Part shown: positions 1 through 64,000 of the stretch, in pieces
Numbering within the stretch: position 1 is the first letter of the stretch
How the letters are laid out: each line of letters starts with the position of its first letter
From: Takakia lepidozioides
Lineage: Eukaryota; Plantae; Bryophyta
Assembly (NCBI GenBank): GCA_030704615.1
Contig: CM060733.1
Span: 9,176,001-9,240,000, forward strand
Length of the DNA stretch: 64,000 nt
Direction of reading: 5' to 3'
Program-made: the position numbers and the translations under genes
The notes under the pieces: model-generated
What the model was told of the DNA's origin: nothing
Databases searched by the model: none
What the model saw: the letters and a program-made list of their open reading frames with translations, nothing else

Positions 1-2
1 CT

Positions 3-1548
3 ATGATAGGAGGAAAATTGTACAAGCTGGGACCAGATGGAGTCCTAAAGACATGCTTGTACCATTATGAAATTAATAAAGTCTTGGAAGAAATTCATAA
101 GGGGATAGCTGGAGGACATTATGGAGAAGAGACTACCAGCAGGAAAATACTACTTGCAGGATACTGGTGGCCTACCTTATTCAAAGATGTACATAATTAT
201 TGTAAGAGCTGTGATGAGTGTCAAAGGCTAGGACCTTTGCAGAGATATGGAAAGATGGCACTGCATCCTACTTGTAATGCCTACTGAACCATTCCAGAAA
301 TGGGGAGTAGACTTTGTTGGGCCAATCAATCCACCAGCCAGGAACACCCAGAACAAGTATATAATCATAGCCACAGATTATACTACTAAGTGGGTAGAAG
401 CCAAGGCACTGCGAGATAACACAGCGAAATCTACAGCTAGATTTCTTTATGAGAACATAATCATGAGATTTGGCTGTCCCTTAGAATTTATCAGTGACCA
501 AGGGAGTCATTTTATCAATGAGACCATTGAATTGTTGACTAAGGAGTTCATGATTGTGCACAGGAAGAGCACAACCTATTACCCACAGGGCAATGGGCAA
601 GCAGAGGCCACCAACAAGATACTATGCACTATCCTTGCTAAGATAGTCAATGCCAACAGAACTGATTGGGATACAAAGCTGTTAATAGCTTTGTGGTCTT
701 ACAGGACTTCATACAAGGTCACTACCAAGTATACACCATTCCAATTAGTCTATGGCATTGAAGCTCTACTTCCAGTAGAATTCTTATTACCTACCATGAG
801 AACTGAATGGGGAAGGAGAATGGAATTGGAGGATTCAATTAAAGTAAGGAAACATGAACTATATCATGTGGAAGAAGTACGTGCTGATGCAGCAGATAAC
901 ATGGCCAGAATTCAGATGAAAAGAAAGGATCGGTTTGATGAAGACAAACTAAAAACTTTTAAGATAGGAGATTTGGTACTGTGGTTGCAGAAGAAGGGAA
1001 AGATTAAAGCTTCTAAGCTTAAATCACCATGGAAGGGACCTTATGTCATACCGAAGATGTATGATAACAACACAACTATGTTACAAACAATTAACAAAGA
1101 AATGCTTGGTAGAGTCAATGCCAACAAATTGAAGGGATACAGTGGTATCAATGATAGACCATTACAGCATGATTTGCATGTTGAACCACAGGCGCAGTCA
1201 AAGACTACACCAGTAGCACCAGCAGAGCATGAAGTACTTGTCATATCGCCAAATGTGTATGGCCATGGCAGAATACACAGAGGTTCGCACAGTGTCACAG
1301 CCCGTCACAGCCCATCACAGGCAACACAGCCCACACAGGTTGCACAGTCCATAGGAGCAGTGACAGGTGGACACGAGTTAACAACAGTAAAGTGGCCGGT
1401 AAGTAAAAAGACAGTTTGGGAGTTAAATTCAGAGAATGTGCCACGGGGTCAGAAGAAGACGGGAGAGTGTTTGAATTCAAACACATGGCATATAGAGCGC
1501 ATCACTCCGCATTGCTTGTATTGTGTTAGAGGACTGTCTGGGACTTAG
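3..1548 (+). mobile_element. Ty3/Gypsy integrase region, element 1 (5' part lies outside the window; one frameshift)
   Basis: ORFs 3-287 and 247-1548: HHCC zinc-binding region (IHKGIAGGH...CDEC), rve core WGVDFVGP...ISDQGSHF...GQAEATN, then WKGPY. Closely similar to the integrase at 7960-9200. Confidence 0.95.
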
Positions 1549-1631
1549 ACACTTATACGGGATCTGTAAGGTACCCTTAATTTTTGCACAGACTGAGACC
1601 AACAGGAGCCTTAGGGGTGATAGCAGCGCAC

Positions 1632-2458
1632 TGTAGAAGGGGGTTACACAGCCGGTCACAGTCGTCACAGCCGACACAGCCAGACACAGTCAGCACAGCT
1701 CGTCACAGCCGACACAGCCACACAGCCAGTCACAGCCCGACACAGCCAAACACAGTCGCACGGCCAGTCACAGCCCGACACAGCCATCACAGCCAACACA
1801 GCCCGTCACAGCCGACACAGCCACACAGCCAGTCACAGCCCGACACAGCCAAACACAGTCGCACAGCTTGTCACAGCCCGTCACAGTTTCACACAGCCAG
1901 TCACAGCTTGACACAGCTGTCACGATCATAGGGAACGGAGAGCAGGACAGGGAACGACTGTGGGGAACAACACCTGCAAATGGAACATGTTAGTTCACGG
2001 ACGACGGTTAGTAAGGGAAACGGTTAGAGCCACGGGTAGGAAGATAAAGGGAGAAGCAAGGACTGGGAGAGGGGGATTCTTGGAAGCACGTCAGGGGAAG
2101 GACTTCTAGGTGAGGGAAGAGAGGGGATCGGGCGGAGAGCAAGAACAGAAGCAAGCATGGAGAGCACGGTGAAGGAGGAGAGATGATTAGCAGATGCTTG
2201 TTATATGCAAAGCTGTAGTGATATTGTAAAGCAGATTAGAGACACAATGGCTTCGGCCTGATACCTGATAAATCATAATCTGATACTTATACGATACAAT
2301 CACATTGTGTAGAGAGATCTGAGTGAAGCTGTGGAATGAATGGATGAGTTGATGGAAACCGATAGATTGAGGAAGCAAACTGATACTTAATTATCAATGG
2401 TAAGGTAGCTAAGATGAATGCGGAAAGGGAAACAAATAGGAAACACCCCCATGATACA
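1632..2458 (+). repeat. Probable LTR (5' LTR of element 2, possibly shared with element 1)
   Basis: Starts TGTAGAAGGGGGT and ends ACCCCCATGATACA (TG...CA with an imperfect terminal inverted repeat). Lies between an integrase end and a gag-pol start. No second copy in the window. Confidence 0.6.
1646..1925 (+). repeat. CACAGCC/GTCACAG low-complexity tandem array
   Basis: Dozens of CACAGC(C) units with a higher-order duplication. The same motif occurs at 1290-1345 and 9310-9650. Confidence 0.9.
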
Positions 2459-2471
2459 CTAGCTGTAGGTC

Positions 2472-3167
2472 ATGACTGATTGTTCTGCGCGGGCTGAGTA
2501 CTTAGAGATTTCCAACTCTTCTATCTTGGAGTTTCCGCCTCGGATAGCGAAGGGATGGGTGAGTAAAAGCCGCGCGACATTTGGCGACCATACTGGGGAA
2601 CTGAGTCATGAACAACCAGATGTGACAGGCATCTGGTGGGATCATGGTGGTTGGACCATTAAAGAATTTGAAGTGAATCAAATTCCCTGTGGAACGAAGG
2701 AAGAAAGATTGTCCAAACAATTATTTCAAAGGTTCTTGGAATTGCCAGACGGTTGTAAAGAAAATATTCTTAAGCGAGTGCATGATGCTGATCCGGAATG
2801 GGGTCTGGAGAAAGGAGTGATAAAGATTTATCAGGTAGCCTGTAGAGGAAGAGCACGTTGGTTACCAACGTTGGTTTATGTGATAGCATTGCTATCCATT
2901 AAGCGAATAGAGTTTGAAGGCTGGGAAGAAAGAAAGGTGAATGTTTATACTCATATGCATGAAGAGCTTGTACTGGTAAAGAATTGGATTCCAAAGGATA
3001 TTTTGTGGATCAAACTCACACCAAGAACAGCTTTCCAGACTTGTTTGCCATATGGTTATATGGTAACGGAGACTTCAAGTATAGCCAAGGGTGCATTGAA
3101 GCTTGAAAGAAACCCAGGCATATACGAGAGATATTACAGAAGAGAGTTTTGGTTATTGCCACATTAA
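2472..3167 (+). CDS. Intact 231-aa extra ORF upstream of gag, unknown function
   Basis: Uninterrupted ORF starting 13 nt after the putative LTR end. No motif recognised. Confidence 0.5.
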   Translation: MTDCSARAEYLEISNSSILEFPPRIAKGWVSKSRATFGDHTGELSHEQPDVTGIWWDHGGWTIKEFEVNQIPCGTKEERLSKQLFQRFLELPDGCKENILKRVHDADPEWGLEKGVIKIYQVACRGRARWLPTLVYVIALLSIKRIEFEGWEERKVNVYTHMHEELVLVKNWIPKDILWIKLTPRTAFQTCLPYGYMVTETSSIAKGALKLERNPGIYERYYRREFWLLPH

Positions 3168-3188
3168 AAGAAATGAAAGACATGGGAC

Positions 3189-5640
3189 ATGAGTGATGAA
3201 AGAGAAGCTAGACGCCAGAGATATTCAGTAAAAAGAGAAAGCTATCTGAAAGCTAATTATCCATATCTTTGGGAGAGAAGAATAGACATAGGGGAATCAT
3301 CTGGACCTCTCACACCATTAAGATCAAAGAGTACATCACCCATACCGGAAGAACTAGAGTTGGATGCCACTCCTTCTGTTTCTTTGCAAGAAAGATTAAG
3401 GGAATTGGTACAGGAAGAAGATCAATCACGAGGTGAAAGATCTAAGGTACATCCCTGGATAAAAGATTTGACAGAAATCTTTGATAAGAGTTGGCATGGA
3501 ACACCAAAAGCAGGAACTCCAGTTTCTGAAGCGGAAGGTGAAGAAGGAGAAGAGGATGTGGCAGAGCCAACGGAGAGTTCAGACTCTCCAACACCATTAC
3601 AGTTGAGTTACATGAGTGAAGAAAAAACCCAAGGACAGAACTTGGAGGATGAAAACAGGGAGAAGAAATTGGAAGAGGAAGAATATGAAGAAGTAGACCC
3701 AACAGCTGAGGTTGAGACTACAACCAGGACATCCCAACCCGTTGGACCTGGATCAAGTGGAGCACTTGGATCATAGGCCAACGAAGGTGTCGGCTCAGGG
3801 GGATCAAGCGGGCTGCCTGGATCTGGCTCTGGGGGGACAGAGAGTATGGGAAGTAGTGCAACTGAAGCTGGGAATATTGTGAATATCGTGGGGCCGGAAG
3901 CAGGGAGTGCTCAAGGGCCACCACTTGGTGGAAGATCCACCACAAAAACAACAGGTCCAGAAGGACCAGCACCAGCAAAGGTGCCAGCAACTGTCAGTGG
4001 GCAGAAGGTAGGGCCACAGATGGCGTTACAACCAACACGGGCAAAACCACCCTTTCCAATATATTCAGGAAAAGGGGATCCCGATGTACACATTAGCCAA
4101 TTTGAGCACATGTGTATAGTGAACAATGAGAATGGCGATGATGCCAAGATGAGATTATTTTCTTGTTCACTTATAAAGAAAGCAAGTGAATGGTATGCAA
4201 GATTCCCTGATAATCATTTCCTAACCTGGAATGGCTTGAATACAACATTCCGAAATAGGTTCAGGACAAGTAAAACTGAGGATGAAGTGTATGGAAGTTT
4301 ACAACAGTTAAAGCAAAAGAAGCATGAAACTGTTGAGGAGTATATGGAAAAGATGGAATTGATGATGAAAAAGCTGGCTGCAGTACCAGCACCCGGTTTA
4401 CAGAAGACTTGGTTTGTGAGTGGACTAAGACCAGAGTTGCAAAAGAAAGTGGATATGTTACCTCATAATACAGTGGAGGAGGCATTTGAAACTGCAAACA
4501 GAATTGAGCAATTGGAATGCTCAGGAGAGAGAAAAAGGATGATGAAGACTCTGAGGATGAGTCAGATGAAGAAGAAGAGCAGGAACTAAAAAGAAAGAGT
4601 AAGAGAAAGGAGAAGCTGAAGAGGGATAACTATGAAAAAAAATTGAAATAAATCTTGAAGAAGTATGCCACAGAGGCTGCAACACATTGGAGGAAGGGTG
4701 TTTGGTGTGCAAAGTGCCAGAATGAAGGCCACACCACTACTGAATGCCACATGAAAGAAAAACATTGTACTATCTGTAAAATGGATAACCATTCTACTGA
4801 GAATTGTTACTACAACAGAAGGACAGCTGCAAGAGAACCTAGGCAAGTAGGGTGCATCAGGTGCAGCCCCAGCCAAGAAGAAACAATGATCAGGACCACT
4901 ATGGTAGGTCTGGTGGTTATAACAATGGCATGGAAGGGAGAGGTAATTCAAGAGGAAATTACCAAGGAAATTCCAGAGGCAACTATCAGGGTAATCCAAG
5001 GGGGAATTACCAGCCCGGGAATCAGGATTACAGAAATAATCCAAGAACAGACCAAGGGAGAGGACCCAATGGTGAAGAACTATGTTACTATTGTAATCAG
5101 CCAGGACATCGCAGGGCAGCCTGTTCATTCTGGATAAGACACCAGAATGAGATGAGAGCTCCTGTGAATGAGGGCCCAGTGGTGGCAGCTCACATGGTTA
5201 GGCCATGTGTTGTACCAGAAGTAAGTACAATGATAGTAACAAGAAGTAAAGCCAAACTAATACCTCCAGTAGTAGAGGAAGAGATGATAATGAAGGTGGC
5301 AGTGATATGCCTGAAGATGATGAGGCTTGGAGAGATGAGAAGGAACTGCACAAGGAAGTGGCAGATACCATAAGGGAAATGCAGAAGAGTACTGATATTC
5401 CTGTGGCAGATTCCTCTGATTCTGATGGAGAAGAAGAAGGGAGTGAGGATGAAAGGAAGAAAGAAGATGCAGACATGCAAAGTAATGAAGAGACTTTGGC
5501 TGAAGTAATATGCCAGACCAAAGCAGAATTACCATTGGACAGCTATTGGCTGTGGCACCTTATTGGTAGGCACAGGCTGTATCAAGCAATCAATCGAATT
5601 GCCCAGGAGACAGGAAACACAGACCTGACAGCAAGGTGAC
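3189..5640 (+). pseudogene. Gypsy gag of element 2 (frameshifted)
   Basis: Retrotransposon capsid motifs (YSGKGDPDVHISQF, ASEWY, QKKHETVEEY, FVSGLRPEL) and zinc knuckles CAKCQNEGHTTTEC, CTICKMDNHSTENC and CYYCNQPGHRRAAC. Confidence 0.9.
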
Positions 5641-5689
5641 CAGTTATAATGTGAAGCCGGAAGGGCGAGAAACAGTCATGGACTTTGAT

Positions 5690-8600
5690 GATTCTATGCC
5701 AGTAATCCAATTGAGAATTGGAAGCACAGAACTAACTGATGTACTGATAGATGGAGGTTCTGGAGTAAATATCATGACACCAATTAAGAAAGAAGCTTGG
5801 TCTAAGTAACATGAAACCAGCCCCATTTACAGTACAATGGCAGATCAAAGAAGTGTACAGCCATTGGGATTAATAAGAGGAGTTAAGATACAGATACAAA
5901 GATGATCTTTATGATCACAGTAACTGTGTTGAAGATGGATGAAGTCATGGAGGCTTACTCCTTATTATTGGGACCCGTGGCTGAAACAGGCCAGGGTATT
6001 CCATGACTGGAATTCTCAGTTACTAACCGTGCATAATGGGATACACGAGATACAAATTACCACAAAGAAATCTAGTAGATTACCTGCTACAAGAAGACCT
6101 CGAGGAGTCAGAGAGTATGACTGGAAGGAGGACTGGATGAGGAGCAGGAAGCTACCCTATTTGCTGCACACCCAGAGTGGGAGCAGGTTGCAGAGATGCG
6201 GCTGGAAAGCCTAAGTTGTTTAAGAGGTATCTGCTGTGGTGTAGTGACAACAACACCAACTGAAGAGGAAACCAGCATTTACCCATCACATTTCTATGAA
6301 GAAAGAGAAGGAGAAATGGAAATCCTAGAGGAACCAGCCACTGTGAGCTTACAGGATGAAGTGGTGACTGGTTGGACAATCACAGCTGATGAGCAGGTGA
6401 GGGAAGTGAATGTGGGAACTAAAGAGGAACCGAGGATGGTGAAAGTAGGAGCTGATTTGGAGCCGGAATTCTTTGAAGAAGCTAAAAGCTTGTTCATCAA
6501 ATACAGAGATGTATTTGCTTGGAGCTATGAGGATCTAAAAAGGAATACCACCTGAAGTCTGTCAGCATAAGATTGAACTGGAACCAGGGCAGTACCAATC
6601 AAGCAGGCGAGGTACAGAATGAATCCCAACTACGCACAGAAGGTTGGAGAAGAGATTAAGAAGTTGGCTGAGGCTAAGTTTATATACCCAATAGAGTATA
6701 CAACTTGGTTGTCACCCATTGTGATAGTTCCCAAGAAGAATGGTAAACTAAGAGTTTGTGTGAACTACAAGAAGCTGAATGCTTGTACGAAGAAAGATCC
6801 TTTCCCTTTGCCATTCACAGAAGCAGTATTAGACACTGTGGCAGGCCATGAGATGTACTCATTCATGGATGGCTTCAGTGGTTATAATCAAGTGCAAGTG
6901 GCAGAAGAAGACCAAGGAAAAACAGCTTTCATCACAGACTGGGGGGCTTATGCATACAAAGTCATGCCCTTTGGACTTTGTAATGCACCAGCGACCTTTC
7001 AGAGAGTGATAAGTGAATCTTTTCATGAGTATCTGGATGATTCATTCATGCATGTTTCTTGGATGATTTCAGTGTGTACAGCTCTAAGAATGAGCACTTA
7101 CATAAATTGGAGTTTGTCTGGCCAGATGCAGGATGAGAGGTCTGGGCCTGAATCCAGAGAAGTGTACTTTCTGTGTGAACTCAGGGGTGCTTCTGGGACA
7201 CATTGTGTGTAAGAAGGGACTTCTTGTGGATCCCAGGAAGACAGAGTCCATTAAAGCCTCTCCACCACCAGTGAATGTTAAGAGTTTAAGGAGATTCCTT
7301 GGGCAAACCAGTTATTACAGAAGATTTGTCAAAGGTATGCACAATAGCAGCACCATTGAGCAAGCTACTGAAGAAAGATGCAGTGTTTGCCTGGACAGCT
7401 GAATGTCAACAGGCGTTTGAGGAACTTACACTGTCAGTAACAACTACACCTGTGCTGATTAACCTCACTGGCATGTAGTATTTCACGTTCACTGCGATGC
7501 ATCAGGAGAAGCGTTGGGCGGTGTTAGCCCAGAATGTTACAGGAAATAAGATTCACCTGTGTACTATGCTAGCAGGTTGATGAACAGTGCTGAAAGGAAC
7601 TATAGCACAACGGAAAGAGAAGCATTGGCAATGATCTATGCAGTGAAGAAATTCAGGCATTACCTGTTGGGCAAAGAAGTTTATGTTCTATGTGGATCAC
7701 CAGGCTCTGATATACCTGGTAAACAAACCTCTGATAAGCGGAAGAATAGCAAGATGGTTGATAATCTTGCACGAGTTTGAGTTCGAGGTTGTTTACAAGC
7801 CTGGGAGACTGCATCTTGTGGCGGATCACTTGTCACGGTTATCAACAGGAGAACCAGCCACAGAATAGATGATCATTACCAGATGCGAGTCTATTTGCAG
7901 TGGAGGTGCAGGGAGTGCAGATGACTGGTTAGATTGGCAGTGGCCAATCAGATACTACCTTGCTCATGGTCAGTGCCCACCTAGTTATGGTAAGGAGCAG
8001 AGGAAGAGAATCGCTATCAAAGCTTATACCTTATACTATGGTAGGAAGCAGAATGTATAAGCTAGGACGTGATGGAGTACTAAAACGATGCTTGTACCAC
8101 CATGAAGTAAATAAAGTTTTGGAGGAAGTTCATAAAGGAGTGGCTGGAGGTCATTTTGGAGAAGAGACTACCAGTAGGAAGATACTACTCGCAGGTTACT
8201 GGTGGCCTACTTTTGTTCAAAGATGTACACAGAGTATTGTCAGAGTTGTGATGAATGTCAGAGGCTAGGACCTTTGCAGAGATCTGGAAGGATGGCCTTG
8301 CATCCTACAATGCCTACGGAACCATTTCAGAAATGGGGACTAGACTTTGTTGGACCAATTAACCCACCACCAGCCAAGAATACACGGAACATGTACATAA
8401 TTACAACAGCCACTGATTATACTACGAAGTGGGTGGAAGCTAAAGCTTTGAGGGACAACACAGCCAAGTCCACAGCAAGGTTCCTGTATGAGAACATACT
8501 TACACGATTTGGCTGTCCCTTAGAATTTATCAGTGATCAGGGAAGTCACTTCATGAATGAGACCATTGAATTGTTGACTAAAGAGTTCATGATTGTGCAT

Positions 8601-9230
8601 AGAAAGAGTACAACATATTACGCACAGGGTAATGGGCAGGCAGAGGCTACCAACAAAATACTATGTACTATCTTGGCTAAGATAGTCAATGCAAACAGAA
8701 CGGATTGGGATACAAAGCTCTGACAGCTTTGTGGTCATACAGGACTTCATATAAAGTCACCACTAGTATACACCATTCCAATTAGTTTATGGTATGGAAG
8801 CCTTACTTCCAGTGAATTCCTGTTACCTACCATGAGAACGAGTGGGGAAGAGAATGGAATTGCAAGATTCCATTAAGGTCAGGAAACATGATTATACCAT
8901 GTGGAAGAAGTACGTGCTGATGCAGCTGATAATATGACCAGAATTCAGATGAAGAGAAAGGAACATTTTGATGAAGGCAAGTTAAAGACTTTTAAGACGG
9001 GGGATTTTGGTTCTATGGTTGCAGAAGAAGAAAAATTAAAGCTTCTAAGCTTAAATCACCATGGAAATGACTTATGTCATACAAAAGATGTATGATAACA
9101 ACACCGCCATATTACAACCCATTAACAAAGAAATGCTGGAAGAGTCAATGCCAATAAGTTAAAGGGATACAGTGGTATCCTGACAAACCTTGCAGCATGA
9201 TTGCATGTTGAAACGCAAGAGCAGTCACGG
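5690..9230 (+). pseudogene. Gypsy pol of element 2: protease-RT-RNase H-integrase, many frameshifts
   Basis: Protease VLIDGGSGVNI (5741); RT WLSPIVIVPKKNGKLRVC...DGFSGYNQ...MPFGLCNAPATFQ; RNase H YYASRL...NYSTTEREALA; integrase WGLDFVGP...SDQGSHF. The PR-RT-RH-IN order is Gypsy. Confidence 0.95.
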
Positions 9231-9309
9231 GCTGCACAGTGTTACCAACGGAGTATGGAGCACTTGTCGCTAGGCCAAGCATATATGACTAGGGCGGGCG
9301 AAAAGGCGA

Positions 9310-9650
9310 AACACAGCCTATCACAGCCATCAAGGCAAACAACAGCCTATCATAGCCCATCAAGGCGAAACACAGCCTATCACAGACCATCACACGTGAC
9401 ACGCCTATCACACAGCCAATCACAGCCCAGCACGGTGCAACACAGCCTATCACAGTCCATCACAACGTACACAGCCTATTACAACAACATACAGCCCAGC
9501 AGGGCACACACAACCTATCACAACCTACCACCTCCCACCACCCTACCACCACCACCGCGTTCACAGCCTATCACAGCTTACCACAGTGCATCACAGCCTA
9601 TCACAGCGTACCACAGTATGACACAGCCTCTCACAGCTCAACACAGCTTA
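9310..9650 (+). repeat. CACAGCCTAT tandem array downstream of pol
   Basis: Repeated ACAGCCTATC units directly after the integrase. Confidence 0.85.
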
Positions 9651-10361
9651 CTAGGGTTACAACAACGATCCATAGAATCAGTGAGCATGTGGACGCACAA
9701 TAACTTTAGGAAAATGGCTGACGGAAAAAAGACGGAAACCAGTTTAAAAATATACACGTGGAAGTCAGGGCGCAACACACAGCTGAAAGGAAGTGCAAGA
9801 ACAGGTGGTCATAAAGAAAGAGGACAAGAATGGCCGTCAAAATACCTAATCAGCGCGTCAAAATGGATGAAAGGCGGGCCCATTAATGAATACGGAAAAA
9901 GGGGAACGGAACAAACGGCAAGTACAGAAAAGCGAATTCTTGTCACATGTGTGATCCTAGTGGACTATCGAGCAGGGAAAGTCCACTAAAGAAAATGAAA
10001 TCTAAAATCCAGTCACATCGGTTACAGCCAATAAAAGCCAGAAAAGGATCAAGAAATTGGAGGGAAATTAAGCGCAAGAGGCGGTGTCGTTATGAGTAAC
10101 GGGCGTCTCGACGGGACAGACCATCAATGCTATAGCAGGAAACTATGGAGGAACTAACAGACTATACGCTCGCAATATTACTTTCGCAGTGGCATAGACA
10201 CGAAAGAACAAAGCGGAGCTTTTCTCTTGAGCGATGCTTGCAAGCCCCACAGGCTTACAAGAAATTACCCATAGCTTTTTGTGGCAACCATACGTTTTAT
10301 GCTTTGTGCACTACAGGCATTTCTGCAGTTGTTACAGCCAAAATATTTCTGTGGGTCTAAA

Positions 10362-13190
10362 ATGAAGAGAGTGAGAGGAATGGAGGAAATCAGGGTGAAG
10401 AGCACCACAATTCTGCAGAAACAAACGATTGCTACCCCAACCCCACAGGCGATACAGATACTGAAGGAGCTGAGATTGCAAGGATTGCAAGCATAGATTG
10501 GACATTGCACCATAGATAGTACATGTTACAATTCTTGCAAGAACTTTGAGCCACAGGAACAACAACGGTGAAGGAGTTGAATTAGTAATTACTCCCCTAT
10601 ACCTCCAGCAATTGTTTCGATTGCCAGCAGGTCAGGTGCATGTGGAGGAGCACAGGGCAAGACTGCAAATGGGGACTTATTCCAAGAAGGGAGTTTCTTT
10701 AAAACTCAGGGTTATGCTTGTACCAAGGCCGTGTACCCAGGGCTAAAAGGAGGTAGGCCAGGTATTGAACGTTCTGATTTGCTATGAAACAGAACCAACA
10801 GTATTTGAGCAGATCCTTCACGGAGAAAATACTCAAAGCCCTGAAAGGACAAGAGGTAGAATGGGCGGACATAATGTACAACGCACTGGTGGAGGACATG
10901 AAAAGATTACAAGGTACTACCGCAAAGTCTCCTATCATAGTGTTTTGCCCAATCATTGCTCAAATAATTCTTGATTCTGGCATACTTGATGCGCAAGAAA
11001 GAAAGGAATGGGAGTGTTTGAGCCAGAAACCACTGCAATGGAAGAGCAAGGCTCTTCACATAGTGAGGGTGGACTAGCAGGGCAACCCGAGACTAAGAGG
11101 CAGAGACGGGGAAAGACTGTAGTGGCGGATCCACTGGCTTCACCGGATTCCGCATGATAATGTTTCCCAAGCTCATGTGCAGGAAGGGGCACAACATCAC
11201 ACAGAGAACTGCTATTACTGGAAGCAGGACCTTCAGAGAGGGAAGAGGAAGTTACTTCAGCATCACAGCCATCACAGCCAGCTGAAGCTTGTCACAAGGT
11301 TACCACACAAGTTGCCCATGAAGTCTCCAACCAGAAATAATTGATTTGGAAAAAGAAGGGTTAGATATTCCAACTACAGAACAGATAGTGGCAGAAATTG
11401 AGAAGGGGGACCTTCTCTATGAATATTCTGGTCTGGTCAAGGAGACAAAGATTCCAGAGGTGCACACAGTTGCCCAAGGGAAATCCTGAGGTGCATATAA
11501 TACACACACCTGTGTCGGAGGTACCACAGGCAGAAGGTCATGACACTGCAGCACCGGTGATAGATGAAGTGGTTCAGGAAAGAAAATCCGGTGGGACAAT
11601 GGCCTGAATGGTTCGTGAGACATCACAACTGTTGAGGATCAGGAGAACAGCAGCAACTCTCACATGATGACCCTCAACAGGCAATGCTGATGAGTTTCAT
11701 AGGCAGGACACTAATTTTGTTGGGGACTTATGTCAAATCCCAAGTTCCAACTATCCAATTGACAGCCTTGAGAGAGGAACTCAAGAAGGAGTTTGAGGCT
11801 CGACTAGCCACTGAGTGTGCAAACAAGGTCGATGAGGAGGTCACTCTCAAGATGCAGCAAGACTTGGAGATACAGAAGCGGCTTTGCATTGGCCAATGAA
11901 CAATTGATTGAGGCAGGCCTCGCGCAAGACCAGTTGCACGAAGCACATAAGCAACAGCTATACCAAATGCAGGTGCAGCATGAAAGCAAGTTGTAAGAAG
12001 TGAATGCACTACATATACGGAGTTTGCAGACAGTGCATGACAGGATGGCCATACAATGTGCTACATTCACAACTATGCTTGACCAATCTACAAAAGAAAT
12101 AAACAGTCAAGCGGAAAATGCACGAAGGCAAGAAGAAAGAATGTTGAGCAAATGAAACTCATTGTCGATATGAAGAATACAATCTGTCGCAATGATGATA
12201 CTTTCAAGCGATACAGGCAGGTTGAAGCTGATCAAGAGAAGCACATCGTGGAGTTGCAACAAACGCTCATGACCAATAGAAATGAAATTACGGTCACTAA
12301 CAAGGCTTGGAAGGAAGCTAATAATCTACTTGCTGCTTATGCGAATTTGGTTGAACCTCATACGAAGCGCATGGAGGCTTTACAACAGCAGTTAGAAGTG
12401 TACAAGCTAAGAGAGGAGCAAACTCTCAGAGGAACCACAAGCAACTTGGTGGATAACAGCCTTATGCAGGTCTGGTTAGCACAAGGGCCAGTGGAGGGCA
12501 AAGCACCACGAAAGCTCACCCAAAGCGAGATGAATGAGCTCAGACTGCAAGTGCAGAACATTGCCACAATTACTATAGACAATGTCTATAGTAGGATAGC
12601 AGAGTTACAGGAGGATGTAGAACGGACTGCAGACTCAAGTGGAGGACCTCACTTCAAACATCGATAAAAGAGTCTATATCCCTCAGGAACAGCTAATGGC
12701 TTTCTTATTTACAAGCCAGAACTTTGGCTTTTCAGTCTTCACAGGAGGTGCAGGAAATGCCAATGATACAAGAGCCAGTACCCACCAACACCACAACAAG
12801 TCACTGTACCAGTAGCTGAACCTGTTGTTACTAAACCAACACAGCCACCACAGCCTGAGGTATGGGGCAATGCTGCTTTTAACCCACCTAAAACTCCAGC
12901 TGCAAGGAAGTACAGTAGGGCTATGATTATGCCCTTCAACCAAATTCCCATCATGTTGGATTTGGCTTGGAAAGAATTTAGTCCTCCGCAGTCATTCGCA
13001 CATTACTACCAAATCATGCGCATTTGGCTGCCAGTGGCAACTAGGACTAAAGTTCTTCCGAACAATCGACCAATTGAGGATCATCACTTTGCACAGTACT
13101 GGCACGAGGCAGATACATGTTGAAGGAATTAATTGCTTTCCAAGTTGTACATGGATTCATTTATACCAAGACCAAGGAGGTAGCAAGTAT
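10362..13190 (+). pseudogene. Decayed long sense extra ORF 3' of pol (element 2) with a coiled-coil region
   Basis: Chain of same-strand ORF fragments (10281, 10546, 10784, 11684, 12152, 12923, 13074) including KALKGQEVEWADIMYNALVEDMKRL and an E/Q/K-rich heptad stretch. Ends abruptly at the next LTR. Confidence 0.6.
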
Positions 13191-14415
13191 TGTCATGGGA
13201 TGCGGGTTATACTACGCTGCTCCCCCTTCTATCCCCTGTTGTTGGAAATGCGACGCCGCATTTCCATCCAACGGGGATGATTAAGGGCAGGGGGGGGGGG
13301 AAGGAAAAATAAAAAATAAAAAAATAAAATAAAAAATAAAAAATCTTTTTTTGTCCCCACCCCTATGGACGGAAATGCGGCGCCGCATTTCAATTCAGTG
13401 GCGATGACAAGAAAAAATAAAGTTAGGGTTGCTTTTCCACCCCCCCCCCCCCCCTCTACCCTCTGTTGTTGAAATGCGGCGCCGCATTTCCATCTAGCGG
13501 GGATGACAAGAGAAAAAAAGAAAAAAAAGAGAAACTGAGAATTTTTTATTTCTTGTTTTCACCCCCTTTGGATGGAAATGCGGCACCGCATTTCAATCCA
13601 GCGGCGATGACTAGAGGAAAAACAATCAGGGGTTATTTCCCCCCTCCCCCCTGTGGTTGAAAATACGGCGCCGCAATTCCCATCCAGCGGGAATGACTAG
13701 AGGAAAAAAAAAAAAACACCTGCATTTCAGTCGCCACTACCAGTTACCCTTGCCTCCATGACAGTGGGACGGAAATGCGGCACCACATTTCCGTCCCACC
13801 TACCATACATCCATTGCCTTCTGGAAATGCGGCGCCGCATTTCTATGACAGGTTTCTGGATATAGATATACCTCCCACACCTTACCATCATGAAGAGCGA
13901 GGCACTTTGAGAGAAGTCTGGCAGTTGATAGCATAGATCAGAATTAGATCTTGCTTGGTCGGACCTCTATTCTTCCCCTCCCTCTCTTTACTATTTTCAT
14001 TACTTTGTACTTGTAGTTGCCAAAGCCTCTCTTGGTGGAGGCCAGTCAGTCCGGGGTTTTTGGGCTGGGGTATTCTGCAGGAGCAGCACTGTGGAGGGAT
14101 TTTGGTGTGGGGGTGTTGATGTTTTGGTTTCTTGTGTTTGGATTCCCCCCCACACCTGCATGCTTGACTATGCGCCATGTTGGTTTTGTGTGGGCGCTTG
14201 CTTTCATAGGGATTAGGTCGGATTTGATCACCGGTCAATCCTAGAGTATGTTGTCGGTGGTGAGGCTGGAGTGATGACCAGCAAGACCACCGGTGTTTCT
14301 TCTATGGTGAGGTTGGGTTGATGACCAGCCAACCATATGAGTTCTTGCGGTGGATGCAAGTGCAGGTGCCCCTGGGATATGACCCTTAATCCGCAATAGG
14401 TGCTCACCCGTGTCA
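13191..14415 (+). repeat. 5' LTR of element 3, inserted into the extra ORF of element 2
   Basis: TGTCATGGG...CCCGTGTCA termini (7/9 inverted match), TATA-like TATAGATATA at 13861, and a degenerate Met-PBS-like TAGTACTAGAGCC at about 14426 before a gag ORF. Confidence 0.65.
13244..13843. repeat. Array of seven GAAATGCGGCGCCGCATTTC palindromes
   Basis: Copies at about 13244, 13371, 13471, 13574, 13659, 13771 and 13823, separated by poly-A/poly-C/poly-G rich spacers. Confidence 0.9.
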
Positions 14416-14450
14416 CTATTAGAATTAGTACTAGAGCCTTATAATGTCAC

Positions 14451-16730
14451 GTGGGGGAGGTGCGGGTTGTGAGTGTCATCACGGAGTTACCCAAGGGTTT
14501 TGAGGGGAGTACGGCTACAGGTAGTAGCAGTGAGAGTGGGTTCACCAGACGAGGTATTTGTTTCAGACCACCTTCACCTCCACCCTCAACTAGTGCAGAG
14601 TCAGACACAGACTCGGAGGCTTCATCAATAGGTGTGCAGTTTCATTCGCCATTATTGTGGGACGACATGGAGGAGATGTATGGAGGTACTAAGGGGCCTC
14701 ATAGGTACTTTGGAGCTGTGGGCACAATCGAGCTAGATGACTTTATCCAGGAGTTCGACAGCTGGTGTGATTTTGTAGCAGATGCGCAATCCACAGCTGT
14801 TCATCCCATTCATGGCGTGGAAGGGACTGTTCCAGCATTTGGAAGGTCTGCCTATGGACGATTACCACGAGTTCAGGCGAGGACATGAAGCAGAGATTGA
14901 GGAGTGGAGGATGTATTGGTCACCTGACTACGTCTCCATTACTCGAGGCACGACGCGACCAGTAGCTGCATCAGCACCAATATCTCCCACTGCCAGCACT
15001 AGTAGTGCCGGTACTTCTGCAGGTGGTACCAATTGAAAAGGTGCTACTACTCCTCCTGCCACGACTACAACACATGTGCCTAGGTTCAACCCGGTGGTGG
15101 AGTTCTTCCAGGAGTTGCGGAGGAACTATCAAGATGTACGGACAGAGAAGCTGCGAAGTTTGCAAGACTTCCAGCGCAAATCCAGTGAGAGCTTGCGAGA
15201 GGCCTACACTCGTATGAGGCGCTTGATAAGTTTGACCCAAGGGGTTACTGAAGCTCAGGAAATCCAGTTCTGGTATGGAATTTTGGACAAGGAGCTCAGG
15301 AGAAGGGTGCGGGATGCAACCCTGTTACAAGCAGCCCAACCCACATTAGCAGATGTGTTTCTGCTGGCTGAGCGGATTGAGCTCAACATGGTGGAGGAGC
15401 GAGTTGTTACCATTGGATTTGGCAAGAACATGCCTGCTCGAGGCGCAGCCGCCAGCCAACAGGTACAAGGGACTGCCCAATAGCGTGGTCAGGGGGGCAA
15501 GGTTGCCCAACCCAAATTCTATGGAACTTACAGAGGACCTCAGGTGCAGAGGCCAATAGCTTCTTTTGTAGGCCAACAACAACCAGGGGTGATATGTTGG
15601 CATGTAGAGGACCTCATGTCAAGAAAGATTGCCCAGAGAGTGGCAAAAGGCCGGCACAAGCACAGCCTGCACAGTTGCAGTGTGGGCATTGTGGCAAGTA
15701 TGGGCATGGAGATGCCCAGTGTTATGACTTGCACCATGAGTTGCGGCAAGGCCAGTTCCAAGGGAACAATGGTGGCCGAGGGCGAGGTAGAGCACCTCAG
15801 AGAGGACGAGGTGGTCAGGCACAAGGTGTAGGACGAGGGCAAGCACAGTATGGCCACGGACGTGGAGGTCAGGGCGTTGATCAAGGCATGGCCAACCGGC
15901 TTCAGCAACTAGAGCAAAGGCTTGCTGCCATGGCCACAACTCAAGTGGTATCAGCTCCAAGACTTGAGGGTCCACCTCCTGTTCCTCCTCAGCAGCGTCA
16001 TCTTGATGGAGGAGACATGGGAGACATGGGATTTATGTGTGGGGCAGCACTACCACAAGTGCAGGTGGAGTCTGCTGCAGCCGTCACTCGAGGAGCAGCA
16101 CGAGTTCCTGAGCCACGAAGTGCAGAGGTGGAGTTAGATCCACAGCGTGGGGAGGCAAGCCGTCAGGCTAGGTTGCCTCAATCATTCATGTTGGGGGAGA
16201 CAGTGTCGACGACATCCATGGCACCTAGTTCTCGTCCGACAGATACAGAGGCCTTTATTGTGCCATTGGGGAGAGCTACACGTGCAGCACTGACACATGC
16301 TGCCAAGGCTAGTGCAACCAGTGTGTTGTTGGGGGCAGCCACCTCTGTGTGTCAAGCCCCACTATTCTCATGAACCATGATTGTGACGCCGGGGGTAAGA
16401 CCAGCTGCAGTGTTCAGACTAGCAGCAACACTCTGCGAGAGTGAGGATGTCACTTCATCTTCTGCGGAGTTAGTGGAGGATGTAGTGGCAGAGGGATCCT
16501 CGGATTTGAGGGTCAAGACTGCCACGGCTGCGCCATGGCAAGCTGCAGCTGCCAAGTTGACGGAGCTACCAGTTAGACCAGCCTTTGAGTGCGCCATGGT
16601 GTCACCTAGAGTTGTCTTGTTAGACAATCAGGATGACATTTTCTCTTTGAGTGGACCGGCAGACAAGAGGTACCGACCACTGTGGGTCTTGTTGGACTCG
16701 GGAGCTCAGCCACTGATGTTGGGCAAAGCT
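14451..16730 (+). pseudogene. gag-protease of LTR element 3, 3'-truncated
   Basis: Gag motif LQDFQRKSSESLREAYTRM, knuckle CGHCGKYGHGDAQC, RGG-rich tract and protease VLLDSGAQPLMLG (16686). Homology stops at about 16730 with no RT. Confidence 0.8.
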
Positions 16731-18058
16731 TTATCCGAAAGTCGGGTAATACTTGCCTCATGCTCAAAATAATGGTATTGCTTGTCCACATTTTTAGGAG
16801 CAAAACTTAAAATTTTCAAGTTCTAAGACTTGGGTCTTAAGGGGAAAAACTTAAAACCCTTATAGGCCTGAAGGCTGCCATAAGGCCTGAACATACGGTA
16901 AACCATGACAGATCCGCTATTGCTGTTTGTGGAATTCAGCATAATTCTTGTAGGACACTGCAAGTTGAGGATCCTTAACCAGGCTTATGGTCTGTACTCT
17001 GTACCTGTGCGGAGGGAAAACCTGGGATCTATTTAGGACAGCACCACACCAACAAGCTTCAGTCGACTGAATCGTTTTGCATCCTCTCCAAGTGCAGTTA
17101 TACAAAAGGTTTGAGAGAATCTCTTCATTTATAAACAGTACAAGCATCCTGATGTAACGAAATGCAGCAATTAAGTTCCATGAAGAGATGGATAGTAACC
17201 CTTCCGGAGCAAATAGAGAAATAAACAAAAAGAAAAGGGAAGAAATGAGGTTTTCTGAAAGAAGGGTCCAATTGAGTACTCATGATAACCTGCAGGAGCA
17301 TAATGACATGACAACTGAATGACTCCATAACTAAGTGAGATTGCAACAACAACACCAGTGAATTAAAGAGAAATCTAAATTGAAACATGCAACTCACTAG
17401 ATACCATTTTACCATGCTCACCTCGTCATGGGCTGTCTCTGTCTGTCTCAAGCTGGCCTAACTTGGCTACTGCCTATTTTGTTCTGCAAGGTAGCTCCAA
17501 AACAAGGTCCTCTTTTACTAGTACACAAAGAATGGTTTCCACACCGACCAATAGTCAACAACAAGAGGCACCTGGTACATAGTACAATCCATCCTGAACT
17601 GGCCATGACAACAGACCCTTTCCACACAAAACTGACGGTGCAAACAGGTTGCCACGAAGATAGATCATAACTGCAATGTGGACCACAGTTGCTAACCCTC
17701 TTGATGAGGAAATTAACGCCAATGAGGTCCACAGCTGTGATGAGGTGTCTCACACACTTGCTGGTGTCTTCGCATCACCAAGGAAGCAGGTAGCAGAGAC
17801 AGATGTAGTCATTAACTTAGCTTGCCATAACCTTGAGTGGACTTACCCAGTGCCAGATTTTGGGCAGAGCAGAAAGCAGTGAGAAAGAGCTTGAGCTTTA
17901 CAGCTTGCACATAATACCCATGAATTGATAGCAAGTGCGTTGCCACTGACACACAAATGCTCCCTGATGGGATAGAACTCTTAGAGTTCCTAGTGCAGGG
18001 CTTGGTGATGATGATTAAATGGCTCTGCTCAGCTGCATGAGCAAGGACGCATGGAATC

Positions 18059-21000
18059 CTAACGCAGTGGCACATGGAGGGTGAGGTCAATGCCTCTGCA
18101 CCAACACAACAGGAAAATTAGGAGTGGGGCAATTGAGATGTGGCCAAAGTGCTCAAGTAAGAAAGAGTTAACAATGTTCGCATCAGCATCATGCTCTCAA
18201 ATATTATGACAATCCCAGCACTGATATTCTAACTGGACTTCTGTCAGCTGACGAGGACCACGATTGAGAATTCACACCTGAGAAGGCGGCTAGAGCCCAA
18301 GCTTAAACCCTTATGTACATCATAGTTGACAAGGGTTCCTAATTACAACCAACCTTCACACTAGGGTGTCATTGTGCAAAGGCCCTTCAATAACTCAGAG
18401 TTCACAAGTCTGCAGAGGGCTCACAATCAAGACAATCATGTACTCACTTTTGAGATGCTTCATCACGAAGTTTGATGACCTCAGACTCCAGCAGCAAGCA
18501 TGCAGATTCTATGGCAAAATTCTTCTGGTTAAGCTCTCTCCATTGTGAGCTCAACAGGCTCAACTCTGCTGCTGCTGCTTGCTGTAGCGCCCAGACAACA
18601 CAGCGACACAATTATGGAACATAATCAATTAATTGACGTTTGTTAACAACACAGTGAGTTACTAATAACCGGCAAATCGATGGACCTCCATGGACACTCA
18701 ACATCATGATAGCCTGCATTCAAACAGTGCATAATAATTGTCCAGGAAAGAATGAAGGCCCTGTATCTATCCACGCGACAAACTAAATGATCTCGTTCTG
18801 ATTTCTCCTATCATGGTCACTTCAACAAATAGCACTACTGTGCTGACAAGCAGAACAGAAAGTCGCCATGTGTATGAGGATTCCAAGCCACCAGTTCCAG
18901 GCCCCAATATGGGCTTTTTTATCAACTCCACTGTCCAGCAGTGACAGAGTTCTTCCACTCTTGACATTCTAAGCAAACAGTCTTCTTTCAGGGGATGATT
19001 GGTATAGGTACCAATTTTGAGCTAATTCCCTTTACACATACGACACGCATGTTACATGACGGACATGAAGTTATTGTCATGACTGTAAATGTGAGAGTTG
19101 TCCACCCACATATGTAATATACAAACAAGTTGCAAGCACTATCATGGCCCCAGTAACATGGGTTAAGCTAGTCACTTGCATAGATTCATCAACTCTTTTC
19201 CTGAAGCATCACATCTCTTTCTATGTTCCTATACTTCTTGCACTGCTTTTATATCTGCATTCTCAACCGCTACCTTTGGCGTCCACTAAGTGGGATCTGC
19301 AGAGGGCTAAGTGTGCTACAGACAAGTTTACTCCAGGGATCCGATAACACTAGCCAGCATGTAATCATGTCACATGTGCCCCGTATGCGGGGTTTATGTG
19401 AGAGGATCTTATCTGCAAAGAAGAGAGAGGATTAGCAAAGAAAGAGATGAACCTGGTTTAACTTGCGCTCGCGATTTAACACCTCAATTTCGCGGTTGTA
19501 GTCCCTCACAATTCCCTGTAGCCTGCACCACCCACTCCAACTTTGATCAAACAGCAGAGATAGAAAGTAGAACGTTGCAGATTCAAATAAGCGCAGCAGC
19601 TAGACCTAGATTCCTGACCTTTGCCACCACCTTCCAGTGTTTCTACTGTTAATTCACAGAAAGTATTACCCAATTTGGACTCCTGATAGCTCTGAGAGCT
19701 GAATCCAATCAACATCACATAGCACTGTCTATACAAACTAATGTTTGTTCTCATTCCTGTAACCAGGACCCAGAGTGCACATGACCTCCAAAGTGAACCC
19801 AAAGAGTTTCACTGCTGTTTGGTAAATTCAACCAGAGCGTACAATTTCTTCATTTTTTAAGCAAACATGTGAAGTACCTGGCAGAAAAGCTTTCCAGATG
19901 TTGATTATGCATCCTCCATGCATTTGTGCCATACTTGAGCATCAAATCCAAATTTTCAAGCCTGTAAAGCCAGATGTGCAAATGGACAAAGTCAATTGAG
20001 GTCCAGACCAAAGCCCACCTACTGTACTTGAAAGCATGTATCCAGTAGCCGAACACCAATAATGGGTTCTACTGAATTTATAGAGGGTTTCTCATGAATT
20101 CCTGGGACATCAACGGCTGAGATTTGTCAGTACCCCCATGTATTGAGCCGCTTTTTCTCCAATTCATAAGGGTTTTTGCAAAACTGTACCTATTGCCACC
20201 AATCCATGCATGTCCATAAGTGCTTCACTTTGTCTAGTGGTTCACATAACCTAACAACCGGCCTTTAGCCTCCAGCCAGGGAGCGTCCAAACAAAGGATT
20301 TTGGAAATAAACCCCAAGGGCTCTAAAACTAGAAATCAGAGCACACTAAGTAAAATCACCATTTGTTGTGCTCTTATGAGTAGGGTCAGAAACCAACGCT
20401 GGCCAAGCCTATTTCGAATTAAGGACCTCCACATGGAGGAGGAGGTCTAGATAAGAAGCATGAACTCACTAAACTTCTACTGATGTTGTCAATGTCACCG
20501 GGCAACCAAAGAAGGCACCCACCACATGCAATGCACCCAGGAAAGCAGCTGGGAGTGGAACAGCTGGAGAAAGCTCAAAGTAAACTGTTATATGTAGAAC
20601 CTTAGTGATTGGTGTTGAAGCTGACTCTCCGCATTGTGCAGGGCATGCTTCCATGCGTTTATGTCGTTACGCCTAATGAGGGGCGGGGCCTCCAATCCAT
20701 AGCGTGAAAGGTCCAGAGTTATCGGAGGTTTTCCTGCTCGCACCCTCTCAAACTCTTTCGCCATCATCGGGTAATTCTGGTTGGCAAACAACCCTTTAAT
20801 TTGGATCAATAAATAATATGAACAGTATCTGACAACCAAGATAGTTGGTCTTGAGTGTCATGAAAATACAAAGACAAAAGGAATGCCTTCTTGTCAATTT
20901 GAAAGACTGGGCTACACATGCATATAATGGAAAACTACTACACTTGTAGGTACTTTCTCAATCATGTGTCATAGGCGTATACATATACATGATCATTCGA

Positions 21001-21897
21001 ATATAAAATGCCTCATGACATAGCTCAAACATGACAGACACTAGCTCGCAAAGGGCTCATAGGGACCTGATTTCTAGCTTATATGGCTAACTGATGGCTA
21101 CCATGGGTATGTCTCTGAAAGTGGATGGTAGTTCTTAAAGTTGACATGCTGTCCAATGTTGAGTCTGTCATTGTATGTTTCAACGGTTATACAACTCCTG
21201 GAGCTTCAACATGGTAAATCATATTATCTGGGACCATTTGCATGCGATCCATATCAGCTACATTACTTCACAAATTGTAACCTGCTTCAACCCCAAGTTG
21301 GAATAATCAGGATACCAATGCTGCGGGTCACCCCACTTGTACGTCCTGATGAAAATCGCACCTGGTCGAGCTAAGATTTCATGCATTACCTACTCTCCAA
21401 ACACCCACCGACTGCACTCTCCACGATAGTTCCAGAATCCACGAGAAACCCTAAACCCTAATTTTCACTAGGTAGTTAAGAAATTTATCTTTCAGTTCCT
21501 TCCATAGATTAGGTGTGTGTCCATAGTCCCGAACCTATAATTACCCTCCAAGCGAGCCATGGGTTTTTGGCGGTACCCGTGTGCAACTCAACTCACTCAC
21601 AATTTCCGCAATGGCCACACAACCGATCAAAATCACGAAATAGAGAGAGAAAGGTACCTCAAAGCTGAAAATAGGGGCGGGCGGGAGGCCAGCAAGGAAG
21701 TCCGCAGGCTTCTTAATACTCATTCTCATTTCTTCAGTGATGAGCTTGTCAACCTCGGCTTTCAGCTTGGCATCCCCATAGTCATGATCGATGTAGGGCA
21801 GCGCATCCACAACATCGTCTATCGTGCCGTTCCTCCATCTCCCCGGCAGCGTCTCTTCCTGTGGCGCCTCGAACATCAACGTGTCTGCGCTTGCCAT
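18059..21897 (-). CDS. SPF27: Pre-mRNA splicing factor SPF27/BCAS2 (MOS4 homolog), 6 exons, about 246 aa
   Basis: Exons 21897-21658, 20776-20601, 19961-19878, 19522-19453, 18581-18448 and 18095-18059, all with GT-AG introns and in phase. Motifs [35 protein letters not shown]. The last exon is least certain: an in-frame TGA at 18444-18446 overlaps the donor. Confidence 0.92.
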
Positions 21898-22040
21898 CCT
21901 TTCTACTTTTACAATACAGCGACCCCTCTTGCGCTGGGCGCATGAGCAATTCGCCGAAGCTCAAGCCCCACTCTCCCCTCCCCTTTCCGAGCAAATCTTA
22001 AATACCCCAGAAACCCAACGTCAAACACAAAATCGCCTTG

Positions 22041-22055
22041 AACCCTAACCCTAAT
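22041..22055. promoter_or_regulatory. Telo-box-like motif in the SPF27/PP2C bidirectional promoter
   Basis: AACCCTAACCCTAA between head-to-head start codons 640 bp apart. AAACCCTAAACCCTA also occurs in SPF27 intron 1 (about 21447). Confidence 0.45.
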
Positions 22056-22536
22056 CCTCGCTCTGCAACCGATCCAATGAATCTGACTTACCCCCCCCCG
22101 TACATCCCCGTCTCAAATTGACGGTTTTATTAGGTTGGGTGAGTTGTAGATGGGACTTTAGGGCAAAAGAAGCCAGCTTCACGGCAGCAACTGTTTTCTA
22201 CTGTATATCCCCGTCCCTTCCTCCGTCTCTGCTGCACCACGAGTTATATTCTCCCGGGCCCACGCATTTGGAGGGAAGGGATTCCACCATAGGTTGAATG
22301 TGGCCGTAGTTGACGTAAGGCACATGTTCTATTCTTCTTCTGGAGGGATTCTATCAGTCTTTGTAATGACGACTTTTCCGACAGTGCTAGCAAGTGGGGA
22401 GGGAAGGCGAGGCACTTCCTTACGATATGGTTCTTTCTTGTTGACGGATGCGGGAGTTGGGGGCGTTGGAGGCCCTTACTATGGAGCTAGTGAGTGTGTG
22501 TGTAAGGTGATGTCTTGAAGGTGTGCCCCCCCCAAA

Positions 22537-25500
22537 ATGCCATCCCTGCACAACTTTTGGAAGCTAAAAGCGTGTGTGAGGTCAAACACAGGGTACACTG
22601 GAGGACTATTGCAGGCAGGCGGACTGAAGCTCCTTCTCAATAAAGGGAATTCAAGTTTTTCATCTTCGTCTCCCTTGCCTGTAGGCTCGTCCTCTTCTTG
22701 TCAATATACCTACTTGTCTTTTTGGAAGTTCCCCTCTACTAATCACTGCCCTGCCCCGGCTCACTTGCCATTGGCAGCTGATCCCCCGCATGTTTGGACG
22801 GGTAAGGCTCTCTCTGCGACGGAGTCTCTTTCTCGTGCTTTTTCTACACCTTCCGTTCATGACCCCCTTCGGCAGAGCTGCGGGTTCGCCACTTTAAAGT
22901 TTGTAGCTGATGGAGGAGGCAAATCCACAACCGCCAGTTTGCGGGATTTATCTGAAAAAGGATTTCTTGTGCTGAGGAGCTTGCCTCGTTGCGAAGAGGC
23001 GAGACGAGAAAGTGAATGGGGGAAAAGGGGCATCCCAGAGCATGTCATTACTTCAGCTGCTTCACTAAGGCCAGACATATGGAAGGAGAGGCAATTGCAG
23101 GAGAGACAGGTGGAGACGGATGCAGGTTTAGAGGATCGACATCTTGGAGGATTGAGTTTTGAAGCGAAAAAATCTTCAAAGTATGTCTACAGGGTGAAGG
23201 CTTCTAGTAGCCTTGATGACGATGGGAAAGAGGACAAAAGGGCGGATAGGGAGAAGGGGAATATCTTTGATTCAGTTCATAAAAGGTTCACAGAGAGCCT
23301 TGGAATCCAAAGGTTGTTAGGGATGCATGATGTTTTCAGCTGGTCAATAGCATTTCATTTCTTCCATTGGACACCTGCCCTCCGAAATTTGTATGTGAGG
23401 GCTTTGCACAATACAAGTTTGGCAAGTGTGGTACTGGATCGGATGCAGAATGGCAACACCTCCTATGAGCGAGAAGAGGATTTTCATGAGTATGATTATC
23501 CCTCTTTTCTGCATTTGATTTTATTCTAGAATGAGGAAAGACCAACCCATGAGACCTTGTAATAATTTCCTTATATATTTAGCACTGATGTTCTGGCTTC
23601 CTCTGTAGTCAACATGAACTGGTCTACTTTCAACAAAGATGTCTTTGTGGTCGTCTTGATTATTGGGGGTTTGCGTAGAAAATTTTCTCGAGATAAATTT
23701 TGGACCTATATAATGTAGATTGCAGGAAATCTCTATTTGCGATGCAGTCCTGGTCAATATTGAACTTTTCTTTTGTCAGCTGATTCTACTCATCATTTAG
23801 CCCCTAAAGAGGGGCATCTGGGCTGCAAGCAAATGTATCTGTGATTGTGACATAGTTGGTGAATGTAGAGTGGATCGGCCCTGTCTGTGCTGGCAGGATG
23901 AGAAAAGATATCCGAGCACTAAGGCTTCTCTCTGGTGCATGTTGCCTACCTCATCCAAACAAGGCCAAATCTGGAGGAGAAGATGCCTACTTCATATGTC
24001 CAGATGAACAGGTCATCGGAGTTGCTGACGGGGTTGGGGGCTGGGCTGAGTTGGGAGTTGATGCGGGGGAGTATGCTCGGGAGCTCATGTCTCAATCAAT
24101 GATTGCTGTTCGACAGGAACCTCATGGCTTCATTGATCCCTTGCAGGTTTTGCTTTATGCTCACTCAAGGACCAAATGCCGAGGGTCATCAACTGCTTGT
24201 ATTCTCGCTCTATCTGATTCTGTAAGTTCGCCTCCTACTTTCCCTTCCTCCCTAACCAAAACTGTCTATTCCTGATCTCTGCCTTGTTTAACCCTTGCTC
24301 CCTTTCTTTGAACATCATGGAGGTATTGTGAAATGATCTGACCTGGGCGCTTACTTTAGGGATCATCCCTGCTAAACAAATGCAGCACACTCTAGAGGTA
24401 GTATGATTGGCTACTGCTGCTTCTGCTTTTGAAGGAATGTATATTTTAGTTGTGATAGAATGAGCTCCTTGAATATAATCGCACATCTTTTAATGGTGTG
24501 TACCTTCACTCCAGATTGAATTAAAATTTTTTGGTGGCCATCCTTCGTTACAGCTGGTTAGATATGGTCGATCTCCAAAAAATAATACCTGAGTGTGATT
24601 TCAGTGTCTTGCTCCCCTTAGTAAAACAAGTGACATATTTTGACATACCCCTGTGAGATGCGACTGCTATGTGCCGACAAATATGAGATTTGTAGGCAGT
24701 GGCAAATGAAGATTTAGGTGTGGTCAGTTTGTGGATGTGGAAGTTCAATCAAGAACTGTGGCCGCGGTGGAACTTGTTCACATTTGGAATGTCATATTGG
24801 AGGCTTATGTAGTCTTTGCAAAAGTCTGTAGGTGGGATAGTTGCAGTTGCAGTCTGCTGGTATGGGTTTTGTGGGTGTTACTATGTATAGAAAGCTCTGG
24901 TCATTTTTGTTTAGATGTGTTTTTCCCTTGGATATATTCTCTTGATTTTCTTCTACTAATTATCTTGAAAATAAGTCCATACTCTGCAGTTTACTCTGCA
25001 CTTATGTGGATATGCAGGCTAATTCGGAGTGGTTGCTCCTAACCAGAGTTCAGAGCATCAGGTGCTCGTAGGATCGATTAGTGGCTATGGTCTAAGGATC
25101 TTAGCTGCTATACGTTTGGTTGGTTTATGTATAGATTTCGTCTGTTCTGTGCATAGTTTTGGCCTGTAAATATGGGGACGTGGTTTTCTCATGTGTGGTG
25201 TGCACAACACCTTATACAATGCTCTGGTCATTTTTGTTCAGATGTGTTTTTCCCTTGGATATATTCTCTTGATTTTCTTCTACTAATTATCTTGAAAATA
25301 AGTCCATACGCTGCAGTTTACTCTGCACTTGTGTGGATATGCAGGCTAAAATCGGAGTGGTTGCTCCTAACCAGAGTTCAGAGCATCAGGTGCTTGTAGG
25401 ATCGATTAGTGGCTATGGTCTAAGGATCTTAGCTGCTATACGTTTGGTTGGTTTATGTATATGATTTCGTCTGTTCTGTCATAGTTTTGGCCTGCAAATA

Positions 25501-26674
25501 TGGGGACGTGGTTTTCTCATGTGTGGTGTGCACAACACCTTATTGACTCCTGCTTGGTCTCACTTGTGAGATATGAGGCCTGCCTCCTTGAGGTTTGTTT
25601 CTACAAACGGGACCAGAATGCCAAACTCTGCGAGTTTGTGTTGCTTCCAATTCGGAGTTTAAAGGTAAACCCTAAGCCTGACAAGGCTATGAATATTAGA
25701 GCTGGCAAGAGTATCAGCCCCAGGTGTTAATCTTGTGATATACCTGGGGGCGTCACTTTTGTTACCATTTCTAACAGTAAAAGATGCCAATGTCAGTGTA
25801 TTAAATAAAGAGAGGTGCTGCTTGAGATTGCAGAGGCTGCAAGCTGCAAATATTGGGGACAGTGGGTTCCTGTTGGTGAGAAATGGGGGCATTATCTTCA
25901 AATCACCTGCACAACAACACCAGTTCAATATGCCCTTCCAACTGCAAAGTGATGGGAGCGACTCCCCAAGTGCTGCTGAGGTAAGCACACTAACTTTCAA
26001 CTCTTTAACTCTTAAGTTTTTACCTTAGGTGAAGTGTTTAATCACCTGGAGGAAGGCTAGATTGAGACCGGGGGATAGCCAGTGCTGTGGACAGACTTCA
26101 CTTTTGGTTTCCTAGTAATTTGTTGAGGTCATAGATCTCTGGGATCTGGGGAGAGAGTTCTTATTCAATCCCCTACAAATTTGATCCGTATGTGAGGAGG
26201 CTAAGGTAGGAAGGGGTTAGAGAAAGGTGTTTCATTGGACCAATGCTTGTGGTGGGCCATACTGCCGCAAATTTGATGAATTTAGGCTGTATAATAAATG
26301 GAACATATAATTGTTATTCAATAGGTGTTTCTCGTTGAATGTGATGCAAACAGGTGTTTTCTCTGCAAGTGGCGGCAGGAGACGTAATTGTCGCGGGTAC
26401 GGATGGCCTATTTGACAATTTGTACGATAGTGAGTTGACAAGTGTGGTGGTTCATTCAATACGGGCAGGCCTGGGTCCTCAGGCTACAGCCCAGATCATA
26501 GTGGCCCTTGCGCGAGATCGGGCTCAGGATCGAGACCGGCAAACGCCCTTTTCAACAGCAGCACAAGATGCAGGTCTCCCATTTTCCGGAGGTAAAATGG
26601 ACGATATTACAGTTGTCGTTTCTTACATCACAAATACTCAATCTATACCTGGCACCCCTTCTCACGAGCCTTGA
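22537..26674 (+). CDS. PTC7-type protein phosphatase 2C with a long N-terminal extension (possible organellar targeting), 4 exons
   Basis: Exons about 22537-23312 (end uncertain), 23897-24221, 25834-25980 and 26354-26674. Motifs GGEDAYF, GVADGVGGW, GSSTAC, ANIGDSGF, GTDGLFDN and GGKMDDITVVV. Confidence 0.92.
24894..25543 (+). repeat. Near-identical ~325-bp tandem duplication in PP2C intron 2
   Basis: 24894-25220 is repeated at 25221-25543 with a few substitutions and indels. Confidence 0.9.
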
Positions 26675-28956
26675 TTCAGTTCATATCCTTGGCGGTATGC
26701 TGTGATCGATACAAAGTTCTCGTTGGCAAGATGGGAGGGGTTTGGAAAAAGTAGGTGGTTGTACAATTGTACTGAGGTCTAGGCTTATGATGTTGACAGA
26801 GGGTCTCAACCTTCAATGGGGTAATCCAAAAAATGGATGACCACTTCTCTTGGCCCTGTTTGCAGATCACATTCATGCATTTCTCAACAATCTGTTCTTC
26901 GCCTTCACCAATGAGATAGTCTATTGGGCCTGTCTGTTCTGGCTGTATTCTACTCAGGGTATCCCAGGGACTCAAAAACCATTACAAGTTTTTATCCTGA
27001 CAGGTTTAACATTAATGAATAAAAACAGCCTTGGCCAGCCAACCATGCTAAGCCAAGATCAGCAGACCATGGGGAGTGGTCAAGCATACTCCTTTTTCTC
27101 TTTCTGGTCCTTGTGGACATGATAATTCCAACCCACCATCCTCGGCTCTGAGCTCATGTCCATCAACCAAGTGATTGTCTCCAGATTTTCAGTTGGCCAC
27201 CCGTCCTTACCAGACAACCACGATTAGAAACTCCTCATCACGAAAATAGTAACACTCACAGTTGCCATGTGTTTGCTAAAAGCTCGTTCCCACCAGCATC
27301 CCAAGCAATTAAGCTGCAGACTGCAGACCTCTTGGCACAAGGAGCCCGCTAAGCTTAGCACCCCTTTTGTCCAACGGACGACCGCATCCTTGTTGCACAC
27401 ACCTACCATTGTCGATTTATGGAGTAGCTCCCCTTTAAGATCACCAGCACCCAAATATTCTATTATAACTTAAGGAACCGGAAAAATCACGGGAACATTG
27501 AGAACTGGGACTCACAGAAATACCCGACCTTTTTGGGCCCCGGAGGTTTGGCGACCTGCATTTTGACGGCCTTTACTTTACCACCCGTGGATCTTGCCAT
27601 TTACTGGCCCCCAATGTTGGCTACGAATCTCCGGGTCCGCAGCCCGCGCCTTGTGGATAGTGTTCCTGTAGCCGTACATATCATGAACGTCGTCGCCCTC
27701 CATATGGCTCAAGATTCATCCACTTAGGATAAGTTCTACTGGGCACAAAACTATTACTCATTCAGACTATGTAGTAGGCCAGAGCTTAATACCGACGTCC
27801 GCTCTATAACCATGTGCTTTGGTGGCCCGTGCGATTGTGGAGAGCCCACCAGAGCCGTTGGATGTTTGAATAGTAGCACGCGGTCATAGGATGTAGTACC
27901 TTGCGCTTTGCCCTCCCGCGAACTCTTGGTTTGATTGAAGGCTCTCGGCTATGGTGGAGATCCAAGCTTTTAAAAGACCTGGTTGTGTTGTTAATGCCGC
28001 TCTGGGCCTCAAGAGATTGCATCATGCGTTGCTGGGGGATTCTTAAGGAGAAGCTTTGGTTTTTCTTCTGATTTAGATCCGTGAGCCAGGGTTTATGGAG
28101 GAATGGCGGTTGATTGCTTTCTAGCCAGGAAGCATGGGGAGACTGTGGCTTCCCTAAGATTATACGGCAAATAATCGGAGACCCATGTGTAGCGATATAG
28201 AAATAAGGTGCAGAAGGCATGGTTGTTTCTCGGGAATAACCGATGCCTGCTTTACCGCAGTCCGATATACTTCCATGTGATGTTAGTTTCGTTTTTTCAT
28301 TCTCAAATCAGGGAATGGGAGGGGGTTGAGTGGAGCCAGAGGTAGACATGAAAGGACAGACAGACAAAAAGACATAATTGCAGAGGTGATATTGACTTGG
28401 AAATTGCAGCAATATAGCGGCCCTTTCAAAGAGCAGCATAACACGATGTACTAGATGAACAGGCGAGTCGTCGAGCAATGGAGACAAGATGGTCTGTCAC
28501 TAATGCCACCTTTCATATTCGGCGTTCTTGAAATTTCTCCCTGAAATGGAGTTTGTGGAGAGTCTAAGCCTAGTCGTTCGATACACAGCTACTGCAAGTC
28601 CGGGTACCTGTACCTCAGGCTGGCCCTGAATCCTCAACTGCTGTCTCTCTCTGTTGGATTGTAGGCATAAACATTAAATTCTGGTCCAGAAGCGAATATC
28701 TTTGAAACATTAGGAGCTCTGTCCACCGTGGTTTCTTTTGTATTGAGTGGTCATACGGCAGTATCTTGTCTGCATTGAAATTCATCCTTCATAGCTTGCA
28801 ATTCCCTCTCCCCATACGACCCTCTTTTGGCTTCCTTCCGCAGCTTTTGTCATCTGCCAATGCTGTTTGTCTCTCTTTCGCCCCCTTCTTCTTTTTCTGC
28901 TCAAACATTCTTGTTTATTCCGAATAAGACCACAATTTTCTATTAGACAGAGCAAG

Positions 28957-31745
28957 ATGCAAGACCTCTCAGCTCCTCAGCATGAATGCCCCCTGCCCGC
29001 ACTGTCTGCAGACTCTGATTTCCATAGCCCCTCTTCCTTCTGCTCTCTTCTTCCACAGGAGGCTTTGCCCTCGATGGTCACCGAATCTGACAATCCAGCT
29101 TACGTCGACTCCTCGACGTTATTCTACCGAGCCTCTGTTGATCAATCTACAGGGACTCCCTCACAGCTAAGCTCGACGAACGTTTCAGTTCCTATGACTC
29201 AGGGGTCTCTGTTCCTCGGCTCAAATCCTTCCTCTCTGCAGCAGCAGCAACCAGCTCTATCTGCAGAAGATGGTTCTGTAGCTCACATTGTGCAGCACGT
29301 CAACACCCCAGTGATGCACCCTAATCTGGTAAGCACTTTGAAGTCTATAATCTCCCCGCCACTATCACCTCAAGCCCTTCTGGATTCAACTGCAACAAGG
29401 GAGGAGTCACAACGATTCACCCAGTTTGAACAATTTGGATTTTCACAACCATTCTATCATGGCTTGGAGCCGACAGAGCTTGGGAGAGCCCCATCAGGAT
29501 GCTGCGAGCTAGTGCAGTATGATGTGGAGGCACCACCTGGCAGTCAATCAGGGATGTGTTCAGAGGATGCCAAGCAGGTAGAAAGCTTGGGGAATACAAA
29601 ACAGGTACTTATCATCGCACCAATGTCTGATACAGTCAATCAAAACATATGGGTGTGATTGTCACTTAACAAGGAAGTAAGCTTTCATGATTTGTGTCTC
29701 AGACACTTGTATGGCTCACTGGAATTGGAGAAATGAAGCTCAATCCACATGTCATATTGGTTGACTTCTCCAACCATTCACAGAAGAAGTATTGATTTCT
29801 ACTTGACTCCTTTAACTTGGGTCATACGGATTCTTGTTGGGATCTTGTTGTTTTGTGTATTGAAGGATGACGTCAGTTTGTCTCAGGATGATCTGATTAC
29901 ACACTAGACTAATGCCAACTACCCAACCCTTTCTTTCTTGCATGCACTACTCGTTGGTTCTACTGCAGGGTAGGTAGCCAAGGTGTGCAGTTTGGCATGT
30001 AGGCTTTGTCTCTCTGCACTCTTTACGCCACAGTTACTTTTGTCCGGTAAGTATTCCTAGCCATGTTGGTCTGATGGACATTGCCTTACATTCTAGTAGA
30101 CCTGTTGAAGATGGAGATTCATTTGTGTTGTCTGACTATTCTATCAGATGCACTCATTGGTTCAGGCCCCTGGAGTGCGGTTGGTTGATCTAAAGCTCCA
30201 GATACTTACCCTTGTAGTTGTTGTGGGTATTGACAATCTCAAAGGATGTAAAAGGAGAAGAGACAGGAATACAGATGATTGAACAAGAAGGTATATCAAG
30301 CAGGCTTTTTAAGCTTTCACTTTCAGATCTGGCAGTAGACATCTTTAGATCATTATTTCTGTTTAAATCAATTAGTGCATTGCTGCAGGTCTCAACCAGT
30401 CGTAACCAAGAGAGGGCTCAGGCGGCAGTGGTCCCAATTGATCTCATCCGAAACCGGCGGCCTTTCCGTTGTGCATATGCTGGCTGCAACAAGACTTTCA
30501 AGAACCCCCAGACCATGAAAATGCATCACAAAACACACTACACTGATGCCACAGCTGTAGGGCTTGGAGCTGAGGCTATATCTTCCTGTATGCCTACTGT
30601 GTGTTTCAAGGCAGGGCAGAACAAAAAGATTCCATCTCGTTGCCCAGCTTGCAAGAAGACATTTGTGGGCCTGTATGAGCTTAGGAGACATTTTGGGCGG
30701 AAGCATTCAGAGGGAGAGAAAAGTCATGCTTGCAGGAAATGTCGAAAGAGATTTCACATTGAGGTGGACGTGAGGGACCATGAGAAGTTGTGTGGAGAGT
30801 CAATTATCTGCAGATGTGGGATGAAATTTGCATTCAAGTGCAATCTGGTGGCCCACAAAAGAGGGCGCCCAGAATGCCAGGACAACCTCATTGTGGAGGA
30901 AGAGCAGTGTGGTGCAAGCATGCGAGCTGCCCAGCAGGGGCTGGTAGCTGACAAGTATTGTGAAGGAAAAAATGTACATTTTCCTATCTTTCTCTACCTT
31001 TGACTGCCTATGTCGTTTGTTTCTTTTTTCTGAATCAACCTCCATCTTTCTTTTCCGCAATCACAGCTGCATGTGTCACCTGTGTAAGGTAGAAGGTTTC
31101 TCAAGCTCTACTGCTGGAATCAACATCATCCTGTCTAGCATTGACCTTTGGCAGTGAGCAAGTGTTGTGGTGCATGTTTGGTGAGTATATTCAAACCTTA
31201 ACTCAAGTCTTGTTGTTTGTTATTGAGCCCTATGACAGTTTTCTGTTAGATCCACAACCAGCTTTGAGAGGGCGAGGTTCCCATGAGAACAGTGGACTCT
31301 AAGGCATTGACCACAGTATTGTTATCGAGTAACGTGTATATTTTTGCTTACTTCTCAGAGTTGCTCCCTCTCAGATTTACAAACAGTGGGGCACTCATAG
31401 TGCTTTCATTGGTGGGTTTTGCAGGGTCATGATGGGGCAGTTAAGCAGGAGATGCAATCATCCATCTGCTTTACCTCAGGCATCAATGGCCAACTTCAGC
31501 CAGCCATGCATGATTCGGCCCCATTCCAGCCACTGCCATTCCTGTCCTCTCTTGATCCAACAAGCCTTCCGCTCAATACAGCCTTTTTATCCAGCTCTGT
31601 TTTGCAGTCCCTTTCAGGAGGCTCACTAGCCTCACTTTCAGCTCTCCCAACCACTGGGTTTCCAAATCTTACCTCCGCAGTTGTACCTCCTGGTTCTGCC
31701 ATGGGCCATCCCATTGATCAACATCATCCATCTGGGCTTATTTAG
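28957..31745 (+). CDS. C2H2 zinc-finger transcription factor (STOP1/WIP-related finger array), about 3 coding exons
   Basis: ATG at 28957 after an acceptor, donor at 29604, finger exon from about 30389 (CAYAGCNKTFKNPQTMKMHHKTH; CPAC...HFGRKH; CRKC...HEKLC; CRCG...HKRGRPEC), last exon 31425-31745. The exon 2 donor is uncertain. Confidence 0.85.
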
Positions 31746-32074
31746 GTCTATCTGAATATACCCATGGTATGCATCTAGACCTAGCATCTACCAGAACTCT
31801 AGACAGTAAGAACCTAGAGTTTTCTCACTCTCTTATCTCTTCGTACGGCATACATGGTTTGTGGAATCCCTGCGAGGGCTGGCTCTCCCGGAGATTTCCC
31901 CCAAATCGTACCTCCGCAGGTGTACCTTGTGGTTGTGCCGTGGACCATATTGTTGAATGAAACATCCTCTGTGGCTGTCTAGGTCTGTCTGAAGATAGGA
32001 TGGTATGCATCAAGCCCTGGCATCTACAAGAACCCTAAACTGTAAGAACCGGGAGCTTCTTGCTCTCTTATCTC
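31643..32074 (+). repeat. Diverged ~200-bp duplication spanning the zinc-finger gene stop codon
   Basis: 31643-31840 aligns with 31884-32074 (shared TACCTCCGCAG, ATGGTATGCATC, GTAAGAACC, CTCTCTTATCTC). Confidence 0.75.
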
Positions 32075-33758
32075 CTACCAGTTTGAGGGAAACATGCGCT
32101 AGGAATATCACTTAACCAAATTGTGGTCACAACTGGTAGGCCAACAATTTCTTACTGCTGATTGTGCATGTAGTGCATTATCTTGTGTTTTGGGTTGAGC
32201 TCTTTGTTCCAAGAACTGAAGCAAGTTACGCAGTTCTTTTGCGTGAAAGCCCTACAGCTGTTCCTCATTGGCAAACTTGTCTTGACAATTTATGAGGGCA
32301 GATTGGACTGAACGATCACCACCTGTCCGTATATTATATGCCTCAAGGGGCCTATTGTGGTACCCCATTGGCAACTTTAGTTTGTGCAAATCTAGAGGTA
32401 TGACCCAACAACAACTTTAAGACTGCTGTTACTTCAACATCACTGGTGTGTTGAGCATCCCAACTAGCTGTGGTTTTGCAATATGGAGGGAGAAGACTCG
32501 AAATTTGAGTTTCTCCTTGTACTTTAGATAAAGTGTGTTGGTTCTATTTTGTAAAACGGGGTAAGGTAAAGTGGGAAGCATCCAACCTATGTTTGTCTGT
32601 CTTGCGATCCTGTAGCTTAAACCAATCAGGTGACTGAAATGACCAATAGCTTGACATTATGGTGTCACACTAGTGAGGATGTGGCTTTATGAGTTATACT
32701 CGCTGTGAGATGGGGCAATGTTTCTAAATGTGGTTTGGTGCCAAATGTGTCTTGAGGGGTGCTCTACAACTTTGATGGATCAGTGGGCATACTTTGTCGT
32801 TAACTTGGCATTTCTCACCCAGATTTTATAGATCCGATTCTCAATTGATCTTGGTAAGTTGAAAAGAAGGGACGTGGAGCTGTTTCTTCCTTAAGGCTAA
32901 CAAGTGTATGCAAGGATGATTGTTCAAATCCACATGTGATCTATGCTACTATAAGTTGACCCCTGGTTTCCTCGTATCTGGCAATATATGTTTGGGTCCT
33001 GATATTGTACAATGTGGTGTGATATATATGGAACAGTTGTGCAACGTTTGTTGCTCTAAACCTTGCTGAAGTTTTTCTGCTTAAAGTAATACAGAAATTG
33101 CCAATCGACTAGAAGGCTCTCTAGATGAGACTAGAAACGGTCGGAACGAGGTTGGAGTAACTACCTCCTGGAGGGTGTGCCAGAGCATTAGTTATTTCAG
33201 AGGTTTGCAGAAAGTGGTGGGTATTGTGGTGGTGAAGAGCAATGAACAATAAACACAAGGTTTGGTGTTCAAATCGTACTGTAGCAGTAATGTGTGTTAT
33301 TAAATATATATTTTGTCGAGGGGGTTGCCAATCAGCTCGAAGGTTGGAGTTAGTCCGCTCGTAGGTCTGCCGGGGGGTGTGCTTAGTCTGCTCGTCGGTC
33401 TGCTGGAGGAGGGTTTGCCCAGTCCGCTAGAAGGTCCGCCGGGGTAGATGAACAAGGACTTAGAAAAATTTCAGAATCTGGCCGATCCGGTGAATGGGTG
33501 GAGGTCTGCCCAGTCTGTGTGTGCCATGTGCCATTGAGCACATATTGTATTAAGTATACACGTATTTACATTTATGACCATGTGTACCAAAAGACATATG
33601 AAGGGCTAATATTCCAGAAAAATCCCAATTTGCTATTTTTCATAAATGTCTAGTGACAAAAATACTTGAAATTCAAATATCTTCCACATCGTAGGTCCAA
33701 AAATTATGAGATTGCCTCGATGCACCCCTACTCATCGAGGGATTTCCAGTGGTATTAA

Positions 33759-34549
33759 CCCTTAAGTTCCCAAGCGACCTGAATCAGGTCACTTTGAATT
33801 TGCAGTTTGACCTCATTTTTGCAGATCTGATCTGATGGGGCCCACTCCTGAAGCTTTAATGACAAGGGATTTGTCTCGAGTATGATGCAAAAAAACAAAA
33901 TTTAAAAAAAAACAAAAGCTACAACCTACAAAAAATATCTTAAATCTCTGATTTACGTTTTGGGGCCTGAAAAGGGCTTGTTGACCGCCGACGTGGCAGG
34001 TTAGCAAGCCCAAAACAGATTGCACTCCAAAGGCCATTTTTGGCAGAAAAGTAGCAATTTCGGAAAAAGCGCTTCACCTTGTGGTGTGTGAGCATTACAT
34101 ACACACATCCACCGTTGGCTTTTAAAAAATTTGTAGAAAAAAAGTACTTCATTTGGAGGCACATTTTCTCTTGTCAATTTTGAGATTTCAACCCCCATGT
34201 AATTGCATGCATAGCAACCATAGGTGAAAAAATCAGATGGACCTGCAATTTAGTGGGGTCATAGCCACTCCACTATTGATTTGGAGGATAAAGCTAGGTT
34301 TTGATTTGGTCAAACCAATTTCTTTCTCACTTTTTCTTTGGGACCTGATATTTGAGGTCCGGGCCAATAATCTCACAATTTCCACGGTGTATTTGGCTCA
34401 TTTTTTGGTATGTCATGCATAAATCAGCTGGGCCCATTGCTATAAGGCTGGAATCTCCGACTATTTTTGGTAGGTTTCTAGGGGCAATTTACTGCAGCTG
34501 GGTACCCAAAATTGGTAAAAAGTCATAAAAGGGATTGGGAACTTAAGGG
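33759..34549. mobile_element. 791-bp MITE with TTAA target-site duplication (piggyBac-like ends)
   Basis: TTAA|CCCTTAAGTTCCCAA ... TTGGGAACTTAAGGG|TTAA with perfect 15-bp TIRs. The paralogous empty site GTATCAAGACCCC is at about 35176. Confidence 0.9.
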
Positions 34550-34819
34550 TTAAGACCCCGGGAAAAACAAAACAAAACAAAACAAATTATGTTGCTTAAT
34601 ATATAGACTAGTCTAGTCTATGTTGTTAAGCACATATTATAAGTATTTATGTATTTCAGCTATAAAAGATGTCTTAAGCAATATTGTAAATGCCAACATT
34701 CCAGAAGAACCCAATTTGCATGAATTTCTAGTAACAAAAAATACTTGAAAATCAATATCTCCCACACCACATGTCCAGAATTATAAAACCGCATTGACTA
34801 CTGTGGCATGTGACGTTGA

Positions 34820-34986
34820 GCACAGACATGTAGCCCAGTGGTACTGGGCACATACCACGTTGGATGTGGTTGTGGGTTCAAACCACGGTCTGGTGTGTCA
34901 TGAAGGTGTCCACCTTTCAGCTGGAAGGCAGTAGCCCTTATGGTGAAGAGACACCATAAGTTACGCTCCCTTCGGGAGGCATCATA
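34820..34986 (+). mobile_element. tRNA-derived SINE with a LINE-related 3' tail
   Basis: A box TAGCCCAGTGG (34831), B box GGTTCAAACC (34875). The 3' end TTACGCTCCCTTCGGGAGGCATCATA matches the LINE 3' end at 21 of 26 positions. Confidence 0.7.
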
Positions 34987-35678
34987 CTTTGTGACCATGT
35001 GTACCAAAACACAAATGAAGGGCCAATATTCCAAAAATAAACTAATTTACAATTTATTCATGAATTTCTAGTGACAGAAAATACTTGAAATTCAATATCT
35101 CCCACACTGCAGGTCCAAAAAAATGACCTATGAAATCGCCTCGATGCACCCCTACTCGTCGAGGGCTTTCCAGCTGTATCAAGACCCCTAGCGGTTGGGG
35201 AGATCTCAACAACGCTACAAACAAAACAAAACAAAACAAAACAAAACAAACTACCTTACTTAACCCGTAAAAAATGACATGATCACATCAGATTTTTGCC
35301 ACGATCCAGCTTTCATGGATGGTAGTGGATGGAAATGAATCCTGAAGATAAATTGTACATGTTAGGGAGGAGAACATGTGGGAATTTACACAATACAAGC
35401 TCTGCTCTCCAGAATTTTCCAAAGTGCAAGGGGCTGGAAATCTAGTGCAGCACCATTGACGTGCCTATGTGTCAGACCAAATGGGCAATCTTGTAAATAA
35501 CATCTAGTGCTGAAAAACTTATCTTAATGCCAAAAAATTTGGACAATGCGCTATGCTATGTTCTGCCATGCACTTACTTACTAGAGGAATTAGAAAACAA
35601 ATACCACCTCATGGGTGTACTTGGGAAAGAAGCCAAAACATGACAATGGTGGACCCTTGGCACTCCACTGGCAACCCC

Positions 35679-37734
35679 ATATATATATATGACGCCAACC
35701 GAAGTCAGCGTAAATAAGAGCCTCTTCCCCTTGCAGGTACTGCCCCCTTTCGGGGGTGGGCTCTATCTATGTAGCTCGGCTTACTGCGTGTCCAATTGGC
35801 CGCTTTTGATCTTACGTTTGTCTAGGATGAGAGCAGTGAGAGATCGGATGGCTGTATAGTGGAGGGTACGTAGTAGGGTGGTTGTCGCTGTATGAGGTAG
35901 GTTCAGGTGTTGGTGCAGGACAAAAATGTTGTGGCTATGGGCTCCTCCTCTTACACCCGCAGTAATAATTGTAAGTGGGGTGGTGTGTCAGCCGTGTTGG
36001 CGGAGGGCCAAAATGAGTGGTTCGTATTTTTCGCGTTTGCGGTGGATTGCTTGATCTGGGTAACGGTCATGACAGAACGTGAACTCAATTAAGTGGATAG
36101 TAATGGAGGGGCGCGGGCCTATTGGTGGTGCTGATGAGATATGGAGCCCTTGTGCAAGTAGTATGTCAGGACGTAGTCTAGATGGGCAGTGGCATGGGTA
36201 GGCATTGCATGAGCATGGCAGGAGCCAATGGGGGACCGTGTTGTCAGGTGGTCTTCCCTGGTATGTGCCTGCATTAATTAGGTTGAACCATCTAGAGTTA
36301 GGGTGTGATAGCAGCAGTTTTTGGAGGTGCCACACTCCTTGGTTGTGTTTAGTTATGTGGAGTCCATGTAGTATAGATTGTTTGCAGTGAAGTAGACGAT
36401 GTGGCCACGTGTCGACCCGAGGTGGTTGGTTGTAGCACATCGTGTAATGTTTATTAGGGTAGAGTACTGGTCAGAACAAGTTGCGTCTTTGATTGCCCAT
36501 ATATTGTCCATAGCGGAATCGGAGTGTTTGCTTGATTTGGGCGTCAGTAATTGTAGCAGATGTCCAATATTGGTTGGATATGCTATGCAAGAGGTGTGGG
36601 GAGGCGACCCAATTGGAGATATACAAGTTTGTGTAGGTGCGGGATGCTTGAATTTGTTCTTTGGTTTCGCCCACGATAAATGTATGTAGGTCTCTGATGG
36701 GTGCATTGTCCAGTTGTGTGCTTTTAGTGGAGGATAGCCAAAAAGGATAGGTATGCGCTATGTGGATCGGGTTGTTTGAGGTTTGGGAAGTAGGTTGGGT
36801 AGCGCCGAGTTGGGCCAGTTGGTCCGCCAGTTCATTTCCTTTGATATTTGTGTGGGAGCGGACCTTGTGTAGGTGTATGTGTAATTTGGATGAAGATATG
36901 ATATCAATGATTGCTTTGATGAGCTGGAGGTCTGGGTGGTGTATTTGTGATGAGGGTTTGAGGTTTTGGTTGATGAGTAGGTAGAGGGAGACCAGACTAT
37001 CCGTGAAGATGTAGTAGGTATCTTGGCTTTGGTGTGGGAGGGGGAATAAGGCGTCATGTATAGACATGAGTTCTGCACGTAAGATGTTTTGTCTTCCAGG
37101 AAGGCGTTTGTATATTTGTGTATTATTGGCAACATTGTATATTCTGTATCCCGCATGTCCGTCCTTGAGGGAGCCGTCTGTGTATATACATTGCAGTGGG
37201 TTAAATTTTAAAAGCGAATGAGTGTTATTTTTTCTGGGGGCGGTGGTACATGTAAAAGGTTTGATGTTGTCCAAGGTGGTTGCGGGGGTGTCGCTTGCCA
37301 TCGCTTGTCTGGGTTGATCCTAGGATATCGGGGGAGGGAGAGTAAGGGTGTGTGTACTGTGGCAGTTGGGCCGAATAAGCGTTTTAGTATGATGCTCAGG
37401 TTCGAGAGGAAGATATTGGATATTTGTGGGTCTTTGTTATGGTGGACACATTCTAGCTTAGTTAAGGAGGGTTCTGGGTAGGACACATATTTTGGCATGG
37501 TTGGGGGGTTGTCATAGATCAATGTTTGCGGGTCGAATGTGACCATTGTGAATATTCTTGCAGGGTTTGTCAAGATGGGATGGTCGCTATTGGTCAGATT
37601 GTTGTGTGGGATTAATAAAACAGTAAATGCATTTATGGATGCATGTGCAGCTATGCGGGCCTAGTGTAATGCTTCGCCAGCTGTGGAGATGTTAAGGGGG
37701 TGAGTGAATCCACGTCCTTACCATTGGTAGGATC
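35679..37734 (-). mobile_element. Non-LTR retrotransposon 3' portion: RNase H, zinc finger, restriction-like endonuclease, 3' UTR and (AT)n tail
   Basis: RNase H IYTDGS...RAEL...FTDS...HKVRSHTNIKGNELAD (37301-36471), then DTWPHRLLHC...KHNQ and RLE RPDILL...IEFTFC...KREKYEPL. Structured 3' end at 35691 followed by the AT tail. Confidence 0.85.
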
Positions 37735-38348
37735 TGTCACGGACATAGCCCAGAGGAACTTACCAGGAGTAAATACCAGAAGTTACACAGTTACCATGTT
37801 ATCAAAAGTTATCGTGATTTACTGTGATTTATCACGATCTACCATGATTTACCATAAATTACCATTAGTTATCAAGTTACCGAGAGTTTACCAAATTACC
37901 GAGAGTAACTTGAGAAATTGCTTAGGAAGCTTCATTTGGAAGAAACTTCTCTATAAATATACCTCTTTTGTTTAAGGAAACTTCTCCATCAAGAAACCTC
38001 CATTGGGGAAGCTTCTTAGGGAACTTCCTAGTAGCCAGTACATATAGGAGGTGAGACTGGACACTCTTCAGTCTCGCCAACACCAATTCAAGCTACTCTT
38101 GTTTCCAGTTCCAGTACTCCAGCCCAGTTCCCAGTGTTCTAGTCCAGTTTCCAGTATCTGGTACTCCAGTCCAGTTCCAACATTTCAGTCGAGTTCCAAT
38201 ATCTTGTACTCTTGTCCATTGTTATAAAGATCATCTTGATTCTTGTTTACTCATCATGCATTCGGCCACACCGACCTTGATTTTTTGTCTAGTCTTGTAT
38301 CTTTAGTCTGATCTTTTGTTTGTGTCAGTCATGTTCTCGTTATTGACA
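37735..38348 (+). repeat. 5' LTR of the Tf1/Tcn1-like element
   Basis: Positions 37884-38348 match 61721-62223. TG...CA ends and a TATA-like motif at about 38039. Confidence 0.92.
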
Positions 38349-38350
38349 GT

Positions 38351-38361
38351 TTGGCGAGACT
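38351..38361 (+). promoter_or_regulatory. Self-priming primer-binding site
   Basis: TTGGCGAGACT is the exact reverse complement of AGTCTCGCCAA at 38070-38080 in the LTR, about 30 nt downstream of the TATA. Confidence 0.85.
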
Positions 38362-38386
38362 AAAGTTTGTTCCTTACTTAGTTAAG

Positions 38387-40401
38387 ATGGAATGCACATT
38401 TGCGGAAATGGTCGTCATCTTGCAAAGTCTCCAACTCCAGATGCAAGAACTTCGTACCTCTACTGCCCAACTACAAGTTGATCAATCTCAAGATCTTAGT
38501 AACACTCTCAACAATTTGAAAAACAAATTTCAGAGTTGAAAAAATCGAACAATGGATCTTCAACCTTACGAGCCCCTACTGCAGCAACTCCTACTGCAAC
38601 GGTTCCTCCAAATCTTCAACAGATTACAAGGGAACCAAATGTCAGCATGCCCGAGAAATCTGATGGGACGAGATCAAGATTTCGCGGTTTTGTTCAACAA
38701 GTACGATTGTTCCTACGACTACATCCACAACGCTACCCTGATGAAGGTATTCAAGTGGGATTCGTGGGCGTCATTCTATCAGGCACTGCCCTATCTTGGT
38801 TTGCACCGCTATTAGAGAAAAAATCGCATTTACTATACAATTTTGAAGCATTTATGTCCGAGTTCGTTGCAACGTTTGGAGATAATGATAGAGAGAGAGT
38901 TGCAGAGACAAAGATGCGAAATCTTCGACAATGAGCACGTCCTGCTTCCGTTTATGCTGCCAAATTTTGACAACTTGCGTGCGACCTCGACTGGAATGAT
39001 AAGAGCCTCATTAGTCAGTTTTGATGTGGACTAAAAGATGATGTAAAATATTTGTTGCTGACAATGTCAAATGTGAGTACAATGAGCGAATTCATCACCC
39101 ATATCATTGCATGCGATAATCGTTTGTTCGAAAGACGTCAAGAGAAGCGATCTGGATGGTCGACGACGTACCATGCCGCTGCTACTACGGTACCAAACAC
39201 AACGATCCATTAGACATCCGGTAGTGATCTTATGGAGATTGATGCTGTCTGATTCAAACCATTGACACCACAAGAAAAACAAAGACGACGCTCGAATGGA
39301 TTATGCCTCTATTGCGGAGAAGAAGATCACATAGCATTAAACTGCTCCAACAAGAGAAGATTCAAAGCTCGGGACACAACTCAAGTGTTCGATACGAGGA
39401 GGTCGGAAAACGAAGATGTCCAGTCACAGTAGGGACCATGCGGCTGGACAACACAAATTCCTCACCAAAAAAATGTATCTTTCTACCTCCAGACCCTGCA
39501 CTTTGCTTCACATTTCCGGTAAAAAACAGAGTGCAAAATTGAGATATATCTCTGTAGAAGCACTTTTGGACTCAGGGGCTTCAGCATATTTTATTCACAA
39601 AAACTTTATGAAACAACACAATTTAACGCTCGTAAGAAAGAAATTATCGGCCCTGTTGAAGTCATCGATGGACGACCGTTAGCATCAGGAAACATTGACC
39701 ATGAAACTTGACCCCTTGAAGTGAAACTTAAAAATCAAGCATCACATATTGTTTTCAACGTCATCCTGTTTCCAACGAATCATGTGATCTTTAGACTTCC
39801 CTGGTTTGTACTTCATAATCTTGACATTGACTGGCGATCACGAAAAATTTCGGTAAGACAAAAATGCAAAAGTACCAAAGGTATTCAACCCCTATTTCTT
39901 GGAGCTAGAGCCTTCATGAGAGTTACGAAGAAAGACGCGACATTTGCACTTTATGCGACTCCGATCAAGAGCACAACAGACCAAGGTACTTCGACATTAC
40001 CCACTCAATATCAAGATTTCAAGGATGTCTTCGAGAAGAAAAATGTAGACATGTTGCTAGAACATCGACCTTATGACTATGCAATTGAGTTGCAAGAAGG
40101 AGCCCAACCACCATTCGGCCCAATCTACAATTTATCTCAGACGGAGTTAGCTGCTTTACGCGAATACATTGATGAAAATTTGTCGAAGAATTTCATTCGA
40201 CATTCGAAATCATCTGCGGGAGCACCTATCTTATTTGTGAAGAAAAAAGACGGATCGTTACGCATGTGTGTGGACTATCGTGGGCTCAACAAAGTCACTA
40301 TAAAAAATCGTTACCCACTACCGCTGATTTCCGGACTCCTCGAACAACTTGGATGAGCAAAAATTTTCACAAATATCAACTTGATAGGAGCTTACAACCT
40401 T
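38387..40401 (+). pseudogene. gag-protease-partial RT of the Tf1/Tcn1-like element
   Basis: Gag PEKSDGTRSRFRGF...LSGTALSWF, knuckle CLYCGEEDHIALNC, protease [33 protein letters not shown]. Breaks off at GAYNL. Several in-frame TGA stops. Confidence 0.92.
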
Positions 40402-40799
40402 AACCCTATTTTAATTAATTCTGGACTTTTGGCTTAAATCCGGACTAAACGTAATATATATTTGTATTAAATTTAATTGAAATATTAATAATATCATGGT
40501 GTAATGTGTGATTGAACTTTGTGAAATTTCAGGTGATGTCATACTTGTTTCAAAATGTGTCATAGAAGAGGTCCATTTGACATTGAAGTGCTCAATGTGA
40601 AATAGCAGTATTGAACAATTCATTGAACGTCCACTTGGAAGTCGAATAAAATAATATTCCATTGCAAGTCATCATGATAAACAAATGGGTCGCATCGAAC
40701 ATGGACCAAACTCGTACTGTACCATACTCAATACAACTTGCTAGTAATTTTATTGATTAAATCTTCATATGAAGCATAATGTTCATATACCACGCCATT

Positions 40800-42450
40800 G
40801 GAATGAATCATATTTTGGATGTGACAAGGGCAGTAAAATATTAGAATAGCATGAAACATTCGGAAGAGGTACTAGGGTAGTACAATAAGGTTTGGGTTTA
40901 CAGTAAGGGTAAGGGTTTAGGGTTTGAATTTAGGGTACAAAAAGACAAACAAATATGATGGACTCACACTCGGTAGAATTAAGAAATGGTTGAGGAATTT
41001 GATATCCCTGTAATCATTCTATCATACCTTATCCAACAAAAGAAAATATTAAAAGAGCATGAAACATTGAGAAGATGTAACATGATAGTACAATAAGGTT
41101 TTGAGTGTAACTAGGGTAGTACACTAAAGTTATTGGTTTATGGTAAGATTAATGGTTTAGGGGTGATGGTAATGATAGGGTTTTTGGTTTGGGTTTAAGA
41201 ACACTATTGGACAAACAAATATGGAAGACTCACAGTCGCTAGAACTTGGTGTGTGTTAGAAAGATAATAAAATAAAATAAAAAATGGAGAAACAATTATT
41301 ATGGAAGAGTCATTGGGCCGGAGAAGTATTTAGATTGAGGATTCGTCCTTGGAACCTGGTATTAAGATACATATGGTTATGGTATGGATACTTCATTTCC
41401 ATTTGCAAGGGAAAGGTAAGGGTTTAGACGTAACAATGGCGTAGGGTTTTGTTTAGGATTCCCGACGAGGGTTTAGGGTTTGGGTTGAAGGCAAAAATGG
41501 TGAGCATACATGCCGGAAGACTCGCACTCGCTACAACTTAGTGTTGTTAGTAAGGTAGTACTAAGCAAAATAAAAATGAAGAACCTAATATTATGGAAGT
41601 GTAATCATTGCATTGGACAAGTATTTAAATGAAAGACTCGTCCTTGGAACCTGATATTAAGATACATAGAAAGCAAAGTTCGATAAAAAAAGGGTAAGTG
41701 GATGTCAATCCAAACCAAAGGCAAAACCTTGCGCAAGGTGAAGGGCGAAGAGATTTGAATAACCATAAATAGTTATGGTTATGGTATGGATTCATTCCCA
41801 GTTGCAGGGGAAGGGTAAGGGTATAGACGTAAAAATGGCGTGGGGTTTTCCTTAGGGTTTTCAACGAGGGTTTAGGGCTTGGGTTGAAGGCAGAAATGAT
41901 GAGCATACATGCCGGAAGACTCACACTCGCTACAACTTAGTGTGTATTAGTATGGTAAAAAATAAAAATTTGGTTACATTGAAGAGATTTGGATAACCAA
42001 AATGGTTATAATTATAGTATGGATAGTTGATTCCCATTTGCAAAGGGAAGAGAAAGGGTTATGGGGTATTGGGTTAAGGGTAAATGTTTAGGGTTTTCTA
42101 GTAAGGGTTTAGGGTAAGGGTTTAGGGTTTTTGTTTAAGTTACAAAATAGACAAACACTAAGTCTTATGGAAAACTCTAGACTTCGCTAGAACTTAGTGT
42201 TGCTAGTAGGGTACTAGTAAGCAAAAAAAAAAATGAAGAACCTAATATTATGGACAAGTATTTAAATGAAAGACTCGTCGTTGGAACCTGGACCTAGTAT
42301 TAAGATGTAACATAGAAAGCAAACTGTAACATGCCTAAATGCATGTCAATCCAAAACAAAGAAAAAAACTAGCGCAAATGTGAAGGGAGAAGACATTTCA
42401 ATAACCATAATGGTTATGGTTATGGCTATGGTTATGGTATGAATAGATTT
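40800..42450 (+). repeat. Subterminal degenerate tandem repeats rich in telomere-like TTTAGGG
   Basis: GACTCACACTCGCTACAACTTAG-like anchor at about 40961, 41227, 41519, 41918 and 42180, with many GGGTTTAGGGTTT tracts. Confidence 0.8.
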
Positions 42451-43149
42451 GGAAAGAAAATGGCGTTATATAACGACTTTTGGGAAGCGCCTGGATCTCA
42501 TGGGAGAAAATGGATCTGAAGAAAACATGAGAGAGGATAAAAAGTCAGACCACCAAATAAAAACTATGAGAAATAAAAATTGCTTAAAATTTGAACAACG
42601 GAAAAGGACATGTGAAATTCCCTCTTAAACTAGGGCCAAAGATGAGAAGTATGAAAATGAAATGAAATGAAAATTTGGTGCAGAAAAGTCGTAGAGCTTA
42701 GAGGGAAAATGGAGGAAAACCTCATAGAAAAAACTTGAGGACTGGCAAATTGAAGAATTGTATGTTAATAACGATTGAGTAAGGCTCCTCCTAGTGGGAG
42801 ACTTTAGTGGGAGAATTGGTTATGCGAAAAGCAAGTCCAATGTTTCAGAGAAGGACTGGAAATGGGGCTATTTTCTTCCGTTGTTAAAAACCTCTTTGAC
42901 AGAATTTGAAAACTCCAGTGGTCGTGCCCGCCTATTTTGTTCTTGTGATCTATATGTTATGTAGGCGAAACTCCCCCACAGGATCATCTTTGTTGACCAG
43001 GACGTGCAGCAGGCCAGCATCCAGCAAACCAGAAACAAAGGACGAGAACGTCCACTGGACATTCGAGGTTCAGTGCGACATAAGAAGATAACAAAAAGGA
43101 TCCCCCAACGCAAACAAGAAGGGCCATATAGATAAGAAAAATTTATTTC

Positions 43150-46100
43150 TTAAATCGAAGTACTGGAGTTGACCTTAACAATATGTCCTTGGTCTGGAAC
43201 TCGCTCACACGACTCGTTTTCTGACTGACGATTAGCCTCCTCCAAATTAGCGCGCGCCTTTACTGCTTCGGCGGCAGTAATTATCTTAGTGTTATTCCTT
43301 TGTCGTATTTTTTCGTGGAGGCATGGTCCACACAACATTGTTCACATCGATCCATTGAGAAGGATATGACGAGTTATACTCCCAAAGTTTTGACCAACGG
43401 TCCCTGTACCTTTCCAAGTCTGTTGGGTTACCACCTTTTCTCGGTCTCCACCACTCCACCTTCACCTTCTTAAAATTAGGATCCTCCCTTTCGCGGATCA
43501 CATCAGATATTGCCACCCCCGTCCAGACCGGGCACGTACTTGGGTCATAAGGGCGAACGAGCACAAAAAACCCTTTCTCAATATCCTTGAACGGATTCAG
43601 GGATATTCTTGGTCGCTCACACCTCGGGCCACAGTAAGGTTCTAGGATTTCATCCTCTTCTTCCACATCTGGCAATATATGTGGATGGATTCCATCTCTG
43701 TGATGATTCTTGGACCAATTTGTTTTCGGCCAGAATCCCTCAAGAAGCTGAATACGGTCGGGAGCTTCTAGAATTGGCTTATCCAGCTCGGCGAGAATGT
43801 TTCCCCAGTACTGGTCGTATTGTTCCATTCGACCTCTGTAATGATCGTCAAGCATCATTCATTTCGTCCAAAAATCCCTGTATTTTTTTATTCCATTCTT
43901 AATGAACGACTGTTTTTCGGAGGAGTCGTCCCCGACTCCCCAGATAGGTCTCCTTGGAATGGCGTCTGGGTCTCCTTCAGGGAGCTTCGGAGTCCCGTCA
44001 AGATTGGACTTCCACATCTTCACGCTATTGTTTGTTGGAAGCCAATCCGAATCAGTAGCGGACTTCTTGTACTTCATGACGGGCCAGCCCTCCGTATCCT
44101 TAAAAAAACGGAAGACGTGCATCTCCGAAATCCCCGACCAACGCCTCCTTTCCATCCAGAATACAGTGTAGTGTGAAAAGAAGGGGGCATAAATCCCCTT
44201 CTGTGTAATTCTAACTGTACTTCTTCCAGTAAAAAGAACAACCTAGCAATCTACCAGTGGCACACGGTTATGGGTTTCCCTCCTATCATTCATGATCAGA
44301 ATTCATAAATCCTCATCCACGCCGCAGCGGAAGAGAAAACATGGATGGGGATTGAATCCTTCTTGTCCATGATTTACACAATCTTTATACAATTGCAGCA
44401 CCAATGGTGCTGTTGTGATGTTTTCAGTGATACAACCAGCCCTATGACGGAGCTAAATGCGACCCATGTGGGCATCACCCTTGAGCAACACACGTCGAAA
44501 CCCCTTTTGTAATGAGATCACTGATAAGAGAAAGGCAACTCAGATCTGCCATGAATTACAGGCCTAGTGATTCTCTGCAGATGTCATGGTTTTTCCTCTA
44601 TCTCCCAGTTGACCATCCCTCATTACCCCTTTTACAGAGCAGCTCTCTCCCTTCCCAAACCTTTTCTCTCTCCTTCTTGCTGTAAAATTCCTCATTTTCT
44701 TCCAACCAGCAGCCTATCTACATGCAATGCAAACACATTCAGCCATGTATCCAGTGAATCCAGCCTTGGAATCAAACCTTGGTCACACAAGACATGATCA
44801 ACTCTTCCATCAATCTTTCTCTCACCCAAAACAGACCCTTCACACTGTTTGCCTCCAGGGACAACCCAGTTTGTCAGTCAATTCCCAACCCTTCTACAGA
44901 TCTGCATCTAAACACCCCAACAACTCACTTTTGCCCTTTCAGATTTGAACCACAGAGTTCAAATGTTGAGTCCACTCCGAACCAGTTCTAAACTCCACAT
45001 CAGTGTCAGTTTGCAACCCCATCCACCTCTTCCTCTTTCTGATTTCAAAGAGGTTACAGCTAACCCTCACTAGTGCTCACATCAACTACACTGGATTGCA
45101 TTACATTTGATCATCAAAATCCCAGAGCCGCATTGTATGCAGATTCATGATACTGAAGCCAAAGGAGCAAAAACAAAACAAACAACAAGCATTATGTCAC
45201 TGTGGGTGAACTACATCTGCCCTCACTCAACACTCCTACAGACATGTGCATCAGATCCATTCATCTCCACCCCATCCTGGTTTGAAGTCCAGAGTCCCCA
45301 TTCCAAAAAGAAGAAGCCTGGTATCTACAAACTTATCTATCTTATACTCCAGGTGAAGCGGTGGGTCTGCCTGCCCAAAATGGCACCTCACCATCTCCGT
45401 CAGCAGCTACCTTAACTCCTCTTGTCGTCTGGATTTGACGAATCCTGCGTTCATTAAGTCATGACGGCCCTGCTTCAGCCTATGGCAACACCCTTGTAGC
45501 TTGCCAACTAACTACCCTATCTCACTATCTAAGCAAATCTACCCTAAGATCTGATATGATCTTATAACAAGAAGACAGTGATCATCTGAAAGTTTCCTGC
45601 ATCTGTACATTCCACTCTTTACCTCCTTATTTACAGATAACCTGAGTCACCATCCACAAGCCAATCCCTCATTGGCTTTGGCAGATGCTCGTTATGTCGA
45701 GTTGCTCTTCATCCTAACTCTCCATTGATTGTGCCAGCAACTCCACCTCCTTGTTCTCTGGCAGCTGGCCGTTTCCCTTGCATGCTCATCCTCCCATGAT
45801 CATGTTCATCAAGGCAATGGCGGCTCTGGTGGTTGCACAAGATTCGTGATAGCACCGCCTCCCTTCACCTAGCTTGAGCACAACTCTTCCAAGCTGTTCC
45901 TTGCACGATTATCCTCCAGCAAGCCCTAAGCTACCCATTCACCATAGCAGCGACTGCACCACCTGTTAACTGATTGCTTCATCGCATGCCATACCGATCT
46001 CCCTGTAAGCATATCCTCCAGAAATTGATCATTACCAAGAAGATGGCGGCACCGCTTCCCCTGCTACACAGATTACCAAGTTGTGCCCTTATACTCTACA

Positions 46101-49100
46101 TTAACACTTCTCTTAATGCAAGCCAGAATGCCCTAGTGTAGATGCAATCGCCCTTGACACAATGCCCTGCCAATTCCACTGTTCGCAGCATCTGCTTAGA
46201 GCGCCCGTCATCTTCCCCTTCGTCTTCCTCGTCCCGTGTTTCTAGGGTAATCACTAGTGATGAAAGTCATCTATTTTCACGAACGGAAAACGTGCTAGGT
46301 TTCATTAACAAAGTTAATTACAAATTCATTGCATCCTTGGCACTGGATCCTTCGTCCTCGTTCCTGGGAGTCATCCAGAGAGCATGGATGTAATCCATTC
46401 ATCCTCCGGATGAAAATACGCCTGGTCACGACTTAGCCACTTTCATCCTGGCAAAGTATCAGCATAGTGTGCCCATGAAATAACCTGTAGGCAGGGATGA
46501 ATTCCGCCCATAGCATGTATGAAATAAATTGAGCATCTTCATCCTGGCCAATAGTCCCCCATCGTTCCTATGGTGTAACCAAGAAACATGTATGGAATAA
46601 ATTGCAGGGACAACTCAACCTATTTTCACATTGCTACCAGGGCCCTTCCTTTGTAGCAATGCAGAATCTCAGTGGGTAAAACAAAAATTTAATGTCACTC
46701 CCCTGCATTCACACTACAACAGCCCTTGACAAAATTCTTGAAGTCGGGAACCTCCTGAATAATCTGTGGAATGAAATGCAGATCTCGCGAGGTCATAAAA
46801 GACCTCATCAAATCCGAAAGAATGTAGGTGCTTCGTTCCTTCAGCTTCTTCGAAAGGTAGCTGAAGAATCCGTCAATGTCCTCATGGGTGTGTCCGACCA
46901 TTAGGAACCCTAGCTGGATTTCTTCAAAAACATCTTTGGCGGTCAAGAGGGATAGAAAAACAATCATCCATCTGTTCTTATTGTCCTTCACAGAGTTGTC
47001 CATTTGCAAGTACAGTCTTCTCGGAAGTGGACGAGCACCACGTTTGTCTTCCGGCCTGCAGGGTTTAAGAGCATCCAAACATCTCGATTTACCTCTTAAA
47101 AGTGATTCGAAGAACTCGTTTTGAAGTCAGTAATCAAAAATGTTCCTGGACTCGCGACAGGTTGGCTTCTCCAGCTGGCGCAGGCAACGTGCCAAAGAAC
47201 CAATTGTAAAGTTTGAATTTCCCTTCCAAAACTCAAGAGAATACTGACCGTAAGCTCCATCACCGTGTCCGTGCGTGACCATTCCCGTTAGTGAAACTGG
47301 AAGCTGACCCAATCCAGAAATCATCTTATTTGGAGTCTGTAGCCTTGGAACAGCTGTTTTCCTATGATCCATTTTGTCGTGAATAATACAGAGAAACTCC
47401 TCCGGAATCATAACAGACTCATTCCTCCAGCTATGGTACAGTCTTCTACACGACTCTTGGTGCCTCAAATGTTTATCAAGCGTTCGTTTGTGGGTCACCT
47501 GTTCCGCACTTCTCTTGACAGACTTTCTGATCAGGTCCTTGAACATCTCACGCTCTGTGCACTTCGCAAATGTACTCCCAGTTTTACGAACCTCCACGTT
47601 AGGAAATATCCGACTCCGGATGCGGCTAACAGCCGACTGCGAGATTCCTTCCAACCCAAAAAGTCTATTGGTCTGTTATAATAAGGCAGGGTCGGGAAAG
47701 AAACATCCACTGGACAGTGGAGGTTCATGAAGCTAGAACCACAGTCGAAAGAGACAAAATCGAAGGGAGGATCATCCACATTGAATCAGAAAAATCTTCC
47801 AGGAAAGAAATTGAAGAATGGAGATTTCATACCTCGTTGGACTCATCTCGTATTCGCTTCCAGTTCATTTCAGGTGGTAAGACTCTCAAAGTATCCCTCC
47901 TTCCATCCCCAATGCATCTTGTCTTATGGGGCATGAGGTCAATATTTCCATTGACAATGGACATAATGTTACCCTTTGCCTGAAGCGTCCTTGGGCGTGG
48001 CCTCTTCACTCCACGGTTCCCATGGAGACTTGACAACCAACCCTGTTTACTCAACTTTTTGTACTCCATGTATGTGGACCTGCCAATTCCATGAATTGTC
48101 CACCAAGCAGTCTCACATACATCCACACCCTCAATCGTAACGTATGCCCTGCGAGAGGTCTCTTCCACCATGTGAAGTCGTTTCGAAACATTCAGTCCGT
48201 GTTCTCTCATCTCATCGAAAGTGGATCCCCAAAAAGAAGTACGGATAGTCAAGGTTTTTCGCCAATTGAAATATTGACAGCAGTGAAGTCTGCAGCAAGG
48301 TTTGCTGCTCACGGACCGGACTTCCTCCAGAGTAAGATTCTTCATTCTTTTTTTGGAGTGTTCCAAATCTTGATCCCTCTTCTTTCTCGTAAAATGCCGA
48401 TACGCCGCTTTTTTCACACCTGCCTCATGATCTTCGTACAAGATACTATCAGAGGATCTAATAAAATTCTCCAGATCATTTGAGAGTAGTTTCCCACTTT
48501 CCAAAAGTCGTGTTTTTGTTAAAGGCCATTTTACAAGAGACATCAAAGATCCAGAACCTCCAGAAAGTATTCTAGTGACAAGAACTCCAACATCGTCCTC
48601 TCCCAGTTTGTCATTGAGGATCACCTCGTCCGGAATGCAGGCTTGAATCCTCCCCTCGAATAGTGCACCCCCATCATCACCCAACAGTACACACTGCAAG
48701 TTTCTCCAGTTGTTTCTTCCGAGTCCTCCGCTCGGATTCCCGGAACTCTTCGATGGTCTGTGGTTTGATTCATCCTCGTCGTCGTCAGAATTCTCGGCAG
48801 TATCTCTTGTCTCCGGCATAAAATCAGGATTCATGTCAGGCCCTCCTTGATACTCGTTATTCTCCGCAAGAACTTCGCCAACATTCCACATCACCGGGGT
48901 CCCAATGGCCTCCTTCAAGGTGTCAGCATCCATATGTCCATAAGGAAGAGGACATAATGAGTGTGCTTCATCACAGGAGATGAGAACCACTGAAATGGTT
49001 GAGGAAGATAATTGTTGTCCATGACAGGTCCCAACCCCGGAGACATTAAGGCAGTCCCCAGCGGCTACTGGAGATGAGGACCCGGGAAGAGTAAGAAACA

Positions 49101-49161
49101 CTCTTTGACCCGTCTCTAAAATCATGATCATCGGAACCTCCACTGCACACGCGAGGTTCAA
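43150..49161 (-). pseudogene. DUF7869/Sola-like DDD transposase, spliced, split by a probable solo LTR
   Basis: Fragments 49161-47827, 47654-47127, 47078-46719 and 44166-43150. Catalytic-type motifs CIIHDKMD, LYLQMDNSVKDNKN and FLMVGHTHEDID. Removing 44167-46718 plus one TSD restores FVKGCILDGKEALVG. Confidence 0.8.
44167..46718. mobile_element. Probable solo LTR (2552 bp)
   Basis: TGTAGTGTGAA...TTCACACTACA perfect 11-bp inverted termini, 4-bp TSD ACAG on both sides, no recognisable coding content, interrupts the transposase frame. Confidence 0.85.
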
Positions 49162-51636
49162 GAAACTGGAAACCCCTCCGTGACGACCTTACTGACAGTA
49201 TAAGCAGTATGAGTGAAGACTATATTCAGAGATGAATCAGTTCAATAAAAGGAAATACACTCGCGTATGAACGTTTCAGAGAAGTAGAATAGAAATGGAA
49301 TTGTTGTTTGGTCTAGAACATGTCATTTGAAGATTGTGTCTAATTATATAACCTCCACTGTACAGTGGAGGTTAGATGAGACACAGATGAAAAGGTCAGA
49401 CGGATGAATATTAGTGGATGAACATGGTTACGTGGATGAATAATTGTAATGACGGATGGATATGAGCATTGACGCGACTGTCCAGTGGAGGTCCACGACT
49501 TCAGGTATAACGAAATACAGAAATCGGAGAGTATTGGACTGTAATTTCTAAACATGCAGATGACAAATAAGTAGATTTTCCTGTAAAGTATAGAAAACAC
49601 ATAGATGTCTTAATATTTTCTACGGGTGAAAATGCAGTTCACACGAGAGATTATGGAAATTCAGAGAGTTACACCTGCAATGGCCGCAGAGGTACTGGAT
49701 GCTCAGAGAGGTGCAGTATGGGAAGCGAGGTGGGAGATGACCAGAGAGGTGCGGGAAACACAATCTGCAAGTGAGAGGTATGGAGATAGAAGTTTGAACA
49801 GTTTGCACTCAGACCTTATATAGAGGTGGAAACCAGGTTGCCCGCTAGAACTCCTCCAATGGGATAGTGCGATACATTGTCTCCCGGATCGATTTCCATC
49901 GCCGTTGATATCCGGTATGGCCACAATCGAACGGGTCTGGATGGTGCATGAGTGCACTCTTTGACCGATTTCGGAAAAGAGTGTCATTTACTGGTAGATC
50001 CCTATGTAACAATTATGATGCCAGAAAGATAACGGCCGATAACGGTGGTTCAATGGTCTCGCACTCGTGCTTATAAAGCAGTACGTATTTCGCATTCAAT
50101 GCTGTCCAAGTGGATGATGGCCTGACGCCGATGACAAGGTGCAACTATGACACTCGGCCGAGAATGCGGCAGGCGTAAATGAGTGACAGAGGAAATATTC
50201 CAAGCCTTAATCCGCCGAATGTAGACATGGTCAGGAGCAATAATTCCCAGCGGCAAAACGCCGCAAGAGGATCTGACTTGTACATTTCATTTATCGTTAC
50301 GTGTGGGGTGTGGGAAATATCCCACGGGGTTATAATTGATGATCCTGTGCAAGGGATCATTAACGTCATATTTTCTCGTTCATTCATCTGTTTTTTTTCA
50401 TCTAGTCATTCGTAAAATGGATGGATAGAATGGAAAAGATGAATTGGATGATATTTGCATGGATGTTGGATGGAACACGCGCGACCGTTCGATTCGAAAG
50501 GACGCGATGGTTCAGATCCTTTGCGACGGCACCATATAAGGTCGTTCAGCCCACCCTTTCGCCACTCCATTGTGTACGCGAAAGCGCTGCGGAAGTGGTA
50601 AGACCGAGTAGCGCTAGAAAAGAGAGAGTTCTGAAGAGCGGAGAGCGTGAAGAGCAGAGACTGTGTTGTGCAAGGTGCCGTGAGAGTTGAGAGAAGAGAG
50701 CGTGCAGTTCAGTGCAGCGTGAGAGTGCAGTGGAGGAAATGAAGCAAACAACGGATTCAAGTGCAGACAGGAGACGGGAAGGAAGTAGAGCGTAAGGGAG
50801 AGCGGAGCGGAGCGGTGGAAGCTTAAGGGTCAGGCGTTTCAGGTCAGCAACAGGGGCACCGAAATGGCTCACGCATCTAGTAGGTAATGTTCTCGTTTAC
50901 GCATGTGGTTTGATGTCATTCTCTTTTGCTCGCTTGTCATTCTCTCATTCCCTCTTTGTTCTGTTTGTTGATTTGCTTTCCTTTTTTGTTTTGTTGTTGC
51001 TTTTGTTGGTCAGCATCGCCCACGTCGCTGTTGGTTTGCTTCTCTTCCTCACTCGCTTTCGTTCCAGAGGTTATAGAGCACCATTTGATTCTCGCATGTC
51101 ATGTTTCGTGAGTGTGTTGTCTTGTCTGATGCGGAGCATCTCTTTTCAATTCATGTGGTTCCAAAGCTGTTTCAATTAGTTTCAATTGATTAAATCTGTT
51201 TAGGTGTTTCAATGCATTGCTGCTTCTCTGCTGGTGGTTTGTATGGTGGTTGGTATGGGTGGTTTGTGGTCCTGGTTTACTGGTGTTGCTGGATTATTAG
51301 GGTTATGGATTAGGGTTATGGCGGGTTAGGATCATGGTTTTTAGGGATTGTTTTTCCGAATTTCCGATATTTGATAACGGGTTTTCTTCGGGGCTAGGCT
51401 TCTCTAGTAGACTAGTCTCCGTAGGCCACTAGACCTCTAGTAGACCTCCATAAACTCCGACAGGACAAACCACACGAACCTCGCCTGCCCAGTGGAGGTT
51501 CCTGCGTGTTACTATGCCAAGGCACAACATAAGGATGTATTGAGATAGACTTATGTAGGTCGTCGTCGACATCTGTAAGAGGCCAAGGAGACAGAATCCA
51601 GTAAGCATCAACAAAGCAGAAAACCAAGACGAATCA

Positions 51637-52077
51637 TTGGTTGTATCGAAAACAAAAACCTGCAAGAAGAGATCCGAGAATCAAATATCAGATGTGGGCT
51701 CTGACGTGCGAACCTTCATAAATCCGGGCACTGACAAATCAATGTTCGAGGGAGTTATTCGACGGCAGACAATGGAGGAAACAGGGGAAGAGAAAGATAA
51801 AAGTGATGACTGTAATCTTCAGTCTGATTCAGATAATGACATTTCTGTAGGAGATAGTGAACAGTACCCGGGATCCGTCCTTCCGTCCTCTCCAGGATAC
51901 AGTCCTCACTCTCCTCAGTATGTAGTCCTTGTAAATTCTCCAGAATATGTCCCTGTAGATTCTCCTCAGTACGTCCCTGGAGATTCTCCAGAATACATCT
52001 CTGGAGATTCTCCGACATATACACCTAGAGAGTATTCCCCTGAAACCTTGAGGATGATTCGAGAGAGCCTCCTGTAG
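51637..52077 (+). CDS. Acidic ORF with Ser-Pro-x-Tyr repeats resembling the RNA polymerase II CTD
   Basis: SSPGYSPHSPQY...NSPEYVPVDSPQYVPGDSPEYISGDSPTYTPREYSPE, encoded partly by 24-nt repeats at 51883-52044. Confidence 0.55.
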   Translation: MVVSKTKTCKKRSENQISDVGSDVRTFINPGTDKSMFEGVIRRQTMEETGEEKDKSDDCNLQSDSDNDISVGDSEQYPGSVLPSSPGYSPHSPQYVVLVNSPEYVPVDSPQYVPGDSPEYISGDSPTYTPREYSPETLRMIRESLL

Positions 52078-52321
52078 TTATTGTAGATACAAGAAAATGA
52101 AAAGATGAAACTCATCTTACAAAAGAATATCGATTTCTTGTAGAAATTATATATTCGTTATAGGAACAATTTTGAGACCGCATGATGTATGGAATGGCGA
52201 GACGAGCCTTCTCTGAATTAATGTATTATTCTTCTTATAAGTGAAATCGTTTTTTCCTCCTGAATTGAACTCTTTTATCTGTCAGCTATGAGCGTATGAA
52301 TTGTTGAACCTCCACTGAACC

Positions 52322-55300
52322 GTGGAGGTTACTGTCCTGGGAATCTTGTATGGTTGTCATGATATGTGTCTGAGGACCGAGGTGGTTTGTTCTGTGGACA
52401 ACAACATTACCCCGAGGGATTGTATTGTTGGAATGTGCAAACCTATCTGTGGTTCATTTGTTACTCGAAAATCTCCGAATTTCAAGAATGATCACCTGGC
52501 AATTTTTGAGCTGAACCCGGAGATCACAGAATGGGGCATTGTACCCGTTGGCACACCTCCGGACCATAAGTTCCGGTTCCAATACAAGATTGGTGTAGAG
52601 GTAGCCGAGCTCAAATATGCAGATGTGGTCGACGTAGAGCTGGAGATGGATGTGGAATTTCCGATGTTGGTAATGTTCATGATGGAAGATGGTAGATTTC
52701 CCAGAACGTTTGGCTTCAAACTGGAGGTACAAATTCTAAGGAAGGCCATGATGAGAGAGTCCATTCGAGCGGGGTTCACATATTGCGACGAGGGGACTCA
52801 ATTTACAGATGAAGGTTTTTGCATGGCTTGGGGTATTTTCTTGGATGTGCTTTACTTAAAGGGTAAGGAGATTGCAAAGACGCGGGAGGAGGAGGCTGCA
52901 AGAGCGAAGCCAAAGAAGGGAAAACGGAAATCCATTGACGCCGGTGGTGATGACAATGAAGCCGGTACATCAGGGGGAACGAAGAAACAAAAGGAGGAGA
53001 TGGATCCTGCGTTCATGACAGACACCAAGAAACCCAAGGCTGCAGACATATTCGACAAAGACAAGTGTGAGAAGATGCTGGAGAGGCTGGAGCAAGACTA
53101 CAAGGACATGTTTCCTTTTGGGTTTGAGGCGACCCAGGACGTCAAAGTTTCCATGATGGAGCTTGCTCCCAAGGATATGGTGTATAGGCCCCTAAATGTG
53201 AAGCACAAAGACGAAGTCAAAGCGCGTCTTTACCAGCTCCGGGTGTTTGACTCCAAACATCCAGTTTATTTGATTCCCGCAAACCCCGAGAAGCCTATGG
53301 AGGTTTCTAGTTCGAAACCTCGAAACTGGAAGGAGGTGGAAAATTCCAGATTCTTCGTCATCGGTGGACAACACACGATCATTGCTGCCAAGGTAAATTT
53401 CCCGACAAAATCCAATTTTTGTAACAACATAAACCTCCACTGGACAGTGGAGGTTCATGAACTTTAAACAACATGCTTGTTAGGTCGATATCATTTCTGA
53501 CCTTATTCAATTCTGTTGCAGGAACTTGTGCAAGACGTAGACGACGACAATCTTAAGAAGTACTACACTGACTGGCCCTCAAAGATTATATGATCAAAGG
53601 ATCTGATGAGGCTCGTGAAGCTATCTAAGCTCCTAAACGACCCGAATAAGGCGCAGAGATTTGACACAACATTTCCCGAGAAAGTTGCACATGCCCGAAA
53701 TTTCTTCGAGCTGAGGGGGAGGCCGAAAAAGTACAACGATCACACAACGAAGTCGGAGACTAGACAATGGAAGGTAAATGATTCATTGTGTTTTCCGTTC
53801 CTTTTGCTAGAGAACCAAAATATTCTCAAGCTTGGATTTAATGTGACGAACGGAGACCGCATTACGAATCAAGAGACAATACAAAAATAGCTTCATAAGG
53901 GAGGGTGCTACAATGAACGAGCGGGATGGTTCAGCATTATGTTCTCTACCTGTAACAGTTCCGCAAATGTGCCGCAAAAATACTTGAAACATCATATGAT
54001 CATGAAAACGTGATGTTGCGGAGAACGCTTCTAAAACTTTTCATGCTCATTGGGTTTTTCAAGGATTTTCTAGGTACACTCTTGGAACTATTCCTGGTGG
54101 AGAACATGAACTGATTGGACAAATTTGACTTGGAGGAGCACCGCATTCCGAAGCAGGAGACACTACAGAAAGAGCTTCAAATTACAAGGCACAACAAGAT
54201 GGACGGAGATGAATTCACAATCGAATCATCACTTGTTGTATAGTATAATTGACAAGATAGTTGTGACTATTGTTTCATCTCAAGATTAATATCAAATATT
54301 GAATGAAATGTCTAACTTTGGCCCTGATAATTTTCGTAGGAATTTATGCAAGCATGTCAACTCATACTGGAGATAAGTAGCGTGAAGGAGGCCATGGTTC
54401 TGGTTCTCTGTGACGAAGACGTATGGAACCTGTGGGAGGAGGTTTTCAAACAGTGGGAACAAGGGAAGCTTATTGATATTTTCGGGATTCAGTGCAAGGG
54501 TGAACAGCTACCGTTGAATAAAAACCGCTATCGCGAAACTGCAAGGACTTAATAGCAGGCAGTTGAAAAGAGTGGCGGAGAAAATCCTAAACATAGACAT
54601 TTGCATTCGGGGAACGAAATTCAAGGGCGCGGACAAATCCAAAAACACAATGAGCGCGTATATTGACCAAATGAAATTGTGACGGTTTATTATCGACGAT
54701 GTAATGGAAGTCTTAGGGTGGCCTCAGAGGAGCAAACAGAACCCGGAACCGTATACCAAACAAGAGTGGGGTGATGTTAAAAAAAAAATACAACTTCAAC
54801 AAAGCTGAGTTTGAAACATTTCGTGATAGGCTCGGGAACGACTACATTGTTAGCAAACAGAAGATGAATATGGAGACGCAGCCAATGACTGATGCCTTCA
54901 AGAAGTATGTCTTGTCGTGCAAGCAGATCTTTGAGGATAACTAGAATGCCCTGGCGATTCTACGCACGAGCTTCAGGTCCCATTACACACAGCTGGGGGG
55001 AAACCAGAAATTTGCTGATGCCAGATCACGGTTGGGACTTGCACCAAAGAATCGGTTCAATGACATATCCATGGTGTTCGTCAATACAGTTTGTGATGAT
55101 GACTCTGTTGTCTTCGAGACAAAGGACTACTCAAATATCTTGGATGCTTTTGTGGCTTGGCAGCTCATGTCCAGTGCTTTTGTGTTTTTCTCCACACAAA
55201 AATCATCGGGAAATCTTGTGTCATACATCTGAAATGGCCCTGGATCAAAATCGTTTATTATCCGACAGGGTTATTACATTCCCGGCGAGTTTGAATCACC

Positions 55301-55620
55301 TTATAAGAGCTGCACTACTATTTTCTCCCGGACGGTCCTCTGCCTCAACTACGTATTTCCGGCAACAGCTGAGGAGATGGTGAATCCGGACGACCACATT
55401 CAAACTGTTTTGTTATCGCCGGACCCAATTAATCCCGTTATCCAAGGACCAGATGTAGACCCGACCTTCGCAGGAGATGGAGTGCAGGACTTACAATCAT
55501 GAGCTGAGGACAGACACCTACGATTACCTGGTTTTTTTTTTTTGCAGGGACGGGATATCTTGTGTGAACATTTCGGAGGACTGGCAATGACATACGTTCT
55601 GCTTGTAAGCGGATTCTGCA
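52322..55620 (+). pseudogene. Multi-exon accessory gene with a ParB/Srx (DGQHR-like) domain; downstream exons degenerate
   Basis: 381-aa ORF with YRPLNVKHKDEV...HPVYLIP...FFVIGGQHTIIAAK, then a GT donor at 53393. Coding fragments continue at 53522, 54075, 54341 and 54892. Confidence 0.6.
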
Positions 55621-57574
55621 TCTTGGAATTGTCTGTGTTTCAGTTTTCCGGATTTAACTCTCGTATTATTGACGTTGTCGGAAAAGCGTGTTTAACCTGT
55701 GTCTGATTGTTCCATTTTGTACCTCCATTGGGCAGTGGAGGTTCATGTTATTGGAGTTGTGGGTGTTTTGGGTGTTTGTTATTCTGCGGATTGGTGTGTT
55801 TGGTAGTTGTCTCAAAAGAAAGCCTAACCCTTTCAATCTATCGATGGTTGGTGTTCGTCGGATTTATTTTGATATCATTGTTTGGTTTCATTGCAGGAAA
55901 GAAATATTCGTGTGCTCGACATAAGCTTTGTAACAAAAAAGAAATTTTGTAGAAGCAAGGTGGAGGCCTATTTCAGGACCCTCCAGATTGACAATCAGAC
56001 TATTGCAGGAGACGGAGACTCACTGCAGGATGACGGAGTGGACGAAGAAGATGATGATGAAGGACACGACAAGGATCAGGACGAGGAAATGGAGGAGAAA
56101 CAAGAAGAGGACAACGCGGAGGAGAAAGACGAAGATGAGAACATGGAAATCGTCAACGGAGTCCAGGGGCAGATGCGGCTAATGTTGGAAAGGGAAAGAG
56201 AGGGCCAGGAAATTTCACGGTTGGATAATCTAGGTAGTACTCCAAATACCCAAGAACACGTTGCGCCACAAGATGTACACAATCTGGACAGCTCTTCCTC
56301 CAGTTCCGTTAACACCACGAATTAGAATCCGGCTTCTCCAAGTGGACAAGAAGCGACATCGACGGAGTTAGTTGAAACCCTCGGTCAAGGGTTCACACCT
56401 GTGGAAGGTGACGAGCCATTGATTATGTCACCGGATCCCATTAACAATCGTCGTGAGCTGGTGTCCCAGAATGTCACCCAGGATCTGGTTCTGGATGTAG
56501 GTAACGAATGACAATTAGTGAAAGTTTATTCGTACACACTTCTGAATACACTATGACAATATTGTAATTATACATACTTGTGAGTGGAATAATCCGAATG
56601 TTATTTCCATATTACAATATTATATATAATCCCAATGTTTTTCCCATATCCGTCTTTCTGGACTTCCGAATAAAGCATATTTCCACCCGGATACATATTT
56701 CCGTTCGCACACCTTTGTGGACAGCCACTAACCGATTTGGATAACTTTTCTTGTAGATCCAAGAATCCAATTCGGAAGAAATGACACACACAAGAAAAAG
56801 ATCAAATGACACTCAAACGGTGAAGAGACACGTGGATCTGATAGTGAGGGCCAGGTCACCTGAGCCGGTTCCGCAAGTAACCTCCACTGTCCAGTTGACG
56901 TTGCCATCAAGGGACGCAGGGATTGAGTCGGAGAATCCTCCTACGCGCGGGGAAGGAGAAGAGACAGAGCACCACAATCACGTAATCCAACAACAGATCC
57001 CGATTCGGGTAAAACATTGGCTTTTTTCTTATTACTCTTATTATTGGTCTTTCAGTCTCATCTTCGGTATTGCTCAATTCGGTAATTTTGTCATCATTTT
57101 GGACCACCATAGTCGTCATCCGTGGGATTTTTTATTAATTTCCTGTAGATTCGTGAGACGACGTCTGAGGAGATCAAACACACGAGGACCGACTCCATCG
57201 ACACTGAGACAGTGAAGAGAAGAGTGGATCGAACAATTACTGCCATTCTATCTGAGCCGGTCATACAAGTTACCTCCACTGGACAGTCGAGGTTGCCATC
57301 TGGCTCCACAGAGAAGGACGATAACGTTGGACGTAGAGATGGGAAAGAGGAGGAGCAACCTGCCCAGGGATCTCAGCGGCCCACTCCAAAAACGGTAATG
57401 ATTTCAACTCCATTCTTCCGTTTATCTACTTTGGGATTTCTCAAATTGAAATTAATAATGAACTCTTCTGTTATTCCACAGGACAACATGCATTACCCTC
57501 CAGTTGACTATTCCCTTTCTGTCAATCCAAACGATCTGCATTCCCTTCCTTGGGGACCGAACGGATGCCGGCCA

Positions 57575-58291
57575 GGATACTATGTCCTGGTTCTGGACAT
57601 CGGTTATCTTTGTGAGGTTTTCCTAAAGGATGGAAAGAAAACACCTCCTGCTACCCAGCCTTGTATCTCCGCAGGGAAATTCAAGTTAGCTACGTGAAAT
57701 GGTCTTGACGAATTCGTTAAGTGGGCCGTCAAAAAGTTTGCCGTTTGTTTTTGGAACACTGGACCTGAAATGAACGTCGAGACTATCGCCAAGGCCGTGT
57801 TTGGGAAGTACTATTTCCAGGTCAGAACTTACAGCAGTGAGAATTTCGTCATGCATAGATCGACATTCAACGAAAAATAGCCCAAAGCTTCCAAAAATCC
57901 CATCTACTTTAAACGTCTTTACGACATTTTCGCTGAGGAAGACCCGACGGCTTACAAATCCAATACTCTCCTCATCGACACTGTAGACAATATGTACAAG
58001 TCCTACTTAAACCCGTTAGGACATACCATCTTCCTTCCAAAATATAAGGCGCGTGTGGACCCTGACAGGGATAAATTTCTACTGGAAGAGCTCAAGCCTC
58101 ACCTTAACATGTTCCGGTTATCGGGGATGGATGTCATGCCGTTCAACGACCTACATCCTTTCGGCGTTTCGAAGGATTTCTTCGAGGACGACCCAGCGGT
58201 CAAATTTCTTAGAGACTTTGATTATAGGTGGCAGAAGTTTCTTAGCAATCTCGAGTTGCATGCCGCTGCATTGGGACATAAAATATTTTAA
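57575..58291 (+). pseudogene. FCP1/NIF-like HAD domain, copy 1 (frameshifted, divergent)
   Basis: YVLVLDIGYLC...FVKWAVKKFAVCFWNT...ILLIDTVDNMYKSYLNP follows the NIF motif order. Confidence 0.5.
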
Positions 58292-58429
58292 CTGAGTTTG
58301 GTGAACCTCGACTGTCCAGTGGACGTTCTTGTTCACTTTCCTGGTGTCGGTTTTTCCAATGCATTGTACTGTTCCCTTTTATCATCCTAGTTATGAATGA
58401 CTCTCTGGCAGATTGGAGCACCTGTTTCT

Positions 58430-59086
58430 CCTCCTGCGCAAGGGTTGCGTTTGATTATTTTTGACGTGAATGGAGTCTTGTGCAAAATCTTGAAGCACCA
58501 GAAGAGCTACAATGTCCCCTGGTTTTCAGAATCGGACTACAGAATTCCAGCTCTTGTCGGATTCCGAAATATCGCGAAGTGTGTCTATGATGTACAAGAA
58601 CTTGCAGCCCATCCTGGATTTTTTGCTTCGTGGTCTACCTCAACCGGCCTTCGTTATGTCTCAAGAGGATTGTATTTCATGCCCTACTAATTCGGTTCAC
58701 TCTCAATTCAAATCAGGATTGGACCCTCCTCATTTGTTTTTGAAGCCACTGGTCAAGGTCTGGAAGGATTTGGTGGGCAATACACCAAGAGTAACACTCT
58801 GCTCATTGACGACACCGCCATGAAGTGTGTATTGAACCCGCCCGACTCATGTCTTGTTCTCAAACCGTTCCAGACCGTTGAGACTGATGGTTGCTATCTT
58901 CTCAAGGTTCTTCAGACCTATTTGCTTGGAATGAGGAAACATCCCACTGTTTCAAGCTATCTTAGGAAAAAAAGGATAGGGTTGAGTCTTTTTCCCCATG
59001 TTTCAAACGATCCCAAGTTTAGCCCACTCTGGGATTTTATTGAGGACAACGGTTTTAAGAGTCTCAGATATGATACTTCAAAATAA
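58430..59086 (+). pseudogene. FCP1/NIF-like HAD domain, copy 2 (frameshifted)
   Basis: LRLIIFDVNGVLC...SQEDC...FLKPLVKVW...LLIDDT...KCVLNP. Confidence 0.7.
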
Positions 59087-60301
59087 ATTATTTTTTATCA
59101 ATCCCATCTCACTCGAGCTATTGAATATCTTCATGGTTTCTCTTTTTCATTTCCTTGTAATCACACACATGAAAGATATGGTACTCTCATTTTGATTCTT
59201 TTTCAGTTGAATTCTTGACGCACATTCCGGGCAATCCCAAGACTCTGATACAGACCTTCATACGGGGACAAGACTATATCTAGTGACCTCCATTGTTCAG
59301 TGGAGGTTCGCATTCGTGCATTCCCGGATTTATGATTATGTCTCTTTGGCAGGTTCAAAGAGATGCTGACAACGTCATCGGTTCCTCAAGTCCCCTGAAG
59401 GAACCCTCCGGATCAGCTATGAGTCGGAGTATTGACGGCTTTCCGAGGGTTCACGATGGTGCTCAAATTGAGGATGGATCCACTGTCAAACCCTTGTCCT
59501 CCCGGGAAGCGGGCGACACTTTTCTCCTCTCGGGTCCTCCTGGGGGTAAAGCCCAAGGTGTAGGTGAAGAACACAAATATCCCGGAGACTTTATCGACCT
59601 TTCCCAACATTCCTCACCCTCCCTGTTTAGTACGCAGGGTCTGGTCTATCCAACCGTCGGGGACTCGGCTACGGCTCCGCTGCACCTGCTTCTGTCTCTT
59701 CCTCGCATATCTCCCCAGCACGAGGGTTGGACAGCCCAAATCCGCAGGAGTCAGGTGACTTAAACTCATTTCTCGCTCCTTGCTCATTCTCCTAGTTTCA
59801 CTTAGTTTGGGGTCTGATATTTCATCTGTCGCTCCAGGTAAGAAAATCTGCAGATTATGACCTTCCTGTCAAACGACGTCTGCATTGGAATGCAGTTCCG
59901 AGGTAAATTATTCCTTCGTTGCGTTTTCATTCCATCCAGGATGTCGAGTGCTCAAGGGACAATTTTCTGTACTTGCCTGTTGTTGTCCCTCCACTTCTCC
60001 TCTCGTTCAATGGCAAAACATCTCTAACATCGACACAGCATGACCCTGAACTGCTCGCACAATGTTCTGCACCAAAGAGGCGAAAAACAGCCCCCGAGCC
60101 ATTTCCTTCCTTTATAGGGAATCATTCCAAAGGACAAAAGGCTGACAAGAAAAAAAGAGCGGACTCCAAACACATGAGGACTCCCTCGGATGTTGTGGCG
60201 CCTCGTCAATCCAAGCCCGCGGGAATCCACTGATCTTCTGCAAGACATTCCAATAAGGCTTCAATGGTACATTTCAAAACAATTTCTCCACTTTCGTTTA
60301 C

Positions 60302-60333
<32 letters not shown>

Positions 60334-60649
60334 CTGTCCCAAACTAACTCCGTAATTACTATACAAGCGAGTATGGAGCCGCATAACTTCTTGAATGCGC
60401 CTCCCGACAAGGTGTGTCCACTAACCTCCACTTGACAGCCGACGTTCATCTTTTCGTGATCTCGAACTCTTCGATATATGGTCTACTCTTGGTCCTTTAT
60501 AGTAGTCCATTGTCGGGACACTTATGTCTCTGAAAATGTAGAGGTCACTCTGAAACTAAGAAACACTACATTGTGTTGTTTCTGACATCGGGAACACTTA
60601 AATTGCGCAGGTTGGTATCGTCCATCAACCTTCATTTGCAACATCGGGG

Positions 60650-61358
60650 AAGAAGAAACGGAGGTTGTTAATATTGAGTGTCAACGGTCTCCTTTGCTAC
60701 CGGCCACCTCCAACCGGCGGTGAATTGTTTAAGGAGAGATTTCGTTTCAGGAAAGTTACAGTTCATGTTCCCGAAAGACCTTTTGTGGTTCTCCGGCCCG
60801 GAGTCTTGGAGTTTCTCAACCTTGCGTTCATGCATTTTCACGTGGTGATTTGGTCATGTGCTGAAAGACATGTTCTTTGTAGGATGCTCGAGTGCTTAGT
60901 TCCTACGAAAATTGCGAAGAAGTTTTGCTTCATCTGGTCAGCTGAGGATTGCAAAGACACTACCGGTTATATTATGTCTGGGATGAAATATCTTGTTAAG
61001 GATATTCGCACTGTTGTTGCCAAGTACCCTGGTACACCCTTTGCAACGCAGGGACAAATACTCCTTGTTGATGATGAGTCATCCAAGGGCCTCCGAAACC
61101 CACCAAATACTGGATTCTTCCCTATTTCATACAAGCCATCACCAAAGGGATTGGTTGACCAGGATGATATGACAAAAGTTGTGTGGCCATATATATTGAA
61201 AATGGCTGCAGCTTCAACAGTCGTAGATTACATCAGCGAGAACCCTGCCAAGTGTTCTCGTAAGCCTATTGGTCGTGACCATGCCTATTGGGCTTGGTAT
61301 GGAAGATATGTTGATCCTCGTGTTTGGATCCCACAACAAAAGGAACCTGATTACCTTG
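60650..61358 (+). CDS. FCP1/NIF-like HAD domain, copy 3 (open exon)
   Basis: LLILSVNGLLC...LRPGVLEFL...VVIWSCA...FIWSAEDC...KDI...ILLVDDESSKGLRNP. Probable donor GTATGT at 61359. Confidence 0.8.
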
Positions 61359-61720
61359 GTATGTACTTATCCCACTGTTTGTTGTTTATGGAGAATTTGA
61401 TCTTGAAAGTGTCTTCCACTTGCACTTTTACTTTATCATTTTTTGTACAAATGTTCCACATTTCAGCTGACATTTGTCATATGAAAAATTGTTTTGCCCA
61501 GTCACATTCAAGGAGCGAATTCGAAAAGAAGAAAAAGAGCTTCGTGATTGGCAAGAATGGCGGGCTTCCCGGCAGGTTTCAAGGACATCAAGAGATTCAA
61601 CAAGTAGAGTTCCAAGTAACATTTCGGATGATAATGTTACTACTAGGTTCGAGTTCTCCGAAAGTATTTCCGTTTCATCTGGTGCGGAGACCGTTGCAAG
61701 TGGTTGTGGTAACCGGAGGG

Positions 61721-62223
61721 GAGTTTACCAAATTACCGAGAGTAACTGGGGAAACTGCTCGGAAGCTTCATTTGGAGGAAACTTCTCCATCAAGATATCT
61801 CCTTTGTTTAAAGATTTTTTTCCATCAAGAAACCTTTGTTTAACCTTGAAAACTTCTCCATCAATAAACCTCCATTGGGGAAGCTTCTTAGAGAACTTCC
61901 TAGTAGCCAGTATATATAGGAGGTGAGACTGAACACTCTTCAGTCTCGCCAACACCAATTCAAGCTACTCTTGTTTCCAGTTCCAGTACTCCAGCCCAGT
62001 TCCCAGTACTCTAGTCCAGTTTCCAATATCTGGTACTCCAGTCCAGTTCCAGTAGTATTCAAGTCGAATTCCAATATCTTGTACTCTTGTCCATTGTTAT
62101 AAAGATCATCTTGATTCTTGTTTACTCATCATGCATTCGTCCACACCAACCTTGACTTTTTGTCTAGTCTTGTATCTTTAGTCTGATCTCTTGTTTGTGT
62201 CAGTCATGTTCTCGTCCATGACA
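61721..62223 (+). repeat. 3' LTR of the Tf1/Tcn1-like element, missing its first ~150 bp
   Basis: Aligns with 37884-38348 and ends CTCGTCCATGACA followed by the TSD TGATC. Confidence 0.92.
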
Positions 62224-63258
62224 TGATCTTGCCTGCCTTAGCGAGCCAAAATATTGATCAGCTTTATGTGGGCTAAAGTAGGTAGTGGCTCCTAGTGGGC
62301 ATATGAGGGGGTTGGAGTAGTATGAGCGGGTGAGTTGTAGCTCTGTAGTAAGAAAATCAAGGAGGGTAGTTGGGAGTGTTGAGTGTTGAGTGTGCAGTGT
62401 TAAGTTTGCTTGTTGTTCGGGGGCATTTGGGAGGGAGATATAGCTTTCATGTAGCGTTGCAGCATTCTGGATGTTTCAAAAACAAAGGTTGCGGCTAGGT
62501 TTTGGGCATGGAGACCCTTATGTTTGGGGTTTTGTCGGAATTTGGCCCAAAGCCATATCAGTCTGTTGAGTGATATGCTTCCAACATAGAATCCTAATGG
62601 TCCGTAAATATGGGCCATGCCAGAGTGTGTTTGAATATGGGGGTCGGTTTTTGCAATGTCTTTGTCTGGGTTGCATTCCACGGTTGAGATATGGATGTTC
62701 GTCAAGTTTCTTGGGGGGCGTCTGTAGCAATTGTCCTTGGGCTGTAGTTCTGTAGCATGTTGCTGGTGGGTATATGTTAGATATGTGGTATTGGTGCGTC
62801 TGTGGTAGTCGATGACTGTTTGTATGTTGCGCTCTAGGTCATGATAGTGAATATGCAGGCCAAATAGTTTGTCGTCGGGCTCCCAAGTACGGTTTTTATC
62901 TGGCCGGTTTTTCCATTTGCAGTGGTATAGTGTGGTTGTGTGTGGTGCCCCATATTGGTCTGTTTGTGTCTGTCGGGTTATCCCATGGATGTCCTCCAGT
63001 TCATGGGTATTAGATGAACTGGCCTCTATGGTGGTGAGGGGCATGTTAAGTGTTGCTGGTGTGTTGTTAGGTGTTTGTGGTTGTCCATTGGCGGGTGGGT
63101 GTGGGTGCGTAGGGGGATTGGGAGTTCGCGTCAATATCATGAGTCGTGACTGTGTGCGTGCAGAGCGGTATTGTGGTAGTAGTTGTAGTGGGTGGTGGGG
63201 GCAGTTTGGGGGGCATGTAGCAGAGCATGACGGGGTGTTGTGACTGCATGATATTGAG
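62224..63258 (-). mobile_element. Upstream portion of the same LINE (5'-truncated) with a chromodomain-like motif
   Basis: Same strand and composition as 35.7-37.7 kb. ORF 63272-62400 contains YHCKWKNRPDKNRTWEP. Confidence 0.75.
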
Positions 63259-63697
63259 CATGTGATTGTCAATATTGACGGTCACACGCATGTAAAAAAA
63301 ATTGAAAAAAAAATTGAAAAAAAAAAAACATGCGACCACCAATACTGACGGTCGCACTTATTTCAAAAAAATCAGGAAAAATAATAAAAAAGCTGTAATC
63401 GCCAATATTAGTAGTCGCACACCTTTTTAAAAATTGAAAAAACATGTGGCTGCCAATAATGGCGGTCGCATATATTTTAGAAAAATAAAAAAAACATGCA
63501 TCTGCCACCAGCATTATTGGCGGTCGCACACATTTACAAAACTAGAAAAAAAAACAAAAAAGCATGCGACCACCAATATTGGCGATCGAACGTCTTTTAA
63601 AAATTGGAAAAACATTCGATCGCCACTATTGGCAGTCGCATGCATTTAAAAATAAAATAAAAATAAAACATATGACCATTAATATTGGCGGTCGAAT
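63259..63697. repeat. Array of eight GCGACCRCCAATATTGGCGGTCGC-type palindromes with A-rich spacers
   Basis: Copies at about 63261, 63331, 63395, 63446, 63500, 63565, 63617 and 63673. Confidence 0.88.
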
Positions 63698-63699
63698 GC

Positions 63700-63982
63700 A
63701 TTTTAAGGGCTGCTTTACACCAGGCCCAAGCCCAAGGATTCATGGGCCCAATTTGTACCACTCTTGGGCTGGTCTTGGACCAACTTCATTAATTAAAATA
63801 ATATATTTCTTGGGCCCAAGATGGATGTGTGTGTAAAGCCATTGGGCCCAAACCCACGGCCTAAGAACCATCAACCATATATTCTAGGCTCGACATTTAT
63901 ACGCTTCATCTCTAATTAACCTACGCCTCATCTCCAACCTTGTTCTTTCTAAGGTTCAGTAGTATCAATAGGTATCAGAACC
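63700..63982 (+). mobile_element. Probable LTR 3' end plus tRNA-Met-type PBS of an element continuing beyond the window
   Basis: ...AGTATCA(63967) followed by AGGTATCAGAACC, an 11/13 match to TGGTATCAGAGCC. Confidence 0.5.
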
Positions 63983-64000
63983 TACCAGTCGGGCAGGCGG

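Follow-up and report, generated by a model that had tools for sequence, protein, structure and literature searches.

The window analysed here, a 64,000-nucleotide stretch of Takakia lepidozioides DNA, contains a SINE with a tRNA-like head on the forward strand and, on the opposite strand and about 700 bp away, the end of a LINE. A first-pass annotation had proposed that the two elements share their 3' ends, and the SINE and LINE strings that it quoted are present where it placed them. The features of the locus are as follows, with the basis of each assignment in brackets.

34824..34892, +, degenerate tRNA-like head of the SINE (sequence; the Rfam tRNA model aligns over the full length)
34831-34841, +, SINE A box TAGCCCAGTGG, a perfect fit to the consensus TRGCNNAGTGG
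34866-34876 (about), +, SINE B-box-like site GGTTCAAACC (sequence)
34903..34986, +, SINE 3' module (model R1, pair counts, RNAalifold)
34987..34990, +, 3' terminus of this SINE, C + TTT (loose ends of other copies)
37211..37660, -, remnant of a PCIF1_WW-like region upstream of RNase H (tblastn to positions 787-1158 of homologue L006)
36474..37319, -, LINE RNase H domain (Pfam PF00075, E 7e-14; same frame, with a stop before the next piece)
35784..36470, -, LINE C-terminal CCHC + PD..E..K restriction-like-endonuclease-like domain (one internal stop; alignment with four homologues)
35767..35783, -, LINE stop codon TAA (35783-35781) and 14-nt spacer before the module (translation of 35784-37319; sequence)
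35688..35766, -, LINE 3' module (top match of model R3 in the window)
35679..35687, -, (TA)n microsatellite with which the LINE ends (sequence)

The SINE copy and its family

The segment 34824-34990 (+) is most likely one copy of a very abundant SINE that consists of a tRNA-like head, a short linker and a 3' module of about 84 nt. The element is about 165-175 nt long, non-coding, dispersed and high-copy, and it has discrete ends, as is typical of SINEs. In public contigs of the same organism, depth amounts to 100,000-530,000 over 34811-34995 compared to about 400-3,000 in the flanks, in agreement with the multi-copy family supposed at first pass. Loose contig ends cluster at 34827/34829 and 34990. 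Because contigs of three runs span 34827-34990 (about 85% identity), head and tail are linked in other copies as well. The alignment of other copies begins at 34827/34829 and these carry about 9 nt further upstream (consensus ..GACAACCAG), hence the window copy looks slightly 5'-truncated. After 34990, other copies continue in a T-run of about 12-19 nt (loose-end consensus of contig runs X1 and X2). This T-run resembles a pol III terminator-like tail.

The head had been described as a tRNA, and this is correct as far as likeness is concerned. It holds pol III promoter boxes, an A box and a B box in tRNA-like spacing (35 nt start to start for the A box and the B-box-like site, the spacing in tRNAs being longer), its D arm GCCC/GGGC is intact, and the alignment of the Rfam tRNA model to 34824-34892 is full-length and cloverleaf-like. 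However, that alignment scores 12 bits (E 8.6) against a gathering score of 29, and ARAGORN reports no tRNA in the head, which is best regarded as tRNA-like and degenerate. No clean target-site duplication surrounds the window copy, the one copy that was examined for it. The copy sits in a host repeat, where it replaces about 26 nt that are present in two paralogous units. A candidate 6-bp duplication flanking the SINE was dropped after comparison with these units, since the sequence of the host repeat itself accounts for the 6-mer.

The neighbouring LINE copy

The LINE is 5'-truncated near 37211..37660, and RT and APE are absent from the window. The stretch of L006 that matches the upstream remnant falls within a PF12237-bearing ORF. 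In the C-terminal domain, alignment with four homologues reveals the conserved motifs C..C..DTW.H.LL.C, RHN, (R/K)PDIL, IEFT and K..KY, and it is by motifs only that we call this domain RLE-like; it has no Pfam match and no PDB sequence match to R2, and AlphaFold (AF2) modelling of a homologue with intact RNase H + RLE gave no usable structure (mean pLDDT 44.5). Weak PDB sequence matches of the RLE-like piece to lectins were taken as spurious.

Homologues in other organisms were found at 37-45% protein identity, by a protein word search (best match at most 45%) in a collection that does not include the source genome's own LINE copies. One of them, L002, carries in one orientation Exo_endo_phos (E 6e-10) upstream of the RT (RVT_1), PCIF1_WW, RNase_H and the CCHC/PD..E..K C-terminus. 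RNase H precedes the C-terminal domain in the window LINE, and the order is equal in L002, L006 and L008. Dualen/RandI LINEs are defined by an APE plus a C-terminal RLE (PMC4640811). The clade thus appears to have the Dualen/RandI-type order APE-RT-(PCIF1-like)-RNase H-CCHC/RLE, with the APE seen in homologue L002 and only the RLE-like C-terminus of the endonuclease pair retained in the window copy, and the earlier assignment to Dualen-like LINEs is supported at the level of the domain set.

A spacer of 14 nt separates the LINE stop codon from the 3' module, and the (TA)n tail follows the module directly. The length of (TA)n varies among copies, as indicated by contigs with inserted ATATAT and by loose ends at 35679 that are rich in TA. 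In the same contigs an 87-nt tail unit is about 200 times deeper than the adjoining LINE sequence 10-30 nt upstream, and many of its other copies stop exactly at 35766. No target-site duplication was found around the LINE fragment. Metagenome scans gave no match, neither with a strict DNA pattern of the P4 region nor with the RLE piece as protein query.

Likeness of the two 3' ends

The SINE tail (34903-34986, +, about 84 nt) is related to the LINE tail (35766-35688, -, about 79 nt). Their Smith-Waterman score is 33, and dinucleotide shuffles give 14.5 +/- 2.1 with a maximum of 28 (0/5000 reach the observed score). The pattern CAGTA..GAAGA..CTTCGG has only two matches in the 64 kb, at an expectation of 0.02, and these are the SINE and the LINE tail. 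Blastn within the window gives a borderline match (60 nt, 72%, E about 0.1). Model R1, a covariance model with the window's LINE tail as its sole input, aligns to the SINE tail over its full length with 43.8 bits (E 1.4e-7); the runner-up in 64 kb has 12 bits, and in 63 kb of control loci there is no match above 11 bits. The 3' end of the SINE is thus homologous to that of a LINE of the same genome, as in stringent-type LINE/SINE partnerships, and the relationship proposed at first pass is confirmed. A shared microsatellite tail, for which the first-pass annotation had suggested looking, was not found: the LINE ends in (TA)n and the SINE in ...AUCAUAC, followed in other copies by the T-run. 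Since the tails differ in this way and identity is about 72%, the SINE may have its true partner in another LINE family than that of the window.

Fold of the shared module

The following elements were assigned in the two modules, in the order of the RNA.

34905-10/34950-55, +, SINE P1
34911-12, +, SINE junction strand CA
34913-18/34923-28, +, SINE P2, loop AGCU
34929-33, +, SINE junction strand CAGUA
34934-36/34942-44, +, SINE P3
34945-49, +, SINE junction strand GAAGA
34956-64, +, SINE linker
34965-70/34975-80, +, SINE P4, loop UUCG, one C x A mismatch
34981-86, +, SINE 3' strand AUCAUA
35764-59/35722-17, -, LINE P1
35758-57, -, LINE junction strand CA
35756-52/35747-43, -, LINE P2, loop GAAA
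35742-38, -, LINE junction strand CAGUA
35737-35/35730-28, -, LINE P3, loop GCAA
35727-23, -, LINE junction strand GAAGA
35716-10, -, LINE linker UAUUUAC
35709-04/35699-94, -, LINE P4, loop UUCG
35693-88, -, LINE 3' strand GUCAUA

The module is predicted to be a three-way junction of P1, P2 and P3 plus a UUCG hairpin, P4. In this model P1 closes the junction, P2 forms a hairpin with a tetraloop, and the invariant strands (C)AGUA and GAA(GA) stand on either side of P3; 3' of the junction follow a conserved (U)AUUYAC linker, P4 and the simple-repeat tail. RNAalifold yields an identical junction fold for the SINE and LINE tails. Among 20 pairs compared between SINE and LINE, 97% of cells are paired and 7/20 pairs are compensatory (3/6 in P1), with slid controls at 40-60% paired and 0-2 compensatory pairs; these structures were derived from the same sequences as were tested, and the alignments were fitted to the structures. 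The SINE and the LINE agree in the sequence and the order of all three junction strands. The earlier observation that linkers are conserved and stems differ but still pair is therefore upheld, as is the notion of a covarying RNA structure, and it is the proposed architecture of three hairpins that has to be replaced by a three-way junction with one hairpin: GAAGAG, taken for a hairpin loop, belongs to a junction strand, and helix P1 had been missed. Nearest-neighbour energies favour the junction fold for the LINE tail (-27.5 kcal/mol vs -20.6 for the hairpins of the first-pass annotation), while for the SINE tail the 9-bp hairpin of that annotation is about 3 kcal/mol better than the junction fold.

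In 8/8 modules P3 is immediately preceded by (C)AGUA and immediately followed by GAA, and the flanking C and G are able to pair in the window SINE and LINE. AGUA opposite GAA with Watson-Crick flanks is the sequence pattern of loop E and the sarcin-ricin loop, and a loop-E/sarcin-ricin-like arrangement around P3 is suggested by it. In Rfam no relevant family, ribozymes included, was found over 33000-38500 (E <= 5) or 34805-34995 (E <= 10). The CA/CAGUA/GAAGA strands are incompatible with a hammerhead core.

The module at the 3' ends of related LINEs

Six foreign LINE homologues (L001-L004, L008 and L009) have the module architecture at their 3' end, in each case followed by a microsatellite. 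A regular expression and model R1 gave no match on the first six foreign loci; the foreign modules, which have a P3 arm of about 50 nt and lie 110-950 nt past the stop, were recovered by aligning the downstream regions. A fixed descriptor had one match at the expected place in each of two further loci with sequence beyond the ORF and zero matches in two loci without a 3' end. Model R3, with the foreign tails of L003, L008 and L009 as its only input, matches L001 (E 1e-9), L002 (E 4e-8) and L004 (E 1e-4), and its top match in the window is the LINE tail (27.3 bits, E 1.3e-4). On the SINE tail it reaches only 10.9 bits (E about 1), hence the tie of the SINE tail to the wider clade runs via the window LINE. 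Across seven LINE tails, in a model-based alignment, 91.8% of cells are paired compared to 75.7% in shuffles, and 25/35 pairs have compensatory changes; 0/500 shuffles reach either value. MAFFT and RNAalifold on the six foreign tails recover P1, P4 and the inner P3 helices, with P2 mis-registered. Thus, what the SINE shares is a 3' UTR that belongs to the LINE itself and has been kept in its lineage, as in established partnerships.

Discussion

Template choice by LINEs is known mainly from the sharing of tails between SINEs and LINEs, and the usual route of a SINE to a LINE copying enzyme is to end in the folded RNA handle of that LINE. The handles known to date are simple stem-loops, and they belong to L2-, CR1-, RTE- and some L1-type elements. 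In schemes of LINE evolution, dual-endonuclease LINEs stand between the RLE and the APE lineages. We show here that an abundant SINE of a land plant carries a 3' module that is homologous to the 3' end of a neighbouring LINE, has a covarying structure, occupies the 3' end in both elements and occurs in high copy number. It is probable that this module corresponds to the native 3' end of a Dualen/RandI-type LINE clade and that the SINE is copied in trans by means of it. The LINE protein would bind the handle on its own RNA, whereupon target-primed reverse transcription starts. Pol III would transcribe the SINE and stop at the T-run just past the handle; presenting the same handle as the LINE RNA, the SINE RNA could then be copied in trans by the LINE enzyme. 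We also lean, with less assurance, towards a broader view in which an RNA element of about 80-130 nt (three-way junction, loop-E-like AGUA/GAA, YAC linker and terminal hairpin) marks the 3' ends of an entire clade of plant-type Dualen/RandI-like LINEs across organisms and acts as a specific RT handle, so that SINEs and apparently head-less 87-nt copies may amplify with the handle alone.

A chance resemblance, or convergence between GC-rich hairpins that carry common tetraloops, hardly accounts for the likeness of the two 3' ends. Loops of the UUCG and GNRA types occur widely and the blastn value within the window is weak, but none of the shuffles reaches the alignment score, the covariance model has its one significant match in the SINE tail, three junction strands agree in sequence and order, and both modules stand at the 3' termini of their elements. 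It is equally hard to believe that the SINE is longer and takes in the downstream repeat up to (CAAAA)n at about 35250, with the module as a central domain. The sequence past 34990 is indeed a repeat with a microsatellite end; however, depth falls 30- to 100-fold at 34995, other copies diverge at 34990 into T-runs, and the downstream repeat is found twice nearby without the SINE.

The solo tail units deserve more attention, because their great depth relative to the LINE sequence just upstream and the many breaks at exactly 35766 would also fit an independent headless high-copy retroposon, from which the SINE tail derived or which derived from it, and of which one copy (35680-35766) landed by a dead LINE by chance. 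We regard this as quite improbable. The unit lies 14 nt past the LINE stop on the same strand and its own flanks are not duplicated, and the upstream loose-end consensus (..CCTAA + T-run) may equally be the stop codon and spacer of other LINE families. Since the 3' ends of six foreign LINE homologues are built in the same way, and a model made from foreign tails finds the window copy, the solo 87-nt copies are better read as derivatives of LINE tails. The module might also serve a role other than reverse-transcriptase recognition, such as stabilising or processing the 3' end of the RNA, self-cleavage or export from the nucleus, and be shared because the SINE arose as a LINE-tail chimera. What is demonstrated is conservation and position, and the fixed 5' end of the solo units at the base of P1 would suit an RNA-processing site. 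We nevertheless consider such a role unlikely: searches of Rfam, including ribozymes, returned no family at E <= 5-10, the junction strands are unlike a hammerhead core, and elements that keep the module have very high copy numbers, which speaks for the module as the driver of their copying. Tail sharing is an established mark of stringent recognition, in which a LINE picks out a specific sequence at the 3' end of its RNA template (PMC3747384).

A handle that alone suffices for amplification, as in the broader view, would offer a defined minimal substrate for studying template choice by a dual-endonuclease LINE. The module is a compact covarying junction RNA, and its invariant junction nucleotides are targets for mutational, binding and structural tests. 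The case extends the evidence from tail sharing to a land plant and to a little-studied dual-endonuclease LINE group, and for genome annotation it accounts for a very abundant repeat family.

The kind of partnership is already known from SINE/RandI-Dualen pairs in Chlamydomonas, and for the lineage and the fold seen here we found no description. In Chlamydomonas reinhardtii, SINEX-5_CR and SINEX-6_CR, which have a tRNA head, pair with RandI-5, and SINEX-1/2/4_CR with RandI-2/DualenCr3 (PMC3747384, Table 1, citing Cognat et al. 2008 and Ohshima 2012). Compared by published descriptions and not by sequences, these SINEs are like the window SINE in that their 3' ends match LINEs of the RandI/Dualen group and their tails are simple repeats, not poly(A). 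Their hosts are green algae, whereas the host here is a land plant, and land-plant SINE partners in the review are RTE and L1 only; a three-way-junction/loop-E fold is unmentioned there (PMC3747384). The repeats also differ, with (TA)n, T-run, (TTTC)n and (CTAT)n here, (ATT)n and (CTTT)n in SINEX (PMC3747384), and (ATT)n and (CTATTT)n in RandI LINEs (PMC3472496). A covarying 3' RNA structure common to LINE and SINE and followed by short repeats, as found here, is also present in stringent-type pairs such as eel UnaL2/UnaSINE1 and plant ZmSINE2/3 with LINE1-1_ZM (PMC3747384). As in the UnaL2/UnaSINE1-type pairs, stems vary and loop and flank nucleotides are fixed. However, handles of that type are single stem-loops, in contrast to a three-way junction with AGUA/GAA and a second hairpin, and the partners in the UnaL2/ZmSINE-type pairs are L2 or L1 elements instead of a LINE of the dual-endonuclease group. 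In R2, also a LINE with an RLE, the 3' UTR is structured and is bound by the element's protein, and short, internally deleted, head-less derivatives keep the 3' end. Unlike the window LINE group R2 is site-specific for 28S rDNA, lacks APE and RNase H and has another 3' UTR fold; we know of no pol III-headed SINE partner of R2. The T-tailed plant SINEs Au, p-SINE1-3 and ZmSINE1 resemble the window SINE in their head, which is tRNA-derived in them and tRNA-like here, and in their short 3' T-run. No LINE tail is known for them (PMC3747384, Table 2), whereas the window SINE, compared by description, has a recognised LINE-derived tail directly before its T-run.

Results

A 3' module common to the SINE and the LINE

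The window, a stretch of plant DNA rich in repeats, contains ORFs for Ty3-type gag and integrase, one C2H2/IDD-like ORF and one ORF resembling a CTD phosphatase. The features concerned, read from the sequence, are:

34824-34990, +: short SINE element in three parts (head, linker, 3' module)
34831, +: A box TAGCCCAGTGG of the SINE tRNA-like head
34866, +: B-box-like GGTTCAAACC of the SINE tRNA-like head
35783-35781, -: LINE stop codon TAA
35766-35688, -: LINE 3' module, 79 nt, after a 14-nt spacer from the stop and followed by (TA)n

In the SINE, the D arm of the head is intact, and a short linker joins the head to a 3' part of about 84 nt with the terminus ...AUCAUAC plus TTT. The LINE reading frame runs from 37319 to 35784 (-), is interrupted by two stops and holds an RNase H (PF00075, E 7e-14). 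Its C-terminal domain, with motifs C..C..DTW.H.LL.C, RHN, (R/K)PDIL, IEFT and K..KY kept in four homologues, is predicted from these residues to consist of a CCHC finger and, after it, a PD-(D/E)xK-like nuclease motif. A homologue has a PCIF1_WW-bearing ORF to which the upstream part (37211-37660, -) is related. Neither RT nor APE was found in the window, hence this LINE copy is 5'-truncated.

The first-pass annotation had claimed that the SINE end resembles the LINE end. Both strings that it quoted are present in the window, and the resemblance is borne out by the best local alignment of the tails (score 33; 5000 dinucleotide shuffles gave 14.5±2.1 and at most 28). Plain blastn is marginal. 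The pattern CAGTA..GAAGA..CTTCGG has only two matches in the window, the two tails, where 0.02 are expected. A covariance model built from the window's LINE tail alone (R1), run with filters off on both strands, matches the SINE tail end to end at 43.8 bits (E 1.4e-7), the next match reaching 12 bits; over 63 kb of unrelated loci it gave no match above 11 bits.

Fold of the module

Both tails share the order P1 - CA - P2 (tetraloop hairpin) - CAGUA - P3 (short hairpin) - GAAGA - P1' - linker ending UUAC - P4 (UUCG hairpin) - (A/G)UCAUA - tail, in which P1, P2 and P3 form a three-way junction. In the minimum-energy fold of the LINE the first six nucleotides of the module pair with GGCUCU further on, and an equivalent P1 is possible in the SINE (GGUGUC with GACACC). 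All three junction strands are identical between SINE and LINE, while the helices all differ. On the model-based SINE/LINE alignment 97% of cells pair, and in 7 of 20 pairs both partners have changed (P1, three; P2, two; P3 and P4, one apiece); sliding the 3' partners by 1-3 columns yields 40-60% pairing and 0-2 compensatory pairs. RNAalifold predicts the identical fold. The AGUA immediately 5' of P3 and the GAA immediately 3' of it correspond to the loop-E/sarcin-ricin consensus, and the flanking C and G can pair.

The annotation had drawn three hairpins instead; its middle hairpin is weak in the LINE, and the junction is the fold that the two tails have in common. Nearest-neighbour energies for the LINE are -27.5 kcal/mol for the junction versus -20.6 for the hairpins, whereas in the window's SINE a 9-bp hairpin of the earlier fold is slightly favoured (-25.7 versus -22.9 kcal/mol). 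Loose ends from three runs reveal a SINE subfamily whose P3 reads GCCC-UUCG-GGGU; there the 9-bp hairpin is broken and P3 is a perfect tetraloop hairpin.

Copy number and surroundings

Logan contigs of four public runs (three with the window's own species label, one plant metagenome) were placed on 34700-35800 at a likeness of at least 80%. Summed contig depth over 34811-34995 is 100,000-530,000, compared with about 400-3,000 alongside and about 40 for single-copy contigs. Other copies diverge at 34827/34829 and at 34990, and three runs yield contigs of about 85% identity that cover 34827-34990 throughout, which shows that head and tail travel together. The supposed SINE is indeed multi-copy, with its head linked to its tail. 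The window copy lacks about 9 conserved nucleotides that the family carries upstream of 34827; downstream of 34990 other copies run on into a T-run. Depth over the B-box region is about double that over the module, which may reflect a head common to other families or contig collapse there.

In the LINE, the tail unit (35680-35766) has about 200 times the contig depth of the sequence immediately upstream, and many copies break off exactly at 35766. The excess depth fits head-less copies, or many LINE families with only the tail in common. At the loose ends other copies of this 87-nt unit are preceded by ..CCTAA and then a T-run of about 15 nt, which could be the stop codon and T-rich spacer belonging to commoner LINEs of another family, or reflect the sites that solo tail copies prefer as targets. 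The DNA receiving the LINE tail (35290-35650) is moderately repeated (contig depth about 1,000-6,000).

The SINE copy is flanked by a different, (CAAAA)n-ended repeat, of which two SINE-free units lie nearby. Set against these two paralogous units, the window's SINE copy has no clean target-site duplication, because about 26 nt of the flanking repeat are replaced by the SINE. The three nearby units of this repeat (33571-33758 plus 34550-34590; 34600-34800; 34988-35250) lack coding capacity and obvious pol III boxes; contig depth suggests, as a very rough figure, at most a few hundred copy-equivalents, and the family may be a further non-autonomous retroposon. A 782-bp piggyBac-type non-autonomous element (33768-34549) with perfect 15-bp terminal inverted repeats starting CCCTTAAG and TTAA at both flanks sits within a local repeat copy, a paralogue near 35170-35180 providing the empty site. 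Further on, a satellite-like array (40900-42150) consists of units about 290-660 bp long and has plant telomere-type TTTAGGG repeats embedded in it.

The module in LINEs of other organisms

The best relatives of the window LINE in the protein collection are 35-45% identical; the scanned genome's own LINEs are absent from it. Ten contigs encoding relatives were taken from ENA and JGI metagenome assemblies. One of them, L002, shows the order Exo_endo_phos - RVT_1 - PCIF1_WW - RNase_H - CCHC/PD..E..K C-terminus. A PCIF1_WW-like domain, related to cap-adenosine methyltransferases and unusual in a LINE, lies between RT and RNase H in this clade (window 37211-37660, -; L002:7548-9878; L006:427-1872; L008:936-1814).

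First pattern and model searches of these contigs found no module; it was missed because these LINEs end 110-950 nt past the stop, as aligning the downstream regions revealed. At their 3' ends the order P1, P2 (4-nt loop), (N)AGUA, P3, GAA(N), P1', (U)AUUYAC, P4 is kept, with an arm of about 50 nt on P3 and termination in (TTTC)n, (TTC)n or (CTAT)n. A descriptor, written after four foreign modules had been seen, gave 11 matches in 254 kb, the six best being exactly the six modules. Held fixed on four new loci, it produced one match each in L008 and L009, the two that continue beyond the ORF, both where the module was expected, and none in the two stopping short or on opposite strands.

A covariance model from the L003, L008 and L009 tails only (R3) matches three further contigs (L001, 48.7 bits, E 1e-9; L002, 42.1 bits, E 4e-8; L004, 27.2 bits, E 1e-4; noise 8 bits). 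Its top match in the window is the LINE tail (35685-35769, 27.3 bits, E 1.3e-4), and the SINE tail scores only 10.9 bits. The R3 and R1 matches therefore form a homology chain in which the window's LINE tail links the foreign LINE tails with the SINE tail. Across seven aligned LINE tails 91.8% of cells pair, versus 75.7% in shuffles, and 25 of 35 pairs are compensatory, each value reached by 0 of 500 shuffles, although fitting the alignments to the model somewhat inflates the pairing. Slid controls (29-54%) and the out-of-sample matches argue that the signal is real.

Three foreign LINEs also carry a conserved block of about 230 nt at an equivalent position in their long 3' UTR (L001:14860-15100, L002:11640-11860, L003:1650-1860). 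Its reverse complement resembles a tRNA-derived SINE (B box GGTTCGAWTC); the block may go back to an insertion captured long ago or have a function within the UTR.

Discussion

We show here that the module is homologous between SINE and LINE, covaries as an RNA structure (7 of 20 pairs between the two, 25 of 35 among LINE tails), is terminal and is abundant. The first-pass reading was largely right, with a three-way junction in place of three hairpins. In stringent-type LINE/SINE pairs the LINE depends on a particular sequence at the 3' end of its template RNA (PMC3747384). By analogy, the LINE protein would bind the module as a handle, from which target-primed reverse transcription would start; SINE RNA would be initiated from the A and B boxes, terminated by the T-run that follows the handle, and copied in trans. 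Since the tails differ (a T-run in the SINE versus (TA)n in the LINE) and are 72% identical, the SINE's partner need not be the LINE family next to it. The closeness of the two copies is a coincidence of a repeat-rich region.

The tail-sharing is real, and a SINE with a RandI/Dualen-like LINE tail is of a kind already known. What is added here is evidence that LINEs of this clade in other organisms keep the module at their 3' ends. Dualen is defined by APE plus RLE in one element (PMC4640811), and L002 likewise combines APE with an RLE-like domain. The land-plant SINE partners in PMC3747384 are only RTE and L1, and full-text literature searches on Dualen with SINE, and on RandI in mosses, found nothing closer than the Chlamydomonas pairs. 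Chlamydomonas SINEs have tails that match RandI/Dualen LINEs (PMC3747384, Table 1), and among them are the tRNA-headed SINEX-5/6.
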